DNA from: Candidatus Fervidifonticultor sextus
GTDB lineage: Bacteria; Sysuimicrobiota; Sysuimicrobiia; Sysuimicrobiales; Humicultoraceae
NCBI GenBank assembly: GCA_031459875.1
Contig: JAVKHQ010000007.1
Coordinates: forward strand, 12,530 to 76,529
DNA length: 64,000 nt
Reading direction: 5' to 3'
How positions within the stretch are numbered: position 1 is the first letter of the stretch; every line of letters begins with the position of its first letter. Positions 1 through 64,000 of this stretch are shown one piece after another. The notes under the pieces are model-generated. The model was not told where the DNA came from. It saw only the letters and a program-made list of their open reading frames with translations, and searched no databases. A program made the position numbers and the translations under genes.

Positions 1-1
1 C

Positions 2-1015
2 GGCGAGTTCCTGGTGCTGCTGGGGCCGTCGGGGTGCGGCAAGACCACTACCCTGCGCGCCATCGCCGGCCTGGAGACCCTCGACCGGGGGCGGATCGTC
101 ATCGGCGGGCGGGACGTCACGACCCTGCCGCCGGGGCGGCGCGGCATCGCCATGGTGTTCCAGTCCTACGCGGTGTTCCCCCACATGCGGGTCTACGACA
201 ACATCGTCTTTGGGCTGCGCATGCGCGGGGTGCCCGAGCCGGAGCAGCGGCGACGCGCCGCCGAGACCGCGGCGCTGCTGGAGATCGCCGACCTGCTCGA
301 CCGCTACCCCGCCCAGCTCTCGGGCGGGCAGCGGCAGCGCGTGGCGGTGGCGCGGGCCATCGTCATGCGGCCGGACGTCCTGCTGATGGACGAGCCGCTG
401 TCCAACCTGGATGCGCTGCTGCGCCTGACGATGCGGGCCGAGCTCAAGCGGCTCCACCGCGAGGTCGGGTCGACGACGGTCTACGTGACCCACGACCAGG
501 TGGAGGCGTTGAGCCTGGGCGACCGCATCGCCGTCATGCGGCAGGGCCGTATCGTCCAGTGCGGGACCGCCACGGAGATCTACGACACGCCGGCCAACCG
601 CTTCGTGGGCGGCTTCATCGGCACCCCCCCCATGAACTTCCTGGAAGGGACGCTGCGATCCGCCGACGGGCAACCGGCGGTGGCCACGGGCGGCGTCACC
701 CTCACCCTCCCGGGAGCCTTCCGCGGGGCCCTGGCCGGCCGCCTGGGCGGTGCGGTCCTGGTGGGCATCCGGCCCGAGCACATCGAGGTGCTGACGGCCC
801 CGGCGGCGGAGGCGATTCCGGCGACGGTCGTGGTGCTGGAACCCGTCGGGTCGCACCAGTTGATGACGGTCCGTGTGGGCCAGGAGATCGTCAAGGTGAC
901 GGTCCCGCCGGACCTGTCGGTCGCGCCCGGCCGGCAGGTGTGGCTGCGCCTGCATCCCGCCCGCATCCGGCTGATGGACGCGCAGACCGGCGAGGCGATC
1001 GCGGTGGAGACATGA
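2..1015 (+). CDS. Sugar ABC transporter ATP-binding subunit (MalK/UgpC family), 5' end outside window
   Basis: Walker A GPSGCGKT, signature LSGGQRQRVA, Walker B LLMDEP, H-loop YVTHDQ, C-terminal TOBE-like region; frame open from position 2 (GEFLVLL). Confidence 0.93.
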   Translation, partial: GEFLVLLGPSGCGKTTTLRAIAGLETLDRGRIVIGGRDVTTLPPGRRGIAMVFQSYAVFPHMRVYDNIVFGLRMRGVPEPEQRRRAAETAALLEIADLLDRYPAQLSGGQRQRVAVARAIVMRPDVLLMDEPLSNLDALLRLTMRAELKRLHREVGSTTVYVTHDQVEALSLGDRIAVMRQGRIVQCGTATEIYDTPANRFVGGFIGTPPMNFLEGTLRSADGQPAVATGGVTLTLPGAFRGALAGRLGGAVLVGIRPEHIEVLTAPAAEAIPATVVVLEPVGSHQLMTVRVGQEIVKVTVPPDLSVAPGRQVWLRLHPARIRLMDAQTGEAIAVET

Positions 1016-2307
1016 ACGATGCCGGGCTGCTCCGACTGGCCGAGGCCGTCCTGCGCGGCAACGACCTCGGCGACTACACGAAACCGAGCCCGCGGCTGTA
1101 CCCCCACCAGTGGAACTGGGACAGCGCCTTCATCGCCATCGGCTGGGCCCACCTGGACTGGTCCCGGGCGACGCGGGAGATCGAAACGCTGCTGGCCGCC
1201 CAGTGGACCGACGGCATGGTACCCCACATCCGCTACAACCCGGATGTCACCGACTACCATCCCGGACCGGACTGGTGGCGTGACACGCCGGTCCGCCAGG
1301 AGGGTGTGATCACCAGTGGGATCTCGCAGCCGCCGGTGCTGCCCACAGCGGTCTACCTCGTCGGGATGCTGCAGCCCGATCCCGGCAGGCGGCGGGCCTG
1401 GTGGGATCAATGGTATGAGCCGCTGCGTCAGGCGGTGGCGTATTTCCCGCAGCGCCGGACCACCGGGGGCTCGCCCCTGATCGCCGTGATCCACCCCTGG
1501 GAGAGCGGCCTGGACAACAGCCCGCGGTGGGACTTCGCCGCCCGGGCCGGGTGGCGCCCCACGCGGCCCTACCGCAGGGTGGACACGACGATGGTAGAAC
1601 GCGCTCACCGCCCGACCCAGGCCGACTACGACATGTACATGTACCTGGTCGAACAGATCGTCGCAAGCGGCTACGACATGGCCGCCTACCTTCCCCGGGC
1701 CCCTTTCCTGGTCTACGACGCGTTGTTCAACGCCATCTGGTACCGCGCGGCGGTGGACCTGAACCGGATCGCCGATGCCGTCGGCCGACCGCCGGCGATC
1801 AGCCCGGAGGCGTTGCGGGCGTTTCGGGATGCCTACCTGACCACGCTCTGGCATGCGCCGTCGCGGCTCTTCCGCGACTTCGATGTGCGGGGGGGCGTGC
1901 CCATCCCCGCAGACACCGCGGCCGGCCTGGGCGCCATCTACGGAGGACTGGTGGACGCGGAGCAGGCGCGCGCCATGGTGGATCACTACCGCCGGCGCTG
2001 TACGGGCTGCCGCATGATCCCCTCGGTCCCGCCGGATGACACGGGCTTCGACCCCGAGCGCTACTGGCGCGGCCCCGTCTGGGTCAACCTCAACTGGCTG
2101 GTGGCGCGCGGGCTGGAGGCGCTGGGCCTGCGCCCAGAGGCGCAGGCCCTGGCGGAGTCGACGATCGAACTGGTCCGGACCGCGGGGTGCCACGAGTACT
2201 ACCACCCGTACACCGGAGCAGGGCTCGGTGGAGCCGACTTCTCCTGGAGTGCGGCCCTGGTGATCGATCTCCTCCGCCGGCCCATCGGCGGCGTCGAGGC
2301 TGAGTAA
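1012..2307 (+). CDS. GH63-like glycoside hydrolase (glucosylglycerate/mannosylglycerate hydrolase type)
   Basis: ATGA overlap with upstream stop; motifs YPHQWNWDSAF, HPWESGLDNSPRWD, YWRGPVW, FSWSAAL. Confidence 0.85.
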   Translation: MNDAGLLRLAEAVLRGNDLGDYTKPSPRLYPHQWNWDSAFIAIGWAHLDWSRATREIETLLAAQWTDGMVPHIRYNPDVTDYHPGPDWWRDTPVRQEGVITSGISQPPVLPTAVYLVGMLQPDPGRRRAWWDQWYEPLRQAVAYFPQRRTTGGSPLIAVIHPWESGLDNSPRWDFAARAGWRPTRPYRRVDTTMVERAHRPTQADYDMYMYLVEQIVASGYDMAAYLPRAPFLVYDALFNAIWYRAAVDLNRIADAVGRPPAISPEALRAFRDAYLTTLWHAPSRLFRDFDVRGGVPIPADTAAGLGAIYGGLVDAEQARAMVDHYRRRCTGCRMIPSVPPDDTGFDPERYWRGPVWVNLNWLVARGLEALGLRPEAQALAESTIELVRTAGCHEYYHPYTGAGLGGADFSWSAALVIDLLRRPIGGVEAE

Positions 2308-2322
2308 AAGAAGGAGGCCGAT

Positions 2323-3459
2323 ATGCTCCGCAAGGGCTACCGTCTGCCGTTTCGGCTGCTGGGCATCCCCATCTACCTGGACCCGACGTTCCTGATCATC
2401 CTCCCGCTGCTGGCCTGGGTCATCGGCAGCCGCCTGGACCTCTACATCCGGCTCTTCCGTCTGCCCGTGGACGCGCAGGCCCTGCAGGAGGGCCACACTC
2501 CCTACCTGCTGGGACTGGCCGCGGCGCTCGGGCTGTTCGCCAGCGTGCTCATCCACGAACTGGGGCACTCGGTCGTGGGACGCGGTTACGGGGTGCAGGT
2601 GAAGCGGATCACCCTGTGGCTGCTGGGCGGGGTCGCCCAGTTCGAGGAGATGCCGCGCCAGCGGGGCGCGGAGGCGGTCGTGGCCATCGCCGGGCCGCTG
2701 ACGAGTCTTGCGGTGGCTGCCGTCTGCAGCCTGGTCGCGGCCATCGTCCCGCCGGCCGCGCTGGCGGTCCGGTTCGTGCTCGGCTATCTCGTCTTCATGA
2801 ACGGGGCCCTGGCAGCGTTCAACATGCTGCCGGCGCTCCCCCTCGACGGCGGCCGGGTCCTGCGCTCCCTGCTGGCGCTGCGGATGCCACAACTGCGCGC
2901 GACCCAGATCGCGGCGGGGATCAGCAGCGCGATCGCCATCATGCTGGGGCTGGCCGGCTTCCTCACCTTCAACCTCTTTCTCATCCTGATCGCCTTCTTC
3001 GTCTACATGGCCGGGTCGGCCGAGACGCAGAACGCCCTGGTGGCGGAAATGCTGGAGGGGATCGGCGTCGAGGACCTGATGACGCGCGACGTCCAGACGG
3101 TGCCCATCGCGATGCCGATCGCTGACCTGATCCAGAAGATGCTGCGCGAGCGCCACCTCGGCTACCCGGTGGTGGACGCCGCCGGGAACCTGGCGGGCAT
3201 CGTCACGCTCAACGACCTGCAGGGCGCGGACGCCTCGGCGCCGGTGGAGCGGGTCATGTCGCCCACCGTGGCGACGATCTCCGTCCGGGGCAGCGCCCTC
3301 GAAGCGTTCGAGGCGATGAGCCGGAACAACTACGGGCGGCTGGTCGTGCTCGGTCCCGGCCGGCAGATGGTGGGCATCATCACCAAGACAGACCTGATCC
3401 GCGCGGTGCAGGTGCGCGTGGTGGGGCTGGCCATCCAGCCCGAACCGGCCAGGACCTGA
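2323..3459 (+). CDS. Site-2 protease (M50) with C-terminal CBS pair
   Basis: HELGH zinc motif, NMLPALPLDGG, hydrophobic segments, two CBS repeats; RBS AAGGAGG upstream. Confidence 0.92.
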   Translation: MLRKGYRLPFRLLGIPIYLDPTFLIILPLLAWVIGSRLDLYIRLFRLPVDAQALQEGHTPYLLGLAAALGLFASVLIHELGHSVVGRGYGVQVKRITLWLLGGVAQFEEMPRQRGAEAVVAIAGPLTSLAVAAVCSLVAAIVPPAALAVRFVLGYLVFMNGALAAFNMLPALPLDGGRVLRSLLALRMPQLRATQIAAGISSAIAIMLGLAGFLTFNLFLILIAFFVYMAGSAETQNALVAEMLEGIGVEDLMTRDVQTVPIAMPIADLIQKMLRERHLGYPVVDAAGNLAGIVTLNDLQGADASAPVERVMSPTVATISVRGSALEAFEAMSRNNYGRLVVLGPGRQMVGIITKTDLIRAVQVRVVGLAIQPEPART

Positions 3460-3487
3460 AGGCGCGTCGACTCCGGGGAAGCGGCGT

Positions 3488-3946
3488 CTAGCGGACGATC
3501 AACACCGGACAGGGCGCCTGCTGGACCACCTGCTGGCTCACCGAGCCCAGGAGCGCGGCTTCCACCCGGCCGAGGCCGCGGGAGCCGAGGACGATGAGGT
3601 CGCAGCCGCGCGTCCGGGCGGCCTCCAGGATGGCCGCGGCCGCCGGGCCCTCCAGCACGGTTTCCTCATGACGCACCCCGCGCTCGTCGAGGACTTCCGC
3701 CGCCTGGCGCACCAGGGCTTCCCCGACGGCCAGCCGCTTCGCCATGAGATGGTCGACATACGGCGATCCCAGATCGCGAGGAAGCGGCTCATACGCGGTG
3801 AGCACGACCACGGTGGCATCGTACCGGCGCGCGATGTCCCTGGCCACGGCCAGCGCCCTCCGCGCGTGGTCGGAGCCGTCCGTGGCGTAGAGGATCGTCG
3901 AGAAGACATGTTCCTCCGTGTGGTCGCGCTCTTGCGTCGACGTCAT
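3488..3946 (-). CDS. Universal stress protein (UspA family)
   Basis: ILYATDGS N-terminal strand; DLIVLGSRG...LLGSVS ATP-binding motif; GGGGAG 7 nt before ATG. Confidence 0.9.
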   Translation of the reverse strand: MTSTQERDHTEEHVFSTILYATDGSDHARRALAVARDIARRYDATVVVLTAYEPLPRDLGSPYVDHLMAKRLAVGEALVRQAAEVLDERGVRHEETVLEGPAAAAILEAARTRGCDLIVLGSRGLGRVEAALLGSVSQQVVQQAPCPVLIVR

Positions 3947-4018
3947 GCGCTGACTCCCCCGGCGGGATAAGCCTTCCCGTGTATAATCGTGGCAGCCGTC
4001 CTGCTCTCTTGAACTTCC

Positions 4019-5734
4019 ATGCCAGAGACCCGGTTCCTCGCAGACCTCGGGCTGCTGTTCCTGGCGGCCCTCATCGGAGGCGGACTCGCCCACCTCCTGC
4101 GGCAGCCGCTGATCGTCGGCTACATCATCGGCGGCATCCTCGTCGGGCCGTTCACCCCCGGACCGACCATCTCCGACCCCCGGTCGTTCCAGGTGTTCGC
4201 CGAGATCGGCGTCGTGCTGCTCCTGTTCTCGGTGGGCGTGGAGTTCTCCATCGAAGAACTGCTCCGCGCCGGCAAGGTGGCCCTCTACGGCGGCCCGGTG
4301 GCCATTGCACTGATTGTCCTCCTGACGGCCCTGGGAGGGAGGCTGCTGGGATGGCCCCTGGCGCAGAGCCTGGTGGTCGGCGGGGCGGTCAGCACCGCCA
4401 GCACCATGGTGATCTTCAAGTTCCTGTTGGAGCGCGGCGAACTCAACGCCCCACACGGCCGCCTCATGGTCGGGATCACCCTCATGGAGGACCTGGCGGT
4501 CGTGGCCATGAGCATCCTGCTGCCGGCTTTGGGTGCCGCCGGGGAGCAGCGTCTCCCGCTGTTCACCAGAGGCCTGCTGGAGGCGGCCCTGGTCCTGGTG
4601 CCGCTCCTCTGGCTGGCCCGGCGGGTCGTGCCGCGGGTGCTGCACCGCGTGGCGCTGACGCGCAACATGGAACTGTTCCTCCTGGTCGCGTTGGCCATCG
4701 CCGTCGGCACGGCGGCGTTGACCCTTCGCCTGGGGCTGACGCTGGCCCTGGGAGCCTTCCTCGCCGGCCTCCTCATCAGCGAATCCGAGTTCTCCCACGA
4801 AGCGCTGGCCAGGGTCTTACCGATGCGTGATGTCTTCGTCGCGGTCTTCTTCGTCTCGTTGGGGATGCTGGTTCGCCCGCAGTCCCTGGTGGCCGAATGG
4901 CCGACGGTGGTGGTGCTCATTCTGATTGTGACGCTCGGTAAGTTCGGCGTGTGGAGCAGCCTCGTCCGCCTGGCAGGCCACCGGCCGGCGACCGCCATCA
5001 TGACCGGCGTGGGCCTGATGCAGGTCGGGGAGATCGCCTACGTCCTGGCGGGCGTCGGTCGCCTCCACGGACTGATCACTCCCTCGGTCCACCAGGCCAT
5101 CATCGCCACCTCGCTGGTGACCATCCTGCTCAACGCCCAGGTCTTTCGGCGCACGCCGCGCTGGCTGCAGGCCCTCCTGGCGCGGCGTGCGCCCGCGGGA
5201 GTGGCGGAGGCCGCCGGCGAGCCGCAGGAAGGGCATGCGATCATCTGCGGCTTCGGCCGGGTCGGCCGCCAGGTGGCCGACGCACTCGACACCTTCGGAA
5301 CCCGGTACACCGTGATCGATCTGGATCCTGAAGCCACGGCCGCCGCGAGGATGCGGGGGGCGGTCTCCGTTTTCGGCGACGCCGGCAACGACCTGATCCT
5401 CGACCGTGCAGGAGCCTGGCGGGCGCGCCTGGCGGTCGTCGCCATCCCCGACTTTGACGCGGCCCATCGCTGCGTGCGGGCCCTGCGCCGGATGAGCGAG
5501 GACCTGCCCATCCTCGTCCGCGTGCACCACGTCGGGCACCGGGCCCGGATGCTGGACGCCGGGGCCACAGAGGTCATCCAGCCCGAGGTCGAAGCCGGCC
5601 TCACCATCGTGCGGCACAGCCTGGACCGCCTGGGCGTGGACCACGCCGAGGGCCGGCGCTACCTGGAGGGAGTGCGGCGCCACTGGTCCGCGGCCTCCGA
5701 CGAGGAGGCCAGCCCGGTCAGCGAGGTAAGATGA
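4019..5734 (+). CDS. Cation:proton antiporter, CPA2 family (KefB/YbaL-like) with TrkA-N domain
   Basis: Many TM segments, AEIGVVLLLFSVGVE, GAFLAG, then IICGFGRVG Rossmann motif. Confidence 0.9.
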   Translation: MPETRFLADLGLLFLAALIGGGLAHLLRQPLIVGYIIGGILVGPFTPGPTISDPRSFQVFAEIGVVLLLFSVGVEFSIEELLRAGKVALYGGPVAIALIVLLTALGGRLLGWPLAQSLVVGGAVSTASTMVIFKFLLERGELNAPHGRLMVGITLMEDLAVVAMSILLPALGAAGEQRLPLFTRGLLEAALVLVPLLWLARRVVPRVLHRVALTRNMELFLLVALAIAVGTAALTLRLGLTLALGAFLAGLLISESEFSHEALARVLPMRDVFVAVFFVSLGMLVRPQSLVAEWPTVVVLILIVTLGKFGVWSSLVRLAGHRPATAIMTGVGLMQVGEIAYVLAGVGRLHGLITPSVHQAIIATSLVTILLNAQVFRRTPRWLQALLARRAPAGVAEAAGEPQEGHAIICGFGRVGRQVADALDTFGTRYTVIDLDPEATAAARMRGAVSVFGDAGNDLILDRAGAWRARLAVVAIPDFDAAHRCVRALRRMSEDLPILVRVHHVGHRARMLDAGATEVIQPEVEAGLTIVRHSLDRLGVDHAEGRRYLEGVRRHWSAASDEEASPVSEVR

Positions 5735-5741
5735 GGGCAGG

Positions 5742-9131
<3,390 letters not shown>

Positions 9132-9138
9132 GCGTCCT

Positions 9139-11031
9139 GTGACGCTGCTGACCGACCACGACCTCTACCTGTTCAACGAGGGGACCCACTTCCGCCTCTA
9201 CGAGAAACTGGGGGCGCACCCGGTGCAGATGGAGGGCCGAGAGGGGACGTACTTCGCGGTGTGGGCGCCCAACGCTGAAGGTGTCTTCGTGATCGGTGAC
9301 TTCAACGGGTGGGACAGGACCGCGACCCCGCTCTACCCGCGGGCGACGTCGGGCATCTGGGAGGGCTTCATACCGGGGGTCGGCAGGGGGGCCCGCTACC
9401 AGTACCACGTCGTCTCGCGGTTTCATGGCTACCGCGCCGACAAGGCCGACCCGTTCGCGTTTTACGGGGAGTGTCCTCCGGCAACGTCCTCGATCGTCTG
9501 GGACCTGGACTACCGGTGGGGCGATCAGGGATGGATGGCACAGCGGGCGCAACGCAACGCCCTGGACGCGCCCATGGCCATCTACGAGGTGCACCTGGGC
9601 TCGTGGCGGCGGGTCCCGGAGGACGGCAACCGGCCCCTGACGTACCGCGAGCTGGCCCCGGCGCTGGCGGGCTACCTGCGGGAGATGGGCTTCACCCACG
9701 CGGAGTTCCTCCCGGTCATGGAGCACCCGTTCTACGGGTCGTGGGGCTATCAGGTCACCGGCTACTTCTCACCCACCGCACGGTACGGGACGCCCCAGGA
9801 CTTCATGTACCTGGTGGACTACCTGCACCAGCAGGGCTTCGGCGTCATCCTGGACTGGGTGCCTTCCCACTTCCCGCGCGACGAGCACGGGCTGGGGTAC
9901 TTCGACGGCACCCACCTGTACGAGCACGCCGACCCCCGCAAGGGCCTCCATCCCGACTGGGACAGCTTCATCTTCAACTACGGTCGGAACGAGGTGCGCA
10001 GCTTCCTGATCAGTGCCGCGCTGTTCTGGCTGGACCGCTACCACGTGGATGGTCTCCGCACCGACGCGGTGGCCTCGATGCTCTACCTGGACTACTCACG
10101 GCGAGAAGGGGAGTGGATCCCCAACGAGTTCGGCGGGCGGGAGAATCTGGAAGCCATCGCGCTGCTGCGCAGACTCAACGAGGAAGTCTACCGGCACCAT
10201 CCCGACGTCCAGACGATAGCCGAGGAGTCCACCTCCTGGCCCATGGTGTCCCGGCCGGCCTACGTGGGCGGTCTGGGGTTCGGCCTGAAGTGGGACATGG
10301 GCTGGATGCACGACACGTTGGCCTACATGGCGCGGGACCCGATCTACCGGCGGTATCACCACAACGAACTCACGTTTCGCATGCTCTACGCCTTCACCGA
10401 GAACTTCGTCCTGCCGCTGTCCCACGATGAGGTCGTCTATGGCAAGGGCTCGCTGCTGGCCAGAATGCCCGGGGCCGACTGGATGCCGTTCGCCAACCTG
10501 CGGCTGCTGTTCGGCTACATGTACGGCCAGCCCGGGAAGAAACTGCTGTTCATGGGCGGCGAGTTCGCCCAGGGCCGCGAGTGGAACCACGAGACGAGCC
10601 TGGACTGGCACCTGCTCGCCTACGCCCCTCACCAGGGGGTGGCGCGGTGGGTGGCCGACCTCAACCGGGTCTACCGGGAGGAGCCGGCCCTGCACGAGTG
10701 GGACTGCCGGCCCGAGGGGTTCGAGTGGATCGACGCCAACGACGCTGACCAGAGCGTCCTGACCTTCCTGCGGTGCGGGCGCTCCCCGGACGCGCTGATC
10801 CTGGTCGTCTGCCACTTCACGCCGGTGCCCCGCACCGGCTACCGCGTGGGAGTCCCACGCGGAGGGTTCTGGCGGGAGATCCTCAACAGCGACGCCCGTG
10901 AGTACGGCGGCAGCGGACAGGGCAATGCCGGCGGTGTCGAGGCGACGCCCATCCCCTGGCACGGCCGGTCCCACTCGCTGAACCTGACGATCCCGCCGCT
11001 GGGCGTGCTCTTCTTCAAGTGGGTGCCCTAG
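9139..11031 (+). CDS. glgB: 1,4-alpha-glucan branching enzyme
   Basis: [43 protein letters not shown]. Confidence 0.96.
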
Positions 11032-13321
11032 GTCCGACCCAGGTCAAGATTGTCCCCAGCAGGCGCGTGAACTCCTCCACGCTGCCGATCGCATACTTCG
11101 CGGCGGTCGGATAGGGACTCGGGCCCACCTTGATGGTGACGGCGTGGTCCGCCAGCGCCAGGAAGGCGTCTTCATCGGTACGATCGTCGCCCGCATACAC
11201 CACGGCGCACCGCACCGGCCAGTCCCCTCCCACCACGTGGTCCAGCAGCCACCGCGCGGCGTGCCCTTTGTGCCAGTCGACCGCCGGCCGGATTTCCAGG
11301 ACCATCTTGCCCCGCCGCAGCACGAGTTTCCCCGGCGGTGCCCGTCCGATCTCCCCCAGGACGATCTGGCGGACCGCCTCCACCCGATCGCGGTCCACGA
11401 GTCGGTAGTGGACGCTGGCCGTCAGACCCTTGTCCTCCACGATGGCGCCCCGGATGCCGCGCAGCCGCTCCCGCAGGCGCCGGCTGCACGCGGCGATGAG
11501 GACACGGACCTCGCCGGCCTCCTTGCGCTCGGCGGCCCAGCCGGGTCCGGCCAGTTCGAACCCGTGGTTGCCGACGTAGATGACGTCCTTGAGGCCGACG
11601 CGCTCCCGGAGGTCGGGCAGGGCCCGGCCGCTGATGACCGCCACCAGGCACTGCGGTCGGCGGGCCAGCCGCGCCAGCAGTGCGCGCGTCAGCGGAGGCA
11701 GGGCCGCCTGGGCGGGGCGGTCCACCAGCGGCGCCAGCGTCCCGTCGAAGTCCACCAGGAGGGCCAGGCGGTCACGGGAGGTGATCGACTCGCGCAGGGC
11801 CAGCAGGTCGGCGAAGACCGACCGGGTGGCGGTCCGCCCGGCCATCAGGTGCGCCGCCGCCCGGAAGTGCTGCTCCATCCAGTAGTAGATGTCGTGATGG
11901 CGCAGGTGGGCGCGCATCTGACGCATCCGCTCCGCTCGCTCGGCGGGCGGCATGTGCAGCGCCTGCAGCAGTGCGTTGGCCATGCGCTCGGCATCGTACG
12001 GATTGACCGCCACCGACCAGGGCGCTTCGTCGGCGGCGCCGGCCAGTTCGCTCAGCACCAGCACGCCCCGGCCGTCGACCTGACAGGCGACGAACTCCTT
12101 GGCCACCAAGTTCATCCCGTCCTGGAGGGACGTGACCAGGCAGACGTCGGCCATCCGGTACAGTGCCGCCATGCCCGCCGGCGCCAGCGGCGTGGGGATG
12201 TGGATGATCGGCTGCCAGTCTTCCGTCCCATAGGTAACGTTGATCCGCCGGATCTCCGCCCCGATTCGGTCCTGCAACTCGCGGTAAGCCCGAATCCGCG
12301 TGCGGCTCGGCGCGGACTTCTGGAGGAACGTGAAGCGACCACGGAGGCCCGGCGAGCGCTGGAAGAGCAACTCGATGGCGCGGAGGCGTTCGGGGATCCC
12401 CTTGGTGTAGTCGAGGCGGTCCACACCCACCCCGACGAAGCGATCCCCGAGACGAAAGCGGCGGCGCAGCCGCGCCATCCAGCGCTGGCAGGCCCGCGAG
12501 GCAGCCAGACCTTCCCACGCGTCGGCATCGATGCTGATCGGGTGCGCCTGCACCCGCGTATAGCGTCCCCCGTACTCGACGATCCCCTCCTCCCGGTCCA
12601 CCTCCGCACCCAGTTCGCGGGACGCGCAGTCGAGGAAGTTCTCCACGTGGCGCGGGAGGTGAAACGCCAGCAGGTCGTTGGCCAGCAGGCCTTCGATCAG
12701 GTCGGCGCTCTGGGGACAGATACGAAAGACGTCCCAGGCCGGCCAGGGGATGTGCCAGAAGTGCATCAGGAAGAGGTCGGGACGGGCTGCCCGCAGGTAG
12801 CGGGGGGTCAGGGCCAGGTGGTAGTCGTGGAGCCAGATCAGGGCGTCGGTGGAGACCGTCTCCAGCGTGGCCTCCGCAAAGCGTCGGTTCGTTATCTGGT
12901 ACCCGGTCCAGTAGCGCCCCGCGAACCGGGCCTTGTCCACCGCCAGGTGGAACAGCGGCCACAGCGACTGATTGGCGTAGCCGTGGTAGGACCGCTCCAC
13001 CTCGTCCCGACTCAGGCGCACGCGGCGCAGGGTGTAGCGGGGCGCCTCCGGCGGCACGCGGACGCACCCCCGTTCGTCCGTCACGGTGAAGTCCGCGTCT
13101 CCGCTCCCCCAGGCCACCCACACGCCGCCGGAGGCCTGGAGGACCGGGTCGAGCGCCGCGACCAGGCCTCCCGCCGGCCTCTCGACCTCGAGGCCCCCCT
13201 CGCCCTGTCGGTGGACGTAGGGTTCCCGGTTGCTGACGACGACCAGGTGCCGCGAGCCCAGCAGGTCGCGAACGGTCTGCTGGATCCTGGCGAGTTTCCC
13301 TGTCTGCACCTGTGTCAACAT
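11015..13321 (-). CDS. otsA: Trehalose-6-phosphate synthase/phosphatase fusion (OtsA-OtsB)
   Basis: GT20 motifs [33 protein letters not shown]; HAD domain [18 protein letters not shown]; 17-bp tail-to-tail overlap with glgB. Confidence 0.93.
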
Positions 13322-13492
13322 GGCTGCGCTCTGGCACGCCTGCGGGGTCGACGACGGGCTCGGATCAAGAGGCGTACCCCGATTATACCCCGCGGAATAG
13401 CACGGTCGCCAGAACGCGGTGGTCGGCTGGAGCCGGGGCTGCAGACCTTCCGGATCTACCACGGGTCCTGGTACTTTGTCGGTCACGCGCGC

Positions 13493-13522
13493 TTGACAGC
13501 CCGCCGCCGCGTCCAGTACAGT
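13493..13522 (+). promoter_or_regulatory. Sigma70-type promoter for gltB
   Basis: TTGACA (13493-13498), 18 nt, TACAGT (13517-13522); implies a leader of about 235 nt. Confidence 0.6.
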
Positions 13523-13676
13523 ACGTCCCAATAGCAGGCCGGGGGCCGCCCCGACGCGGCCTGGCGCGACCGGTCCTGCGTCAGCGAGGAAGTGCGCCTA
13601 GGGTTCCGCGGCCCAGACCACGGCCGGACCGGTCCAAGCGGCGCAGGCGGGAATCCACCCGCTACACCGTCGGGAT

Positions 13677-13739
13677 AGAAGCCCGAGGGGGAGGTTCCTC
13701 AAGTCCCGGAGACGGGAGGAGCCCACCCCTCGGGTTTCT
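13677..13739 (+). promoter_or_regulatory. Extended stem-loop in gltB leader (candidate cis-regulatory RNA or attenuator)
   Basis: 14-bp outer stem AGAAGCCCGAGGGG/CCCCTCGGGTTTCT, middle stem GGTTCC/GGAGCC, apical TCCCG-GAGA-CGGGA GNRA hairpin. Confidence 0.6.
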
Positions 13740-13763
13740 GCATTCAGCCGCGCCGGAGGTAGC

Positions 13764-16700
13764 ATGGCAGGGCCTGTCCCCTCCACCTGGGATCGGGAGC
13801 GAGACGCCTGCGGGGTCGGGTTCGTGGCCGACCGCCGCGGCCGGCGCAGCCATGCCATCCTGCGGCGGGCCCTGGCCGCGGTGGCGGCGATGAGCCATCG
13901 CGGCGCGGTGGCCGCCGACGCCAAGACCGGCGACGGCGCGGGGGTCCTGACGCACATCCCTTACACCCTGCTGCGCCGAGACCTGCGCTTGAGGACACCC
14001 AACGCCGACCTCGGCCTGGGGATGGTCTTCCTCCCGCAGGAGACCGACGCCGCGCGCCGGGCGTGGATGCTGATCGCCTCCACCCTGGAGGAGCATCACG
14101 TGCCGGTCCTCGGCTGGCGGCTGGTGCCGCTCGACCCGACGGCGCTGGGCGAGCATGCCCGCCGGACCATGCCGGAGATCACCCAGGTCGTCGTCGGCCG
14201 GCCCAAAGGGCACGACGATGAGGCCTTCGAGCGCACCCTCTACCGCGTGCGCCGCCTGATCGAGCGCCGGGCCGCGGCCGAAGGGCTGGGTGTCTACATC
14301 CCGTCCTTCTCGCACGCGACGGTGGTCTACAAGGGCCTCTTCGTCTCGCCGCAGTTGCCGAAGTTCTACCCCGACCTGGAGAACCCGGCATTCGAGACGG
14401 CCATCGCGGTCTTCCACCAGCGCTACAGCACCAACACCTTCCCGTCGTGGCCGCTGGCCCAGCCGTTCCGCCTGCTGGCGCACAACGGCGAGATCAACAC
14501 GCTCCAGGGCAACGTGACCTGGATGACCGCGCGCGAGGCGCTGCTGCGCTCCCCCCTGTGGCCCGAAGGCCTCGGCCGCGTGCTGCCGGTCATCCAGCCC
14601 GGCGGCAGCGATTCCGCCATGCTGGACAACGTGCTGGAACTGTTGACGCGCAGCGGCCGGGACCTCCTGCACGCCATGCTCATGCTGGTGCCCAGCGCCT
14701 GGGAAGGCATCCCCGACCTCCCCGAGGCGGTGCGCGCCTTCTTCGAGTTCCACGGGTGCCTGGTCGAGCCGTGGGACGGGCCGGCGGCGCTGGCCTTCTC
14801 CGACGGCCGGTACGCCGCGGCCGCGCTGGACCGCAACGGGCTGCGGCCGGCTCGGTACGTGATCACGCGGGACGGGCTGGTCGTGGTGGCCTCGGAGGCG
14901 GGCGTGCTGGACGTCCCGCCGGACCAGGTCGTGGAGAAGGGCCGGCTGGGACCCGGGCAGGTCCTCGCGGTCGACACCTTCAAGGGGATTGTGCTGCACG
15001 ACGAGGAGGTCAAGGGCCTGCTCGCCATGCGCAGGCCCTACGCCGACTGGCTGGAGCGCCACCTCATCAGGCTGGGCGCGTGCCGTGCCGCCGCGCCGCT
15101 GGAGGTCCCGCCCGATCTTGTGGCGCAGCAACGGGTCTTCGGCTTCACCGGCGAGGACCTCCACCGGGTGCTGCGGCCCATGGTCGAGGAGGGTAAGGAC
15201 CCGGTCTTCTCCATGGGCGACGACACGCCGCTCGCGGCGCTGACCGACCGGCCGCGCACGCTGGCGGACTACTTCCGGCAGCGGTTCGCTCAGGTGACCA
15301 ACCCGCCCATCGACCCGCTGCGCGAACGCCTGGTCATGTCGCTGGCCACCTACCTGGGGCCGCAGCGCAGCCTGCTGGAGGAGGATCCCCAACACGCCCG
15401 GCTCGTCCACCTGCCCTCGCCGGTCCTGACGGCCGAGATGGTGGAGGCGATCCGCGCCCACAGCCCGGCGCCGGTGGCGCGGCTGTCGGTGCTGTTTCCG
15501 GCCGCCTGCGGCCCCGGGGGGATGCGCGCCGCGCTGGAGGCGCTGCTCGATGCGGCCGCACAGGCGGTGCGCGGCGGCGCGGGCATCCTCATGCTGAGCG
15601 ATCGGGGCGCCACCCCGGAGCGGGCGCCGATCCCGATGCTGCTGGCCGTCTCGGCGGTCCACCACGGGCTGATCCGGGCGGGCCTGCGCGCGCGGTGCGG
15701 CCTGCTGGTCGAAGCCGGCGAGGCCAAGGACATCCACCAGATCGCGTGCCTGATCGGCTACGGTGCGAGCGGGGTCTATTCCTACCTGGTCCACCAGACC
15801 ATCGCCGCCGAGGCCGCCGACCCCCACGAGGCGCACCGGCGCATCGAGGTCTGGCGGCAGGCGGTCGAAGCCGGCCTCCTCAAGATCATGTCGAAGATGG
15901 GGATCAGCACCCTCTCGGCCTACCACGGCGCGCAGATCTTCGAGGCGGTCGGCCTGGCGCAGGACGTGATCGACCGCTACTTTCCGGGAACGCCGTCGCG
16001 CCTGGGCGGCGCGACCCTGGAGGACCTGGCCGCCACCGTGCTGGCCCGCCACGCCGGGGCCTACCGGACCAGCGGCCCGGTGCTGGAGACCGGATGGCTG
16101 CGCTTCCGCAAGGGCGGAGAATACCACGCGTTCAACCCGGAGGTCATCAAGGCCATCCATCGGATCGCCCGCGGCGAGGGATCGGGCAACGGGGACCCGC
16201 ACCGCCACCTCGCCGCGCTGGTCGAGGGCCGGCCGCCGACGGCGGTCCGCGATCTGCTGGAGTTCGTCCCCGGCGATCCCGTGCCCCTCGAAGAGGTCGA
16301 ACCCGCCTCACAGATCATCAGGCGCTTCGTCATCTCGGCGATGTCCCACGGCGCGCTCTCCCTGGAGGCCCACCAGACCCTGGCCATCGCCGCCAACCGG
16401 ATCGGCGCGCGGTCGAACTCCGGGGAAGGCGGCGAGGATCCTGCCCGCTATGCGCCCCGGCCGGATGGCGACTCGGCGAACAGCACCATCAAGCAGATCG
16501 CCTCGGCGCGCTTCGGGGTCACCCCCGCCTACGTCCGCTCGGCGGTGGAGCTCGAGATCAAGATGGCCCAGGGCAGCAAGCCGGGCGAGGGCGGCCAGCT
16601 CCCGGGCCACAAGGTCAGCGAGGAGATCGCGCGCATCCGGCGGTCCCAGCCCGGCATCACGCTGATCTCCCCGCCGCCCCACCACGACATCTACAGCATC

Positions 16701-18329
16701 GAGGATCTGGCCCAGTTGATCTACGACCTCAAGGCGGTCCACCCGCAGGCCCGGGTGGCGGTGAAGCTGGTCGCCGAGACCGGTGTCGGGACCATTGCGG
16801 CCGGGGTCGCCAAGGGGTACGCCGACACGATCCAGATCAGCGGGCTGGACGGCGGGACCGGCGCCTCGCCGCTGGATTCGATCAAGCACGCGGGACTGCC
16901 CTGGGAAATCGGCCTGGCCGAGACCCAGCGGGTGCTAATCGATAGCGGCCTGCGGGGCCGGGTGCGGCTGCGGGTGGACGGCGGCCTGAAGACCGCGCGG
17001 GACGTGGTCATCGCCGCGGCGCTGGGGGCCGATGAGTTCGGCTTCGGCAGCGCTGTGGTGACCGCGCTGGGGTGCGTGATGGCCCGCCAGTGCCACCTCA
17101 ACACCTGCCCGGTCGGCATCGCGACCCAGCGCGAGGACCTGCGCCGCAAGTTTCCGGGCACGCCGGAGCACGTGATCAACTTCCTGGTCGGGCTGGCAGA
17201 GCAGGTCCGCAGGCTGCTCGCGGACCTGGGCGTGCGCCGCCTGGACGAGATCATCGGCCGGGCCGACCGGCTGCGTCCCAGGATGCCCGGACGGTCCGGG
17301 CCCGAAAGGCCAAGGCCGGCAGCCTCCGGGGAACGGGAGCGCCCACGCCTTGATGTCGCGGCACTGCTCGCGAGTTATCCTCCGCCGCACGACGACCGGC
17401 CGCGCCGTTGTCTGGCCGAGCGCAACGCGCGCCCCGACGAGCCCTATGACGAGACCCACCTGATGCCGCTGCTGCCGGCGATCGAAGCCGGCCAGCCCGT
17501 GGAACTCCACCTGCCGCTACGCAACGTGCACCGCGCGGTCGCTTCCAGGCTGGCCGGGGCGATCGCGTCCCGATGGGGGGACGCCGGGCTCCCGGAGGGG
17601 TCGGTGCGCCTCCACTTTACCGGTGCCGCCGGCCAGTCGTTCGGCGCCTTCCTCCTCCCCGGCATGCACCTGCACCTGGTCGGCGAGGCCAACGACTACG
17701 TGGGCAAGAGCATGGCCGGCGGCGAGATCGTCCTGACTCCGCCGGCGCCGCTGCGGGCCGAGAGCCACCGCCACGTGATCGCGGGCAACACGCTCCTCTA
17801 CGGCGCGACCGGGGGTCGGTTCTTCGCCGCCGGCCGGGTCGGCGAACGCTTCGCCGTGCGCAACAGCGGCGCGGTGGCGGTCGTCGAGGGCGCGGGCGAC
17901 CACGCCTGCGAGTACATGACCGGCGGGGTCGTGGTGGTCCTGGGCGAGACCGGCCGGAACTTCGGCGCGGGCATGACGGGCGGCGAAGCGTTCGTCTACG
18001 ACGACGCCGGGACCTTCCCCCACCGGTACAACACGCAGCTCGTGACGATCACCCGGCTGACCCCCGACGATGCCGACCGTCTGCGCGACCTCGTGGCGGC
18101 GCACCACCGGGCGACCGGCAGCCGCCGCGCGCGGATGCTGCTCGGCAACTGGGAAGCCCACACGATGAAGTTCTGGAAGGTTGCCCCCAAGGCCCCGGAC
18201 AAGCCGGCGCCGGGCCCCGGGACCTCCGGCCGGGCGCGCGAGGGGGCGATGCCGGCGGGGCCCGCGACTGAACCTGCCGGCCTCGCCGTGATCCGGCACA
18301 GAGGGCTATCGCCCCAAGCGTGGGCCTAG
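13764..18329 (+). CDS. gltB: Glutamate synthase large subunit
   Basis: DACGVGF N-terminal nucleophile Cys, HQRYSTNT, AHNGEINT, KMAQGSKPGEGGQLPG, CVMARQCHLNTCPVG 3Fe-4S motif, C-terminal GXGXG repeats. Confidence 0.97.
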   Translation: MAGPVPSTWDRERDACGVGFVADRRGRRSHAILRRALAAVAAMSHRGAVAADAKTGDGAGVLTHIPYTLLRRDLRLRTPNADLGLGMVFLPQETDAARRAWMLIASTLEEHHVPVLGWRLVPLDPTALGEHARRTMPEITQVVVGRPKGHDDEAFERTLYRVRRLIERRAAAEGLGVYIPSFSHATVVYKGLFVSPQLPKFYPDLENPAFETAIAVFHQRYSTNTFPSWPLAQPFRLLAHNGEINTLQGNVTWMTAREALLRSPLWPEGLGRVLPVIQPGGSDSAMLDNVLELLTRSGRDLLHAMLMLVPSAWEGIPDLPEAVRAFFEFHGCLVEPWDGPAALAFSDGRYAAAALDRNGLRPARYVITRDGLVVVASEAGVLDVPPDQVVEKGRLGPGQVLAVDTFKGIVLHDEEVKGLLAMRRPYADWLERHLIRLGACRAAAPLEVPPDLVAQQRVFGFTGEDLHRVLRPMVEEGKDPVFSMGDDTPLAALTDRPRTLADYFRQRFAQVTNPPIDPLRERLVMSLATYLGPQRSLLEEDPQHARLVHLPSPVLTAEMVEAIRAHSPAPVARLSVLFPAACGPGGMRAALEALLDAAAQAVRGGAGILMLSDRGATPERAPIPMLLAVSAVHHGLIRAGLRARCGLLVEAGEAKDIHQIACLIGYGASGVYSYLVHQTIAAEAADPHEAHRRIEVWRQAVEAGLLKIMSKMGISTLSAYHGAQIFEAVGLAQDVIDRYFPGTPSRLGGATLEDLAATVLARHAGAYRTSGPVLETGWLRFRKGGEYHAFNPEVIKAIHRIARGEGSGNGDPHRHLAALVEGRPPTAVRDLLEFVPGDPVPLEEVEPASQIIRRFVISAMSHGALSLEAHQTLAIAANRIGARSNSGEGGEDPARYAPRPDGDSANSTIKQIASARFGVTPAYVRSAVELEIKMAQGSKPGEGGQLPGHKVSEEIARIRRSQPGITLISPPPHHDIYSIEDLAQLIYDLKAVHPQARVAVKLVAETGVGTIAAGVAKGYADTIQISGLDGGTGASPLDSIKHAGLPWEIGLAETQRVLIDSGLRGRVRLRVDGGLKTARDVVIAAALGADEFGFGSAVVTALGCVMARQCHLNTCPVGIATQREDLRRKFPGTPEHVINFLVGLAEQVRRLLADLGVRRLDEIIGRADRLRPRMPGRSGPERPRPAASGERERPRLDVAALLASYPPPHDDRPRRCLAERNARPDEPYDETHLMPLLPAIEAGQPVELHLPLRNVHRAVASRLAGAIASRWGDAGLPEGSVRLHFTGAAGQSFGAFLLPGMHLHLVGEANDYVGKSMAGGEIVLTPPAPLRAESHRHVIAGNTLLYGATGGRFFAAGRVGERFAVRNSGAVAVVEGAGDHACEYMTGGVVVVLGETGRNFGAGMTGGEAFVYDDAGTFPHRYNTQLVTITRLTPDDADRLRDLVAAHHRATGSRRARMLLGNWEAHTMKFWKVAPKAPDKPAPGPGTSGRAREGAMPAGPATEPAGLAVIRHRGLSPQAWA

Positions 18330-18902
18330 GGTGCTGGCTTCAGCAGTGACCCTCTGCAGCTCCTCGGCGACACCTTCGGTTCCCGCCCGCGCCTGAAGGT
18401 AGGCCGAATCCAGATCCCTGTGGAGGGCCAGGATCGCGATGCACCACTCGCGGGCCTCGGTGTCGTTCCAGTGCACCACGGCATTGAGCCGATCCACGAG
18501 CAGGTCTTCGATGCCGATAATCTGGATAGGTCCTTCGTCGGTGTCCACGCGTGTCAGCCGTGCGGGATCACCCGCCAGGGGAGGGGCCGGGAAGTCCACA
18601 ACCACGTCGGTTTCGACGTGGACCCACGCCCCGTCGTGGCGCTCGAATCCCAGCAGGGGGAGGACCTCCGCGATCCGCCGGGCGGACACGCTGGTCACCA
18701 GGTCGACGTCCCGGGAAAGGTACGCGCCCCCTGTGTAGAACGAGACCGCCGAGCCGCCCACGACCACGACCGAATCTCCGGTCTTGCCCAACACCCTGGC
18801 AATGACAGCGGCAGTGCGGAGTTGGACCTCCAGCGGGCTGGCCAGGTCCTTCAGCGCGGCCAGGTCCGCCCGCGCCCGCACGAGCAGGGGGTCCTCGCTC
18901 AT
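18306..18902 (-). CDS. Nucleotidyltransferase, Pol-beta superfamily (DUF6036/AbiEii/MenT-like)
   Basis: VVVVGGSAVSFY...SRDVDLV motif; later EDLLVDRL; 198 aa; ATG overlaps the upstream small-ORF stop (ATGA). Confidence 0.75.
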   Translation of the reverse strand: MSEDPLLVRARADLAALKDLASPLEVQLRTAAVIARVLGKTGDSVVVVGGSAVSFYTGGAYLSRDVDLVTSVSARRIAEVLPLLGFERHDGAWVHVETDVVVDFPAPPLAGDPARLTRVDTDEGPIQIIGIEDLLVDRLNAVVHWNDTEAREWCIAILALHRDLDSAYLQARAGTEGVAEELQRVTAEASTLGPRLGR

Positions 18903-19117
18903 AGGGTGCGGGGCGAAGAGACTAACCGGTAGGCGCGGGGGCCCTGCTTCACCAGCCGGGTTGCAAACGCACGCCGCCCGATCCGCAGCGAGAGTGCGCG
19001 CAGGGCCGCCGCCTCGCCAGGATCCCGCGGACGGCGACGAATGCCCCGGGGACGCAACGCCCGCGCGGGCATCGCTTCCCGCCAGAGTGAGCGGATCAGC
19101 CTGCGCAGTTCGCTCAC
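18899..19117 (-). CDS. Small basic hypothetical protein (72 aa), putative partner/antitoxin of the nucleotidyltransferase
   Basis: GGAGGG 7 nt before GTG; TGA overlaps downstream ATG by 4 nt. Confidence 0.65.
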   Translation of the reverse strand: MSELRRLIRSLWREAMPARALRPRGIRRRPRDPGEAAALRALSLRIGRRAFATRLVKQGPRAYRLVSSPRTL

Positions 19118-19202
19118 CGCGCATCCCTCCCGGATGTTCGCCCCGGCTTCCTGTTCCTACGGTACCGGAAGGCGAGGGGCAACGACAACCTTCGGCCGGG
19201 CG

Positions 19203-19700
19203 TTACGGGCGCGACCCGGCAAGCCGCCGCGCCTCGATCGCCCGGTGCACCCGCGCCATCACCGGCACGCCGCCTGCGATGAGGACCACCTCGCTCGCCA
19301 GCAGGGGCGGGAAGAGCACGCCGAAGGGAACCCGCAGGATCACCGAGAGCATCAGGCTCACGGCCGCGGCGATCACCAGCGCGTAGGCCAGAGCGCCGAT
19401 CCACGGAGCGCGCCGGCCGCCGAGCACGCACAGGGCGGCACCGACCAGATTGGCCAGCGGCATGAAGCCCAGTTCCCAGGGACCCACCTGGGGACTGGTC
19501 AGATTGCTGAGGAAGTTGCCGACGACGAAAGCGGCCACCAGGTGCGGCCGCCAGATCACCAGCGACTTGAGCGCCTCCGGCAGGCGGAACTGCACCGGGC
19601 CGTAGCTGATGGGGCCGAAGGCGATCGTCAGCGCCGCATAGGCCGCGGCGACCACACAGACCTCGGCCAGCGCCCGCAGCCCCCCGGCCCTGGCGGTCAC
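19203..19700 (-). CDS. queT: QueT-family queuosine precursor transporter
   Basis: AAAYAALT...ISYGPVQFRLPEAL...GNFLSNL pattern; 4 nt downstream of queF. Confidence 0.82.
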   Translation of the reverse strand: MTARAGGLRALAEVCVVAAAYAALTIAFGPISYGPVQFRLPEALKSLVIWRPHLVAAFVVGNFLSNLTSPQVGPWELGFMPLANLVGAALCVLGGRRAPWIGALAYALVIAAAVSLMLSVILRVPFGVLFPPLLASEVVLIAGGVPVMARVHRAIEARRLAGSRP

Positions 19701-19704
19701 AAAC

Positions 19705-20178
19705 CTACTCCCGTCGGCCTGCCCCTGCGCCCGCCTCTCCGGCAGGGCTCCCGGCGCCGCCGTCGGGCCAGCGGACCGTGACGGTCGTGTGGACGCCGCC
19801 CCGGATGTTGTAGTCCAGCACGAGTTCCATCCATTTAGGGTCGGTGGCGCCGACCAGGTCCAGGAGGATCCGGTTGGCGGCGTGTTCCTGATAGATGCCG
19901 ACGTTGCGGTAGGAGTGCAGGTAGTATTTGAGCGACTTGAGCTCGAGCACGCGCTCGCGGGGGACGTACCGGACGGTGAGCCGGCCGAAGTCCGGCAGCC
20001 CCGACCACGGGCAGACGGCGGTGAACTCTTCGGTGGAAATCTCCACCACGGCGTCGCTGCCTGGATACTCGTAGGGAAAGGTCTCGAGGCGCGCGGCATT
20101 GATCCGGTCGTAGCCCTCGATGTCCCACCGCTGCTCGCCGACGGCGGCGCCGGCAGCCTGGCTCCCGGAGCGGCTCAT
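19705..20178 (-). CDS. queF: NADPH-dependent preQ0 reductase, type I (short) QueF
   Basis: EFTAVCPWSGLPDFG catalytic Cys/Asp, QueF motif ELKSLKYYL, RGG. Confidence 0.9.
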   Translation of the reverse strand: MSRSGSQAAGAAVGEQRWDIEGYDRINAARLETFPYEYPGSDAVVEISTEEFTAVCPWSGLPDFGRLTVRYVPRERVLELKSLKYYLHSYRNVGIYQEHAANRILLDLVGATDPKWMELVLDYNIRGGVHTTVTVRWPDGGAGSPAGEAGAGAGRRE

Positions 20179-20214
20179 CTCGACACCTCCCCGTACTGGC
20201 GGTCCCTTGCCAGC

Positions 20215-20243
20215 ATCATACGCGCCTCCCGGGGCAGCGGCAA
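20215..20243 (-). promoter_or_regulatory. Sigma70 promoter for queF-queT
   Basis: Minus strand TTGCCG-17 nt-TATGAT; RBS GGGGAGG downstream. Confidence 0.65.
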
Positions 20244-20336
20244 CGGGCGGGCTCCCGCCGATAGGCCCGGAGGGCCGAGACGACGAACCATGAGCAATGG
20301 TCTCTCACTGAGAGTGGGAACAGCGAGGAGGATGCC

Positions 20337-22598
20337 ATGGCGGTCATCGGCAGGCCCACACGCCGCGTCGAGGGTCGGGAGAAGGTCACCGGCGCGGCCC
20401 GGTACACCGAGGACCTCCGGCTGCCCGGGATGCTCCACGCCCGGCTGCTCCTGAGCCCGCATCCGCGCGCCAGGGTCGTCCACCTGGACCGGAAGGCCGC
20501 GCTGGCAGTCGCCGGCGTCACTGCGGTCGTCGCGGCGGAGGACCTGGCTCCCCTTGGCGGGGAGGCGGAAGACCTGCTGGCCGGCGCGCTGACGCGGTAC
20601 ACGGGCGAACCCGTGGCGGTCGTGCTGGGCGAGACCGAGGCCGCCGCAGCGGACGGGTTGGAAGCCCTGCGCGGAGGCACCCGCTTCGAGCCGCTGCCGG
20701 CGGTGCTTACGATCGAGGAGGCCGTGCGAGAGGGTGCGCCGCTCGTCCGCGACTCCGCCGACGTCGAAGAAGGCGACACCCAGGCCCATGCCACCGTCGC
20801 GGTCGAGGTCAAGAAAGAGGCACGGCCCAGCAACATCGCCGACCGCGTGACGTTCTCCCGCGGCGATGCGGCTGCGGCGCTGCAGCAGGCCGAGGTCGTC
20901 ATCCGCCGCACCTACACCACCTCGCGCATCCACCAGGGGTACATCGAGCCGCAGGCGACGGTGGCCGTGCCCGACCCGGCCACCGGCGAACTGGTGATCT
21001 ACACCTCGACGCAGGGCTCGTTCTACGTGCGGTCGGAGGTGGCCAGGGCGCTGGGACTGTCCCAGCAGCAGGTCCGCGTCGTCCCCATGACCGTGGGCGG
21101 GGGGTTCGGCGGCAAGATCCTGGTCTTTCAACCGCTGGCGGGCGCGCTGGCGCTGCTCCTGCGGAGGCCCGTGCGCCTCGTGCTGACCCGCCACGAGGAC
21201 TTCATGGCCGCCGAGCCCGGCCCGGCTACACAGATCGAAGTGGAACTGGGCGCCACGCGGGGCGGCGACCTGACCGCGCTGCGGGCCAGGATGTGGTTCG
21301 ACTCGGGAGCCTCGCCCGGGTCGCCGCTGTCGGTCGCCGGCCTGATGCTGGGGGGCTACTACCGGTTCCCGCACCTGCACATCGAGGCGGTCGAGGTGCT
21401 CACCAACAAACCCCCCGCGGGCGCCTACCGCGCGCCCGGCGTGCCGCAGGCGACCTTCGCCATCGAGTCGGCGATGGACGAACTCGCACAGAGGCTCGGA
21501 GCGGATCCCGTGGCCTTTCGATTGCGGCACGCCTCGGCGCCCGGCGATCCGATGCCGCACGGCCGGGCCTGGCAGAAGATGAGCCTGCGCGAGGTCCTCG
21601 ACGCGCTCGACCGCCATCCCGCGCGCCGGCGGCCCCGGGGTCCCGGTGAGGGCATCGGCATCGCCATCGGCGGCTGGCCCGGCGGGCTGGAGTCCGCCAC
21701 CGCCTGCGTGCGCGCCAACACCGACGGCACGTTCCAGGTGATCATGGGGGCGGTGGACATCACGGGCACGGCCACCACGATGGCCCTCATCGCCGCCGAG
21801 GTGCTGGGCGTGGCGCCCGAGCGGATCCGGGTCGTCACGGCGGACACCAGCCAGGCGCCGTACGCCGGCATGTCGGGCGGCAGCAAGATCACCTACACGG
21901 TCGGCAAGGCAGTGCGCCTGGCCGCCGAGGACGCGCGCCGCCAGATCCTGGCCATCGCGGCCAGCCATCTGGAAGCGCGGCTCGACGACCTGGAGATCTC
22001 AGACGGGATCGTCCGGGTCAAGGGGTCGCCAACGTCGGCCCTCCCCCTGGCCGAGATCGCCGCCATGAGCATGAAGTTCGGGGCCAAGTACCCGCCGGTC
22101 TTCGGGCAGGGGTCCACGGCCATCACCCGGCAGTCCCCGGGGTTCGCCGGCCACCTGGTCCGGGTCCGGGTGGACCGCGAGACCGGGGAGGTCCGCATCC
22201 TGGAGTATGTCGTCGTGCAGGATGTCGGCTTCGCCATCAACCCGGCCGCAGTCGAGGGCCAGATGGTCGGCGGCGCGGCCCAGGGCGTCGGGTGGGGGCT
22301 GCTGGAGCAGATGCGCTACGACGAATCCGGCAACCTGCTCACCGGAACGTTCGCGGACTACGCCCTGCCCAGGGCTCCCCAGGTGCCCAGGGTCGAGACG
22401 ATCATCGTCGAGGTCCCCTCCGAGGAAGGGCCGTTCGGGGCCAAGGGCGTCGGCGAGCCGCCGGTCATTCCCGCCGCCGCGGCGATCGCCAACGCCGTGG
22501 CCGATGCGATCGGAGCCCGGATCACGGCACTGCCGATCACGCCCGGGCGCATCTTCCTGGCGCTGCAGGACCAGGACGGCCGCCCGGCGACAGGATGA
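20337..22598 (+). CDS. Xanthine dehydrogenase/CoxL-family molybdopterin-binding subunit
   Basis: KVTGAARYTEDL, VGGGFGGK, GAYRAPG, GQMVGGAAQGVG, GAKGVGEP. Confidence 0.92.
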   Translation: MAVIGRPTRRVEGREKVTGAARYTEDLRLPGMLHARLLLSPHPRARVVHLDRKAALAVAGVTAVVAAEDLAPLGGEAEDLLAGALTRYTGEPVAVVLGETEAAAADGLEALRGGTRFEPLPAVLTIEEAVREGAPLVRDSADVEEGDTQAHATVAVEVKKEARPSNIADRVTFSRGDAAAALQQAEVVIRRTYTTSRIHQGYIEPQATVAVPDPATGELVIYTSTQGSFYVRSEVARALGLSQQQVRVVPMTVGGGFGGKILVFQPLAGALALLLRRPVRLVLTRHEDFMAAEPGPATQIEVELGATRGGDLTALRARMWFDSGASPGSPLSVAGLMLGGYYRFPHLHIEAVEVLTNKPPAGAYRAPGVPQATFAIESAMDELAQRLGADPVAFRLRHASAPGDPMPHGRAWQKMSLREVLDALDRHPARRRPRGPGEGIGIAIGGWPGGLESATACVRANTDGTFQVIMGAVDITGTATTMALIAAEVLGVAPERIRVVTADTSQAPYAGMSGGSKITYTVGKAVRLAAEDARRQILAIAASHLEARLDDLEISDGIVRVKGSPTSALPLAEIAAMSMKFGAKYPPVFGQGSTAITRQSPGFAGHLVRVRVDRETGEVRILEYVVVQDVGFAINPAAVEGQMVGGAAQGVGWGLLEQMRYDESGNLLTGTFADYALPRAPQVPRVETIIVEVPSEEGPFGAKGVGEPPVIPAAAAIANAVADAIGARITALPITPGRIFLALQDQDGRPATG

Positions 22599-22805
22599 GC
22601 CCCCGCCCCAGACGGTGGGGACGGCGCCGTTGGGCCGCACCCGGTGCGGCATCCGGCGCCTGGATTCGCCGAGGCCGTCGCCCGATGATGGAGGATGGCC
22701 GGGGTGGGCGTCGAATTTTCTATTTTGGTCCGTAGGGGCCGGCGGACAACACCGGAGACCGCCGCCCGCCGCAGACCAATCTCGGATGTTCCACGGAGGT
22801 GAAAG

Positions 22806-23552
22806 ATGCGACGATTACTGTTCGCGCTGGCGGTGGTAGTCCTCCTGGTCGTGACGGCCGGTGTTCCGGCATCGGCGGCCTCGTGGTTCCAGTTGCGGGT
22901 CAACCCGTCTTCGGGCGACTGGCGTGGCGGGTCGCCCGGATTTAGTGACCTCCCGTACACGTTCACCGCCAACATGTTCGGGCTCACCGGCTTCTGGCAG
23001 CCGTCGGGGTTCCGGCTGGGGCTGAGGGGGAACCTCGACACGGGATCGCTGTCGTCGTTCTCCGCGGGCATCGGCTACACCGGCGGCAACTGGCGCTGGT
23101 GGGACCTCAGCCTCGGCCTGCCGCTTCCCCTCGGTCCCGCCACGGCGTTGATCTTTGCCGGCATGGGAGACACCAGGTGGCAGGCGGACCTCCCGGGCGG
23201 CTTCTCGCGCCAGACCACGAGCGGCATGGTGTTTGGCGCCGACGTCTGGGTGCCGCTGAGGGAAGGCCGGTGGTACGTCTACGGCCACGCGCTGTTCGGC
23301 CCGAGCCACAACTACAGGTACGCGAACCTCGGCTTTGACCCCAGGTTCACGGGGAAGGCGGACGTGGCCAACTACTCCGCAGCTCTCGGCTACAACTTCC
23401 CCGGCACCATGAACAGCATCGAGCTCGGATGGCGGTCCGGCGGGTTTAGGGTGAAGGACGCCATACCGGTGATTCCTGGGGACGTAAACATCAACGGCAT
23501 GGAGACCCGCTGGTCAGGCGTCTATCTCGGCGTGGTGGTGCGCCGGCCCTAG
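22806..23552 (+). CDS. Exported hypothetical protein, probable outer-membrane beta-barrel
   Basis: Sec-type signal (MRRLLF...PASA), aromatic/Gly-rich alternating strands, C-terminal GVYLGVVVR; RBS GGAGG. Confidence 0.6.
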   Translation: MRRLLFALAVVVLLVVTAGVPASAASWFQLRVNPSSGDWRGGSPGFSDLPYTFTANMFGLTGFWQPSGFRLGLRGNLDTGSLSSFSAGIGYTGGNWRWWDLSLGLPLPLGPATALIFAGMGDTRWQADLPGGFSRQTTSGMVFGADVWVPLREGRWYVYGHALFGPSHNYRYANLGFDPRFTGKADVANYSAALGYNFPGTMNSIELGWRSGGFRVKDAIPVIPGDVNINGMETRWSGVYLGVVVRRP

Positions 23553-23576
23553 CCGGACGGGACGGCGGACGGATGC

Positions 23577-23600
23577 GAGGGGCGGCGGATGCCGCCCCTC
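23577..23600 (+). terminator. GC-rich hairpin after the beta-barrel gene
   Basis: Perfect 10-bp stem GAGGGGCGGC/GCCGCCCCTC with GGAT loop; only a weak U-tract. Confidence 0.5.
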
Positions 23601-23655
23601 CGTCTTGGGCCCTGCGGCATTCTGCTATAATCCAGGTGCGCGAAGTGTCGAACGT

Positions 23656-23730
23656 GGGGACGTAGCTCAGCGGGAGAGCACCTGCTTTGCACGCAGGGGG
23701 TCGGGGGTTCGAATCCCCTCGTCTCCACCA
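23656..23730 (+). tRNA. tRNA-Ala(TGC)
   Basis: Acceptor GGGGACG/CGTCTCC with G3:U70, D arm GCTC/GAGC, anticodon arm CCTGC-TTTGCAC-GCAGG, GGTTCGAATC T-loop, encoded CCA; extended -10 TGcTATAAT at 23623-23631. Confidence 0.97.
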
Positions 23731-23757
23731 ATCCAGTCAGGACGCGGGTTTCCGCCG

Positions 23758-23935
23758 TTGAGCCCCTCGCCAAACCCGCCGAAAAAGCAGGGGCTCACCC
23801 CCTCGCTGATGCCGTCGAGGCGTTCCTGCTGACCAAGCGCGTGGCCGGCTGTACCGAGGCCGCGCTCCAGGTCTACCCCTGGTGGCTGCGCCGGCTGACC
23901 GCCGAGGTGCCCGAGGTGACGGCGCGGCCTCGCGG
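23758..23935 (+). pseudogene. Tyrosine integrase N-terminal (core-binding/SAM-like) remnant, frameshifted and truncated
   Basis: TTG start LSPSPNPPKKQGLTP, frameshift at the C5 run 23798-23802, then LADAVEAFLLTKRVAGCTEAALQVYPWWLRRL; no catalytic domain follows. Confidence 0.7.
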
Positions 23936-23964
23936 CGGGTCAAGACGGTGGGTGGTCGTGTCGA

Positions 23965-24714
23965 TCAGTTGCAGCGCGGCAGCTCAATGGAGATAGGAGC
24001 GTTGAAGTCCTGGTAGTCCATACCCATCATGGGCTTGCCCTGGTCGAACATCTCCGACCGTCGCGGCATCCCGTCTGCTGTGACGTAGAAGCGCTGCTCG
24101 CCGGCGGGCTGTCCCGGCATCCGCCACACGATCCGGTAGACCCGCACGGGAACACCGCCCAGCGTCGCGTCGGAGAGCCGCCCCACCTCGACCTCGGACT
24201 CCCCGCCCCCTTGCCCACCGCTGCTCCCGCCGCCCTCGTCCAGGGTCTGGCACCGCCACCCCATGAGGCGCTGCGCGGCCGCCTGCATCATGGCGTTCAC
24301 GGCCGCCTGCATGAGGAACCCGGCGAGGAAACCGACCGGGTCCATGAAGGCGCCGATCAGCCCGCCGAGGCCGAGCGAGGGCTGCGGCACCGCCGGCTGC
24401 GCGGACCTGCTCACGAACCGGGAGGCCACCTGTCGCCCGACGATGATCGATTCGGCCGTCCCTTCCGGGAACTCCACGACCGCCCGCCGCCGGTCGGGAT
24501 TCACCACCTCCGTAAGGATCGTCATCTGTCGTTGGGCGCTCAGCTCGGGAGCTAGCGCCATGATCATCCTGTAGGTGCGGAGGGCCTGCAGGCGGTCGAA
24601 GGCCGCCTTGACCTCCTCCCAGGCCCCCGCGTCCCCGCTCACCCGCTGGGCCAGCGCAGGCGTGACCGCCAGGACCACCAGCAGCACCGCGGCGATCAGG
24701 CGCACTGCCCTCAC
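23965..24714 (-). CDS. Exported hypothetical protein (island cargo)
   Basis: Signal peptide VRLIAAVLLVVLAVTPALAQ; C-terminus DFNAPISIELP resembles LolA/LppX-like folds (weak). Confidence 0.65.
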   Translation of the reverse strand: MRAVRLIAAVLLVVLAVTPALAQRVSGDAGAWEEVKAAFDRLQALRTYRMIMALAPELSAQRQMTILTEVVNPDRRRAVVEFPEGTAESIIVGRQVASRFVSRSAQPAVPQPSLGLGGLIGAFMDPVGFLAGFLMQAAVNAMMQAAAQRLMGWRCQTLDEGGGSSGGQGGGESEVEVGRLSDATLGGVPVRVYRIVWRMPGQPAGEQRFYVTADGMPRRSEMFDQGKPMMGMDYQDFNAPISIELPRCN

Positions 24715-24778
24715 CCCCTGCCATGGTCTGCGGGCGGGATCCCGCCGAGTCCGTCGTCGGTTCCCGCCGCGTGCGGCG

Positions 24779-25024
24779 CTACCCCTTCGGGTAGGAGTAG
24801 TTGACCATCCACTGCACCCCGAACCGGTCCGTGAAGCTGCCGCAGTAGTCGCCCCACACCTGGTCGGCGATCGGCATCTCGATCTTCCCACCCGCCGAAA
24901 GCGCGTTGAAGATCCGGTCCGCCTCCTCCTTCGTCTCCGGATGGACGGAGATGTAGACGTTGTTGCCCTGCACGAGCGTCTGCCCGAGCGACTCAAGGGT
25001 GTCGGAGGCCATCAGAACACCATT
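24779..25024 (-). pseudogene. C-terminal half of a VOC/PhnB-family protein
   Basis: VLMASD...NVYISVHPETKEEADRIFNALSAGGKIEMP...WGDYCGSFTDRFGVQWMVN; in-frame TAG at 25025-25027 immediately upstream, N-terminal half absent. Confidence 0.8.
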
Positions 25025-25158
25025 CTAGCAGGAGCGGCGCGAACGCGCCGGACATGACAGCTCGCCCGAGGTCGCCGGGGCCTTCGCGCACGCAGACCCA
25101 TACGTGACGAACGGGCCGGTCACGCGCTGGCGGTGCGGAAGTGAACCACCGTGATCGG

Positions 25159-25179
25159 CGAATCCCTCGTCTCCACCAA
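25159..25179 (+). repeat. Duplicated tRNA-Ala 3' end (attR-like)
   Basis: 21-nt copy of 23710-23731 with one C missing. Confidence 0.9.
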
Positions 25180-25230
25180 GCGTCAAGCTGCGAGTTTCCG
25201 GCCGCGACAGGGTGACAGTCGAGACGTCCG

Positions 25231-27324
25231 TCATCGGAGATCGAACAGGTAGTACCCGCCGTCGGCGTATTCGAGCCGCGGGCCGTCTTCCCCGAACGCC
25301 TCCCGGGCCAGCCAGCCGCCGGGACGGCGCCACCGGACGATGAGCGGATACTGCGGGTACACGACGAGGTGTGTGAACCCGGCACGAGTCAGAACGGTGC
25401 GGACCTCCTGTCCGCTCTCGGCCGCCAGGACCGCATCCCGCAGGTCGCGTCCGAAGAGGCGGCCGTACCACGACAGCGGCACGAAGAAGCGATCGTAGTA
25501 GTACGCCTTGTCCTCGCCGGCACCGTAGATGCGGGCCGAGGCGGGGAGCGCGCGCCGGGCGTAGTCGGCCACGTTGAATCCCGCCACGCGTTGCTCCAGA
25601 TATGCGGTCCTCGACAGCCGCCGCGCCGCCACCTGCCAGGGGAAGTATGACAGCGCCGGCGCGATCCAGGCCCCGGCCCCCAGCGCCAGCCCCACGGTCA
25701 GGACGAGGGCCGAGGACAGCGCGCCCGGGCCGCGCCGCGGCTCTGCGAACAGTCCCGCCGCCCCGACGAGGGCGGCCAGCGGGAGGACGGGCAGCAGGAA
25801 CCTCAGATACTGCGCGGTCACGAACCAGATCAGACCCGACGCGCCGAGCACGCCGGCCAGCCACCGCGGGACCTGACGGCGGGCCACGGCCAGCAGGGTG
25901 GCCGGCAGGAGGATCAGGTAGACGATGCCGAGCGTCCCGTCCTCCACGAAGCGGCCGGGGAAACGCGTGACCCGCCACGGGATCAGGAGCAGGTCCACAG
26001 GCGACCTCCCCGTCCCCTGCACCGGCAGCGCCGGCAGCCCGCCCCCTGGCCCCGCCAGCGGGCTTTTGAAGACCTCGTTGAACAGAGGAAATACCGGGTT
26101 CCCCGTCAGCAGCCAGGCCCTGAGGTACCAGTATGCTCCGGTGGCGGCCAGCCCGACGGCCAGGGCCAGCAGGTCCGGCCACAGCGAACGGTCCGCGCGC
26201 GTGCGCCGTGCCATCAGGAGGAACGCCGCGACGCCGGGGAGTACGACTGCAGAGGCGGTGACCTTCACCCCCAGGGCCGCGCCGGCCAGTAGGCCGACCA
26301 GCAGGGCGCGTCCAGGTCCCGGTCGACGGGCGTAGCGCTCCAGGGCGGCCGCCAGCCCGACGGCGAAGAGCACGACCCAGAGATCGGTGTAGGCCGCCCC
26401 ACCGACCCACCACACCAGCGGGGTGCCGGCCGCAACCGCCGCGCCCGCCAGGCCGACGCGAGCGTTCCAGAGTCTCGCGCCCAGGTCATAGGTCAGGAAG
26501 CAGGCCGTCGCTCCGGCGAGGAAATGGAGGAGTTTGGGCACGGCCTCCCCCGGGACGAGGGTCATGCCCATGGCGAAGAGCAGGTCGCCGTTCAGCTGGA
26601 AGTAACTCGCGGCGTTCTGGCGCATCTCCACGATCGCGCCAACTCTGGCGAACTCGCGAGCAATCGGCAGGTGCGCGGCGAGCGCGTCGTAGCGCACCTC
26701 GGGGGCTGTGGCGCCCACCAGCCCGATCAACAGGAGCAGCACGAACCCCCACCACCAGGCCAGGCCCGGACGCTCCTCGGCAGGCAAGGATGCAGCGTCC
26801 CGTCCACGCCGCAGGGAAAGGACGGCGCCGCCCACGCCGGCGAGGACACATGCGACCACGAAGGGCGCCCTCAAAACCCCCAGCGTGCCCGATGCGAGGC
26901 CGAGCACGATCAAAACCGCCCACCCTGCGGTGGCCAGGAGCGGCGCGGTCTGCCAGGAGCCGGTCTCGTCGGCGAGGTCCAGCCACGGTGCGAGCATTCG
27001 TCCGTAGCCGTAGGCCGCGGCCAGCATGCAGCAGGCGACGGCGAATGCCCAGGCGACCTGGGCGCCGGCGGCGATGGACGTCGCGGCGAGGCCCGCGACC
27101 GCCACCAGCAGCCAGACGGCCCGCGCCGGCCGGCGGCGCTCGAGCCACCGTAGGGCGGCAGCAGGAACGGCCACCGCCGCGGCGCCGGCGAGTCCGACCA
27201 GGGCGAGGAACGCGTAGTCCCTCCCCGGGCGCAGGAGAGGGAGTGCAGCCACGTAGAGGGCAGGGGGCAGGGAGACCCACGGAGCCAGGATCGTGGTGAG
27301 TCGGGAGAGCCGGCTCACCGTCAT
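25231..27324 (-). CDS. Multi-pass membrane glycosyltransferase-like protein (GT-C/ArnT-PMT-like)
   Basis: About 698 aa, many TM helices, PEVRYDALAAHLPIA loop, GNPVFP, YLRFLLP; start chosen at MTVSRL. Confidence 0.7.
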   Translation of the reverse strand: MTVSRLSRLTTILAPWVSLPPALYVAALPLLRPGRDYAFLALVGLAGAAAVAVPAAALRWLERRRPARAVWLLVAVAGLAATSIAAGAQVAWAFAVACCMLAAAYGYGRMLAPWLDLADETGSWQTAPLLATAGWAVLIVLGLASGTLGVLRAPFVVACVLAGVGGAVLSLRRGRDAASLPAEERPGLAWWWGFVLLLLIGLVGATAPEVRYDALAAHLPIAREFARVGAIVEMRQNAASYFQLNGDLLFAMGMTLVPGEAVPKLLHFLAGATACFLTYDLGARLWNARVGLAGAAVAAGTPLVWWVGGAAYTDLWVVLFAVGLAAALERYARRPGPGRALLVGLLAGAALGVKVTASAVVLPGVAAFLLMARRTRADRSLWPDLLALAVGLAATGAYWYLRAWLLTGNPVFPLFNEVFKSPLAGPGGGLPALPVQGTGRSPVDLLLIPWRVTRFPGRFVEDGTLGIVYLILLPATLLAVARRQVPRWLAGVLGASGLIWFVTAQYLRFLLPVLPLAALVGAAGLFAEPRRGPGALSSALVLTVGLALGAGAWIAPALSYFPWQVAARRLSRTAYLEQRVAGFNVADYARRALPASARIYGAGEDKAYYYDRFFVPLSWYGRLFGRDLRDAVLAAESGQEVRTVLTRAGFTHLVVYPQYPLIVRWRRPGGWLAREAFGEDGPRLEYADGGYYLFDLR

Positions 27325-27378
27325 CTCAGACAGGAACTCGCCGGCGCGATCGCGTAGACGGGATACCGAGCCGGAGCG

Positions 27379-28200
27379 ATGCCACCACGAGCTTCCCAGT
27401 CTACAGAGAAAGCCTTCTGGGAGCACACGGGTGATCGATTCCCTTCTCTCAAAGGGGCCCCCTCCACCGACTACTACTTCGACTGCGAGCGCACGCTCTT
27501 CCAGGACTACTTCCCCGCCCTCCAAGACCTCCTGCTCCTGAAGACCGACCTGTGGGACGAGGCCAAGAACACCGAGATCCTGCGCTGGGCCGCAGAGCAG
27601 GGGGCCAGACCCGTGGGGATCGACATTGCAGACAGCATCGTCCGGCAGGCCAGAGCGATCCTGCGCCGCCACGAGGCGTGCCTGGTGGCCGATGTGCGAG
27701 CCCTCCCATTCCGCGCCAACGCCTTCGACCTGGTCTACTCCATGGGCACGATCGAGCACTTCCCCGAGTACCGGACCGCCGTCGGCGAGATCTACCGCGT
27801 GCTGAAGCCCGGGGGCCGGGCGATCATCGGCGTGCCCAACAAACTCGACCCCTTCCTCCGTCCCCTGCTGGTCTCCCTCCTGCAGGTGCTCGGCCGCTAT
27901 CCCTACGGAAGCGAGCGCGCCTTCACGCCTGCGGCCTTGCGCCGCCTCCTGACCGACGCCGGTTTTCGGGTGACGGCCCTCTCCGGGATCCTCTTCATGC
28001 CGGGCTGGCTGCGGATCGCCGACCTGTGGTGCCACCTGCGGGTTGCGCGCCTGGCCAGGCTCACCGGCTGGCTGGTCCGCCCCTTTGCCTGGGCGTACCG
28101 GCGCTTCCCTGCGCTCCGCCGCCACGGCTACCTGCTTGCCTGCGTGGTGGTGAAACCCGACGGCGCAGTGCCGGGCCTCCCTCCCGGGAAGACGTCCTGA
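27379..28200 (+). CDS. Class I SAM-dependent methyltransferase
   Basis: GIDIA, VADVRALPFRANAFDLVYSMGTIEHF, RVLKPGG. Confidence 0.88.
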   Translation: MPPRASQSTEKAFWEHTGDRFPSLKGAPSTDYYFDCERTLFQDYFPALQDLLLLKTDLWDEAKNTEILRWAAEQGARPVGIDIADSIVRQARAILRRHEACLVADVRALPFRANAFDLVYSMGTIEHFPEYRTAVGEIYRVLKPGGRAIIGVPNKLDPFLRPLLVSLLQVLGRYPYGSERAFTPAALRRLLTDAGFRVTALSGILFMPGWLRIADLWCHLRVARLARLTGWLVRPFAWAYRRFPALRRHGYLLACVVVKPDGAVPGLPPGKTS

Positions 28201-29759
28201 TGGCCCTCCCCTGGTGGGGAGAAGCCGCCATGCTGGCCAGGCTGGCCCGCGACCTCGGGACCTTCCTCCGCACGCCGGTGACCGTCGAAGCAGCCCGCGA
28301 GGCCACGCGGGCACGGCTGGCCTCGCGCGAGGCACGCTTCCTCCGGATTGCCAGAGAGCTGATCTACGGGTATCCGCGCAGCCCCTACCGACGCCTGCTG
28401 CGCGCGGCCGGATGTGAGTTCGGAGACCTGGAGCGCCTGGTCGCCCGCCTGGGCCTGGAGGCGGCGCTCGCCCGCCTGGCCGCCGACGGCGTCTACGTCA
28501 CCTGCGAGGAGTTCAAGGGCCGCCGAGAAGCCGTCCGCGGGAACCAGCGGTTCCACTTTGTCAACGCCGACTTCGACAACCCCCGCGCGGCGGCGCACTA
28601 TGCAGCCCCAAGCGGCGGGACGCGCGGGCCGGCCGTCGCGGTGAAGATGAGCCTGACGTTCATCGAGGACCTGGCGACCAACACCGCGCTGGCGCTCCAC
28701 GCGCACGGCCTGACCGGGCACGACCACGTGATCTGGCTGGTGGCCGGCGTGACCCCGATGCTCATCTACGCGAAGCTGGGCCGGCCGCCGCTGGCCTGGC
28801 ACTACCAGATCCCGCCGCTGCCGGTCCCAACGCGGGCGGGCTCCCGCTACCTGGCCCTGCTGGGCCGGCTGGCGTCGATCCGGCTGCCGGCCCCCTCCTT
28901 CCTCGATCTCCGGAACCCCGAGGCGATGGCGGCCCGCCTCGCCGGGCTGCGCCGCAGCGGGTCGCGGGTCTGCGTGACGACCTACGCCAGTTCCGCGGTC
29001 CGCATCGCCGCGGCCGCGCAGGAGCAGGGGCTCGACCTGTCAGGGGTCTGGTTCATCACCCTGGGCGAGCCCTTCACCGAGGGCAAGCGGCGCATCATCG
29101 AAGCCTCGGGGGCGCGCGCGCTGGTCCGTTACGCCTTCACCGAAGCCGGCATCATCGGTTATGCCTGCGCCACGCCCCAGGCGCCCGACGACCTCCACTT
29201 CTTCCGCGACTGCTACGGGCTGGTCCAGCGGCCGCGCCCGGTGGACGCCGCCGGCCTGCAGGTGGACGGCTTCCTGTTCACGTCGCTCCTGCCGTCCGCC
29301 CCCAAGGTCCTGCTTAACGTCGAGAGCGGCGACTACGGCGTGATCGAGCAGCGGCCGTGCGGGTGCGGCCTAGGCGAGGCGGGGCTGACCACACACCTCG
29401 CTCACATCCGCAGCTTTGAGAAACTCAGCGGCGAGGGGATGACGTTTGTCCAGACCGACCTGCTCAGGGTACTGGAGGAGGTCCTGCCCGCCCGCTTCGG
29501 CGGGACGGGCACCGACTACCAGATCCTGGAGGAAGAGTCAGACGGCATCCTGCGGCTCGCGTTGATCGTCAGCCCCCGCGTCGGCGCCGTGGACGAGGAC
29601 CGCCTGCGGCGGACATTCCTGGAGGAACTGGGCCGTGGGGGAGCCGTGGCCCGGGTCGGCGCGCGCTTCTGGCAGCGCGCCGACACCATTGCGGTGAGGC
29701 GACAGTGGCCGAAGACCACCCCGGCGGGGAAGATCCTGCCGTTCGAGATGGCACAATGA
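28200..29759 (+). CDS. Phenylacetate-CoA ligase/CapK-like adenylate-forming superfamily protein (divergent)
   Basis: ATG overlaps the upstream TGA; degenerate ANL motifs PSGGTRG, LGEP, YAFTEAG, ESGDYG, CGCG. Confidence 0.6.
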   Translation: MALPWWGEAAMLARLARDLGTFLRTPVTVEAAREATRARLASREARFLRIARELIYGYPRSPYRRLLRAAGCEFGDLERLVARLGLEAALARLAADGVYVTCEEFKGRREAVRGNQRFHFVNADFDNPRAAAHYAAPSGGTRGPAVAVKMSLTFIEDLATNTALALHAHGLTGHDHVIWLVAGVTPMLIYAKLGRPPLAWHYQIPPLPVPTRAGSRYLALLGRLASIRLPAPSFLDLRNPEAMAARLAGLRRSGSRVCVTTYASSAVRIAAAAQEQGLDLSGVWFITLGEPFTEGKRRIIEASGARALVRYAFTEAGIIGYACATPQAPDDLHFFRDCYGLVQRPRPVDAAGLQVDGFLFTSLLPSAPKVLLNVESGDYGVIEQRPCGCGLGEAGLTTHLAHIRSFEKLSGEGMTFVQTDLLRVLEEVLPARFGGTGTDYQILEEESDGILRLALIVSPRVGAVDEDRLRRTFLEELGRGGAVARVGARFWQRADTIAVRRQWPKTTPAGKILPFEMAQ

Positions 29760-30454
29760 GCCCTCCCCTGCTCTCGGTCGTGATCCCGGTGTACAACGAA
29801 CGGGGCACGATCGAGGAGGTGCTGCGCCGCGTCCGGGCCGTGGGGATCGCAAGCGAGATCATCGTCGTGGACGACGGCTCCACCGACGGCACGCAGGAGG
29901 CCCTCCGGCGCCTCTGCGAGCATGCCAGCCGCGATCACACCCGGATCCTCTTTCAGGCGACCAACCGGGGGAAGGGTGCCTCGGTGCGATGGGCCTTCCA
30001 GGAGGCGCGCGGCCGCATCGTCCTGATCCAGGACGCGGATCTGGAGTACGACCCCGCCGACTACCCGCGGCTGCTCCAGCCCATCCTGAACGGAGACGCC
30101 GATGTCGTCTTTGGCTCCCGGCTCCGCCAGCCGGGCTACAGCGGGAGCATCGGCCAGGTGCTGGGCAACCGCGTCCTGACCAGCCTCTCCAACCTGCTGA
30201 CCGGACTGCGGCTCACCGATGTCTACGTCGGCTACAAGGTCTTCCGGCGGGAGGTGCTGGCGCAGATCCGGCTCAGGGAGGACCGGTTCGGATTCGAGGC
30301 CGAAGTCACGGCCAAGGTGGCCCGCGGCGGCTGGCGGGTGCGCGAGGTGCCCGTCTCCTACCGTCCGCGCACCTGTGCCGAGGGGAAGAAGATCAGGCTG
30401 CGGGATGCCCTCTGGGGCCTCTGGTGCATCGTCAGGTACCGGCTGGCGGACTGA
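29756..30454 (+). CDS. GT2 glycosyltransferase (polyprenol-phosphate glycosyltransferase-like)
   Basis: LSVVIPVYNE, VDDGSTDGT, GKG, QDADLEYDP, FGFEAEVT. Confidence 0.92.
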   Translation: MSPPLLSVVIPVYNERGTIEEVLRRVRAVGIASEIIVVDDGSTDGTQEALRRLCEHASRDHTRILFQATNRGKGASVRWAFQEARGRIVLIQDADLEYDPADYPRLLQPILNGDADVVFGSRLRQPGYSGSIGQVLGNRVLTSLSNLLTGLRLTDVYVGYKVFRREVLAQIRLREDRFGFEAEVTAKVARGGWRVREVPVSYRPRTCAEGKKIRLRDALWGLWCIVRYRLAD

Positions 30455-30479
30455 CCGTGGTTCCCGGGCGGCCAGGCAG

Positions 30480-30959
30480 TCACGCGCCCCGGCCCTCTGA
30501 TGCGGTCAGCGGCGCTACCCGTGCGCCCGTGGCCCGGATCAGGTCTTGGGGATCGATCCAGATCTGCAGCCCGCGCACCCCGGCGCTGACACTGATGTGC
30601 GCATGGTCCAGCGCCGAGGCGTCAATGAAGACCGGATACCGGCGCCGGGTGCCCAGGGGGGAGACCGCGCCCTTGATGTATCCGACGAGCCGCACCAGCG
30701 CCGAGGCGTCTGCCATCTCCATGCGTTTCACCCCGGCACTCCTGGCCAGCGCGCGCAGATCCAGCTCCCGGCTCCCCGGGACGCAGGCCAGGAAGACCTC
30801 ACCGCGATCCGACCGCACGACGAGCGTCTTGAAGACCTGCTCCGGCGGCAGGCCCAGCCGCGCTGCGGCCTCGGCGGCCGTGTGGGCTTCGGCCTCGAAC
30901 TCCAGCAGGCGGTAGGCCAGGCCCAGGGCGTCCAGGGCGCGGGTGGCTCGGGTCCGCAT
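30480..30959 (-). CDS. ybaK: YbaK/EbsC Cys-tRNA(Pro) deacylase
   Basis: QVFKTLV, GYIKGAVSPLG, VSAGVRGLQI. Confidence 0.88.
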   Translation of the reverse strand: MRTRATRALDALGLAYRLLEFEAEAHTAAEAAARLGLPPEQVFKTLVVRSDRGEVFLACVPGSRELDLRALARSAGVKRMEMADASALVRLVGYIKGAVSPLGTRRRYPVFIDASALDHAHISVSAGVRGLQIWIDPQDLIRATGARVAPLTASEGRGA

Positions 30960-31296
30960 CCTGGACTACCGTTCGCCGCCTGCTTCCGGGCAGCCCTCTG
31001 GGCCAGGCAGAACGGCGCAAAAGACGGCGGCCCCGGGTAGGCTCGGTGCGGCTCGCGACACTCCGCGCGGGTGACTGGGCGGTCCGCCTGGTGTCTTGCT
31101 GAGGAGGCTGTGGCCCGCTTCTTGGTCGCGGCCGGCTCCTGTCCTCGCCAGGGGGTGCCGCAGTCTCTCCCTGCCGCGAGCGCCCGCTGTACCCGGGGCC
31201 CTTCGGTCACTTCCACCATAAATGAAGGGGCTTCGGGCTGGCTATCCGGTGGCCACCTGATTGCGGAGCGTGCCCCCATCCGGCCGCCTCCGCGCG

Positions 31297-31341
31297 TTGA
31301 CGGACGGCATGAGCCATGACTAGAATTATAGTCAAAATGGC
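31297..31341 (+). promoter_or_regulatory. TA promoter with palindromic operator
   Basis: TTGACG-18-TAGAAT; TGACTA-gaatta-TAGTCA palindrome (31317-31334) over the -10. Confidence 0.6.
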
Positions 31342-31660
31342 GCGACGGCCGACGTTCGAGTTGACCTATGCTCCGGTCACGAGGCGACACCTGCGGGCGA
31401 TCGAGCCGGGATGCTATCGACTCATACGCCGCGAGATTGAAACCCAATTGCCGGTCGGGCCTGACACTGAGACGCGCAGTCGAAAACCTTTGAAGCGGCC
31501 AGGGATCTTTGGGGCGGTGTGGGAGATGCGGTTCGGTCCCGGATGCCGGTTTCGCGTCTTCTACAGGGTCAACCGGGACGAGCGGCACGTCGAGATCCTG
31601 GCGATTGGCGAGAAGGAAGGAAGCAGTCTGTTCGTGGGCGGAGAGGCAATTGAAACATGA
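31337..31660 (+). CDS. RelE/ParE-superfamily toxin
   Basis: About 107 aa; WEMRFG...RFRVFYRV...VEILAIGEK; coupled (ATGA) to a Phd antitoxin. Confidence 0.8.
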   Translation: MARRPTFELTYAPVTRRHLRAIEPGCYRLIRREIETQLPVGPDTETRSRKPLKRPGIFGAVWEMRFGPGCRFRVFYRVNRDERHVEILAIGEKEGSSLFVGGEAIET

Positions 31661-31920
31661 GGATTGCTTCCGTCGCCGAGGTCAAGGCCAAGTTGAGCGG
31701 CTACATCGAGGCGAGCAAGACGGGGCCCATCATCGTCACCAAGAACGGGAAACCCGTGGCCGTCCTGCTGTCGGTGCAAGACGAGGACGAGATAGAGCGA
31801 TTGCTATTGGCCTACTCCCCCAGGTTGCAGCGCGTCCTGGCGATGGCGGAACAACAGATTCGAGCCGGGAAGGGGATCAAGCACGACGCGTTCTGGCATG
31901 AGTTTCCCGCAGAGGCATGA
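31657..31920 (+). CDS. Phd/YefM-family antitoxin
   Basis: SVAEVKAKLSGYI...PIIVTKNGKPVAVL. Confidence 0.88.
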   Translation: MRIASVAEVKAKLSGYIEASKTGPIIVTKNGKPVAVLLSVQDEDEIERLLLAYSPRLQRVLAMAEQQIRAGKGIKHDAFWHEFPAEA

Positions 31921-31948
31921 GGACCTGCACGCACGCTATACTGACCGC

Positions 31949-33979
31949 ATGACCGATGCCACCGCGGCGCGTCCGGGTCGACCCTCCGCGGTCTCCCTCC
32001 ACCCCGGCCTCGCTCCGGTGCTGGCCGAGATCGGCGAGGTGCCGCCCGGTCCGTTCGTCCCGGCCTCGTTCCAGCGGGACGCGCTGGCGGCCCTCGTCAC
32101 CCACGACGTGCTGGTCATGGCGCCGACCGGCAGCGGGAAGACGTGGATCGCGCAGGAGGCGATCCGCGCCCGGGCCGCCGGGGCCGGCCAGACCTGGTAC
32201 ACGACACCGCTGAAGGCGCTGTCCAACCAGAAGTTCCGGCAGTTCCAGGGCCTGTTCGGCGAAGAGGCCGTCGGGCTGCTGACCGGCGAGCGCCGGATCA
32301 ACCCCCGTGCGCCGATCATCGTCGGCACGACCGAGATCCTGCGCAACGTCCTCTATGGCGGCGCTGACGGGATCGGGTTCATCGTGCTCGACGAGGCGCA
32401 CTACCTGGGGGATGTGGAGCGCGGCACCGCGTGGGAAGAAGTCCTGCTGCTGGCCTCACCCAGCACGCGGCTGCTGCTGCTCTCGGCCTCGCTGCCCAAC
32501 GCCGACGAACTGGCCGGCTGGCTGGAAGAGGTGCGCGGCCGGCGTCCCGTGGTCGTGCGCGAGGACCGGCGTCCCGTGCCGCTGCGCATCCTGCTGGCGG
32601 ACGCGGCGGGCCGCCTCCTGCCGCCGGCCATGGCCGGAAGGCTGCGGCGCGAAGAGCGGCGCCGGACCTGGCTCCCTGAACTGCTCCGCCAGCTCGAGGC
32701 GGGCCATCTGCTGCCGGCGATCCTTTTCTTCCCCTCCCGGCGCGAGTGCGACGTTGCCGTGCGCGAACTCGCGCCGCTGCGCCAGGGCGGCGCGGAGGAG
32801 CGCGCGCGGGCCCTGGGCCGGTGGGAAGCCGAGTACCCGACGCTATTGGGCCATCCCTTCCGGCACACGTTGATCCAGGCGGGGATCGCGCCGCACCACG
32901 CCGGCCACCTGATGGCGTGGCGCCTGGCGGTGGAGGATCTGCTGGCCCGCGGCCTGATCCGTGCCGTCGCGGCGACGACGACGCTGGCCAGCGGCCTGGA
33001 TGTGCCGGCGCGCACCGTGGTCCTGAGCACGCTGGTCAGGAACAGCCCCGAAGGGCCCGTGGCGCTGTCGGCCACTGAGTTCCAGCAGATGTCCGGCCGG
33101 GCCGGCCGCCGGGGACGCGACCGGGTCGGCGTGGTCGTCGTCCCCGCCTCCGAGCGCAGCGAGGCGCACCTGGGGTTGGGCCTGGCCGAGGCCGACCCCG
33201 AGCCGGTGACCTCGGCGTTTGCGCCGTCCTACACGCAGGTGCTCAACATGCTGGCGCGCCGCCGTCTCGAGGAGGCGGTCGCCGAACTCCATCGGTCCTT
33301 CGCCGCCTACCAGGGCCTGCTGGGCCGCCGGATGCGCCTGCCGCGCCACCTGCCCGAGGGCGCCGTCGCCGAGGCCGCCCACCGGGCCCGGGACGGCCTG
33401 ACGGCGGCGTTCCTGATGCGCGCCGCGGTCCTCCAGGTCCTCGGGTATCTGGACGCCAGCGCCCGCCCGACCGACGACGGCCGCTGGGCGATGCGCCTCC
33501 GCCATCCCCGGCTGCTGGTCCTGGCCGAACTGGTGCGCCGGCGGCAGGTGCCCGCGACCGTCCCCCGCCTGGCCGCAACGGCCGCGGCGCTCGGCACCGA
33601 GCGACCGCCCCGCGGAGGCGGGACGAAGGCGCGCCTGGCCGCGCTCTCGCACGTCGTAGAGGAGGTCGTGCGCCTGGAGCGGATGTTCGGGTTGGAACCC
33701 GACCCCGTCGCCGGGGAGTTCAAGGTCGAGTGGAACCGGCACCGCCACCGCGTGATGCCTTCTCCGGCCGAGCGCCGGGCCGAGGCGGTGGAGGCCTGGG
33801 CTCGGGGGGCGGAGTGGCTCCGCCTCGTCACCGCGGTCGAGTCGGAGGAAGGCGACCTGCAGCGGACGGTGCTTCAGGCGGCGGAGGTCCTCATGCAACT
33901 GGAGGGGTTGCCCTTCCCGTCGCTGCGGGCGCTGGCGCACGAGGCGCGGGAGGCGCTGCTGCGACCGCCGGTGGTGTAG
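31949..33979 (+). CDS. Ski2/HelY-like DEAD/DEAH-box helicase
   Basis: APTGSGKT, TPLKALSNQK, DEAH, LSASL, HHAG, QMSGRAGRRG; C-terminal EGDLQR (DSHCT-like); start after TATACT -10. Confidence 0.9.
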   Translation: MTDATAARPGRPSAVSLHPGLAPVLAEIGEVPPGPFVPASFQRDALAALVTHDVLVMAPTGSGKTWIAQEAIRARAAGAGQTWYTTPLKALSNQKFRQFQGLFGEEAVGLLTGERRINPRAPIIVGTTEILRNVLYGGADGIGFIVLDEAHYLGDVERGTAWEEVLLLASPSTRLLLLSASLPNADELAGWLEEVRGRRPVVVREDRRPVPLRILLADAAGRLLPPAMAGRLRREERRRTWLPELLRQLEAGHLLPAILFFPSRRECDVAVRELAPLRQGGAEERARALGRWEAEYPTLLGHPFRHTLIQAGIAPHHAGHLMAWRLAVEDLLARGLIRAVAATTTLASGLDVPARTVVLSTLVRNSPEGPVALSATEFQQMSGRAGRRGRDRVGVVVVPASERSEAHLGLGLAEADPEPVTSAFAPSYTQVLNMLARRRLEEAVAELHRSFAAYQGLLGRRMRLPRHLPEGAVAEAAHRARDGLTAAFLMRAAVLQVLGYLDASARPTDDGRWAMRLRHPRLLVLAELVRRRQVPATVPRLAATAAALGTERPPRGGGTKARLAALSHVVEEVVRLERMFGLEPDPVAGEFKVEWNRHRHRVMPSPAERRAEAVEAWARGAEWLRLVTAVESEEGDLQRTVLQAAEVLMQLEGLPFPSLRALAHEAREALLRPPVV

Positions 33980-33993
33980 GCGGGCCTCTGGAC

Positions 33994-34208
33994 CTACGGT
34001 CTTCGGATGGATTCGAGGCCGACCCGGCGCGCTACGGACTCAAGCCGTGAGTCCCAACAAGCGAACAGCACCGGGGCGGACAGGCGTTCCCTGTGAGAGT
34101 GAGCGCCGAGGCCAGATGGAGGGCATCGTATGCCCGGAGATGGTACTTCTCCGCAGCGTCCCCCGCAGTCATGATCAGCGAGTCTGTCACGCGAACGTGA
34201 ACGAGCGC
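33994..34208 (-). pseudogene. VapC (PIN) toxin C-terminal remnant, frameshifted
   Basis: ALVHVRVTDSLIMTAGDAAEKYHLRAYDALHLASAL, then after a frameshift near 34085-34095 RERLSAPVLFACWDSRLESVARRVGL; N-terminal half missing. Confidence 0.8.
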
Positions 34209-34438
34209 CCTCTGATCTTGACCGGTCTTCGCGCTCCCCTGGGTTTCCCGCCATTCCAGTGCGCGGTTCCATCCTGCAGCATCGCCTCGAACCGCTCGTC
34301 GATCTCGCCTTCCGGAGCCGGCACCATGACCGCGATGGGCTCCCCGTGGGTGGTGACCACGATGCGCTCGCCCTCTTTGATGCGCCGCAGATAGTGGCTC
34401 AGACGTGCCTTGAGCTCCCTCACGCCGACAGTCGCCAT
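34187..34438 (-). CDS. Phd/VapB-type antitoxin, 3' end probably fused to vapC sequence by a deletion
   Basis: VGVRELKARLSHYLRRIKEGERIVVTTHGEPIA; RBS GAGGAG. Confidence 0.8.
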   Translation of the reverse strand: MATVGVRELKARLSHYLRRIKEGERIVVTTHGEPIAVMVPAPEGEIDERFEAMLQDGTAHWNGGKPRGARRPVKIRGRSFTFA

Positions 34439-34508
34439 GAAACGGCTCCTCATCCTTTGTGACTAGATTTTATTGAATTATGGACACATCCACATCAGCC
34501 GACCCCCA

Positions 34509-35432
34509 TCATCTCTGTTGCCGCACACCATCGGCCAACACCGCGTCCAGTCCGCGCCGCAGATCGCCCAGTTCACTCTCTGCCACCGGCCGCAGCGGCG
34601 CCCGCACGTGGGGCCCGATCACCCCGCGCAGCGCCAGCGCCGCCTTGATGTGGGGGACCGAGGCGCCGTTGTGCAGCATGCGGCACACCGCCGCGACCTG
34701 CCGGTACGCTTCCTTCACGTCAGGCCAGGCCCCGCGCGCCGCCGCCCGCCACAGCGCCACATACGGCTCCGGCACCGCGGCCGCCGGCCCGGAGACCGTG
34801 CCCGCCCACCCCATGGCGACCATGGCAGGGATGAGCAGGTCGGCGCCGACCAGGATGCGGAAGCCCGGACCTGCCGCCTCCGAGATCAGCACCACACCGT
34901 AGGGGTCCCCGGTGCTGTCCTTCATGCCGACCAAGTTCGGCCGCCCGAGCAGCGCGCGGACCACCGACGGGGTCAGGGGATTGCCCGTGGTCTGCGGGAT
35001 GTTGTAGAGCAGCACCGGGTGATCGGGGACTGCGTCGGCCACCGCCTCGAAGTGGGCGATGAGCGCCTCCTCGGCGTGCCGGAAGTAGAACGGCGCCATG
35101 ACCGCCAGCGCATCCACGCCCGCTCCGACGGCGGTTCGAGCCGCCGCGATCGTCCCCGCCGTCGTCATCCCGCCCACCTGCGCGATGACCGGGACCCGGC
35201 CGGCTGAGGCGGTCACCGCCGCGCGCAGCACGGTGACCCGCTCCTCCAGGTCCAGCAGTGGCCCCTCCCCTGTTGTCCCGCACGCGAAGATCCCGTCCAC
35301 GCCCCGGTCCACCAGCCACCCGACCAGATCGCCCACGCCGCGCGCATCCACCTGGCCGTCTGCGTGCATCGGGGTCGGGAGGGCGATGATCACCCCCCGC
35401 AGACGCTCGACAACCTCACGCCGGATGCCCAT
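34509..35432 (-). CDS. DapA/NanA-family (DHDPS-like) aldolase
   Basis: GTTGEG, LYNIPQTTG, Schiff-base lysine in GMKDS. Confidence 0.9.
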   Translation of the reverse strand: MGIRREVVERLRGVIIALPTPMHADGQVDARGVGDLVGWLVDRGVDGIFACGTTGEGPLLDLEERVTVLRAAVTASAGRVPVIAQVGGMTTAGTIAAARTAVGAGVDALAVMAPFYFRHAEEALIAHFEAVADAVPDHPVLLYNIPQTTGNPLTPSVVRALLGRPNLVGMKDSTGDPYGVVLISEAAGPGFRILVGADLLIPAMVAMGWAGTVSGPAAAVPEPYVALWRAAARGAWPDVKEAYRQVAAVCRMLHNGASVPHIKAALALRGVIGPHVRAPLRPVAESELGDLRRGLDAVLADGVRQQR

Positions 35433-35615
35433 GGAGATTCAGCACCCTCCCGGCCGCCTGCGCGGCCCCGCTCACGCTCTCGCCGTACCCGCGGGTCCCG
35501 TGCCCTGGACGCTTCGACGCCTGCACCGCCTCCTCTTGCTCTGCGGGGTGGAGCCGGTCCTGCCCGGTATCCATCGCCGCCCTCCTGACGCTACAGTAGT
35601 TGTGGAGGCGCCTCC

Positions 35616-36590
35616 GTGAGCCTGCACGAACACCCGGACGCGCACCGCTCATGCGACGTGACCGCCGGCACCCTGCCCAAAGGAATCGTCCCCGTCCTGC
35701 AGACGCCCTTCGCGCAGGACGGGAGCATCGACCTCGAGGGCCTGGAGCGGCTCACTGAGGACGCCGTCCGCGCCGGGGCGCGCGGCGTCCTGGCCCCGGC
35801 CGTGGCCAGCGAGGTGGACTACCTCGCGCGCGCGGAGCGGCGCAGGCTCGTCTCCATCATCGCCCGATCGCTGGCGGGGCGCCTGCCGTTCATCGTCGGC
35901 GCGTCGTCGAACCACGTCGAGGAGTGCGTGGAGGTCGCGCGGCTCGCCGAGCAGGTCGGCGCCGCAGCGTACCTGGTTGCCGTGCCGGACGCGCTCTACC
36001 GCAGCCCTGAGGACATCCCGGGCTTCTTCCAGGCCATCGCATCGAAGGCCGGGCTCCCGCTGATCATCCAGGACCTGGAGTGGAGCGGCCCCGGCCTGCC
36101 CCTCGAGGTACTCCGCACCCTCAAGGCGGCGATTCCCACCCTGGCGGGGATCAAGATCGAGACGGTCCCGGCCGGGCCGAAGTACACCGCCGTGCGGGAG
36201 GCCTTTGGGGAGGCCTTCTACATTTGCGGCGGCTGGGCGGTCCCCCAGATGATCGAGGCGCTGGACCGCGGCGTGGACGCCATGATCCCCGAGGCGTCCA
36301 TGGTGAGGGTCTATGCGGCGATCTACCGCCTCTACCATGCCGGAAATCGCGGGAAGGCGCAGGAGGTCTTCCGGGAACTGCTGCCGGTCCTGGCATTTGC
36401 CAACCAGGAGATCCGCCTCTCCATCGCCTTCTTCAAGGCGCTGCTCGTCCGGAAAGGGATCTTCCGGTACGAGACGATGCGCTGGCCGGGCTTCCGCTGG
36501 GATGCCTACCACCGTCGAATCGCCGACGAATTGATCGAGCACTACCTGGCGCTGGAGGAGCGCGTAGGCCGGCTCTCCCTACCGACCTAG
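35616..36590 (+). CDS. DapA-like family protein (divergent subfamily)
   Basis: VLQTPF, AVASE, IIQD, GIKIE, GGW; RBS GGAGG. Confidence 0.85.
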   Translation: MSLHEHPDAHRSCDVTAGTLPKGIVPVLQTPFAQDGSIDLEGLERLTEDAVRAGARGVLAPAVASEVDYLARAERRRLVSIIARSLAGRLPFIVGASSNHVEECVEVARLAEQVGAAAYLVAVPDALYRSPEDIPGFFQAIASKAGLPLIIQDLEWSGPGLPLEVLRTLKAAIPTLAGIKIETVPAGPKYTAVREAFGEAFYICGGWAVPQMIEALDRGVDAMIPEASMVRVYAAIYRLYHAGNRGKAQEVFRELLPVLAFANQEIRLSIAFFKALLVRKGIFRYETMRWPGFRWDAYHRRIADELIEHYLALEERVGRLSLPT

Positions 36591-37856
36591 GCCGGGCAGG
36601 AACATCACCAGCTGGGGCACCAGCGTAATGAGGAAGAGACACCCGACCAGGACGACGATGTAGGGGACGAGTTCCTTCAGGATCACTGCCATCGGCAACT
36701 TCGTCAGCCCGCTCAGCAGGAACAGCAGCATCCCGAAGGGCGGGGTGAGCAGCCCGATCATCACGTTGAGCACAAAGACCACCCCGAAGTGGACCAGGTC
36801 GATGCCCAGCGCCTGAACGATGGGGATCACGATGGGCAGGAAGATGAGCATGATGGCCAGCGTCTCCATGAACATGCCCAGGATCAGGAAAAGCACGTTC
36901 AGGATCAGCAGCATCACCACCGGATTCCGGGTGATCTCCAGGAAGAACGCCGCGATGGCCTGGGGGATCTGCTCGCGGGCCAAAATCCATCCGAACACCG
37001 AGGCCGTGGTCACGATGAACATGATCATGGCCGTGTTCTCGACCACGCGCAGGGCCAGGCGGGGGATCTCGCGGGGCGGGATCTCGCGGTAGGCGACCGT
37101 TCCCAGGGCCAGGGCGTACAGCACCGCGACGGCCGCCGCCTCGGTCGGCGTGAAGAACCCGCTGTAGATGCCCCCCAGGAGGATGACCGGGGCAAGCAGC
37201 GGCGGGACGGCCTTCCAGAACGCTGCCACGAACTCCCGGAACGTGACCCGCGCCTCGCGGGGGAAGCCCCGCCGGACGGCCTGGACGTAGACCAGGCCCA
37301 TCATCGCCAGCCCCATGAGGACCCCCGGGATCACGCCGCCCAGGAAGAGAGCCCCCACCGAGACCTGGGCCATGGACCCGTAGATGACCATGGGGATGGA
37401 CGGCGGGATGATCGGCCCGATGGTGGAGGTCGCGGCCGACAGCGCCGCGGCGAACGGGCGGGGGTAGCCGGCGCCTTCCATCGCCTCGACCTCCATCATG
37501 CCCACGCCTGCGGCGTCGGCGATGGCCGAACCCGACATGCCGGCGAAGATCATGCTGTTCACGACGTTCACGTGCGCCAGGCCGCCCGGCACGTGGCCGA
37601 CCACGGCATGGGCGAACTGGAAGATGCGCCGTGTCGTGCCGGTGGTGTTCATCACCTCGGCAGCCAGGATGAAGAACGGCACCGCCAGCAGCAGGAAGGA
37701 GTCGATCCCGAAGATCATCCGCTGGGCAACGATGGTGATGTCGATGGTCCCCACCAGCACCATGTAGATCGCGCACCCCAGGCCCAACGCGAAGGCCACC
37801 GGGAGTCCCGTCGCGAACCCGACCGCGACGACGCCCAGCAGGATCCACTTCTCCAC
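36579..37856 (-). CDS. dctM: TRAP transporter large permease
   Basis: LLAVPFFILA, GSAIADAA, IIPPSIPMVIY, PTEAA, GLLTPPFG. Confidence 0.93.
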   Translation of the reverse strand: MEKWILLGVVAVGFATGLPVAFALGLGCAIYMVLVGTIDITIVAQRMIFGIDSFLLLAVPFFILAAEVMNTTGTTRRIFQFAHAVVGHVPGGLAHVNVVNSMIFAGMSGSAIADAAGVGMMEVEAMEGAGYPRPFAAALSAATSTIGPIIPPSIPMVIYGSMAQVSVGALFLGGVIPGVLMGLAMMGLVYVQAVRRGFPREARVTFREFVAAFWKAVPPLLAPVILLGGIYSGFFTPTEAAAVAVLYALALGTVAYREIPPREIPRLALRVVENTAMIMFIVTTASVFGWILAREQIPQAIAAFFLEITRNPVVMLLILNVLFLILGMFMETLAIMLIFLPIVIPIVQALGIDLVHFGVVFVLNVMIGLLTPPFGMLLFLLSGLTKLPMAVILKELVPYIVVLVGCLFLITLVPQLVMFLPGLGR

Positions 37857-38359
37857 TAGCGAGCCCTCAGCGAGCGGATCAGATCTGCGGCCTGCTGGAG
37901 GTGGTGGATCAGGAGGAGCACGCAGGCGACCGGGACGGCGACGACCAGGTACCCCGAGGGCACCTCCATGGCGGGTGAGGGAATCTTCCGATAGAACGCG
38001 AAGAACGCCAGGCCGCTTTGGAGCCCGTACAGCAGGAAGAAGAGGATGGCCACCTCGTGGACCAGCAGCAGGACCGTCCTGGCCCGCCCGGGCAGCCTGT
38101 TGGGGACGAAATCCATGCGGATCTGCGCGCGCCGCCGGCTCACCAGCGCCGCCCCCAGGAAGACCATCCAGATGTACAGGTACCGGGCCAGTTCATCCGC
38201 CCAGGTGGGCGGCCGCGTCAGGACGTCGCGCATGAAGATCTGGTAGATGACGACGACGAACATGAGCAGGAGGAGCAGGGAGGGCACCGTCTCCTCCACG
38301 AGGTGGACGATGCCCTCCCACAGCCGGACCCGGGTGGACCGTGCGGCCTGCGGCGTCAC
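37856..38359 (-). CDS. dctQ: TRAP transporter small permease
   Basis: WADELARYLYIWMVFLGA; four TM segments. Confidence 0.9.
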   Translation of the reverse strand: MTPQAARSTRVRLWEGIVHLVEETVPSLLLLLMFVVVIYQIFMRDVLTRPPTWADELARYLYIWMVFLGAALVSRRRAQIRMDFVPNRLPGRARTVLLLVHEVAILFFLLYGLQSGLAFFAFYRKIPSPAMEVPSGYLVVAVPVACVLLLIHHLQQAADLIRSLRAR

Positions 38360-38365
38360 CGACGT

Positions 38366-39361
38366 CTAGCGCGCCGACGCGATGGCCTCATACACGCCCT
38401 GACCCCAGACCTTCCCGAACTTGTCCGGCAGGCAGCGCCGGGCCTGGGCGCGGAAGGCGTCCATGTCGGGGGTGATCACCTCCATGCCCGCGGCCCTGAA
38501 CTTGCCCAGCAGTTCGGCCTCATCCTTCAGCACCAGCGCATTGGAGACCTTACCCCCCTCCTCGAAGGCCTGCACCACGATGCGCTGGCCCTCGGCCCCC
38601 AGCGCCTCCCACGTCTTCTCGTGGATGATGGGGATGATCGGCCCGACCTGGTGGCCGGTCAGCACCAGGTACTTGGCGACCTCGTAGAATTTGAAAGCGT
38701 TGATGTTGGTGAACGGGTTCTCCTGGCCGTCCACCACGCCGGTCTTCAGAGCCAGGTAGACCTCACCGATGCCCATCGGGACCGGGTTGCCGCCCATGCA
38801 CCGGAGGTTCTCGATGTAGATCGGGTTGTTGGGCACCCGGATCTTCAACCGGGCCAGCTCCGCCGGCGTCCTGAAGGGCTTGTTGGTGGTGAAGTGCCGG
38901 GTCCCCAGGTACCAGACGTCCACCACCCGGATGGTGATGGCGCTGGGCAACTGCTTGAACAGTTCTTGCCCGATGCGCCCCTTCATGACCCTGAACATGT
39001 GGTCGACATCGACGAACAGGTAGGCGGCCTCCAGCACGCCGACCGTGGCCAGATATGGCGCCATCCAGGACGGGTTGGAGAACCACATGTCCTGGGTGCC
39101 GCGCATGGTGTTGATCATCTGCTCGGCCTGGCTGCCGAGCTGATCGCCGGGAAACACCTGCAGCTGGATGCGGCCCCCGGACCGCTGGGCGATGATGTCT
39201 GCGGCCTTCCTGGCGCCCACATCCACCGGATGGCCCACCGGGTTGTTGGTGCCGAAACGGATCACGATGCGTTGCTGGGCGGCCAGCGGCTGGATCCCGA
39301 CCAGCAGCGCCAGCACGGCCACGACCGTCACCGTCAGCCCACGTCGTATTACCTGCTCCAT
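38366..39361 (-). CDS. dctP: TRAP substrate-binding protein
   Basis: Signal peptide, LKIRVP, GVVDGQENP, LTGH. Confidence 0.92.
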   Translation of the reverse strand: MEQVIRRGLTVTVVAVLALLVGIQPLAAQQRIVIRFGTNNPVGHPVDVGARKAADIIAQRSGGRIQLQVFPGDQLGSQAEQMINTMRGTQDMWFSNPSWMAPYLATVGVLEAAYLFVDVDHMFRVMKGRIGQELFKQLPSAITIRVVDVWYLGTRHFTTNKPFRTPAELARLKIRVPNNPIYIENLRCMGGNPVPMGIGEVYLALKTGVVDGQENPFTNINAFKFYEVAKYLVLTGHQVGPIIPIIHEKTWEALGAEGQRIVVQAFEEGGKVSNALVLKDEAELLGKFRAAGMEVITPDMDAFRAQARRCLPDKFGKVWGQGVYEAIASAR

Positions 39362-39375
39362 GCTCCTCTCCTCCT

Positions 39376-41127
39376 TTACTCGGGTGCGCCAGCTCCCGTC
39401 GTCTGTGTCCCCCTGAGGCCTGCCATAAGCTCGTGACGGCTTCCACCCCCCTGTCCGGTTGGGGATCCTTGCCGCGCTCCCACCCGCAGGCGGCGCAGGC
39501 GCCTCATCACTTCACTGTGGCCCTCGCCGAAGTATTGCGCCAGCGCCAGGTAGTCGCGGTAGAGGGTCTCGTAGATCTGCTGCGCATCCGGTCGCGGGCG
39601 GTAGCGGATGCGGTCGGCGCTGCCCATGCGCCGGATGGCCTCGACCATGGTGTCGTAGCCTCCTGCACGCTCGCCCGCAGCCGCGGCCGCATAGATCGCC
39701 GCTCCCACCGCCGAGGCATGCTGGACTCGCGCTACCAGCACCTCGCGGCCGATGATGTCGGCGGTCAACTGCAACAGCAGCGGGTTGCGCTCGGCCAGCC
39801 CGCCGCAGGCGTGGACCTCGTGCACCGGGACGCCGCCGGCCTCGAACGTCTCGATGACCCGACGCGTGCCGAACGCGGTGGACTCCAGCAGCGCGCGGTA
39901 GATCTCGTGGGGTTCAGTGGTGACCGTCAGCCCCACCAGGAGGCCCGTCAGGTCGGCGTCCACCAGCGGCGTGCGGCAGCCGTTCCACCAGTCCAGCGCC
40001 AGTACTCCCGCCTCGCCGGGGGCCAGTCGGGCGGCGTCGGCTTCGAGGCGGTCGTAGACCGCAGCCTCGCCCCCATCCCCCCCTGCGTAGCGCGCGGGCA
40101 CTGCGGTTCGCACGAACCACTGGAAGATGTCGCCGACCGAGGCCTGGCCGGCCTCGTACCCGAACAGCCCCGGCAGGATGCCGTCTTCGACCACGCCCGA
40201 GATGCCGCGCACGATCCGGCGCGCGGGGTCAACGAGGAGGTGGCAGGTCGAGGTCCCCATGATCGCCACGAGCCGGCCTGGCTCGCAGACGCCCACGGCG
40301 GGCACGGCGGCGTGCGCGTCGATGACCGCCACGGCGACCGGCGTGCCCTCGCGCAGGCCGGTCCGCTGCGCCCATGTGGCCGACAGGCCGCCGGCGCACG
40401 CCGCCACCGGGTGCGGGGGCGGGCCGAGTTTTTCCAGGAACGACGGCAGGTCGGGATCCAGCGACGCCCAGAACGCCGCCGGCGGATAGCCGGCGTCCTT
40501 CTGCCAGTGCGCCTTGTACCCCGCCTGACAGGCGCTGCGCACCTCCTCGCCGACCAGTTGCCAGACGATCCAGTCGCCGCCCTCGATCCAGCGGGCGGCG
40601 GCAGCGGCCACCTGCGGCGCCTCGGCCAGTACCTGCCAGGCCTTGGCCCAGGACCACTCCGACGAGGTGCGCCCTCCGTACCACTGGAGGAACCCCGCAT
40701 CCGGCCGGCCTGCGGTGGCGTTGATCCGATCCGCGTACGGCTGCGCGGCGTGGTGCTTCCACAACTTGGGCCAGGCGTTGGGGTCCGTGGCGAACTCGGG
40801 CAACAGGCACAGCGGCGCGCCCTGGGCCGTGGCGGGCATCACGGTGCACGACGTAAAGTCCACGCCGATCCCGATAATGGCCCGCTGCGGCGCCCCCGCG
40901 GTCAGGGTGCGCAGCAGGGTCTCCAGCGCCTCGATCCAGTCGCCGGGGTGCTGCAGCGCCCAGTCTGGCGGCAGACGCTCCTCGGTGTCGGGCAGCGCCC
41001 GATCGATGACACCGTGGGGATACGAGTAGGTCGCCGTGCCGGCGATGCGTCCATCGGCGGTGTCCACCAGCACCGCGCGCGCCGACTCGGTGCCGAAGTC
41101 TACCCCGATCGTGTAGCGCGTCGCCAC
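39376..41127 (-). CDS. araB: Ribulokinase (FGGY family)
   Basis: IGVDFGTESARA, ALQHP, DFTSCT, LWKHHAAQ, DAHA, MGTSTC, LDWWNGCR. Confidence 0.88.
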   Translation of the reverse strand: MATRYTIGVDFGTESARAVLVDTADGRIAGTATYSYPHGVIDRALPDTEERLPPDWALQHPGDWIEALETLLRTLTAGAPQRAIIGIGVDFTSCTVMPATAQGAPLCLLPEFATDPNAWPKLWKHHAAQPYADRINATAGRPDAGFLQWYGGRTSSEWSWAKAWQVLAEAPQVAAAAARWIEGGDWIVWQLVGEEVRSACQAGYKAHWQKDAGYPPAAFWASLDPDLPSFLEKLGPPPHPVAACAGGLSATWAQRTGLREGTPVAVAVIDAHAAVPAVGVCEPGRLVAIMGTSTCHLLVDPARRIVRGISGVVEDGILPGLFGYEAGQASVGDIFQWFVRTAVPARYAGGDGGEAAVYDRLEADAARLAPGEAGVLALDWWNGCRTPLVDADLTGLLVGLTVTTEPHEIYRALLESTAFGTRRVIETFEAGGVPVHEVHACGGLAERNPLLLQLTADIIGREVLVARVQHASAVGAAIYAAAAAGERAGGYDTMVEAIRRMGSADRIRYRPRPDAQQIYETLYRDYLALAQYFGEGHSEVMRRLRRLRVGARQGSPTGQGGGSRHELMAGLRGTQTTGAGAPE

Positions 41128-41134
41128 GAGGCCC

Positions 41135-42550
41135 TCACGCGAAGACCCGGGGCTCGATCCCGGTCATCCTGCAGAACCACACCAGGTCGTCCACGTAGTT
41201 GCCGTAGACGCCGTGGATGTGGTTGGAGTCGTACTCGCCGAGGAACTCTTCGGCCGACACCTTGAACCTGGCGAAGGCGTGCGGCCATTCGGGTGTGGTG
41301 GCCCTGGCCCGGGCGGCCGCCTCCTCCGGGACGAACTGCAGGAACTCGCCCGGCACGATGGCCATCCAGTACCGGCCGTTGCGCCGCGCCAGCCGCGCCA
41401 GGGTCACCTCGCCGGGGGCCGCAATGTGCATCACGGAGGCGCCACCGGCCGGGAAGTAGATGATCGCCGGGTAGAGGTGCACGTGGGGGAGGTTGACCGC
41501 CGGGTCAAAGGACCGGCCGGCGAAGTAGGTGGCGTGCTGGCCGGAGTTGACCAGGTCCCACACATCGTCGGCGGCGTCGTAGTGGCGGACGTCGGCGAAG
41601 AGCACCGGAGTCCCGGCGAGGTGCTTGAAGATCTCCATCGTGAGCGCGCCGTCGCTGTCGGCCTCGGTGGCGCACACGATGGGGTCGTGGGGACCTTCCC
41701 AGTCGTAGGGGTCGTTGAGGAACGCCTCGGCCACGTCCATGGTGGCGAAGTGGTTGGTCATCTCCGGCTGGCCCTTGATGCCGCAGAAGTCCAGCCGCCA
41801 CTCGTCGATGATCTCGCGCACCGCGTGGTAGGACTTGATCTGGCGGCGCAGGAGGTCGGGGGTGAGCTTGCGCCCGTCGTAGTGGATCGTGGCGCCGTGC
41901 CGCTGGAGCCAGGCGATGCCGGCGTCCGCGCGACTGTCGGGAATGGCCTCCGCGCGCCGGATGATCTCGAACTGGTCGATGTGCTCGATGTCGACCCCGA
42001 ACTCCCGCCGCCACTGGTCCAGCGCCGGCACGGCGGTGTACATGCCCATGGATCGGCCGCCGATGACCCCGTACACCTCGCCTCGCAGCCGGTTCTTCGC
42101 CACCGCCGGCCGCAGGAAGCGCAGCACCCGCTCGAAGACCCCCTCGTCGTCAATGTCGCCCGAGACGCGGCCGCAGAAGGCGCCCACCTGGTCGAGGCTG
42201 CCGGCGGCGGCCAGCATCGCCACCAGCCCCGGATACTGGGGGTTCACGTTGCTGAACAGGAGGATCGGGCCGGGGACGAACTGCGCGGCGATGGCCGAGT
42301 AGTGGGGCCACGCCCAGATGGCGTAGTTGAAGACCGTGGCCTCGACACCCTGGGCGGCCAGGTACCGGCCCTCGCTGGCCGCCAGATCGGTGGTCCACAC
42401 GATCTCGCGCCCGGTCACCACCTCCCACCCGACGGTCCGCAGCCGCGCGGCCAGGCGGTCCTGGAACTGCCGGGTCATCGGGAGCAGTTCGGCGTGCACG
42501 TGGGGCCGGCCGTCGGAGAACGTCAGGATGCCGACCTTGGGGCTCCGCAT
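41135..42550 (-). CDS. L-fucose/L-arabinose isomerase-family protein
   Basis: FSDGRP, ATEADSDGALTM, FADVRH, NSGQHAT, WPHAF, NHIHGVYG; 471 aa, shorter than canonical FucI. Confidence 0.82.
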   Translation of the reverse strand: MRSPKVGILTFSDGRPHVHAELLPMTRQFQDRLAARLRTVGWEVVTGREIVWTTDLAASEGRYLAAQGVEATVFNYAIWAWPHYSAIAAQFVPGPILLFSNVNPQYPGLVAMLAAAGSLDQVGAFCGRVSGDIDDEGVFERVLRFLRPAVAKNRLRGEVYGVIGGRSMGMYTAVPALDQWRREFGVDIEHIDQFEIIRRAEAIPDSRADAGIAWLQRHGATIHYDGRKLTPDLLRRQIKSYHAVREIIDEWRLDFCGIKGQPEMTNHFATMDVAEAFLNDPYDWEGPHDPIVCATEADSDGALTMEIFKHLAGTPVLFADVRHYDAADDVWDLVNSGQHATYFAGRSFDPAVNLPHVHLYPAIIYFPAGGASVMHIAAPGEVTLARLARRNGRYWMAIVPGEFLQFVPEEAAARARATTPEWPHAFARFKVSAEEFLGEYDSNHIHGVYGNYVDDLVWFCRMTGIEPRVFA

Positions 42551-42591
42551 GAGCGACCTCCGCTTCCCCGCGGCGCAGTGCCGGCGGGTAG

Positions 42592-42604
42592 GAGAACGTT
42601 ATCA
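42592..42604. promoter_or_regulatory. LacI-type operator, copy 1
   Basis: GAGAACGTTATCA, palindromic AACGTT core; identical copy at 42715-42727. Confidence 0.75.
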
Positions 42605-42714
42605 GAGTCCTGGAGGAGCATTCGCGGCCAGCAGGGGGATTCCTGCCTCGCCCGCCGGACCCGGGCTCCGGCGGCCGGGACGGAAGGAACCGCTCCTGAG
42701 CAGGTGGAAGTCAA

Positions 42715-42727
42715 GAGAACGTTATCA
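42715..42727. promoter_or_regulatory. LacI-type operator, copy 2
   Basis: GAGAACGTTATCA ending 1 nt before the regulator ATG. Confidence 0.75.
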
Positions 42728-42728
42728 C

Positions 42729-43757
42729 ATGCCTACCATCCGCGACGTCGCCCGCCGCGCCGGGGTCTCGGTGGCGGCCGCCGCCCGCGCCCTCGGCGGC
42801 TACGGTTACACCAGTGCAGCCACGCGGGAAAAGGTGCTGCGTGCAGCCCAAGCCCTCGACTACCACCCCAACGCCATCGCCCGCAGCATGATCAAGGGAC
42901 GCACGCAGACCCTGGGCGTGATCGTCTCCGACAACGCCAACCCGTTCTTCGCCTCGGTGGTGCGCGGCATCGAGGACGCGGTCCTGGGCCAGGGCTACGC
43001 CATCGTCCTCTGCAACGCCGACGAGGATCCGGCCAAGGAGGCGATCTACCTCCGGACAGTCCGCCAGAAGCGCGTCGACGGCCTGGTCATCTCGCCGTCG
43101 GGCGGGTCGGCGGCGGCCCTGCGGGGTCTGATGGACAGCGGGACCTCCATCGTCCAGGTGGACCGTCGCCTGCCCCGGCTGGCAGCGGATGCCGTGCTCA
43201 CCGACAACCGGGCAGGCGTGCGCGCGGCCGTCGAGCACCTGATCCGTCTCGGCCACCGTCGCATCGGTATCCTCAGCGGCCCGCGGCGGCTCTACACCGG
43301 CCGCGAGCGCCTGGAAGGCTATCTGGCTACCATGCGGGATGCCGGGCTCCCGGTGGCGGACGGGTGGGTCCAGGAGGGCAACTTCAAGGAAGCGAGCGGC
43401 TACGAACTGGTCGGCCGCTTCCTGGGACTTCGCCGCCGGCCCACGGCCATCTTCATCGCCAACAACCTGATGACCATCGGCGCGCTGCTGGGCCTCAAAG
43501 AGGCCGGCGTGCGGATTCCGGAGGAGATGGCCGTGGTGGGCTTCGACGACATGGACTGGGCGCCGATCCTCACCCCACCGCTGACGGCCGTGGCCCAGCC
43601 CGGGTATCACCTGGGGGCGACGGCGGGCCGGCTCCTGCTGGAACGACTGGCCCAATCCTACCGGGGCAGGCCCCGCACCGTCGTCTTCCAGCCCCGACTG
43701 GTCGTCCGGGAATCCTGCGGCGCGCCCCTGCGCCAGGGCCCCGGGGTCAGGCGCTGA
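42729..43757 (+). CDS. LacI-family transcriptional regulator
   Basis: TIRDVARRAGVS HTH, YHPNAIARSM, NPFF, VVGFDD, LTAVAQP. Confidence 0.95.
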   Translation: MPTIRDVARRAGVSVAAAARALGGYGYTSAATREKVLRAAQALDYHPNAIARSMIKGRTQTLGVIVSDNANPFFASVVRGIEDAVLGQGYAIVLCNADEDPAKEAIYLRTVRQKRVDGLVISPSGGSAAALRGLMDSGTSIVQVDRRLPRLAADAVLTDNRAGVRAAVEHLIRLGHRRIGILSGPRRLYTGRERLEGYLATMRDAGLPVADGWVQEGNFKEASGYELVGRFLGLRRRPTAIFIANNLMTIGALLGLKEAGVRIPEEMAVVGFDDMDWAPILTPPLTAVAQPGYHLGATAGRLLLERLAQSYRGRPRTVVFQPRLVVRESCGAPLRQGPGVRR

Positions 43758-43907
43758 GGCCCCCTCCCCCGCGGGCGACCCGGGGCCGGCCCCCGCGTCT
43801 GAGAGACGCCTAAACCGGCCGGGTTTTGGGCAAATTCCCTCTGCCTGGCCAGGATGGGGATGGACCGCGGGCTCGCCAGCGCCGGACTCGACCGGGAGTG
43901 GTGGGCT

Positions 43908-44330
43908 ATGCGCGCAAGGCGAGCGCAAGCCGGGCTGAGTCTGATCGAGGTCACCGTGGTGGGCGCCGTCGCCGCGGTGGTTCTCGTGGCCTCGATCGGC
44001 CAGTACCGGGAGTTCGTCAGCAACCAGCGGCTGAATGCCTGGGCGGAGACCATCGCTACAGATCTCCGGGCCGCCCAGCAGCTCAGCGTGGCCAGACGTG
44101 AGACGGTCGTCGCGGTCTTCGCCCCGAACCTCTACGCCATCCGCATCGGCGGCACCGACGTCAAGGTCGGCACCCTTCCTCCGGACCTCGTCAGCTCCTC
44201 AGAGACCGTCACCTTCACGACCCTCGGGACGACCTCGAATGCGGGGACCATCACGCTGCGCAGCACGATGACCAACCGGACCAAGCAGATTTCCATCTCG
44301 TCATCCACGGGGCGCATCAGAATCGACTGA
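43908..44330 (+). CDS. Type IV minor pilin, FimT/GspH-like
   Basis: Class III prepilin site AG/LSLIE followed by a hydrophobic helix; C-terminal TGRIRID. Confidence 0.78.
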   Translation: MRARRAQAGLSLIEVTVVGAVAAVVLVASIGQYREFVSNQRLNAWAETIATDLRAAQQLSVARRETVVAVFAPNLYAIRIGGTDVKVGTLPPDLVSSSETVTFTTLGTTSNAGTITLRSTMTNRTKQISISSSTGRIRID

Positions 44331-44344
44331 CGGACGGTGCGGGC

Positions 44345-44770
44345 ATGATCTCCAGACGGGCACAGGCGTGCCGCCGGTCAGGCGGCCAGCGGGGGTTTAC
44401 CCTGATCGAGGTGATGATCGGCATGCTCCTGCTGGCATCCATCGTGGTCATGTTGGCCCAGGGCTACATGGCCGCGCTCAGCCGGGCCGGGGAGACCGGC
44501 GACCACACCATGGCGGCGGCGTGGGCGCAGGCCATGGTGGACTACCTCCGCAACCAGGGCTATGGGGTCAGCGGTTCCTGGAGCGAGACGCCGGCGGCCT
44601 GCGCCGCGCCCAAACCGTGCCTCCCCCCCGTGTTCAGCCGCGCCGACATCGTCGTCAGCAACACCGGGATCCCGTCCCTCAAGCAGATCGACATCACCCT
44701 CTACCGGATGGGGTCGGGGTCGCCCTTCATGGCGCTCTCCACGTACGCCGCGGACCTGAGGTTTCCGTGA
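44345..44770 (+). CDS. Type IV minor pilin, PilV/GspI-like
   Basis: RG/FTLIEVMIGMLLL. Confidence 0.8.
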   Translation: MISRRAQACRRSGGQRGFTLIEVMIGMLLLASIVVMLAQGYMAALSRAGETGDHTMAAAWAQAMVDYLRNQGYGVSGSWSETPAACAAPKPCLPPVFSRADIVVSNTGIPSLKQIDITLYRMGSGSPFMALSTYAADLRFP

Positions 44771-45459
44771 TGCGGCGGACCATGGCAGGCCGGACCGGGC
44801 GCGGCGAGCGGGGGCTCACCCTTGTCGAAGTCATCGCCGCCATGGCGATCGGCTCATTGGTGCTCTCGACGATCTACCTGGCGCTGGGCACGGCGATCAA
44901 GGCCCGCCTCCTGGTGTGGAGCCAGGTGCACAACCAGCAGCACGGCCGCCTGGTCATCCAGTGGATGGCCGACCGCCTGCGCCAGGCCGGCTACGCCGTC
45001 AGCCCGGCCAGCCCGCTGCCGCGCTGCCAGGACGCGCTGGTCGCCGAGGATCCGGCGCTGCGCCCCACCGCCTCTCAGATCTACTTCAACACGGACCTGG
45101 ACGGCGCAGGGGCCGGCGCCCCGACGCAGACCATCGGGTTCCGCGTGGGCAGGGAGAGCGCGGGTGGGACCATGGTCAATGTGGTCGAGGAGTCGGTGGC
45201 CGACTGCACAAGCGGCGCCCCCTCACGGGTTTCCAGCGTGACCGACCCAACCTCCGTGGCCATCGCCTCGCTGACGTTTGACTACTACGATGCCAGCGGG
45301 ACCCCGGTCACCGACCTCGCGACGCCAGACAGCATTCGGACGATCCGCATGGTCCGCATTACCCTGGTCGAGCAGGCCTCGGCCGGCTCGCTGGGTCCCA
45401 GGGGGCAGACATGGAGCGTACTCGTCTCGCTACGGAATCCGGACCCGCGCAACCCGTGA
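44770..45459 (+). CDS. Type IV minor pilin, PilW/GspJ-like
   Basis: RG/LTLVEVIAAMAI, DRLRQAGY, C-terminal VSLRNP. Confidence 0.8.
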   Translation: MRRTMAGRTGRGERGLTLVEVIAAMAIGSLVLSTIYLALGTAIKARLLVWSQVHNQQHGRLVIQWMADRLRQAGYAVSPASPLPRCQDALVAEDPALRPTASQIYFNTDLDGAGAGAPTQTIGFRVGRESAGGTMVNVVEESVADCTSGAPSRVSSVTDPTSVAIASLTFDYYDASGTPVTDLATPDSIRTIRMVRITLVEQASAGSLGPRGQTWSVLVSLRNPDPRNP

Positions 45460-46760
45460 GCCGGGGGCGTCCGGCCCCCCGCGGCGAACGGGGGAACGTC
45501 CTGTTGATCATCCTGGTGTTCCTGGTGGCAGGCGGGGTCCTGGCCATGGGCCTCCTCAACAGCCTGCTGGGAGAGATCCAGGGGGGCCTGTCCTACCGCC
45601 ATGCGGTCCAGGCCCTGTCGGTCGCCGAGGCCGGCGTGCACTACGCGGCCGCCAGGGTCAATGAGGCAGGCGGCGCCGCGTATGCCGGCGAGACCGACCG
45701 CTGGGTCTCGCACCCCCTCCAGGGGAACGTCGGCCTGTTCGATGTCACGGTGCGGTGCTCCGACGGCACGGTCCCGGGGAATCCCAGCCCCTGTGCAGGC
45801 GCTCCCCAACCCAACGTGCGCGTCGTCACCTCGACTGGGTACGTGCCGAGCAAGGCGATCCCGCTGGGGCGCCGCACCGTGGTCACCACCATCCGGCAGC
45901 AGATCCTCACCTCTTTGCAGTACGCGGTCTGCGGGGAGGATGGGGTGACCCTCAACCAGAGCACCAGCACCTACGGCGACGTGGGCAGCAACCGCAACAT
46001 CACCCTGCTGGGCCCGCCCCAGACGCCTGGATCGCTGGCGCGCATCTACGCCTTTGCCGGCCAGCGAGGCGACGCCACCGCCGGCGGCGCGGTGGCCTGC
46101 TCGGCGTCGTGCGGGCCGTCCTACTACCAGGTCCAGGGGACCGCGACGAGCTACGGGACCCCGGGCCGCCAGGTCTGCCCGGTGCTGCCGTCCTTCGCGT
46201 GCACCCCGGGCACACGAGACGAGATCCGCGGCGCCGGGGCGAGCCTGGTGATCAGCGCGGCGAACGGCAACACGGCGCTGCGCAACGTCAGCCTGGGGAG
46301 GAACTCCACCCTGACCTTCCAGACCACCGGCCCCAACGAGACCCTCGTCGTCCAGATGAACAGCCTGACGGTCGGGCAGAACAGCCGCGTGCGCGTGACC
46401 GGAGGCGGCAAGGTGGTCCTGCACCTGGCCGACCGCTCGACGATCAACCAGGGCACGCTCTTCGGCGTCGACGCCACCGATGTCGGCATCGAGCCCGGCC
46501 GCTTCCTGATCCAGAGCTGCGCGACGGACGGGGGGGCCAACGAGTTCGCCCTGGAGTTCCACCAGACCGGCGGCATCTACGCCATCCTGTTCGCGCCGAA
46601 CGGGACGGTGCAGCTGGACCAGGCGAACCTCTCCCGCGGGGCGATCTCTTCGCGTTACGTGCAGTTTGATCAAGGTACCGACTTCCGGTACGACACCACC
46701 GGCCTGGCCATCAGCGCCGGCCCCTACAACACCATCGCGGCCTGGCGGGAGCAGCCGTAG
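45456..46760 (+). CDS. PilX/GspK-like protein with extended beta-rich C-terminal domain
   Basis: RG/NVLLIILVFL lacking Glu5 (PilX hallmark), ALSVAEAGV, VTSTG, ends AWREQP; GTGA overlap. Confidence 0.75.
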   Translation: MSRGRPAPRGERGNVLLIILVFLVAGGVLAMGLLNSLLGEIQGGLSYRHAVQALSVAEAGVHYAAARVNEAGGAAYAGETDRWVSHPLQGNVGLFDVTVRCSDGTVPGNPSPCAGAPQPNVRVVTSTGYVPSKAIPLGRRTVVTTIRQQILTSLQYAVCGEDGVTLNQSTSTYGDVGSNRNITLLGPPQTPGSLARIYAFAGQRGDATAGGAVACSASCGPSYYQVQGTATSYGTPGRQVCPVLPSFACTPGTRDEIRGAGASLVISAANGNTALRNVSLGRNSTLTFQTTGPNETLVVQMNSLTVGQNSRVRVTGGGKVVLHLADRSTINQGTLFGVDATDVGIEPGRFLIQSCATDGGANEFALEFHQTGGIYAILFAPNGTVQLDQANLSRGAISSRYVQFDQGTDFRYDTTGLAISAGPYNTIAAWREQP

Positions 46761-46774
46761 CGGCTCCCGCGACC

Positions 46775-46815
46775 GGCCCGGCACGCCGTTGACCTCCCCG
46801 GCGGCGTGCCGGGCC
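46775..46815. terminator. Perfect 14-bp inverted repeat downstream of the pilin cluster
   Basis: GGCCCGGCACGCCG/CGGCGTGCCGGGCC with a 13-nt loop. Confidence 0.55.
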
Positions 46816-46896
46816 ACTTCACCAGGCAGGAATTCTGCTGCGCAATCCGTAATTCACCAACTCGTCTGTTCCTGAATCCTCAACCAGGGGGGGCTG

Positions 46897-47670
46897 GTGC
46901 GCGGCCTCTATCTGATTCCCGGTGCCATATCCCGCAGGGAGGGCGGGGCCGCTGAACTGGCGCGGCGGGCTGCCGTCGTCCAGCGCCTAGCCAATGCGGG
47001 CTGGACCATGGACACCTGGGAGGTCACTGCAGGGCCGGCGTCCATCGAGTCCGCCTACGAGGAGTACCTCGCGGTGCCCGGCGCCATCGAGCGGCTAGTC
47101 GAGGCCGAGCGCGCGGGGTTCGACGGCGCGATTTTGGGCTGCTTTGGCGATCCGGGGCTGGAGGCCGCCCGGGAGATGGTGAGCATCCCGGTCACCGGCC
47201 CCGGGGAAGCCTCCATGCTCTTCGCCGCCACGCTGGGGCACCGGTTCAGCATCGTGACCGTCCTGGACACCGTCTGTGCCCTGCTGGAGCGGCTGGCCTG
47301 GCAGGTCGGCGTAGACCGGAAACTGGCCTCGGTGCGGGCGATCGACGTCCCGGTGCTGGACCTCGACCGCGACCCCAAGGAGACCTTTGCCCGCATGGTC
47401 CGCGAGGCCGAGGCGGCCCGCGACCGCGATCGCGCCGACGTCATCGTCATGGGCTGCATGACGATGGCCTTCCAGGAGCGCCAGGCGGAGATGGCGCGCC
47501 TGCTGGGGATCCCCGTCGTCAACCCGCTGCACGCCGCGGTGAAGATGATGCAGGCCCTCGCCGAGCTCGGGCTGCGCCACAGCCGGCGGGCCTATCCGAC
47601 CCCGCCGAAGCTGCGACAGCAGGCTGCGGCCACCGGACCCGGAGGAGTCACCCCGCGTGGGGCGCGCTGA
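46897..47670 (+). CDS. Asp/Glu/hydantoin racemase family (allantoin/hydantoin racemase-like)
   Basis: GPASIES, ILGCFGDPG, VMGCMTM (two catalytic Cys). Confidence 0.88.
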   Translation: MRGLYLIPGAISRREGGAAELARRAAVVQRLANAGWTMDTWEVTAGPASIESAYEEYLAVPGAIERLVEAERAGFDGAILGCFGDPGLEAAREMVSIPVTGPGEASMLFAATLGHRFSIVTVLDTVCALLERLAWQVGVDRKLASVRAIDVPVLDLDRDPKETFARMVREAEAARDRDRADVIVMGCMTMAFQERQAEMARLLGIPVVNPLHAAVKMMQALAELGLRHSRRAYPTPPKLRQQAAATGPGGVTPRGAR

Positions 47671-48154
47671 CCGGCTCGATGCCCTCGACCAGAGCATCAT
47701 CCGCTGCCTCCAGCGCGACGGCCGGACCAGCTACAGCGCCATGGCCAAACTGCTGGGGGTCACCGAGGGCACGGTGCGTAACCGGGTGGCCCGCCTGCTG
47801 GCCGACCGCGTCATCCGCGTCGTGGGCGTGGCGGACCTCTTCAAGGTCGGCATGCACGCCGCCGCCATCACCGGCATCAACGTCCAGCGCCACAAGATGA
47901 AGCAGGCGCTGTCGCGCCTGATGGAGATGCCCGAGGTCCGCTACATCGCCGTGACCACCGGCGCCTTCGACATCATCATCGAGGTGGTGCTGCCCGACAC
48001 CGACGCGCTCCACGACTTCCTGGTGGACCGCCTGGCGGGCGTGCCGGGGTTGCTGCGGACCGACACCTCCATGATCCTCAAGATCCACAAGCAGAGCTAC
48101 ACCTGGCTCCCGGAGCCGGACGGCGCGCGCCCGCTCCCAAGAGGCGCGCGATGA
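47657..48154 (+). CDS. Lrp/AsnC-family transcriptional regulator
   Basis: LDALDQSIIRCLQRDGRTSY, TVRNRVARL, TGAFDI. Confidence 0.92.
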   Translation: MGRADRLDALDQSIIRCLQRDGRTSYSAMAKLLGVTEGTVRNRVARLLADRVIRVVGVADLFKVGMHAAAITGINVQRHKMKQALSRLMEMPEVRYIAVTTGAFDIIIEVVLPDTDALHDFLVDRLAGVPGLLRTDTSMILKIHKQSYTWLPEPDGARPLPRGAR

Positions 48155-48167
48155 GGGGGGAGAGCAC

Positions 48168-49745
48168 GTGCGAGAGCGACGAGGGATGGCAGTCCTGCTG
48201 GGGCTCGCCCTGGTGGCCGGGACCTTGCTGCCGGCGGCCGGCGGGCCGGCCGCCGCTGGCGGCGTGGTGTTCCCCATCGTGGGGGACCCGATCTTCAACC
48301 CATGGCACCCGCGGGCGTTCATCGAGTCAATTCCTCCCAACCGGGTCCTCTTCAACGGGCTGACGAAAATCGGCAAAGACCGCCAGCCCGCGCCCGACCT
48401 GGCCGAGCGGTGGGAGATCTCGCCCGACGGGCTGGTCTGGACGTTCCACCTGCGCAGGGGCGTCAAGTGGCACGACGGCCGCGACTTCACCGCCGACGAC
48501 GTGAAGTTCACCTACGACCTCGTCATCAACCCGCGCCTGGGGGCCCAGAACGCCGGGGCGTTCCGGGCCCTCAAGGAAGTCAGGGTCGTCGATGCCAGCA
48601 CCGTGCAGCTGGTGCTGGAGACGCCCGTGGCGAGCCTGGGCGCGCTGGTGGCCACCAACGCCGGGATTATCCCCCGTCACGGCTTTGCCGGCGTGAGCGA
48701 CCCCTGGACCCACGACGCCTTCAACAAGCGGGCGCCCGTCGGCACCGGCGCCTTCAAGATCCGGCAGTACGTGGCGGGGTCGTTCGTGGTGCTGGAGCGC
48801 AACCCGGCCTACTTTGCCGGCGCGCCCACCATCGAGACGGTCACCTTCAAGGTCCTGCCTGACGTGAACGCCCAGGTGGCCCAGTTGCTTGCCGGCGACC
48901 TGACGCTCATCTTCATCGACAACCCGGCGCTGGTCCGGGCCGTCCAGCGGAATCCCAACGTGGAGATCTCCACGGTCCCCGAGGCCACCTTCTACTGGGT
49001 CGCCCCGCACTTCGGTAACCGGCTCTTCCAGGACCGGCGCGTGCGGCAGGCCATCATGCACTCGTGGGATCGCCCGGCCATGATCAGGGGATTCCTGGAA
49101 GGCTTCGCGACCCCGGCCAGCGGGCCGATCTCCCCGGCGCTGGGCACCTACTACAACCCCAACGTGAAGACCTACGAATTCGACAGGGCCAAGGCCCGGG
49201 CGCTGCTGGCCGAGGCCGGCTGGCAGATGGGCCCCGACGGCGTCCTGGTCAAGGACGGCCAGCGGTTCCGCGTCACGCTCACCTACCCCACCGTGCAGTA
49301 CTTCGAGCCCCTGGCCGCGTTGATCCAGCAGTACCTGCGGGCGGTGGGCATCGAGGTCGCCCTCGACGGCCTGGAGTTCAACCAGTTCATCGCCCAGCGC
49401 TTCCTGCCCAAGCGCTACGAACTCATTGCCGGATGGTGGCGGTATCCGCCCGATCCGGACATGTTCCCCTACCTCCACAGCAGCAACGCCGAGCGCGGGT
49501 TCAACGTGCCGGCCTACAGGAATGCCGAGGTGGACCGGTGGCTCGAGGAAGGCCGCAAGGCCACCACGGCGCGCGACCGCCAGCGCGCCTACGCCAGGCT
49601 CCAGGAACTGGTCGCCGAGGATCTGCCCTACCTCTACCTCTGGTGGCCGAACGAGATCCGGGCGATCAGCAAGCGCCTCAAGGGCGTGCCATCCATCGGG
49701 CTGCGGGACGGCTTCCAGTACATGCACGAGTGGAGGCTGGAGTAG
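48168..49745 (+). CDS. Peptide/nickel ABC transporter substrate-binding protein (family 5)
   Basis: PDLAERWEIS, GVKWHDG, FTADDVKFT, PVGTGAF, RVRQAI. Confidence 0.92.
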   Translation: MRERRGMAVLLGLALVAGTLLPAAGGPAAAGGVVFPIVGDPIFNPWHPRAFIESIPPNRVLFNGLTKIGKDRQPAPDLAERWEISPDGLVWTFHLRRGVKWHDGRDFTADDVKFTYDLVINPRLGAQNAGAFRALKEVRVVDASTVQLVLETPVASLGALVATNAGIIPRHGFAGVSDPWTHDAFNKRAPVGTGAFKIRQYVAGSFVVLERNPAYFAGAPTIETVTFKVLPDVNAQVAQLLAGDLTLIFIDNPALVRAVQRNPNVEISTVPEATFYWVAPHFGNRLFQDRRVRQAIMHSWDRPAMIRGFLEGFATPASGPISPALGTYYNPNVKTYEFDRAKARALLAEAGWQMGPDGVLVKDGQRFRVTLTYPTVQYFEPLAALIQQYLRAVGIEVALDGLEFNQFIAQRFLPKRYELIAGWWRYPPDPDMFPYLHSSNAERGFNVPAYRNAEVDRWLEEGRKATTARDRQRAYARLQELVAEDLPYLYLWWPNEIRAISKRLKGVPSIGLRDGFQYMHEWRLE

Positions 49746-49746
49746 T

Positions 49747-50694
49747 CTGAGCCGCTACCTCCTCCAGCGTGCGGCCCAGGCACTGGTCGTCCTCTTCGTC
49801 GTCTCCACCATCACCTTCGTGATGGTCAGCCTGGCCCCGGGCGGGCCGGCTATCATGACGACGATGGAGACCACGCCCGAGATGCGCGAAGCCCACCGGC
49901 GGCGGCTGGGGCTCGACCAGCCGCTGCCAGTGCGGTTCGTGAAGTGGACGGCCGCGGCCGTCCGGGCGGACTTCGGCCGGTCGTTCAACGACGGGCGCCG
50001 CGTCGGCGAGGTGATCCGGGAGCGCCTGCCCAACACGCTGCTGCTTGGGGGCGCGGCGCTCCTGCTGTCCGTCCTGATCGGGATCCCCGCCGGCATCGTG
50101 TCGGCCACGCGCCGGGCGTCGCCGGTCGACTACACCGTCACCTTCTTGAGTTTCATCGGCGTCTCGATCCCGGCCTTCTGGTTCGCGATCCTCCTCATCC
50201 TCCTCTTCTCGGTCCGGCTGGACTGGCTGCCGGCCTCCGGCATGGCCACCATCGGGGCTCCCTTCTCGCTGGCCGACCGGCTCCTCCACCTGATCATGCC
50301 GGCATTCGTCCTGGCGACGGCCACCATGCCCGGCCTGGTGCGGTTCATGCGGTCGGCCCTGCTGGAGGAACTCGGGCAGGACTACGTGCGCACCGCGCGG
50401 GCCAAGGGTCTGGCCGGCCGCCGGGTCCTCACCCGTCATGCGATCCGCAACGCCCTCATCCCCGTCGTCACCATCCTGGGCGTGCTCATCCCCCGGCTGG
50501 TGGGCGGGGCGGTCATCACCGAGACGATCTTTGGCTGGCCGGGCATGGGACAACTGGCGGTCGCGTCCACCGTGGGACGCGACTACCCGCTGGTCATGGG
50601 CCTGACCGTCGTGGTGGCCATCGTGGTCGTGTTCTCCAACCTGGTCGTGGACCTGGCCTACGGCTGGCTCGACCCCCGCATCACCTATGGGTAG
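49747..50694 (+). CDS. Peptide ABC permease (DppB/OppB-like), apparent CTG start
   Basis: (L)SRYLLQR, GLDQP, DFGRS, QDYVRTARAKGL, HAIRNALIP, RDYP. Confidence 0.9.
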   Translation: MSRYLLQRAAQALVVLFVVSTITFVMVSLAPGGPAIMTTMETTPEMREAHRRRLGLDQPLPVRFVKWTAAAVRADFGRSFNDGRRVGEVIRERLPNTLLLGGAALLLSVLIGIPAGIVSATRRASPVDYTVTFLSFIGVSIPAFWFAILLILLFSVRLDWLPASGMATIGAPFSLADRLLHLIMPAFVLATATMPGLVRFMRSALLEELGQDYVRTARAKGLAGRRVLTRHAIRNALIPVVTILGVLIPRLVGGAVITETIFGWPGMGQLAVASTVGRDYPLVMGLTVVVAIVVVFSNLVVDLAYGWLDPRITYG

Positions 50695-50702
50695 CGCGGC
50701 GC

Positions 50703-51620
50703 GTGGCTAGCACGCGGTTCCGGACGGCGGTGGCTCCCCCATCCCGCGGGACGGTGGCGCTGGTGGGTGCGGCGCCTGCGCGGACGCTGTGGCGGACGGC
50801 CGCCAGACGCCTGCGCCGCAACCCCCCCGCCATGATCTCCATCGTGTTCCTGGCAGCCATCCACCTCGTGGCGGCCGTAGGGGTGGGGGTGCTGCCGCAC
50901 GATCCTTTTGCGACCAATCCGCTGGAATCGCTGCGGGCAGGCAGCCTCCAGCACCCTCTGGGCACCGATGAGGTCGGCCGGGACGTCCTGGCCCGGCTGG
51001 TGCTGGGCTCCCGCGTCTCGCTGGCGGTCGGGTTCGTCGCCATGGCCATCTCCGTGCTGGTGGGCGTCGCGGTCGGGGCGGCGGCGGGCTACCTCGGACG
51101 GTGGATCGATGTGGTCCTGATGCGCTTCACCGACGCGATGATGGCGCTGCCGACTCTCTTCGTGGTCCTGGCCGCCCTGGCCGTCTTCGGCGGCGGGCCC
51201 ATCACGGCCACGGTGGTGATCGGCCTGACCGCCTGGATGCCGGTGGCACGCGTCGTGCGCGGCGAGTACCTCCGGTGGCGGGTGAGCGAGTTCGTGGACG
51301 CCGCCAGGGCCGTCGGGGGGAGCGACCTGCGCATCATGCTGCGCCACATCCTGCCCCAGGTGGTCCCGTCGATCATCGTGGCGGCCACCCTGAACATCGC
51401 GTTTGCCATCCTGACCGAGTCGGCCATCTCCTACCTGGGGCTGGGCATCCGGCCGCCGCTGCCGTCCTGGGGCAACATGCTGCAGAACGCCCAGATCTAC
51501 ATCTGGTCGGCGCCCACCCTGGCGCTCTACCCCGGGCTGCTGATCCTGATGACGGTGCTGGCGTACAACTTCCTGGGCGACGGGCTGCGGGATGCCCTGG
51601 ATCCGCGGCTGAAACTGTGA
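50703..51620 (+). CDS. Peptide ABC permease (DppC/OppC-like)
   Basis: HPLGTDEVGRD, EFVDAARAVG, HILPQ, SWGNML, GDGLRDALDP. Confidence 0.92.
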   Translation: MASTRFRTAVAPPSRGTVALVGAAPARTLWRTAARRLRRNPPAMISIVFLAAIHLVAAVGVGVLPHDPFATNPLESLRAGSLQHPLGTDEVGRDVLARLVLGSRVSLAVGFVAMAISVLVGVAVGAAAGYLGRWIDVVLMRFTDAMMALPTLFVVLAALAVFGGGPITATVVIGLTAWMPVARVVRGEYLRWRVSEFVDAARAVGGSDLRIMLRHILPQVVPSIIVAATLNIAFAILTESAISYLGLGIRPPLPSWGNMLQNAQIYIWSAPTLALYPGLLILMTVLAYNFLGDGLRDALDPRLKL

Positions 51621-51653
51621 TCCGGCATCCTCGGTCGTGAAGGAGGAGGGTGA

Positions 51654-53426
51654 ATGATCACCGTGAGCACGTGGCGCAACGAGACCGACGAGCGGCGGCT
51701 GATCGACGACGTCTCGCTGGACGAACCGTGGGCGCTCATTGAAGCCTACACTGGGCTGATCCGCGAGTCGGGCACGCAGGACGAGCGTCGGGCCTTCGAC
51801 TACCTCAGCCGGCGCCTGGCGACGTTTGGGGTGCCCCACACGGTCCACACGCCGACGCTGCTGATCAGCGTGCCGCGTCAGGCCCGCCTGGAGGTCCTGG
51901 CCCCCCAACGCCGGATGGTGACCGCCAAGACACCGTCCATGTCGCTGTCCACCGGCGGCCGGTGGAAGCGCGGCCAGGTGGTCTACCTCCCCACCGGACA
52001 GGTGGATCACATCCGAGGTCTGTTCGAGGGCGCGGGTGCCCTGACGGCGGAGATGGACGGGAAGATCGTCCTCACCGAGGGCTACCCCTCGCCGGGCAAG
52101 GTCGCCGACTTCACCAGGCGTGGCGCCGCCGGTGCCATCTTCATCAGCCCCGGCGAGCGCATCCACGAGGGCATCTGCACCACCATCTGGGGCTCGCCGG
52201 ATCTCGACTCCTGGGAGCGGAAACCCACGATCCCTGTGGTGGCGGTGAACAAGACCGAGGGCGCCTGGCTGCGCGACCTGGCCCGGGGGGGCGGGGTGAA
52301 GGTGCGCCTGTCCACGAACCTCGCCGAGGGATGGGTCGCCTGCCCGCTGTGCGTCGCCGAGATCCCGGGCCGCGAGGTCCCCGAGGAGTTCGTCCTGGTG
52401 CACGGCCACGTGGACGGCTGGCACCAGGGGATCGGCGACAACGCCACCGGCGATGCGACGCTGCTGGAACTCGCCCGGGTCCTGTGGACTCACCGCGAGC
52501 GCCTGGCCCGGACGGTCCGGATTGCGTGGTGGCCCGGCCATTCCCAGGGACGGTATGCGGGATCGGTGTGGTATGCGGATACGTTCGCCCTGGACCTGGA
52601 CGCGCACTGCATCGCCCACATCAATTGCGATTCGCCCGGCTGCCGGTGGGCGACCGTCTACGAAGACGTCTTCTGGATGAGCGAAGCCGAGGGGATCGGC
52701 AGGGCCGTCATCCGCGACGTCACCGGCCAGGAGGCCGCCGGCGGCCGGCCGCTACGGGCCGGCGACTGTTCCTTCTCCAACATCGGCGTCTCGACGTTCT
52801 ACATGCTCTCCTCCACGATGCCCAAATCCCTGATCCAGGAAAAGGGCTACTACCCGGTCGGCGGCTGCGGCGCCAACATCGCCTGGCACACCGAGGACGA
52901 CACCATCGAGATCGCCGACCGCGACAACCTGCTGCGCGATATCAAGGTCTACCTGCTGGCGGCCTACCGCACGGCCAACGCCCCCCTGCACCCGCTGGAC
53001 TTCACGGCGCTCGCCGACGAGATCGCCCGGACTCTGCAGGCCTACCAGGACGCCACCGACGGCGAGTTCGACCTGGGCGAGGCGATCGCCGAGGCGCGGG
53101 CGCTGCGCGCCGATCTGGAGCGCTGGTACCTGGACCGGGCCTCCCTGCTGGACCGCTCGCCGGCGGATCCCGAGGTCCGGGGCGCCAATGCCACGCTGCG
53201 GCGGCTGGCGCGCATCCTGGTGCCCATCAACTACACGCGGGCCGGCCGGTTCCGCCACGACCCCGCCGTCGACGTCCCGCCTCTGCCGGATCTGGCGCCG
53301 GCGCGGACCTGGAAGACCCTGACGCCGGGGAGCGACCTCTACCACGTGACGCGCACACACCTGGTGCGCGGGCGCAACCGGGTCCTGGGGGCGCTGCGGG
53401 ACGCCCGTGCCCTGGTGCAGTCCTGA
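51654..53426 (+). CDS. M28-family peptidase with PA domain
   Basis: VHGHVDGW, GDNATG, WWPGHSQG (His/Ser in place of the usual EE), INCDSPG, WHTEDDT. Confidence 0.82.
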   Translation: MITVSTWRNETDERRLIDDVSLDEPWALIEAYTGLIRESGTQDERRAFDYLSRRLATFGVPHTVHTPTLLISVPRQARLEVLAPQRRMVTAKTPSMSLSTGGRWKRGQVVYLPTGQVDHIRGLFEGAGALTAEMDGKIVLTEGYPSPGKVADFTRRGAAGAIFISPGERIHEGICTTIWGSPDLDSWERKPTIPVVAVNKTEGAWLRDLARGGGVKVRLSTNLAEGWVACPLCVAEIPGREVPEEFVLVHGHVDGWHQGIGDNATGDATLLELARVLWTHRERLARTVRIAWWPGHSQGRYAGSVWYADTFALDLDAHCIAHINCDSPGCRWATVYEDVFWMSEAEGIGRAVIRDVTGQEAAGGRPLRAGDCSFSNIGVSTFYMLSSTMPKSLIQEKGYYPVGGCGANIAWHTEDDTIEIADRDNLLRDIKVYLLAAYRTANAPLHPLDFTALADEIARTLQAYQDATDGEFDLGEAIAEARALRADLERWYLDRASLLDRSPADPEVRGANATLRRLARILVPINYTRAGRFRHDPAVDVPPLPDLAPARTWKTLTPGSDLYHVTRTHLVRGRNRVLGALRDARALVQS

Positions 53427-53440
53427 GGAGGGGTCGGGCC

Positions 53441-54520
53441 GTGGCCTCGCTCCCCTCCACGATGCGGGCCGTCGTCGTGCGGCGGCACGGCGGCCCGGAG
53501 GTGCTGAACATCGAGGACGTTCCGGTGCCCTCGCCGGGAGCTGGCGAGGCGTTGATTCGGGTGAGGGCCTGCGCGCTGAACAACATGGACATCTGGGCGC
53601 GCTCCGGCCCGCCCGGCGGCCGCCCCATCTTCCCCTGGCGCGAGCGCGCGTTTCCGTTCACCAGCGGCGGCGATGTGGCGGGCACGGTCGAGACCCTGGG
53701 TGCCGGCGTGCAGGACTGGGTCCGGGGCGATCGGGTCGTCGTGAACCCCATCCTCTCCTGCGGTGACTGCGAGTTCTGCCTGGCCGGCGAACAGACCATG
53801 TGCCTGCACTACCGGATCTTCGGCGAGCACACCCCGGGGGGCCTGGCGGAGTATGTGGTCGCGCCGGCGCGCAACCTGCTGCGCCTGCCCGATCACGTGC
53901 CGTTTGAGAAAGCCGCAGTGCCGGCGGCGTACTGCACCGCATGGCGGATGATGATCACCGCCGGAGGGCTCCGCGCCGGCGAGGACGTGCTGATCGTCGG
54001 CGCCTCCGGCGGCGTGGGGACGGCGGCGCTGCTCATCGCCAGGATGGCCGGAGCCCGCCGCATCTTCGCCGTCGTCACCGGGGCGGAGAAGGCCCGCAAG
54101 GCGGCGGAGGCCGGAGCGATCCCCATCGACCGCGCCGTTACTCCCAACTTCAGCGAGCACGTGCTGGAAGCGACCGAAGGGGCCGGCGTGCACCTGGCCG
54201 CCGATCCCGTGGGCGCGCCCACGTGGCCGCAGACGATCCGCAGCCTGCGCCGCGGGGGCCGCATGACCATCTGCGGCGCCTCGGGGGGCGAGCGGCCGGA
54301 CTTCGATATCCGCGAGGTCTACCAGCGACACCGCCGCATCATCGGCGCGCCGATGGGTAACGTGAGCGACCTGGGCGCGGTGATGGGCGCCATCTTCTCG
54401 GGGGCGATCGATCCGATCCTCCACGCCGTGCTACCGCTGGACCGAATCCGCGAGGCCCACCGCCTCATGGAGGCCCGCGAGCATTTCGGGAAAGTCGTGA
54501 TGGTGCCGCCAACAGGTTGA
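53441..54520 (+). CDS. Zinc-binding dehydrogenase/quinone oxidoreductase (MDR family)
   Basis: GDVAG, CGDCEFCLAGEQTMC structural Zn, VGASGGVG, HFGKVV. Confidence 0.9.
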   Translation: MASLPSTMRAVVVRRHGGPEVLNIEDVPVPSPGAGEALIRVRACALNNMDIWARSGPPGGRPIFPWRERAFPFTSGGDVAGTVETLGAGVQDWVRGDRVVVNPILSCGDCEFCLAGEQTMCLHYRIFGEHTPGGLAEYVVAPARNLLRLPDHVPFEKAAVPAAYCTAWRMMITAGGLRAGEDVLIVGASGGVGTAALLIARMAGARRIFAVVTGAEKARKAAEAGAIPIDRAVTPNFSEHVLEATEGAGVHLAADPVGAPTWPQTIRSLRRGGRMTICGASGGERPDFDIREVYQRHRRIIGAPMGNVSDLGAVMGAIFSGAIDPILHAVLPLDRIREAHRLMEAREHFGKVVMVPPTG

Positions 54521-54573
54521 CAAGCCACCGATGATCTTGGACGATAAGGGCGAGCCTTTCATGCGTCGAGCCA

Positions 54574-55374
54574 ATGCCTAGGGCCAACACTGTCGTCGAG
54601 ATCGACGTCAAGATCTTCGACCGCCCCCGGACCTTCGTGTTTCGGGGACGATCGCTGCGGGCGCTGGCTGCGGCGCTACGCCGCGAAGCCGAGCGGTCCA
54701 ACCCGCAGCTCGGACGCATCGCCGGCCTGCTGGACACGCTCGCCGCCGCCGGCTGGCGGTTTGCGGCCTTCAAGGGCCAGGTGGTCACCCTCGTGCATGC
54801 CCACGCCACCAACCGCGCGGAAGCCGAGGCCTTCCTCAGCGAGCGCGTCGGCCCCGACCTGCTGGCGCGGATCAGCGTGCGGGAGCGGGTCAACGGGCCG
54901 TCGGCCAAACCGCCGCGCCTCCCGAAGGCCGACGACGAACTCAGCCGCGAGATCCGTCGGCTGGTCGGGGCGGAGAGCCACAAGAAAGACCTCTACCTGG
55001 GTCACCCCACCGAGGAACTCGCCGAACTGCTCCTGGACATGAGTTTCCTCGCCCAGGAGGCCATGGACGATCCGGACGTCGCGCGCCTGCTGGATCGGCT
55101 GCGCGCCGAGCACGAAGAGGACCAGCAGTACCGCGACCTGCACAGCCGGTACCTGTCACTGACCGAACGGACCGGCATGGGGCATCCCGCCGCCGAGGAG
55201 GCCTACTGGGACCTGTTCTCCTACACGGCCCACAAACTGTCGCGGCTGATCCCGGCGCTGCGGGGCTTCCTGGAGCGGCGCGGCTTCTCCGATCTCTGCG
55301 AGCACGAGGCCACCGCCTTCCTCACGGCGGCGCTCTCGCTGGCGCTGTCGACCATCGAGGCCGACGATCACTGA
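54574..55374 (+). CDS. Hypothetical protein (266 aa)
   Basis: GC3-rich open frame filling the gap; TTGACA upstream; no motif recognised. Confidence 0.7.
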   Translation: MPRANTVVEIDVKIFDRPRTFVFRGRSLRALAAALRREAERSNPQLGRIAGLLDTLAAAGWRFAAFKGQVVTLVHAHATNRAEAEAFLSERVGPDLLARISVRERVNGPSAKPPRLPKADDELSREIRRLVGAESHKKDLYLGHPTEELAELLLDMSFLAQEAMDDPDVARLLDRLRAEHEEDQQYRDLHSRYLSLTERTGMGHPAAEEAYWDLFSYTAHKLSRLIPALRGFLERRGFSDLCEHEATAFLTAALSLALSTIEADDH

Positions 55375-55562
55375 CGCCTGCCGCACCACCTTGAAGTTAA
55401 CCTGCGCCCTGGCCGCTGCGTCGTTCCCGCTGATCTAGATGTGATGGTGGTCGCCGGCCACCCGGCCGGGGTTGACCATCATGTTGCAGTTGACCGTGGT
55501 GCGCGTTTTCACGAACGGGCCGGCCTCCGCGCGAGGCGACCGCCTCGGATCGGGAACCACCT

Positions 55563-56885
55563 CTACGCCGGGATTGGGCCTGTGGCCGTGGACCCCACGG
55601 GTTCCAGGTACAGCACCTCGGCGCTGTCGTCGTAGGCGAGGACCTCTGCGTAGCGTCCCCAGTTGACGATGGTGTCGAGCTGCCGTTCCGCCTCTTCCGC
55701 GGGGAACTCCAACTCCAGCGCGGCCAGCACCACGCTCCACTCCAACCGCTGTCCCTTTGCTGCGCGCAGCAGGGAGAGCAGCCAGGTGAAGATGGGCAGC
55801 CGGCGGATGCGGGTGGCGAAGATCTCCTTGCGGACCAGAATGCTGGCCTCGGCGAACGTCTCGCCCAACGGCGTGAGGGTGATGTCGCCCTGCGCCACCG
55901 TCGCAAACCCGAGCAGCTCGGTGGCGTCGGTGAGACGCAGGAGATGGTCGGTGTCCACGCCCAGGTCATCGTCGAGCCGGTGGAGGTCTGCGCGCAGGCC
56001 GGGTCGTTCGGCGAGATGCTCGATGAGGCCGGTCAGGGCGTGGATCGTGATGTGCGGCAGGCTCCGGATCCGGCCGGGCCCGCCTGGCGCGCCGCCCAGC
56101 TCCACGGGCTCCGGTCCCGTCTCGCCGGCGAGGGTCGCGTAAACGTGGTCCACGACTGCGAGGAAGTCCAACGACTTGCGGTTGCGGGGGTGGGGGAGAC
56201 CGATCGGCAGATCGGCCACCACGCGGCCGGGATCCTTGTCCATCACGACGACCCGGTCGGCCATGAAGACCGCCTCGTCGATGTTGTGCGTGACCATCAG
56301 GATGGCCCGCGTGGGGATGCGGCCGGTGGTCCACAGCTCCAGGAGGTCGCCGCGCAGCGATTCGGCGCTGAGCACGTCGAGCGCCGAGAAGGGCTCGTCG
56401 AGGCAGAGCAGCTCCGGCTCCACCGCCATGGCCCGAGCGAAGCCGACTTTCTGTCGCATGCCGCCCGACAACTCTCGGGGATAGGCGGACTCGAAGCCGT
56501 CGAGGCCCACGCGGTCCAGCAGGTCCACCGCACGCGCGGTCCGGACCGCCGGGGAAATGCCCCGGGCCTTCAACGCGATCTCGACATTCTGCTGCACCGT
56601 CAGCCACGGGAACAGCGCAAACGTCTGGAAGACGATGGTCGCGTGCGGGTTCACGCCGCGGAGCGGCTGGCCGCGGTATAGCACCTGTCCCTCCGTCGGC
56701 CGCTGGAGCCCGGTGATGATCCGCAGTAGCGTGCTCTTGCCGCACCCCGACGGACCCACGAGGGTCACGAACTCGCCCTCGGAGACCGACAATGACACAT
56801 CCTGCACGGCGACGAACCGTCTGGCGCCGACGCCATAGGACTGTCCGACGTGCCTGAGTTCCAACAGCGGAGCGGTGTCGGCCAT
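55563..56885 (-). CDS. NitT/TauT-family ABC ATPase with C-terminal AAA-associated domain
   Basis: GPSGCGKS, LSGGMRQK, LDEPFSALD, MVTH; C-terminal NWGRYAE. Confidence 0.92.
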   Translation of the reverse strand: MADTAPLLELRHVGQSYGVGARRFVAVQDVSLSVSEGEFVTLVGPSGCGKSTLLRIITGLQRPTEGQVLYRGQPLRGVNPHATIVFQTFALFPWLTVQQNVEIALKARGISPAVRTARAVDLLDRVGLDGFESAYPRELSGGMRQKVGFARAMAVEPELLCLDEPFSALDVLSAESLRGDLLELWTTGRIPTRAILMVTHNIDEAVFMADRVVVMDKDPGRVVADLPIGLPHPRNRKSLDFLAVVDHVYATLAGETGPEPVELGGAPGGPGRIRSLPHITIHALTGLIEHLAERPGLRADLHRLDDDLGVDTDHLLRLTDATELLGFATVAQGDITLTPLGETFAEASILVRKEIFATRIRRLPIFTWLLSLLRAAKGQRLEWSVVLAALELEFPAEEAERQLDTIVNWGRYAEVLAYDDSAEVLYLEPVGSTATGPIPA

Positions 56886-56888
56886 GGA

Positions 56889-58607
56889 TCACTCCATACG
56901 GTAGCGCTCCGCGGCGACACCGTACAGCCGCCGCCAGACTAGCCGGTTGACCGTGACGACCGTGGCCACCATGGCCAGCGTGGCCGCCAGCAGTAGCGGG
57001 TAGTCGCCGGACGCCGTCGCGTGGCTGATGAGGGCTCCGATCCCGACAGTGGACAGGGTCCGGCCGCCGAACTCGATGTACTCGGCAACGATGCTGGCGT
57101 TCCACGCGCCGCCGCTCGCGGTGATCGCGCCCGTGATAATGTACGGAAACAGCGCGGGCAGCACGAGCGTCCGCCACCGCTCTCGCCGGTCCAGCTGGAG
57201 GAGCGCGCTCGTGTACTTGAGATCCTGCGGGATGGCCGAAGCGCCGGCGATGATGTTGAACAGCAGGTACCATTGCGTGCCCATCAGCATAAGCAGCACC
57301 GCGGCTAGGTTGAGACCCGCCGGCAGCGCCGCCAGCGCCAGCACGAAGACCGGGAACAGCGCGGTGGCGGGGACCGATGCCGTGACCTGGATGACCGGCT
57401 GGAGCCAGGTCGCCAGGCGCGGGGAACTGCCGATCGCCACGCCCAACGGGACGGTCCAGGCCAGCGCGATGGCCAGCGCAGCCGTCACCCGCAGGAGCGT
57501 GGCGATGAGGCCCACGCCGATCGCCGCCCACTGGCCCGGCGGGATCCGCAGCAACACCTCAACCGCGCGCGCCGAGCCGTAGAGCAGACCTGCCGCGCCC
57601 AGCGCCAGCGCGGCGTACCAGCCCCATCGGCCTGCCCTGGAGCCGCTGCTTGACGCGACGGTCACCGCGAGCCGACGCCCGATCCACCCTTCGGCGGCCT
57701 CGAGCACCTGATACGCGACCCGCGCGCCGAGCCAGTGCGCCATCCGCGACGTGCGCCAGGCGTCGTAGAACCACGATGTCGGGGGGGTCCGGTTTTCGAC
57801 CATCTCCAGCTTGAACCGGTCCGACCAGGCCAGGAGCGGCCGCCACACGAGCTGGTCCAGCACGACAATCAGGACGACCAGTGTGCCGATCCCGAATCCC
57901 ACCGCACGCAGGTCGCCCCGGTTCGCGGCTGCCTGCAGGTAGGCGCCCAGGCCGGGGAGGCGGAAGTCGCGGTCGCCCACGGTGAAGATCTCCGCGGCCA
58001 TCAGGAAGAACCAGCCGCCGGCCCAGCCCATCATGCTGTTCCAGATCAGGCTGATCGCGGCAAAGGGCAACTCCAACGTCCTCAGCCGCAGCCAGCCCAG
58101 CCTGAAGACGTCGCTGACCTCCCGCAGTTCCTTCGGAATCGTGGTCAGCGACTGATACCAGGCGAAGGTGATATTCCACACCTGGCTGGTGAAGATGAGC
58201 ACGATGGCGGCAAACTCCGCGGCAATGGCCTGTGGCAGGATGGCGCTGAAGCTCAGCAGCACGACCGGCAGGAAGGAGAGGATGGGTACGCTCTGCAGGA
58301 CGTCAAGCAGCGGCAGCAGCATCTGTTCGGCCCGCCGGCTGTAGGCGGCCAGGTATCCATAGACCAGCGAGAACGCCATGGACAGCGCATACGCCGCAGC
58401 CATGCGCCCGAGCGAGCGGAACGTGTACCAGGGCAGCGTGCCGGGCGCCAGCGAGATCTCCGGTCCACGGACGGCGGGGGGCGCGTTATAGGCGAGCCGG
58501 ACTCCGGCATAGATCAGCGTGATGATAACCAGCAGAACGATCACGTCGCCCCAGGTAAAAGGACGCTCGGCTGGCTGCTCGACCCTGAAGAGTCGGGTGA
58601 TACGCAC
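56889..58607 (-). CDS. NitT/TauT-family ABC permease with two BPD_transp_1 repeats (start uncertain, 58607 or 58703)
   Basis: LLDVLQSVPILSF, WNITF, GGWFFL, SVPATALFP, GGAWNASIVAE. Confidence 0.88.
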   Translation of the reverse strand: MRITRLFRVEQPAERPFTWGDVIVLLVIITLIYAGVRLAYNAPPAVRGPEISLAPGTLPWYTFRSLGRMAAAYALSMAFSLVYGYLAAYSRRAEQMLLPLLDVLQSVPILSFLPVVLLSFSAILPQAIAAEFAAIVLIFTSQVWNITFAWYQSLTTIPKELREVSDVFRLGWLRLRTLELPFAAISLIWNSMMGWAGGWFFLMAAEIFTVGDRDFRLPGLGAYLQAAANRGDLRAVGFGIGTLVVLIVVLDQLVWRPLLAWSDRFKLEMVENRTPPTSWFYDAWRTSRMAHWLGARVAYQVLEAAEGWIGRRLAVTVASSSGSRAGRWGWYAALALGAAGLLYGSARAVEVLLRIPPGQWAAIGVGLIATLLRVTAALAIALAWTVPLGVAIGSSPRLATWLQPVIQVTASVPATALFPVFVLALAALPAGLNLAAVLLMLMGTQWYLLFNIIAGASAIPQDLKYTSALLQLDRRERWRTLVLPALFPYIITGAITASGGAWNASIVAEYIEFGGRTLSTVGIGALISHATASGDYPLLLAATLAMVATVVTVNRLVWRRLYGVAAERYRME

Positions 58608-58701
58608 GACAGGACAACTCGTATCGGCTGGCCGCGCGTCTTGCGCTGCTGACGCGCCGCTGAGGAGTTCGCGCCCGGCGTGGGATACTCCCCCAACGGT
58701 C

Positions 58702-58809
58702 ATGGAGCCGATCGTCTCGCTCGCGCGGCCCGACAGCGCAGGGTTCGCGGCCAATCGCCGCCACCACGAGCGGCAGGTCGCGGAACTGCGTGAGCGGGTG
58801 GCCGTGGTG
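58702..58809 (+). pseudogene. N-terminal remnant resembling methylcrotonyl-CoA/acyl-CoA carboxylase beta subunit
   Basis: MEPIVSLARPDSAGFAANRRHHERQVAELRERVAVV matches the D-S-x-F-x-AN...AELRER pattern of MccB N-termini; similarity stops before the expected GG. Confidence 0.5.
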
Positions 58810-58893
58810 AGCATGCCGTGCACGGCGCCTGCCTGCAGGACTCCGCTTCCGGGCGGCCGCCGGATCTCACAACCTCGAAGGAGGAGAGTATCA

Positions 58894-58926
58894 ATGCCGT
58901 TCGAGCTTCCAGCTTTGCCTTGCGCG
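58894..58926 (+). pseudogene. Fe/Mn superoxide dismutase 5' remnant
   Basis: AAGGAGG RBS (58878-58884) then MPFELPALPCA (canonical MPFELPALPYA); unrelated sequence follows. Confidence 0.65.
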
Positions 58927-59036
58927 CGAGGTACCGCGAGAGCTATCTACCGCGTGGCCCATCGCATGCTGGGGAGCCGCCACACCGCCAGCTCTCCCGC
59001 CCAGGGACCTCCGCGGGGGGGTCCTGTCATAAATCC

Positions 59037-59074
59037 TTGACCTAGTTCTGTATCGTTGCTTATCCTGTCAGCAA
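59037..59074 (+). promoter_or_regulatory. Promoter/operator of the molybdate module
   Basis: TTGACC-18-TATCCT; inverted repeat TTGCT-N9-AGCAA spanning the -10 and start codon. Confidence 0.55.
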
Positions 59075-60189
59075 TGGGGCGTCGGGTGCCGGCGGAACTG
59101 GAAGGCCGCGTGCGGGCGGTACGGGAGGTGTGCGGCCTGTCCCAGGCGGAGCTGGCGCGTGCTGCGGGGCTTTCGCGGCAGGCTCTGTCTGCCATCGAGT
59201 CGGGCCGTTACCTGCCCAACACCGCCGTGGCGCTCCGGCTGGCCCGGGCCCTGGGCTGCACAGTCGAGGACCTGTTCACCCCTCCCGTCCTCCCCGCACT
59301 CAGAGCGCGCCTGGCCGAGGACACCCCTACCCTCCGGGTGCGGCTGGGTCGGGTGCGCGAGGAGCTGGTGGCCTGGCCGTTGTGGGGTTGGGCAGCGCCG
59401 CTTCCAGCGGATGGTACCCTGAGGAGTCGGTCCGGACGCAGGGCCACGGTGGCCCTTCTCCCCGGGGCGGCGACGCTCGAGCGCATGCAGACCCTGTTTC
59501 TGGCTGGCTGCGACCCGGCCCTGTACATCGCAGCCGCGCTGGCGGAGGCGAGCGGGAAGGTGCGGGCGCACTGGATTCCGGTCAGTAGCGCTCGCGCCCT
59601 TCGGGCCCTTCGCGACGGCTTGGTCCACGTGGCGGGGACCCACCTCCACCCGCCTGAGGACCCGGAAGGCATCGAGACCATCCGCCGCATCGTAGGGCGG
59701 CTGCCGGCCGTGCTGGTGTCCCTGGCCCGGTGGGTGGAGGGGGTCGTGCTGAGGCCAGGGGCGCGGGTTCGCAGGCCCGAGGACCTGCTCCAAAGGGGAG
59801 TGCGCGTGGTGAACCGTGAGCAAGGTTCCGGCAGCCGTTTGCTTTTCGACCACTGGCTTGCGGGCGCGGGGGTGCCGGTCGACCGGGTGACGGGCTACCG
59901 CCGCGAACTGTCGAGTCATCTCGCAGTGGGAGAGGCGGTCGCCGGGGGGCTTGCCGATGCGGGCCCGGGGGTGCTGCCGGTGGCGCGCAGCTACGGCCTG
60001 GACTTCCTGCCCCTCGCCGAGCATCGATACGACTTGGTGATCCCCCGGGACCTCATCGACACAGAGCCCGTGCGGGTTCTGCTGGACGTCGTAACCGGTC
60101 GCCGGTTCCGTCAGCAGCTGGCGGTCATCGGAGGCTACGACCCGGCCCCAGCGGGCGGGGTGCGGACGCTGGAGGGCCCAGCAGGGTGA
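59074..60189 (+). CDS. XRE-HTH plus periplasmic-binding-protein-like (molybdate-sensing) regulator
   Basis: LSQAELARAAGLSRQALSAIESG; GCDPAL, HVAGTHL, VNREQGSGSR, EHRYDLVI. Confidence 0.88.
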   Translation: MGRRVPAELEGRVRAVREVCGLSQAELARAAGLSRQALSAIESGRYLPNTAVALRLARALGCTVEDLFTPPVLPALRARLAEDTPTLRVRLGRVREELVAWPLWGWAAPLPADGTLRSRSGRRATVALLPGAATLERMQTLFLAGCDPALYIAAALAEASGKVRAHWIPVSSARALRALRDGLVHVAGTHLHPPEDPEGIETIRRIVGRLPAVLVSLARWVEGVVLRPGARVRRPEDLLQRGVRVVNREQGSGSRLLFDHWLAGAGVPVDRVTGYRRELSSHLAVGEAVAGGLADAGPGVLPVARSYGLDFLPLAEHRYDLVIPRDLIDTEPVRVLLDVVTGRRFRQQLAVIGGYDPAPAGGVRTLEGPAG

Positions 60190-60965
60190 GGAGGGCCCTC
60201 CGGATTCTCCCGTTGGTGGCCCTGTTCTGTCAGACCCCAGCGGCAGGCCGGTCCCCGGAGGCGTTACTGGTGGCGGCCGCGGCGGACCTCCGGTATGCCT
60301 TCGAGGAGCTTGCGGAGGCGTTCCGCGCCCGCGCGGGCCTGCCCGTGACGGTGTCCTTGGGTTCCTCAGGCCAACTCGCCCACCAGGTGGAGCATGGGGC
60401 GCCCTTCGACGTGTTCTTCTCCGCCAACGAGGCGTTCGTCCAGCGGCTGGCGGAGCGGGGGGACATTCTGCGGGACACGGTCCAGCTGTACGCGGTGGGC
60501 CGCATCGTCCTGTGGGTACGCCGCGGAAGCGACCTGGCTCTCGATCGAGGGCTGACCGTCCTAGTGGATCGTCGGGTACGCTACGTGGCCATCGCCAACC
60601 CTGAACACGCTCCGTACGGGCAAGCCGCCCGTCAGGCCCTGGTGCGTTCCGGGGTGTACGAACCGGTGCGGCCGAAGCTGGTCTACGGGGAGAACGTCAG
60701 CCTGACCTTGCAGCTGGTCCAGTCAGGGAACGCGGACGTGGGGGTCGTGGCCCTGTCCCTGGCCCTGGCACCTCCGGTGTCCCGGCAAGGCCGATTCTGG
60801 CTGATCCCGCAGGAGTTGCACGATCCCATCCGCCAGGCTGCAGGCGTAGTCGCACGGTCTACCCGCCAGCGGCAGGCGCGGGCCTTCCTGTCCTTCGTGA
60901 ACGGCCCCGAGGGCCGGCCGGTCATGCGGCGTTACGGCTTCGTGCTCCCCGGGGAGGAGCGGTAG
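60186..60965 (+). CDS. modA: Molybdate ABC substrate-binding protein
   Basis: VAAAADL, GSSGQL, GAPFDVFFSAN, IANPEHAPYG, GENV. Confidence 0.93.
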   Translation: MRRALRILPLVALFCQTPAAGRSPEALLVAAAADLRYAFEELAEAFRARAGLPVTVSLGSSGQLAHQVEHGAPFDVFFSANEAFVQRLAERGDILRDTVQLYAVGRIVLWVRRGSDLALDRGLTVLVDRRVRYVAIANPEHAPYGQAARQALVRSGVYEPVRPKLVYGENVSLTLQLVQSGNADVGVVALSLALAPPVSRQGRFWLIPQELHDPIRQAAGVVARSTRQRQARAFLSFVNGPEGRPVMRRYGFVLPGEER

Positions 60966-60967
60966 CC

Positions 60968-61624
60968 GTGGACGCGGCACCCCTGTGGATCTCGGCCAAG
61001 GTTGTGTCCCTGGCCACCCTCCTGTCGGGCGCGGTGGGGATCGTGCTGGCGTACCTGTTGGTGGCTTTCAAGTTTCCGGGGCGTGGTGTGGTAGAAGCCC
61101 TGACGTCGCTACCCCTCACCCTGCCGCCCACGGTCCTGGGGTACTACCTTCTGGTTTTGCTGGGCCGCCGCAGTTCCCTTGGGGTTTGGGTGGAGTCCAC
61201 GTTGGGGGTTCCCCTGGTGTTCACCTGGCAGGGCGCGGTGGTGGCGGCCGCCGTCCCGTCGCTGCCGCTGGTGGTCCGCACCGTCCGGGCTGCATTTGCC
61301 GAAGTGCCCGTCGAAGTTCTAGAGGCGGCACGGATGGACGGAGCGGGGTGGCTGCACCAGTTCACCAACGTCCTCGTCCCGCTGGCCCGGAGAGGCATCG
61401 TAGCGGGCCTGTCTTTGGGCTTCGCACGGGCTCTGGGGGATTTCGGGACCACGTTGATGGTGGCCGGAAACATCCCCGGACATACCCAGACCCTGCCCAT
61501 CGCGTTGTACGACGCGGTTCAGGCGGGCCGATGGGACACCGCATCGGCACTCGCCCTGCTGCTGGCCGCGGTGGCGGTGGGGGTGCTGGTGGCGGTGGGT
61601 CGGCTCGGGGAGCGGGTGGTCTAG
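60968..61624 (+). CDS. modB: Molybdate ABC permease
   Basis: LPLTLPPTVLGYYLL, FARALGDFGTTLMVAGNIPG, QTLPIALY. Confidence 0.94.
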   Translation: MDAAPLWISAKVVSLATLLSGAVGIVLAYLLVAFKFPGRGVVEALTSLPLTLPPTVLGYYLLVLLGRRSSLGVWVESTLGVPLVFTWQGAVVAAAVPSLPLVVRTVRAAFAEVPVEVLEAARMDGAGWLHQFTNVLVPLARRGIVAGLSLGFARALGDFGTTLMVAGNIPGHTQTLPIALYDAVQAGRWDTASALALLLAAVAVGVLVAVGRLGERVV

Positions 61625-61625
61625 C

Positions 61626-62471
61626 TTGAAGGTTGCCAACTTGAGGATCCCGCCTCCCGGGCTCAGGGGACGCCCCCGGCGGCGCGGGCTGGCCTTCGGC
61701 ATCGGGTTTTCCGTAGGGGTCCTGGGAGGCCTCATCGGACTGGGAGGTGCAGAGTTCCGCCTTCCCGCGCTGGTGGCCTTGTTCGGCTACGGGCTGCGAC
61801 AGGCTATCCCTCTGAACCTCGCCGCCAGCCTGATGACACTGGCCGCCTCCTTGGCGGCGCGCAGCCTGACTCTCACCCTCGTGCCCGTGGTGCCTTACGC
61901 GGGGGCAGTGGGGGCGCTCCTGGTCGGCTCCCTCGGGGGGGCCCTGGCCGGTCCGCGGGTGGCGCAACGGCTCAGCAACGAACGGTTGCGCCGGCTGGTG
62001 ATCGCCTTGTTGGTCGCCATCGGAGGACTACTCATCGCGGAGACCTTCGTACCAGGCGTGCTGCCCGCGCTCCTGCCGCAGCAGGATGTGGTCCGGCTGT
62101 CCGCGGGGATCGGGTTAGGACTCGGCATCGGGTTGGTCAGTAGCCTCCTGGGTGTGGCGGGTGGGGAATTGCTCATCCCCACCCTGGTGTTCGGCTACGG
62201 GCTCGACGTTAAGACCGCGGGGACCGCCAGCGTCTTCATCGCGCTGCCTACGGTGACCGCAGGCGTTGCCCGGTGGGCACGGGTGGGAGGGCTGTCGGAC
62301 CGAGAGGCAATCCGACGGACCGTGCTCCCCATGGGTCTTGGCTCCGTCCTGGGCGCGACCGCGGGCAGTGCGATCGCCCGGGTCGCGACCTCGGAGCTGG
62401 TGAAGCTGTTGCTGGGCTTGTTGCTGATCGCCTCGGCGGTGCGCGCCTTTCGCGAGGCGGAAGGCCCCTAG
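61626..62471 (+). CDS. Sulfite exporter TauE/SafE-family protein
   Basis: GGLIGLGGAEFRLP and repeat SLLGVAGGELLIP, AGTAS. Confidence 0.88.
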   Translation: MKVANLRIPPPGLRGRPRRRGLAFGIGFSVGVLGGLIGLGGAEFRLPALVALFGYGLRQAIPLNLAASLMTLAASLAARSLTLTLVPVVPYAGAVGALLVGSLGGALAGPRVAQRLSNERLRRLVIALLVAIGGLLIAETFVPGVLPALLPQQDVVRLSAGIGLGLGIGLVSSLLGVAGGELLIPTLVFGYGLDVKTAGTASVFIALPTVTAGVARWARVGGLSDREAIRRTVLPMGLGSVLGATAGSAIARVATSELVKLLLGLLLIASAVRAFREAEGP

Positions 62472-62894
62472 CTAGCGCGCCGGCGGGACCTCCACCTCTA
62501 GCGAGCGGCGGGGGCCAGCGAGCCTCACCATCCAGTGGTTGAGCAGATCGCGCCCCAGCAGGGCCTCCCCGCCCACCCCCACCACCTCGACGATCCGTCG
62601 CCCACCCGCCGCCTCCACCTCGACGGCGAAGACCGGCACCCGGGCCGTCCCCGTCAGACCCCGGACCGTCACCTCGCCCACCTGAGGCAGGCCGAGCGCC
62701 AGGGGCAGGCCCTCGGGGAGCACGGTGAGGTCGGCGCCGCTGTCCACCAGGGCCGCCACCGCCGTGGCGGGCTCGGCGCGCGGCGGTCCCAGGCGCACCG
62801 GGAGGACGGCGGCCGGGGGGCTCCGGCGCACGTCGTAGGGGAAGGTGTGCGGCGCGGGTCCGGGCCGTCCCGGCCGCCGGGGCGAGGCGGCCAT
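62472..62894 (-). CDS. Retropepsin-like (clan AA) aspartyl protease
   Basis: ALVDSGADLTVLP catalytic motif and C-terminal LLGRDLL. Confidence 0.82.
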   Translation of the reverse strand: MAASPRRPGRPGPAPHTFPYDVRRSPPAAVLPVRLGPPRAEPATAVAALVDSGADLTVLPEGLPLALGLPQVGEVTVRGLTGTARVPVFAVEVEAAGGRRIVEVVGVGGEALLGRDLLNHWMVRLAGPRRSLEVEVPPAR

Positions 62895-62897
62895 CCG

Positions 62898-63386
62898 CTA
62901 CGCCTCGACCAGCCGCGGCGAGGGGACGGAGACGACCCGCTCCTCCGCCGTCACCTTCGGCATGAAAACGGGGCGCGGGCCGAGCCGGGCGAAGACCCGC
63001 CGCGCCAGCGCGTCGAAGTCGCGGTCATGGTCGATCACGCGGCCGCGGTCGACGGCCACGTACTGGCCTCGGTAGCGCCGCAGCAGGCGGTGGCGGTTGG
63101 CCTTGAACCAGCGCATGCTCTCGGCCAAGCGCCCTGTGGCGTCGGCCGCGGCCTTGCCGGTCCCGGCGCCTTCACGGGACGCCGATCCGGGGCGGCCGGA
63201 CGCACCGGGGCGGGTACCACCTGTGCGCCCCGGGCCAAGCAGCGGCACCGGTGCCCCCACCGCCTGCTGCAGCGCCTCCGCCACCAGGGCTGCCAGCGTC
63301 ACCCCACGCCGCGCCGCAGTGGCCTTCGCCTCCCGCACCAGCGCCTCGGGGAGGCCGCGCAGGTAGAGCGTCGTGCCGCGCGCCAT
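62898..63386 (-). CDS. RHH-like N-terminus fused to DUF5678-like C-terminus
   Basis: TTLYLRGLPEALVREAKATAARRGVTL...; WFKANRHRLLRRYRGQYVAVDRGRVIDHDRD...PVFMPKV; RBS GGAGGG, promoter TTGCCA-17-TAGCAT. Confidence 0.72.
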   Translation of the reverse strand: MARGTTLYLRGLPEALVREAKATAARRGVTLAALVAEALQQAVGAPVPLLGPGRTGGTRPGASGRPGSASREGAGTGKAAADATGRLAESMRWFKANRHRLLRRYRGQYVAVDRGRVIDHDRDFDALARRVFARLGPRPVFMPKVTAEERVVSVPSPRLVEA

Positions 63387-63499
63387 GTTCGTTCACCCCT
63401 CCCCCCATGCTAACCCAGATAACATGCGTTGGCAAGACCACCTGTGTCGCAGCATAGGTGGAGCTGATCCCCGAGGGGCGCGATCGAAAGCGGGCTGCG

Positions 63500-64000
63500 C
63501 TAGCCCGTGCCGATCTTCTCGCGCCACAGCGTCTGCAGCACCTCGCCGATGATCACCTGGAGCACCGCCGCCATCGGAACCGCCAGAAGTGCGCCGAGCA
63601 CGCCCATCAGTTTCGCCCCCACCATGATCGCCACGATCGTCAGCAGCGGCGACAGGCCCACGGTCTGCTTCATCACGCGCGGGACCAGGACGTTGTTCTC
63701 GAGTTGCTGGATGCCGGCAAAGAGGATCACGACGGCGATCAGGCGCCAGACCGGCCCGAAGAGCGCGACGAAAACGGCGGGGATCGCGCCCAGAACTGGA
63801 CCGATCATCGGGACGAGTTCGGTAACTCCGGCCGCCAGCCCCAGCAGAAATGGATAGGGCAATCCCAGAATCCAGGTCCCCAGGCCGGCGGCCAGGCCGA
63901 CGACGAACCCGAGGAACAGCTGCCCGCGCAGCCAGCCGCCGAACTTCAGGCCGATGCCCCGAAGCACCGACTCGACCTGCGCGTGGCGGGCCGGAGGAAA
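63500..64000 (-). CDS. AI-2E family transporter, 5' end outside window
   Basis: WLRGQL, ELVPMIGP, QQLENNVLVPRVM, VGLSPL, GALLAVP. Confidence 0.9.
   Translation of the reverse strand, partial: FPPARHAQVESVLRGIGLKFGGWLRGQLFLGFVVGLAAGLGTWILGLPYPFLLGLAAGVTELVPMIGPVLGAIPAVFVALFGPVWRLIAVVILFAGIQQLENNVLVPRVMKQTVGLSPLLTIVAIMVGAKLMGVLGALLAVPMAAVLQVIIGEVLQTLWREKIGTG

Follow-up and report, generated by a model that had tools for sequence, protein, structure and literature searches.

The leader of gltB in the 64,000-nucleotide stretch of DNA analysed here (the window) very probably contains, at positions 13586-13700, a (p)ppGpp-sensing riboswitch of ykkC subtype 2a that would switch the gene on by transcription antitermination. 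The assignment is based on sequence, conservation, covariation, two mutually exclusive folds, gene contexts and the presence of RelA/SpoT in the host; the ligand, its contacts, termination and kinetic control are carried over from published homologues. In published assays, two of 30 predicted 2a aptamers bound nothing and three bound very poorly, and models are described as confusing 2a with 2b.

The gene under control and the leader elements that flank the aptamer are:

13493..13522, + strand: sigma-70-type promoter TTGACA-18-TACAGT (-35 box 13493-13498, -10 box 13517-13522; 10/12 matches)
13530, + strand: predicted transcription start, an A 8 nt past the -10 box, from homologous promoters
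13534..13579, + strand: accessory 5′ hairpin, lineage-limited and outside the aptamer, from comparison of close relatives
13755..13759, + strand: Shine-Dalgarno sequence GGAGG
13764..18329, + strand: gltB, glutamate synthase large subunit, 1521 aa (NF008730, 1729.8 bits, cut-off 1047)

The host belongs to the phylum Ca. Sysuimicrobiota, previously CSP1-3, and the nearest named GltB (96% identity) is from Ca. Fervidifonticultor. The gene is unaccompanied, the genome having no gltD above the TIGR01317 cut-off, and many of the nearest outside relatives of the protein are cyanobacterial. GltB may therefore be a ferredoxin-using enzyme.

The near-consensus promoter reported in the initial annotation is present and is the sole promoter-like site within 1.4 kb (12800-14200; shuffled sequences gave 0.0 ± 0.2). 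For 52 of 98 homologous aptamers the same pattern was found on the upstream side, at a distance of at most 170 nt. An A is found 8 nt past the -10 box in 50 of these 52 promoters, compared with 10 of 40 strict promoter matches genome-wide, although the first count is not one of independent cases because the homologues are related. By this comparison the gltB transcript probably starts at A13530 rather than at 13523. In Firmicutes, falling GTP leaves A-starting promoters active; by analogy, the gltB promoter and the riboswitch may therefore act in the same direction.

The leader as a whole (13523-13763) has a predicted folding energy of -131.9 kcal/mol (z -3.96), equalled by none of 200 shuffles. 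Its first hairpin, 13534-13579, includes an inner stem as well as a loop of six conserved nucleotides, with two-sided changes in 3 of 14 pairs among eight hand-picked close relatives, the only ones to keep it. It was rejected as part of the sensor since it is missing in most homologues. Among the other homologues the distance from promoter to aptamer varies between about 4 and about 108 nt.

At gathering cut-offs, Rfam finds only tRNA in the whole window and misses the leader. With the threshold relaxed to E ≤ 10 there are seven matches, among them a full-length match of RF00442 (ykkC/guanidine-I) at 13587-13692 (56.4 bits, E 1.6e-9, cut-off 63). The other six are to miRNA families (E 0.03-8.9) and were discarded as chance matches to long GC-rich hairpins. 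The glnA, T-box, FMN, lysine, c-di-AMP and SAM families are all absent from the list, in agreement with the initial annotation. Its suggestion that the RNA could be novel is contradicted, however, by the ykkC-family match, whose diagnostic nucleotides and neighbouring genes are those of published ppGpp riboswitches. Known ligand classes of the ykkC fold are guanidine, ppGpp (2a), PRPP (2b) and nucleoside diphosphates (2c), with 2d an orphan (PMC7266159).

Diagnostic positions were mapped by the T. mathranii numbering (PMC6031431) and the binder features of PMC9881157. The aptamer then reads as follows:

13586..13700, + strand: ykkC subtype-2a ((p)ppGpp-type) aptamer, from the RF00442 match, pair map and covariation
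13586-13591/13695-13700, + strand: P0, 6 bp
13591-13592, + strand: A5 (13591) and unpaired G6 (13592)
13593-13645, + strand: P1, 53 nt, with G48 at 13638 and C49 at 13639
13646-13663, + strand: P2
13664-13667, + strand: ACAC, with the ligand-pairing C75 at 13665
13667-13674/13682-13689, + strand: P3
13690-13694, + strand: single-stranded P3-P0 linker GGAGG, 5 nt

A small hairpin that had been noted earlier (13647-13662) is present and is P2 of this aptamer. The P1-P3 scaffold of the ykkC family is complete, including its conserved bulges in P1 and a P3 loop rich in purines. The linker starts with G, whereas the 2a consensus, (A)NARG, is purine-rich, 4-5 nt long and starts with A. Within P3, G13669 and G13687 stand opposite each other as a mismatch, at a place where a G-C pair is found in most published members; the position is paired in 21 of 100 homologous loci.

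The fold is conserved and covaries. In an alignment of 27 aptamers, three rows of which are slightly off register at the 3′ end, 96.5% of cells are paired and two-sided changes occur in 11 of 36 pairs. None of 500 shuffles scored as high, a result that is not a probability because the sequences are related. P0 is paired in 97.5% of cells and has a two-sided change in one pair. A custom model built from this alignment (R1) found 101 places in 71 of the 94 phylum genomes, and in 44 of the 54 of good quality; order-level and phylum-level genome sets are identical. One place is cut by a contig end and was left out, giving 100 loci for analysis. The Rfam model found 98 places in 70 of the genomes, passing its cut-off in 16 of the 94, and all 98 fall within the 101 when compared by eye. 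The genomes searched thus yielded neither guanidine-type nor PRPP-type aptamers. In five genomes with the next-best GltB loci, R1 matched twice, once to an aptamer of this same kind and once to a weak EamA-linked ykkC RNA. The latter (L214:1501-1611), ahead of an EamA-like gene in a Chloroflexota genome, is probably of orphan subtype 2d.

Most marks of the class are nearly invariant among the 100 loci: A5G6 is retained in 98, G48 with a pyrimidine at position 49 in 98 and ACACC in 96, and the guanidine-type GAGAG is found in none. The four-way P0-P3 fold and all the listed binding features are shared with the ppGpp riboswitches of Sherlock, Sudarsan and Breaker 2018 (PMC6003355) and Jagodnik et al. 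2023 (PMC9881157). That class also has gltB/ilv/cimA contexts and a tandem Leu T-box, as found here, and an overlapping terminator, of which this leader has a predicted counterpart.

The other half of the switch follows the aptamer directly:

13681..13742, + strand: alternative (ligand-free) hairpin, a predicted intrinsic terminator from fold prediction, missed by a strict terminator scan

Its 5′ arm consists of the 3′ strands of P3 and P0 and its 3′ arm is 13716-13734. The middle tier pairs the 3′ strand of P0 with 13716-13723, a near copy of the 5′ strand of P0. The long stem as a whole (13677-13739, -49.3 kcal/mol) is the three-tier structure picked out in the initial annotation. The 14-bp outer stem was recovered, the outermost five pairs joining P3 loop purines to the U-tract; in the minimum-energy fold, however, the middle stem has 8 bp and the cap 3 bp, and the GAGA tetraloop appears only as an alternative cap. 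The stem and the aptamer exclude each other, since both need 13677-13700, where the P3 loop and the 3′ strands of P3 and P0 lie. The two hairpins singled out at first are real, as P2 and the predicted competing terminator, but the sensing core of P0, P1 and P3 had gone unrecognised. The long hairpin is single-copy in the genome: blastn-short of the host's own sequence gave no other match beyond 14 nt (E 0.47), which answers the earlier concern that it might be a dispersed repeat.

A competing hairpin was detected in 84 of 95 parsed loci, and at least 4 U fall within the next 8 nt in 73 of the 84, compared with 2.8% of random 8-mers. The count includes some mis-picks (seven picks exceed 100 nt), and most of the 11 loci with none have a U-rich tail by eye. 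Positions 82 and 94 and their terminator partner form the triplets G-C-G (47), A-U-A (26), A-U-G (9) and G-U-A (2), a co-change at position 94 that gives weak support because the script required pairing and the change largely tracks the gltB/ilvB split. By prediction the terminator fold (-89.4 kcal/mol) is favoured by about 23 kcal/mol over the fold constrained to the aptamer (-66.4 kcal/mol). OFF would therefore be the default state, and switching would work only kinetically.

By analogy with characterised members, the following sequence of events is proposed. The aptamer, P0 to P3, would be finished once polymerase reached 13700, ahead of synthesis of the 3′ arm of the terminator, and the small cap hairpin after P0 may extend the time for ligand binding. 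With (p)ppGpp present, the guanine of the ligand would pair with C13665 and its phosphates would contact A13591/G13592, G13638/C13667 and G13693/G13694. Binding would lock P0 and P3 and block the terminator, so that polymerase would read into gltB. Without ligand, 13716-13723 would displace P0 and 13725-13734 would unzip P3, the more stable hairpin would form and transcription would end at about 13740. The device would be a kinetic ON switch that allows gltB transcription in response to ppGpp, a starvation alarm molecule. Cotranscriptional probing of another member indicated that ppGpp stabilises a labile closing helix against the terminator (PMC10687018).

The same aptamer could instead act on a leaky terminator or pause site, with a protein factor (NusA, Rho) or translation contributing part of the control. 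The U-tract, 13735-13742, is weak, with 4 U in 8, and fails the strict terminator scan, so the hairpin may be leaky or be aided by NusA. The Shine-Dalgarno sequence is predicted to be paired in both folds, and in one relative of the same genus (L141) no U-tract follows the competing hairpin, which spans GGAG and the sole plausible GTG start. On the other side, the predicted accessibility of GGAGG is the same in the two folds and 15 nt separate it from the end of the stem, the distance given in the initial annotation. U-rich tails are retained across the phylum regardless of the distance to the start codon. An interrupted U-tract is also functional in the D. hafniense ilvE switch, the layout of which matches this leader and which shows ppGpp-dependent read-through in vitro. 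This reading is therefore considered unlikely. A specific translational OFF switch, in which the freed 3′ arm would pair with GGAGG, was tried and found unsupported, accessibility being equally low in both folds and the spacer not conserved.

PRPP riboswitches (2b; PMC5912903 and PMC6031431) share P0, the pyrimidine at 49, ACACC, a similar 3′ tail and an antitermination ON mechanism with the RNA described here. They require a flipped-out G96 that pairs with C75, and precede purine genes; both features are absent here. The single change G96A is reported to shift specificity about 40,000-fold towards ppGpp. In the phylum P3 pairs without interruption, and C81-G95 is found in 99 of 100 loci. In the alignment, the continuous register pairs 90.7% of cells compared with 72.7% in a shifted register. 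The second 3′ position of P3 is A in 96 of 100 loci and G in four; two of these four can pair the G with U80, one has an extra U ahead of it and the last (L148), where it faces G80, is ambiguous.

The distance from the distal P3 stem to P0 gives the same answer. It is 10 nt in the window aptamer and in 94 of 100 loci, 9 nt in five and 11 nt, through an extra U, in one. By eye, it is 10 nt in the ppGpp aptamers of T. oceani, D. hafniense and Clostridium BL8 and 9 or 10 nt in that of P. fermentans; it is 11 nt, with G96, in two readable PRPP sensors and in a purine-permease-linked control (L210). The latter is one of eight Firmicutes control loci, whose downstream genes were assigned by eye from translations. 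Five of the others are guanidine-type with A49 (L205-L207, L209, L212), one is a natA-like 2a aptamer and one is unclassified.

A PRPP sensor, or a ykkC variant that binds some other nucleotide, such as pGpp or a nucleoside diphosphate, is accordingly improbable, despite a 3′ tail that is PRPP-like in length and sequence, a paralogue tail identical to that of H. modesticaldum purB, and a published glutamate-synthase 2a member (C93/H60) that scores highest on the PRPP model. The gene contexts also argue against it. Of the 100 loci, 55 precede gltB, 38 ilvB and 5 cimA, and two are at contig edges. Among the 98 resolved, none has a purine or guanidine gene downstream, and none has the NUDIX/HAD hydrolase or EamA/TauE genes by whose presence subtypes 2c and 2d are set apart (PMC7266159).

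The initial annotation had suggested an unannotated riboswitch for nitrogen or glutamate status. What stands is a conserved, covarying, riboswitch-type leader of gltB that Rfam misses; the ligand was probably wrong. The position ahead of gltB in more than half of the loci and the score below the Rfam cut-off would suit a new class sensing glutamine, glutamate or 2-oxoglutarate, but the same aptamer precedes ilvB and cimA in 43 of 100 loci, every known (p)ppGpp contact position is kept and one glutamate-synthase-linked 2a RNA is reported to bind ppGpp, which makes such a class very improbable. A guanidine-I riboswitch, as the Rfam label would have it, is scarcely credible: RF00442 is the sole good Rfam match, passes its cut-off in some of the phylum's genomes and shares the P1-P3 scaffold, but the pyrimidine at position 49 (here C13639 in place of A) excludes that class, an extra C78 and P0 are present, the S-turn with G89/G96 and any downstream guanidine efflux, degradation or related genes are lacking, and the guanidine-type Firmicutes controls have GAGAG or AAGAG and no P0.

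The host genome has two copies of the (p)ppGpp-type aptamer. The second, at G000:C34:111394-111512 on the - strand (L111, L114), carries its own short terminator, which is followed by a T-box with a CUC (Leu) specifier and the genes ilvB-ilvC-ilvN-leuA-leuC-leuD-cimA-leuB. The host T-box scores 83.8 bits, below the cut-off of 93, which three relatives exceed; Rfam confirms a T-box in five loci. A T-box antiterminator motif follows all 38 of the ilvB copies. The same loose pattern also occurs in 1 of 55 gltB and 1 of 5 cimA loci, where the matches are probably due to chance. In the 12 of 42 loci with a readable specifier, it is CUC each time. The gltB, ilvB and cimA contexts of the phylum are those published for 2a. 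In PMC6003355, the ppGpp class is reported to accompany branched-chain amino acid genes, glutamate synthase and tandem leucine T-boxes, organisms with the switch on glutamate synthase usually have copies on branched-chain genes too, and the aptamer with a Leu T-box is presented as an AND gate.

Full-length RelA/SpoT is encoded by the host, and CodY was not found in its 96%-complete genome. A proposal that CodY replaced ppGpp riboswitches in many organisms (PMC6003355) fits a host of this kind. There is also a DksA/TraR zinc finger match, which is uninformative on direct control of polymerase because B. subtilis matches the same family.

The closest published relatives in sequence are the 2a candidates C86, C88 and C89, which are near-identical in style to the gltB copies of the phylum and are listed among the glutamate synthase rows of Table S1 of PMC9881157 as metagenome entries with no host and no test entries. 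The sequence variant itself has therefore already been seen, without its host. In P3 the nearest likeness is to the clostridial natA aptamers C94 and C101, which likewise have a continuous helix, no residue 96 and a linker of 5 nt between P3 and P0. Each of them binds (p)ppGpp; PMC10687018 worked on the strain that C101 comes from, and the switch it describes acts by antitermination. They differ in having ACGAG as linker, a short P1 and a preference for pppGpp; the gltB leader has GGAGG instead, and its 53-nt P1 falls within a length group reported to bind ppGpp and pppGpp alike. Most published 2a members have a bulged P3 and a 4-nt linker, in contrast to the continuous helix, G-G mismatch and 5-nt RNAGG linker found here.

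The hosts also differ. All named species among the 105 2a candidates of Table S1 are Firmicutes (PMC9881157). A search of literature largely outside subscription journals gave no paper on a riboswitch in CSP1-3 and none on a ppGpp riboswitch in an Armatimonad, and the titles listed for ppGpp riboswitches include no such report. The main text of the phylum description mentions neither riboswitch, ppGpp nor stringent.

The ppGpp class, its association with glutamate synthase and its tandem arrangement with a T-box are already published (PMC6003355 and PMC9881157), and the mechanism is therefore unsurprising. The novelty is that the switch occurs across a non-Firmicutes phylum, where it seems not to have been described before, in a host that has RelA/SpoT and in which CodY was not found. 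The value lies in range and annotation: the switch occurs in most genomes of an uncultured phylum, which is the likely home of the hostless sequences in the published 2a list, and suggests Firmicutes-like stringent control without CodY. Rfam misses the aptamers of this phylum or labels them as guanidine sensors. Some 100 natural versions in which P3 is continuous, probably including a number from thermophiles, would be useful for tests of ppGpp versus PRPP specificity and as sensor parts.

A broader interpretation is put forward only tentatively. Ca. Sysuimicrobiota could hold their own branch of (p)ppGpp riboswitches, with a PRPP-like tail and a cleanly deleted G96, in which ppGpp sensing possibly arose separately from a PRPP scaffold. 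This branch, acting alongside Leu T-boxes and promoters that start with A, could be the chief means by which the stringent response acts on the synthesis of glutamate and branched-chain amino acids in a phylum that is outside Firmicutes and has no CodY, with evolution of the switch visible in a few deviant copies. In L141, from the genus of the window, the hairpin covers the GTG with which gltB has to begin, an apparent change from a transcriptional to a translational platform; its P3 carries an additional U as well as a G79-C pair. L201 and L202, from one genus and ahead of cimA, keep P0, P3 and the terminator and differ at positions of the pocket and of docking (ACUC in place of ACAC, A replaced by C two bases ahead of G48, an altered P1 bulge); they may be decaying or sensing another ligand. 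P2 is about 50 nt longer in L015 and L024, and L024, which is also without A5G6 and ACAC, may be inactive.

Elsewhere in the window, a bifunctional trehalose-6-phosphate synthase/phosphatase gene (11015-13321, - strand) is divergent from gltB. Open reading frames in 5742-11031 (+ strand) are, as we take it from their translations, trehalose synthase/maltokinase and glycogen branching enzyme. Downstream, queF (preQ1 synthase) lies within 19203-20178 (- strand) and is followed in the same interval by what is presumably a QueT-like membrane protein; no preQ1 riboswitch was found near queF at Rfam cut-offs in a search of the whole window. A tRNA gene with anticodon TGC is located at 23656-23727 (+ strand).

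What the first reader, a model, noticed from the sequence alone, without database searches (positions are those of the whole stretch)
18306..19117. Small ORF plus nucleotidyltransferase: candidate MenA/MenT-like toxin-antitoxin system
A 72-aa basic ORF (GGAGGG RBS, 7-nt spacer, GTG) ends in a TGA that overlaps the ATG of a 198-aa Pol-beta-fold NTase (VGGSAVS...RDVDLV). A possible own promoter (minus strand TTGTCG-18-TACCGT, about 19160-19189) lies upstream. The sizes and NTase motif recall M. tuberculosis MenA1/MenT1, a small antitoxin plus a tRNA-modifying NTase toxin. The small protein resembles nothing I recognise, so this may be a new antitoxin family or a new TA/defence type. It is easy to miss because a shadow ORF (18306-19124) masks it.
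Basis: partly seen in the sequence, partly recalled or inferred. Interest (0 to 1): 0.75.

Follow-up and report, generated by a model that had tools for sequence, protein, structure and literature searches.

The report
New nucleotidyltransferase toxin-antitoxin-like gene pair
A roughly 0.85-1 kb mobile cassette encodes a very basic, previously unrecognised 72-residue protein and an acidic enzyme shaped like the tuberculosis tRNA-modifying toxin MenT1. The two genes stay together in almost every genome that has them, so this is most likely an undescribed branch of a known type of bacterial toxin-antitoxin system.

Summary
On the minus strand, a 72-aa ORF (19117-18899; GTG start; GGGAGGG ribosome-binding site 7 nt upstream) ends in an ATGA overlap with a 198-aa Pol-beta-type nucleotidyltransferase (NTase; 18902-18306).

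- **The small ORF is a real gene.** Its protein sequence is conserved next to NTase homologues, with dN/dS of 0.17-0.33. A profile of it finds an adjacent same-strand ORF in 79 of 80 homologous loci from many phyla.
- **The partner looks like an antitoxin.** All partners share a basic R-[RK]-[RK]-P-R core. In relatives this core is fused to XRE, ribbon-helix-helix (RHH) or winged-helix DNA-binding domains.
- **The NTase resembles MenT1.** The AlphaFold model (pLDDT 93) is closest to a fungal NTase-like protein and to MenT1 (TM 0.52-0.58). It keeps GG...S-R-D-V-D, including the Ser that MenT/AbiEii toxins auto-phosphorylate. It fails the DUF1814 Pfam model and lies near DUF2204/DUF6036.
- **The cassette is mobile.** It is absent from the same queT/gltB junction in two congeners.
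- **The NTase decays first.** Two relatives keep the partner but have a deleted or truncated NTase.

Toxicity, substrate and neutralisation are untested. The NTase is unusually acidic, which leaves its target open.

The parts
19159..19188 (-). Promoter-like element TTGTCG-18 nt-TACCGT at the upstream edge of the cassette
   Evidence: Read directly from the sequence. Kept in L002 and L003, although L003 has an unrelated upstream gene. Not called by the generic sigma-70 scan. Function is inferred.
19125..19131 (-). Ribosome-binding site GGGAGGG, 7 nt before the GTG start
18899..19117 (-). 72-aa basic partner protein (pI 12.0, charge +15.5); putative antitoxin
   Evidence: ORF. Protein-level conservation beside NTase homologues. 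dN/dS of 0.17-0.33. A profile finds an adjacent ORF in 79 of 80 loci. No Pfam, NCBIfam, PADLOC or PDB match. Charge.
19025..19039 (-). Codons of the R27-R28-R29-P30-R31 core motif of the partner
   Evidence: P30 and R31 are invariant and R27 is at least 90% conserved in the 33 partners of alignment A2. In weaker partners the Pro or an Arg is replaced. The same motif occurs in stand-alone, RHH-fused, XRE-fused and wHTH-tail partners.
18306..18902 (-). 198-aa acidic Pol-beta-fold nucleotidyltransferase (pI 4.75, charge -11); putative toxin
   Evidence: DUF2204 scores 19.7 bits against a cut-off of 20.3; DUF6036 and PADLOC AbiEii hits are weak. AF2 model has pLDDT 92.9. Foldseek finds MenT1 at TM 0.52-0.58. 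hhalign against DUF1814 gives E 1.6e-4 and probability 50%.
18702..18758 (-). Catalytic motif G49-G50-S...S63-R64-D65-V-D67 (hG[GS]x14DhD, with Ser two residues before the first Asp)
   Evidence: G49 and D65 are invariant, D67 is present in 35/36, and position 63 is S or T in 35/36. The motif aligns with the AbiEii KGGT...R-x-S-E-D-L-D motif. It corresponds to MenT1 T39-R40-D41 (PMC11375011).
18351..19191 (.). Stretch homologous (79% identity) to the cassette in another genus (G007/L003), which sits in a different context there
   Evidence: blastn.
18194..19239 (.). About 1.04 kb present here and in G002 but absent from the same queT/gltB junction in congeners G003 and G004
   Evidence: At the empty sites, the queT and gltB stop codons abut or overlap.

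Best explanation
This is a self-contained, horizontally mobile two-gene module of the toxin-antitoxin type.

The 198-aa protein is an active-looking Pol-beta-fold nucleotidyltransferase. It is a distant, shortened relative of the AbiEii/MenT (DUF1814) toxins and belongs to the uncharacterised DUF2204/DUF6036 neighbourhood.

The 72-aa basic protein encoded just upstream, and translationally coupled through the ATGA overlap, is its cognate inhibitor. It binds the acidic NTase through a conserved segment built around R-[RK]-[RK]-P-R followed by an acidic-capped helix. This would either block the catalytic cleft directly, or, as MenA1 does with MenT1, also induce auto-phosphorylation of Ser63 next to the catalytic Asp65.

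When the partner is lost or degraded, the free NTase would nucleotidylate an essential cellular target and stop growth. By analogy the target is tRNA 3' ends.

Shown here:
- The gene pair is real.
- The two genes co-occur strictly.
- Partners in relatives have a modular DNA-binding-plus-motif architecture.
- The NTase is structurally similar to MenT1 and keeps its catalytic residues.
- The cassette is mobile.
- In decayed copies the NTase is lost first.

Inferred:
- Physical binding of the two proteins.
- Which protein is the toxin.
- The role of the motif.
- Regulation by phosphorylation.
- The substrate.
For: 1. The small ORF is conserved as protein next to NTase homologues, with ATGA or GTGA overlaps, and has dN/dS of 0.17-0.33.
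2. A partner profile finds its best hit in a directly adjacent same-strand ORF in 79 of 80 NTase loci: 14 upstream, 62 downstream, 3 with ambiguous frames. Of these, 71 have E < 1e-3. About 43 of the loci were not used to build the profile.
3. The reverse test in 41 related genomes finds the partner only where the NTase is or was present.
4. Partners carry the same basic motif on four scaffolds: stand-alone about 72 aa, N-terminal RHH (Arc/CopG), C-terminal XRE HTH_3, and the tail of a winged-helix protein. This is the classical antitoxin layout of a DNA-binding domain plus a toxin-binding segment.
5. One metagenomic protein fuses the NTase and the partner (P0057).
6. The NTase model has pLDDT 92.9. 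MenT1 is among the top Foldseek hits, with TM 0.52-0.58.
7. hhalign against DUF1814 aligns motifs I-III, with E 1.6e-4. The PADLOC AbiEii model touches 24 of 36 family members.
8. Catalytic G49, D65, D67 and D103, and S/T63, are conserved.
9. The cassette is absent from the same junction in G003 and G004, and lies elsewhere in G004 and G007. It is present in 6 of 41 relatives. Homologous pairs occur on plasmids.
10. G039 keeps the partner but has a 480-bp internal NTase deletion. G014 keeps the partner with a C-terminally truncated NTase.
11. The two proteins carry opposite charges across the family: NTase median pI 4.7, partner median pI 11.4.
Against: - No experiment shows toxicity, binding or neutralisation.
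- The window's own partner has no recognisable DNA-binding domain.
- The NTase fails the DUF1814 Pfam model. It lacks the +DxxD motif IV as defined and has Arg instead of the motif III Lys.
- The NTase is strongly acidic, whereas the MenT1 active site is described as electropositive (PMC10435456). A tRNA substrate is therefore uncertain.
- Foldseek TM of about 0.55 shows a shared fold, not a shared function. An aminoglycoside NTase (5kqj) also scores.
- The fused-protein model gave no usable contact information.
- Neighbouring genes are housekeeping genes, not defence islands.
Confidence: 0.6

Rival explanations
1. The pair is a non-toxic enzyme-regulator pair. The acidic NTase nucleotidylates a cationic small molecule or protein (for example an aminoglycoside-like antibiotic, a polyamine or a basic protein). 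The basic partner is its transcriptional regulator or regulatory subunit, and there is no growth arrest or addiction.
For: - The NTase family is consistently acidic (median charge -12), like enzymes that bind cationic substrates, whereas AbiEii domains of the same phylum are near neutral.
- ANT(2'')-Ia is among the structural hits.
- Many partners are XRE, RHH or wHTH transcription-factor types.
- The surrounding genes are housekeeping genes.
Against: - A plain repressor would not need a conserved non-DNA-binding motif shared across four unrelated scaffolds.
- The window's partner has no recognisable DNA-binding domain.
- The remaining features fit an addiction module better: translational coupling, tiny cassette size, insertion polymorphism, loss of the enzyme with retention of the partner, and MenT1 as the nearest toxin-like structure.
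Confidence: 0.2
2. The polarity is reversed, as in type VII (HEPN-MNT-like) systems. The basic small protein is the toxin, for example by binding nucleic acid. The NTase is an enzymatic antitoxin that neutralises it by nucleotidylation or sequestration.
For: - In HEPN-MNT systems the NTase is the antitoxin (established knowledge of type VII systems).
- The partner is extremely basic (pI 12) and could bind RNA or DNA.
Against: - The partner has no HEPN RX4-6H motif and contains no His at all.
- No hydroxyl residue is conserved near the motif.
- Partners fused to XRE or RHH domains look like regulators, not toxins.
- Two genomes have lost the NTase yet keep an intact partner ORF. This should be lethal if the partner were the toxin.
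Confidence: 0.07
3. The small ORF is not a gene. Either the true product is the 272-aa ORF (18306-19124), or the upstream 220 nt is a non-coding leader.
For: - An uninterrupted 272-aa ORF exists.
- The small ORF has only a modest GC3 signal (0.77, against 0.82-0.93 in neighbouring genes).
- The protein search found only one database protein (P0044) matching the 72-aa ORF, although callers did annotate the equivalent small ORF in several other loci.
Against: - The extension frame has GC3 of 0.66 and is broken by a stop in L003.
- NTase homologues are 190-206 aa long.
- The small-ORF frame is under purifying selection.
- It is found in 79 of 80 loci, including as a separate downstream gene.
Confidence: 0.02

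Closest known systems
MenAT1 (MenA1 Rv0078B / MenT1 Rv0078A) of Mycobacterium tuberculosis; PDB 8AN4, 8AN5, 8RR5
   Same: - A roughly 190-aa NTase toxin is paired with a roughly 70-aa partner encoded upstream that has no recognisable DNA-binding domain.
- MenT1 is among the best structural matches of the NTase model.
- The S63-R64-D65 triplet mirrors MenT1 T39-R40-D41, where T39 is the auto-phosphorylation site and D41 is catalytic (PMC11375011).
   Different: - The NTase does not match the DUF1814 Pfam model.
- It is strongly acidic, whereas the MenT1 cavity is electropositive.
- The partner shows no sequence similarity to MenA1.
- The partner relies on a basic R-R-x-P-R core, whereas MenA1 uses hydrophobic residues of a long helix (L12, L14, V19).
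AbiE (AbiEi/AbiEii; COG5340-DUF1814) abortive-infection toxin-antitoxin system
   Same: - It is a bicistronic NTase toxin plus DNA-binding antitoxin.
- Motifs I/II have unusually long spacing (x=14 here, x=15 in AbiEii) and a Ser two residues before the first Asp.
- Relatives of this module pair the NTase with a winged-helix protein.
   Different: - AbiEii proteins are longer, about 250-300 aa. They have KLxAaxxR and +DxxD motifs, which are only approximated here (R138-L-x-A; R162-D-L-D165).
- AbiEi is a two-domain protein of about 200 aa, not a 72-aa basic peptide.
- Anti-phage activity is not tested here, and no homologue was found in the phage collection.
Pfam DUF2204 (PF09970) and DUF6036 (PF19502), uncharacterised minimal NTases
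   Same: These are the best sequence-family matches. DUF2204 hits 29 of 36 family members and DUF6036 hits 20 of 36, at E <= 0.1.
   Different: - The window protein scores 19.7 bits, just under the DUF2204 cut-off of 20.3, and only over the N-terminal 40 residues.
- No function or partner is described for either family in the searched literature.
HEPN-MNT (type VII) toxin-antitoxin systems
   Same: They are two-gene modules that contain a minimal Pol-beta NTase.
   Different: - In those systems the NTase is the antitoxin, and the partner is a HEPN RNase with an RX4-6H motif.
- The partner here has no such motif and no His.
- The decay pattern here points to the NTase as the dispensable, harmful gene.

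Membership tests
DUF1814 / AbiEii / MenT NTase toxins | Match to Pfam PF08843 above its cut-off | tested here: not met
   No hit at E <= 1 for the window protein. Only 1 of 36 family members hits, at E 0.043. PF08843 is absent from the whole genome.
DUF1814 / AbiEii / MenT NTase toxins | Motifs I and II: hG[GS] followed after about 15 residues by DhD (PMC3985639) | tested here: met
   V48-G49-G50, then 14 residues, then D65-V-D67. G49 and D65 are invariant. hhalign aligns this segment to KGGT...SEDLD.
DUF1814 / AbiEii / MenT NTase toxins | Ser/Thr phospho-acceptor two residues before the first catalytic Asp (MenT1 T39, MenT3 S78; PMC11375011) | tested here: met
   S63 is S or T in 35 of 36 family members. 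Whether phosphorylation occurs is not testable here.
DUF1814 / AbiEii / MenT NTase toxins | Motif III KLxAaxxR (Lys surrounded by hydrophobic residues) | tested here: inconclusive
   D137-R138-L139-N-A141 is aligned by hhalign with the AbiEii E-K-v-x-A-l segment. R138 is invariant but is Arg, not Lys, and there is no trailing Arg.
DUF1814 / AbiEii / MenT NTase toxins | Motif IV +DxxD | tested here: not met
   The nearest pattern is R162-D163-L-D165 (+DxD). Only D165 is conserved across the family. This region lies outside the hhalign alignment.
DUF1814 / AbiEii / MenT NTase toxins | Fold similarity to solved MenT structures | tested here: met
   Foldseek hits 8an5_B and 8an4_A/B at E 1.3e-4 to 8.7e-4, TM 0.52-0.58; TglT/MenT3 scores lower.
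DUF1814 / AbiEii / MenT NTase toxins | Growth inhibition, and nucleotide addition to tRNA 3' ends | not testable with these tools
   Needs expression and tRNA 3'-end sequencing.
MenA1-type antitoxin | Sequence relationship to Rv0078B | tested here: not met
   Profile searches of the PDB sequences, which include the 8AN5 chains, with A2 and A5 gave no MenA1 hit at E <= 10.
Pfam DUF2204 / DUF6036 | Score above the family gathering threshold | tested here: inconclusive
   DUF2204 scores 19.7 bits against 20.3; DUF6036 scores 12.1 against 23.6. Family members hit one or the other model.
Type II-style toxin-antitoxin module (generic hallmarks) | Two small co-directional genes that overlap and are strictly linked | tested here: met
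   ATGA overlap. Adjacent partner in 79 of 80 loci.
Type II-style toxin-antitoxin module (generic hallmarks) | The antitoxin carries a DNA-binding domain for autoregulation | tested here: inconclusive
   Present in relatives: HTH_3 in 9 of 33 and Arc/CopG in 2 of 33, with wHTH in L006 and pBdHAGR1. Not detectable in the window's 72-aa protein.
Type II-style toxin-antitoxin module (generic hallmarks) | Patchy, mobile distribution | tested here: met
   Present in 6 of 41 relatives. Empty sites in G003 and G004. Different location in G007. Copies on plasmids.
Type II-style toxin-antitoxin module (generic hallmarks) | Toxicity of one product that is neutralised by the other | not testable with these tools
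   There is only indirect support: the NTase is lost or truncated while the partner is retained in G039 and G014.
HEPN-MNT (type VII) | The partner is a HEPN protein with an RX4-6H motif | tested here: not met
   The 72-aa protein contains no His and has no Pfam hit.

The most novel reading that the evidence does not exclude
The R-[RK]-[RK]-P-R segment is a portable NTase-inhibiting peptide. Evolution has grafted it onto at least four unrelated scaffolds (stand-alone, RHH, XRE, winged helix) to control one family of unusually acidic DUF2204/DUF6036-type NTases.

It would act by inserting its arginines into the acidic catalytic or ED...D cleft, and possibly by triggering Ser63 auto-phosphorylation.

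The enzyme's cellular target would be a cationic molecule or a basic protein rather than tRNA. That would make this a mechanistically distinct NTase toxin system, not a MenAT copy.
Probability: 0.25. Interest if true: 0.75.

Novelty: new variant of a known kind. Interest (0 to 1): 0.55.

Why it matters
NTase toxins of the AbiE/MenT type are among the most abundant toxin-antitoxin and abortive-infection modules. Only DUF1814 members have been studied.

- This pair links the uncharacterised DUF2204/DUF6036 NTases to that biology.
- It defines a new partner family with no Pfam or PDB relative. Gene callers miss it in some high-GC genomes: the protein search found only one database match to this 72-aa ORF.
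- It offers a simple, testable motif for how a toxin might be neutralised.
- The same motif on four DNA-binding scaffolds is a clean case of modular antitoxin evolution.
- Cultured carriers exist (the Nitratidesulfovibrio vulgaris DP4 megaplasmid and a Bdellovibrio plasmid), so the prediction can be tested directly.
- The acidic nature of the enzyme raises the possibility of a substrate other than tRNA.

Tried and rejected
- **Complex geometry:** I folded a natural NTase-partner fusion (P0057) with an unpaired alignment. The model had pLDDT 79 and pTM 0.74. The tool returns no coordinates or PAE, so I could not read where the motif docks.
- **PDB sequence searches:** the NTase profile found only a weak 5uvd hit. 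The partner profiles found nothing relevant.
- **Literature:** no paper on DUF6036/DUF2204 biology. The NetFlax query found nothing.
- **Phage collection:** no NTase homologue.
- **Rfam:** nothing credible in 17800-20600, so there is no known RNA element here.
- **Promoter and terminator scan:** no calls.
- **Target-site duplication:** a 15-nt direct repeat brackets the cassette. The empty sites do not clearly carry a single copy, so I leave it as unexplained.
- **Defence-island context:** rejected, because the neighbouring genes are housekeeping genes.
- **The 272-aa ORF as the true product:** considered and rejected.
Full report
**What is in the window.** The window is 70% GC and comes from an Armatimonadota metagenome-assembled genome. 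A near-identical locus is titled Candidatus Fervidifonticultor octavus. The minus strand carries, in order:
- queF (20178-19705);
- a QueT-like membrane protein gene (about 19690-19203);
- an intergenic stretch;
- a 72-aa ORF (19117-18899);
- a 198-aa ORF (18902-18306).

The 198-aa ORF's 3' end overlaps the 3' end of the convergent gltB (13764-18329) by 24 nt.

- GGGAGGG at 19131-19125, a 7-nt spacer and a GTG start.
- An ATGA stop/start overlap.
- VVGGSAVS...SRDVDLV in the second protein.
- TTGTCG-18 nt-TACCGT at 19188-19159.
- A 272-aa 'shadow' ORF that is the NTase frame run back to an ATG inside the RBS spacer.

**The small ORF is a gene, and the 272-aa ORF is not.**
- NTase homologues in the databases are 190-206 aa long.
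- The N-terminal extension frame has GC3 of 0.66, against 0.77 for the small-ORF frame. It contains a stop in the homologous cassette of another genus (L003).
- The small-ORF frame is conserved as protein upstream of NTases that are 98%, 82%, 66% and 61% identical. Each has an ATGA or GTGA overlap.
- Nei-Gojobori dN/dS for the small ORF is 0.17-0.33 over seven sequences.
- The protein search found only one database protein matching the 72-aa ORF: P0044, which lies next to NTase P0002. Callers did annotate the equivalent small ORF in several other loci.

**The two genes form a strict pair across phyla.**
- A scan of one genome per species found 127 NTase relatives. The best 80 loci span Armatimonadota, Bacillota, Chloroflexota, Acidobacteriota, Nitrospirota, Thermodesulfobacteriota, Gemmatimonadota, Planctomycetota and others.
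- An HMM of the partner core finds its best hit in an ORF directly adjacent to the NTase, on the same strand, in 79 of 80 loci. Of these, 14 are upstream, 62 are downstream and 3 lie in ambiguous long open frames. E is below 1e-3 in 71 loci. The one miss is a locus whose contig ends about 125 nt after the NTase gene.
- About 43 of these loci did not contribute to the HMM, so the test is not circular. No non-adjacent ORF reached E < 0.09.
- In the reverse direction, a search of 41 related genomes with the partner profile finds it only in the five genomes that carry the close NTase, plus G039.
- In 1.84 billion cluster representatives, only 215 match the partner profile at E <= 1e-3. This is a rare, specific family.

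**The partner has an antitoxin-like, modular architecture.**
- P30 and R31 are invariant and R27 is nearly so in the 33 aligned partners. The core reads R-[RK]-[RK]-P-R-[DS]-x-E-E. It is followed by helices and, in the short form, by a terminal G-P-R-x-Y-R-L strand. In weaker partners the Pro or an Arg is replaced.
- The same core occurs in four settings:
  - in stand-alone proteins of about 72 aa, as in the window;
  - after an N-terminal ribbon-helix-helix domain (L029, L036, L037; Arc/CopG hits);
  - before a C-terminal XRE HTH_3 domain (9 of 33; E down to 1e-11);
  - as the extreme C-terminal tail (R-x-R-P-R-x-x-G-K-P-L) of winged-helix proteins that precede more distant NTases (L006 and Bdellovibrio plasmid pBdHAGR1).
  
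- A DNA-binding domain plus a short toxin-binding segment is the standard build of type II antitoxins (established knowledge).
- The window's own protein has no detectable DNA-binding domain. It also has no Pfam, NCBIfam, PADLOC or PDB relative, MenA1 included.
- One metagenomic protein (P0057, 310 aa) is a head-to-tail fusion of the NTase and an XRE-type partner.

**The enzyme.**
- The window protein scores 19.7 bits on DUF2204 (cut-off 20.3) and weakly on DUF6036. Across 36 family members, DUF2204 is hit by 29, DUF6036 by 20 and AbiEii (PF08843) by 1.
- PADLOC's AbiEii model PDLC02291 touches 24 of 36, over the N-terminal motifs only. No NCBIfam model names the family.
- The AlphaFold model is confident (pLDDT 92.9, pTM 0.88).
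- Its best Foldseek matches in the PDB are:
  - a fungal NTase-like protein (5uvd, E 5e-5);
  - MenT1, alone and in the MenAT1 complex (8an5_B, 8an4_A/B; E 1.3e-4 to 8.7e-4; TM 0.52-0.58);
  - then ANT(2'')-Ia, the AbiEi C-terminal domain, TglT/MenT3, JHP933 and TM1012.
- A profile-profile comparison with 12 DUF1814 domains from the same phylum gives E 1.6e-4 (probability 50%) over 111 columns. It aligns:
  - GGSA with KGGT;
  - Y-L-S-R-D-V-D with R-x-S-E-D-L-D;
  - V-V-V-D-F with V-K-V-D;
  - D137-R138-L-x-A with E-K-v-x-A (motif III).
- Conservation within the family: G49, D65, D133 and R138 are invariant. D67, E132, D137 and D165 are conserved in at least 35 of 36. D103 is D or E. Position 63 is S or T in 35 of 36.
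- In MenT1 the equivalent T39-R40-D41 holds the phospho-acceptor and the catalytic Asp. MenA1 neutralises MenT1 both by sequestering it and by inducing T39 auto-phosphorylation (PMC10435456, PMC11375011).
- The AbiEii motif definitions (hG[GS]x15DhD, KLxAaxxR, +DxxD) come from PMC3985639. The window enzyme meets the first, approximates the second, and does not meet the third as written.

**Mobility and decay.**
- The NTase is found in only 6 of 41 related genomes.
- Congeners G003 and G004 have the same convergent queT/gltB junction with abutting or overlapping stop codons and no cassette. The window has about 1.04 kb extra there, at 18194-19239.
- G004 and G007 carry the cassette elsewhere. 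Homology between the window and the G007 copy runs only from 19191, immediately upstream of the TTGTCG hexamer, to 18351 (79% identity). The unit therefore brings its own upstream region.
- In a sister clade the cassette sits 50-60 nt from a divergent tRNA-Ser(CGA) gene.
- Homologous pairs occur on plasmids of cultured bacteria. N. vulgaris DP4 pDVUL01 has DVUL_RS15740 plus a 78-aa protein containing VRRKPR, and there is a pair on a Bdellovibrio plasmid. None was found in the phage collection.
- Two relatives show decay in which the NTase goes first:
  - G039 retains an intact partner gene but has a clean 480-bp internal deletion of the NTase gene relative to a 96%-identical locus.
  - G014 retains the partner, but its NTase ends at residue ~121.
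- No locus with adequate flanking sequence had an NTase without a partner. This asymmetry is what one expects if the NTase is the harmful component.

**How it most likely works (inference).**
- The coupled genes produce partner and NTase together.
- The basic partner (pI 12.0, +15.5) binds the acidic NTase (pI 4.75, -11) through the Arg-rich core. The charge asymmetry holds across the family: median pI 4.7 for NTases against 11.4 for partners, whereas canonical AbiEii domains are near neutral.
- Candidate docking sites are the catalytic carboxylates (D65, D67, D103) and the family-specific E132-D133...D137 helix.
- Binding would block catalysis and may, as in MenAT1, push S63 to attack bound NTP.
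- Free NTase would nucleotidylate an essential target.
- tRNA 3' ends are the default guess by analogy. The strongly acidic surface makes this less secure than for MenT1, whose cavity is electropositive. A cationic substrate remains possible.

**Rivals.**
- A non-toxic enzyme-regulator pair is the main alternative (0.2). The acidity, the ANT(2'') structural hit and the transcription-factor-type partners favour it. The shared non-DNA-binding motif, the mobility and the decay pattern count against it.
- A type VII-like reversed polarity is unlikely (0.07). The partner has no HEPN motif and no conserved nucleophile, and it persists intact where the NTase has been lost.
- A spurious small ORF is effectively excluded (0.02).

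**Relation to earlier notes of this scan.** Several earlier AI notes describe DUF2204/DUF6036-type NTases with other small partners, also with MenT1 as the nearest solved structure. I reached the MenT1 result independently. Those notes suggest that this is one branch of a larger unrecognised superfamily, which tempers the surprise. None of the summaries returned mentions the R-R-x-P-R partner or its four scaffolds.

**Verdict.** The module is a new variant of a known kind: an NTase toxin-antitoxin module with a new NTase subfamily and a new antitoxin-like family. Function is unproven. Confidence in the toxin-antitoxin reading is 0.6, and interest is 0.55.

**Limits.**
- The structure tool returns no coordinates, so the fused-protein model could not be used to locate the interface.

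Noticed in passing
L118 (G039:C1:66300-70300), 1754-1800; compare L096 6001-6600: A relative keeps an intact partner gene next to tRNA-Ser, but its NTase gene carries a clean 480-bp (160-codon) internal deletion. The flanks are 96% identical to an intact locus, while the partner region is only 89.5% identical.
   Followed up: yes
L012 (G014), 3006-3389: The NTase is truncated after residue ~121, losing the ED..DRLxA helix and the C-terminal domain. The upstream partner is intact.
   Followed up: yes
L009 3624-3713, L010 3625-3713, L011 3591-3679: In a sister clade the cassette lies 50-60 nt from a divergently oriented tRNA-Ser(CGA) gene. This could mark an integration hotspot. MenT3 is reported to prefer tRNA-Ser, which is probably a coincidence.
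   Followed up: partly
P0057 (310 aa, metagenome cluster representative): A natural single-chain fusion of the NTase (N-terminal) with an XRE-type RRRRPR partner (C-terminal). It may be a true fusion or a frameshift or assembly artefact.
   Followed up: partly
window 18222-18236 and 19188-19202: A 15-nt direct repeat ACCTYCGGCCGGGCG (14 of 15 identical) brackets the cassette. It could be a target duplication or chance in 70% GC DNA. The empty sites in G003 and G004 do not clearly show a single copy.
   Followed up: partly
window 18306-18329: The 3' ends of gltB (+) and the NTase gene (-) overlap by 24 nt. The C-terminal tail of gltB differs from that of congeners lacking the cassette, so the insertion apparently remodelled the ends of both gltB and queT.
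   Followed up: partly
window 19203-20178 (-): A queF plus QueT-like transporter operon lies upstream of the cassette. No preQ1 riboswitch or other Rfam family was found at E <= 1 in 17800-20600.
   Followed up: partly
L094 2851-3682 (N. vulgaris DP4 pDVUL01); L095 2639-3501 (Bdellovibrio pBdHAGR1): Cultured, genetically tractable bacteria carry homologous pairs on plasmids, all annotated as hypothetical proteins. The Bdellovibrio partner is a winged-helix protein ending in RERQRPRRTGKPL.
   Followed up: partly
P0038 (243 aa): An NTase homologue carries an N-terminal excisionase-type HTH_17 domain fused directly to the enzyme. This is a different way of joining DNA binding to this NTase family.
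   Followed up: no

What the first reader, a model, noticed from the sequence alone, without database searches (positions are those of the whole stretch)
23710..25179. Collapsed ~1.45 kb integrative element in tRNA-Ala with both att sites still present
The tRNA 3' end (CGAATCCCCTCGTCTCCACCAA) recurs 1.45 kb downstream with one C deleted. Between the copies lie a frameshifted integrase stub, one intact exported-protein gene and half of a PhnB/VOC gene. This looks like an island reduced by internal deletions while one cargo gene was kept, which suggests selection for that gene. It could still be excised in trans by a related integrase.
Basis: partly seen in the sequence, partly recalled or inferred. 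Interest (0 to 1): 0.7.

Follow-up and report, generated by a model that had tools for sequence, protein, structure and literature searches.

The report
Decayed genomic island at tRNA-Ala
This 1.45 kb stretch is the worn-down, immobile remnant of a mobile genomic island that once inserted into a tRNA-Ala gene of an Armatimonadota bacterium, which is a common kind of genomic fossil and not a new system.

Summary
The 3' end of the single-copy tRNA-Ala(TGC) recurs 1,448 bp downstream, as 16 exact nucleotides or 21 with one C missing. The 15-mer occurs nowhere else in the 3.05 Mb genome.

- **Integrase stub:** 23733-23925 is the first 64 codons of a tyrosine integrase. It is 93% identical to an intact 306-aa integrase beside the same tRNA in a sister genome. 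It is truncated, not frameshifted.
- **phnB half:** a 232-bp deletion produced it. Two relatives keep the whole gene.
- **Exported gene:** intact, with a LolA/LppX-like fold. It came by horizontal transfer from another genus, where it sits beside proS.

Three claims fail or weaken.
- **attR:** only 21 nt remain, against 44-49 nt in relatives.
- **Excision in trans:** this genome has no intact integrase of the family. The remnant is shared with a sister species, and the stub drifts neutrally.
- **Selection for the cargo gene:** not shown. dN/dS is 0.6-0.8, not significantly below 1, and no promoter-like site was found.

This is a CIME-like island remnant, so interest is low. One side observation stands out: integrase stubs of similar length recur beside tRNA genes across this order.

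The parts
23656..23730 (+). tRNA-Ala(TGC), single copy in the genome; target gene and attL side of the element
   Evidence: ARAGORN. Rfam RF00005, 70 bits. It is the only tRNA-Ala(TGC) among 53 tRNAs. It is 100% identical in G002.
23711..23732 (+). attL copy of the direct repeat (CGAATCCCCTCGTCTCCACCAA), the 3' end of the tRNA
23733..23925 (+). Stub of a tyrosine integrase gene: a conserved 5' leader plus codons 1-64 of about 306. The ATG seen in G003 reads ACG here. The catalytic domain is absent.
   Evidence: tblastn gives 93% identity to G003 integrase residues 2-61. The DNA alignment follows the G003 and G028 integrase genes up to 23925 and then diverges. The G003 protein has PF00589 and PF13495. 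Pfam finds nothing in the stub alone. Identity to the G002 stub is 87.8% with indels, which fits neutral decay.
23789..23803 (-). Terminator-like hairpin plus T-run inside the stub, downstream of the exported gene on the - strand. Weak evidence.
   Evidence: 1 site found against 0.5 expected. The block GAAAAAGC...GCTCACCCC is conserved in all integrase 5' regions.
23923..23964 (-). 3' flank of the exported gene. The deletion junction to the integrase stub lies at 23923-23925, with CGC microhomology.
   Evidence: Homology to the G006 and L030 core locus ends at 23923. Homology to JAVKII ends at 23927.
23965..24717 (-). Intact gene for an exported LolA/LppX/LprG-like protein of 246-249 aa. The likely start is the GTG at 24708. 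It has a Sec-type signal peptide (...LAVTPALAQ/R) and two invariant Cys. It was acquired horizontally.
   Evidence: ORF list. No Pfam hit. Only 14 relatives among 5.8 billion proteins, two of them named 'outer membrane lipoprotein-sorting protein'. AlphaFold model with pLDDT 71. Foldseek top hits are LppX 2byo (E 2e-5), LprG, RseB and LolA. It is 86-89% nt identical to G006/L030 copies that lie beside proS, while flanking core genes are 68-76% identical.
24718..24778 (-). Short intergenic stretch left after a roughly 320-bp deletion, relative to the JAVKII copy, between phnB and the exported gene
24779..25021 (-). C-terminal half of a PhnB/VOC (3-dmu-9_3-mt / glyoxalase) gene. The N-terminal half, the start codon and the RBS are deleted.
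   Evidence: Pfam PF06983 positions 70-115 of 116. G002 and JAVKII carry the full 143-aa gene. The window lacks 232 bp at 25021|25022, with AT microhomology.
25022..25157 (.). Island-internal DNA next to attR (formerly upstream of phnB), conserved in G002 and JAVKII
25158..25179 (+). attR: a displaced 3' fragment of tRNA-Ala. 21 nt remain, with one C missing. The inner part is lost.
   Evidence: The identical fragment is in G002. The fragments at the same tRNA are about 49 nt in G028 and about 44 nt in G004.
25231..27000 (-). Right chromosomal flank: a GT-C/PMT_2-type membrane glycosyltransferase gene, convergent on attR. It is not part of the element.
   Evidence: Pfam PF13231, E 4e-9. It is syntenic in G001, G002, G003 and G005.

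Best explanation
A tyrosine-integrase island once integrated into the 3' part of the single-copy tRNA-Ala(TGC) gene. That rebuilt the tRNA (attL) and displaced a 3' tRNA fragment (attR).

In the common ancestor of this genome and sister species G002, illegitimate deletions with 2-3-nt microhomologies removed most of it. They took everything after integrase codon 64, the rest of the island interior, and the inner half of attR. This genome later lost 232 bp of phnB as well. It also lacks about 320 bp between phnB and the exported gene that a third genome (JAVKII) retains.

What remains is a mosaic: tRNA, integrase stub, a LolA-like exported gene, half of phnB, and a 21-nt attR. The LolA-like gene was imported from another genus, where it is a core gene beside proS. 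JAVKII still carries stitched proS fragments next to its copy.

The remnant is now ordinary, vertically inherited chromosomal DNA. It cannot excise by itself, and very probably cannot be excised in this cell at all.

Shown: the repeat, the integrase identity of the stub, the deletion junctions, sharing with G002, foreign origin of the cargo gene, and absence of an intact integrase.

Inferred: the order of the deletions, the original attR length, the crossover position, and the lack of mobility.
For: - **Repeat:** exact 16-mer, or 21 nt with one indel. None of 100 shuffles matched it, and it is unique in the genome.
- **Stub:** matches G003 integrase residues 2-61 at 93%. The G003 gene is intact, 306 aa, with PF00589 at E 2.9e-32. 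The DNA alignment shows the window leaving the integrase gene at 23925.
- **Hotspot:** the same tRNA is occupied in relatives. G003 has an intact integrase with HsdM and a SLFN/AlbA_2 gene. G028 has an 8.2 kb element whose integrase carries 2 stops, plus a 49-nt attR. G004 has a 2.0 kb remnant with a 44-nt attR. G001 has no integrase.
- **Shared with G002:** the same stub, the same junction and the same attR with the same missing C, but an intact phnB.
- **Foreign cargo:** in G006 and in the P0004 contigs the gene lies in the order rhodanese, DUF4395, thioredoxin, paralog, this gene, proS. It is 86-89% nt identical there, against 68-76% for neighbouring core genes. The window genome's own proS locus holds an SBP gene instead. 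The JAVKII copy is followed by proS fragments. The long-form gene is absent from G001, G003, G004 and G005.
- **No helper integrase:** the genome, 96% complete, has only two stubs plus Xer-like genes at 34-38% identity.
- **Neutral stub:** 87.8% identity with indels against G002, compared with 100% for the tRNA.
Against:
- The genome is a 67-contig draft, so an integrase on missing DNA cannot be excluded.
- G002 does carry an intact family member, 80% identical, at a tRNA-Arg(CCT). Trans action in that species is therefore not excluded.
- The 21-nt attR could be the native short fragment of a different, older element with a T-loop or acceptor-junction crossover, and not a truncated 49-nt one.
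- In JAVKII the phnB and LolA-like module lies with no tRNA or att site within 6 kb. It is therefore not proven that the module entered as cargo of the integrase-bearing island and not by later recombination into the remnant.
Confidence: 0.87

Rival explanations
1. It is a still-functional cis-mobilizable element (CIME): a mini-island without its own integrase that a related integrase can excise and re-integrate through attL and attR.
For: Both repeat copies and about 190 bp of the integrase-proximal arm are retained. An intact family integrase exists in sister G002. N-terminal stubs of similar length recur beside tRNAs in at least 5 independent loci. That could mean the arm is kept for a reason.
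Against: attR is 21 nt against 44-49 nt in relatives, and lacks the anticodon-loop region where their identity blocks begin. This genome has no intact family integrase. The element sits at the same place, with the same scars, in two species. The stub accumulates substitutions and indels at the neutral rate. No second copy of the element exists elsewhere in this genome.
Confidence: 0.06
2. The stub and the attR come from two different elements of a former tandem array. An older element with a short, T-loop or junction-type 21-nt fragment carried phnB. The integrase-bearing element integrated later. A deletion then fused the two.
For: attR is much shorter than the fragments left by this integrase family at the same tRNA. 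Tandem accretion at tRNA sites is common (PMC5704250; Islander lists 125 tandems, PMC4383910). G028 holds two different integrases between its att copies.
Against: No second tRNA fragment lies between the copies. Nothing in the interior identifies a second element. This rival is compatible with the main explanation and does not exclude it.
Confidence: 0.2
3. The repeat is a chance match or a local duplication of the tRNA end. The genes between are native chromosomal genes, and no island was ever there.
For: No integrase domain is detectable by Pfam in the window itself. The interior is only 1.45 kb.
Against: None of 100 shuffles reproduced the repeat, and it is unique in 3 Mb. The stub is 93% identical to a real integrase beside the same tRNA. 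The interior genes are absent from this position in G001, G003 and G004. The LolA-like gene is of foreign origin.
Confidence: 0.01

Closest known systems
CIME (cis-mobilizable element): a decayed ICE or IME that kept attL and attR, as defined in streptococci (review PMC5704250)
   Same: It lies in the 3' end of a tRNA gene. It is flanked by a direct repeat of the tRNA end. The integration gene has been lost by deletion, and a little cargo remains.
   Different: attR is truncated to 21 nt. No helper integrase is present in the cell. No sign of mobility was found, and the remnant is fixed in two species. The phylum (Armatimonadota) is different, and no conjugation context is known.
tRNA-integrated genomic islands as mapped by Islander (tDNA plus displaced tDNA fragment; PMC4383910)
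   Same: The signature is the same: an intact tDNA, a 3' fragment downstream in the same orientation, and the integrase gene next to the tDNA.
   Different: It would fail Islander's filters, because it has no integrase ORF and is shorter than 2 kb. It is a late decay stage that such tools do not report.
Intact sister element in G003 (306-aa tyrosine integrase, then HsdM, then a SLFN/AlbA_2 gene) and the 8.2 kb element in G028, both at tRNA-Ala(TGC)
   Same: The target tRNA is the same, and the integrase 5' region is 91-94% identical in DNA.
   Different: Those elements keep a whole or nearly whole integrase and carry different cargo. The window keeps 64 codons and unrelated cargo.
LolA / LppX / LprG / RseB superfamily of periplasmic lipid- or lipoprotein-binding proteins (for the cargo gene)
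   Same: The predicted fold matches: Foldseek E 2e-5 to 1e-3, TM up to 0.63 on the target. The protein has a signal peptide.
   Different: Sequence identity is about 10%. There is no Pfam match. A roughly 48-residue hydrophobic or helical insertion (residues ~107-150) is absent from the short paralogs. The ligand is unknown.

Membership tests
tRNA-integrated genomic island (Islander signature) | Intact tDNA plus a displaced 3' tDNA fragment downstream in the same orientation | tested here: met
tRNA-integrated genomic island (Islander signature) | An integrase ORF between the tDNA and the fragment | tested here: not met
   Only codons 1-64 remain, with no catalytic domain.
tRNA-integrated genomic island (Islander signature) | Length of 2-200 kb | tested here: not met
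   1,448 bp between the repeat copies.
CIME (cis-mobilizable element) | Integration and transfer genes lost | tested here: met
CIME (cis-mobilizable element) | Recombination-competent attL and attR retained | tested here: inconclusive
   attL is intact. attR is 21 nt with a 1-nt deletion, against 44-49 nt in relatives. Competence cannot be judged from sequence alone.
CIME (cis-mobilizable element) | Excision or mobilisation by a helper element's integrase | not testable with these tools
No helper integrase is in this genome.
Tyrosine recombinase / phage integrase (PF00589) | Catalytic domain with the R..H-x-x-R..Y residues | tested here: not met
   It is absent from the window. It is present in the G003 orthologue (HALRH...LLGH...RY).
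Tyrosine recombinase / phage integrase (PF00589) | N-terminal SAM-like core-binding domain | tested here: inconclusive
   The stub covers about half of the PF13495 match region of G003 (residues 26-95). It scores nothing on its own.
PhnB / VOC (PF06983, PF00903) | Complete paired beta-alpha-beta-beta-beta modules, about 140 aa | tested here: not met
   Only profile positions 70-115 of 116 are present. The full 143-aa gene is in G002 and JAVKII.
LolA superfamily | Unclosed beta-barrel with a helical lid, and export to the periplasm | tested here: met
   Predicted model (pLDDT 71) with Foldseek hits to LppX, LprG, RseB and LolA. The signal peptide was read from the sequence.
LolA superfamily | Sequence-profile membership (Pfam LolA, LppX_LprAFG or MucB_RseB) | tested here: not met
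   No Pfam family at E <= 0.1.

The most novel reading that the evidence does not exclude
The roughly 190-230 bp integrase 5' stub beside the tRNA may be retained for a reason and not by chance. Across this Armatimonadota order, at least five independent loci (at tRNA-Ala, tRNA-Arg and tRNA-Gly genes) keep a stub whose homology to the intact gene stops within a 35-bp window, at codons 63-75. A second group stops at codons 96-110. That could mark a functional tRNA-proximal arm. It might be needed for mobilisation in trans (true CIMEs), or for tRNA 3' processing or protection from antisense transcription.
Probability: 0.1. Interest if true: 0.5.

Novelty: new member of a known kind. Interest (0 to 1): 0.22.

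Why it matters
This is a clean, fully mapped example of late-stage island decay in a poorly studied phylum, Armatimonadota. Every junction is located and sister genomes show earlier stages. It shows that tRNA-Ala(TGC) is an integration hotspot for one integrase family in this order. It also shows that such remnants can carry core genes moved between genera: a LolA-like gene that still has proS debris beside it in one relative. In practice, standard island finders would miss it, because it has no integrase ORF and is under 2 kb. It does not reveal a new mechanism.

Tried and rejected
- **Pfam on the stub:** no hit. The integrase identity had to come from relatives.
- **attR in G003:** I searched the 20 kb downstream of its integrase and found nothing. 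The size of that island is therefore undefined, and I dropped the '18 kb island' idea. Much of that stretch is ordinary genes: ABC transporter, cupredoxin, Crp and GT2.
- **Searching the genome behind the JAVKII contig:** the record is not held.
- **att core in the JAVKII locus:** none, even with up to 2 mismatches, and no tRNA.
- **Hidden RNA:** Rfam found only the tRNA.
- **Promoter scan:** nothing.
- **Pseudo-att site idea:** I considered that a pseudo-att site in the integrase gene (GGTTC..CTCG, resembling the T-arm) caused integrase-mediated deletions. I rejected it because none of the stubs is followed by a tRNA 3' fragment.
- **G000/G002 remnant as a direct derivative of the JAVKII arrangement:** unlikely. 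The window keeps 4 nt of donor-like intergenic sequence that JAVKII lost. This evidence is weak.

Full report

Yes. The window has 70% G+C and contains one tRNA, tRNA-Ala(TGC), at 23656-23730. The last 16 nt plus one, CCCTCGTCTCCACCAA, occur again exactly at 25164-25179, 1,448 bp downstream. Allowing one deleted C, the match is CGAATCC(C)CTCGTCTCCACCAA, at 23711-23732 and 25158-25179. None of 100 dinucleotide shuffles of the window gave two copies of the 15-mer. It also occurs only at these two places in the whole 3.05 Mb, 67-contig, 96%-complete assembly. This tRNA-Ala(TGC) is the only one in the assembly.

**2. What lies between the copies**

(a) *Integrase stub.* Frame +3 from 23733 reads ...PLADAVEAFLLTKRVAGCTEAALQVYPWWLRRLTAEVPEVTA.... 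Pfam sees nothing in it. In sister genome G003 (same genus), however, the same tRNA is followed by an intact 306-aa ORF with PF00589 (E 2.9e-32) and PF13495. The window stub matches its residues 2-61 at 93%.

The DNA alignment shows the window and G002 following the G003 and G028 integrase genes up to 23925 and then switching to unrelated DNA. The stub is therefore the first 64 of about 306 codons, truncated and not frameshifted. The ATG of G003 reads ACG here.

(b) *Exported gene.* 23965-24717 on the minus strand is an intact gene of 246-249 codons with a Sec-type signal peptide. It has no Pfam family and only 14 relatives among 5.8 billion proteins. A model built from those relatives (pLDDT 71) matches LppX, LprG, RseB and LolA.

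(c) *phnB half.* 24779-25012 on the minus strand is the C-terminal half of a PhnB/VOC protein.

**3. Sister genomes**

*G002* is a different species of the same genus, 94-97% identical in the flanks. It has the same tRNA, the same stub with the same junction, and the same attR with the same missing C. Its phnB, however, is complete. The window lacks 232 bp at 25021|25022, which removes the N-terminal half, the start codon and the RBS. The remnant therefore predates the split of the two species and is inherited vertically. The phnB deletion came later.

The same tRNA is a hotspot in other relatives:
- **G003:** the intact integrase, followed by an HsdM methylase and a SLFN/AlbA_2 gene. No attR was found within 20 kb.
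- **G028** (another family of the order): an 8.2 kb element. Its tRNA-proximal integrase is 85% identical to G003's and is broken by two stops. It holds a second integrase, and its attR is 49 nt.
- **G004:** a 2.0 kb remnant with a different stub, an SDH-type protease gene, and a 44-nt attR.
- **G001:** no integrase sequence after the tRNA.

In G028 and G004 the displaced fragment begins in the anticodon loop or stem. That is the 'anticodon-centred' class of attachment sites (PMC4383910). The window's 21-nt fragment has lost that part.

**4. Origin of the cargo**

In genome G006 (another genus) and in metagenome contigs carrying P0004, the LolA-like gene sits in a stable core context. The order is rhodanese, DUF4395, thioredoxin, a 201-aa paralog, this gene, then proS. 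The window copy is 86-89% identical in DNA to those copies, while the neighbouring core genes are only 68-76% identical. Homology starts 14 nt before the start codon and ends 42 nt after the stop, exactly at the stub junction.

The window genome's own proS locus (contig C12) has a solute-binding-protein gene where those genomes have the two LolA-like genes. The long-form gene is absent from G001, G003, G004 and G005.

A third genome, JAVKII010000003.1 (an Armatimonadota MAG), carries a longer version of the module. It has a full phnB, about 320 bp more spacer, the LolA-like gene at 97% nt identity, and then three stitched fragments of a G006-type proS. The gene was therefore imported from a genome in which it neighbours proS.

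Homology between the window and JAVKII stops at the inner edge of attR on one side and at the stub junction on the other. That is what one expects if those two points are deletion junctions in the window's lineage. JAVKII shows no tRNA or att core within 6 kb. I therefore cannot prove that the module entered as island cargo.

**5. Is it still mobile, and is the gene selected?**

*Mobility.* This genome has no intact integrase of the family. It has only this stub, a second stub beside tRNA-Arg(GCG) on contig C9, and Xer-like genes at 34-38% identity. G002 does have an intact relative (80% identity) at another tRNA.

Between G000 and G002 the stub is 87.8% identical, with indels. The tRNA is 100% identical and the flanking genes have dS of 0.08-0.18. 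The stub is therefore drifting neutrally.

*Selection on the LolA-like gene.* Within the island-bearing clade, dN/dS is 0.59 (against JAVKII) and 0.79 (against G002, 3' half). Neither is significantly below 1 (p = 0.20 and 0.33). Against G006 it is 0.46 (p = 0.002), and the flanking OMP-like gene gives 0.16. The deletions have stripped the regions upstream of both phnB and the LolA-like gene, and no promoter-like site is found. Expression would need read-through from the convergent glycosyltransferase gene. Selection for the kept gene is therefore possible but not shown.

**6. Comparison with what is known**

This matches the tRNA-island signature (PMC4383910). It also matches the concept of a CIME: an element that lost its integration genes but kept its att sites (PMC5704250). 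It would fail Islander's integrase and length filters. I file it as a decayed, probably immobile island remnant, which is a new member of a known kind.

**7. Side observation**

A search with the G003 integrase across 41 genomes found 8 intact family members and many N-terminal stubs beside tRNA-Ala, tRNA-Arg and tRNA-Gly genes. In a DNA alignment, five to six independent stubs lose homology within 35 bp of one another, at codons 63-75. Three more end near codons 100-110.

Under a uniform breakpoint model this is nominally unlikely, at about 1e-3. A detection floor near 50 codons, together with progressive whittling of pseudogenes that cannot extend into an essential tRNA, could produce the same picture. 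The neutral drift of the window's stub also argues against constraint. I leave this open.

**Limits**

All genomes are draft MAGs.

Noticed in passing
L002:1432-1734 (own genome, contig C9:1809-2108, outside the window): A second integrase N-terminal stub of the same family, 60% aa identical to the window's. It lies directly after tRNA-Arg(GCG) and ends after about 78 codons, next to a creatininase-family gene. An identical full tRNA-Arg(GCG) sits at the start of contig C33.
   Followed up: partly
A7 alignment; loci L033-L040 and L002: Stubs of this integrase family beside tRNA-Ala, tRNA-Arg and tRNA-Gly genes, in several genera, lose homology to the intact gene within a 35-bp window (codons 63-75). 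A second group ends near codons 96-110. This could be clustering, or a detection floor combined with a deletion ratchet.
   Followed up: partly
window 23789-23803 (- strand): A terminator-like hairpin (AGGGG GTGAG CCCCT followed by a T-run) lies inside the integrase 5' region. It is conserved in all family members. On the minus strand it would stop transcription running towards the tRNA.
   Followed up: no
window 22806-23552 (+): A 248-aa exported protein of unknown family (no Pfam hit) lies just upstream of the tRNA. In G004, paralogs of it lie on both sides of the tRNA-Ala element (L028 1141-1851 and about 4300-5018).
   Followed up: no
own genome C4:2214 and C1:85378 (outside the window): Further displaced tRNA 3' fragments. 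The 16-nt tail of tRNA-Ala(CGC) recurs on C4, and the tail of tRNA-Pro(TGG) recurs on C1. These may be other island scars.
   Followed up: no
L029:6785-7330 (JAVKII010000003.1): The 177-aa 'ORF' after the LolA-like gene is made of three stitched proS fragments (codons ~80-97, 164-213 and 248-285 of a G006-type proS). The first is joined through an 11-nt microhomology, CGCCGCGAGGC. An IS-type transposase gene lies 3.5 kb away, 97% identical to a copy on contig C23 of the window's genome.
   Followed up: partly
L023:2031-2948 and 7614-8645 (G028): The tRNA-proximal integrase of the 8.2 kb element carries one TGA and one TAG. A second, 46%-identical intact integrase lies inside the same element, together with a DNA methylase-like gene and an IS110-like transposase.
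   Followed up: no
own genome C12:56498-60562 (outside the window): At the proS locus, the two LolA-like genes present in G006-type genomes are replaced by a 518-aa family-5 solute-binding-protein gene.
   Followed up: partly
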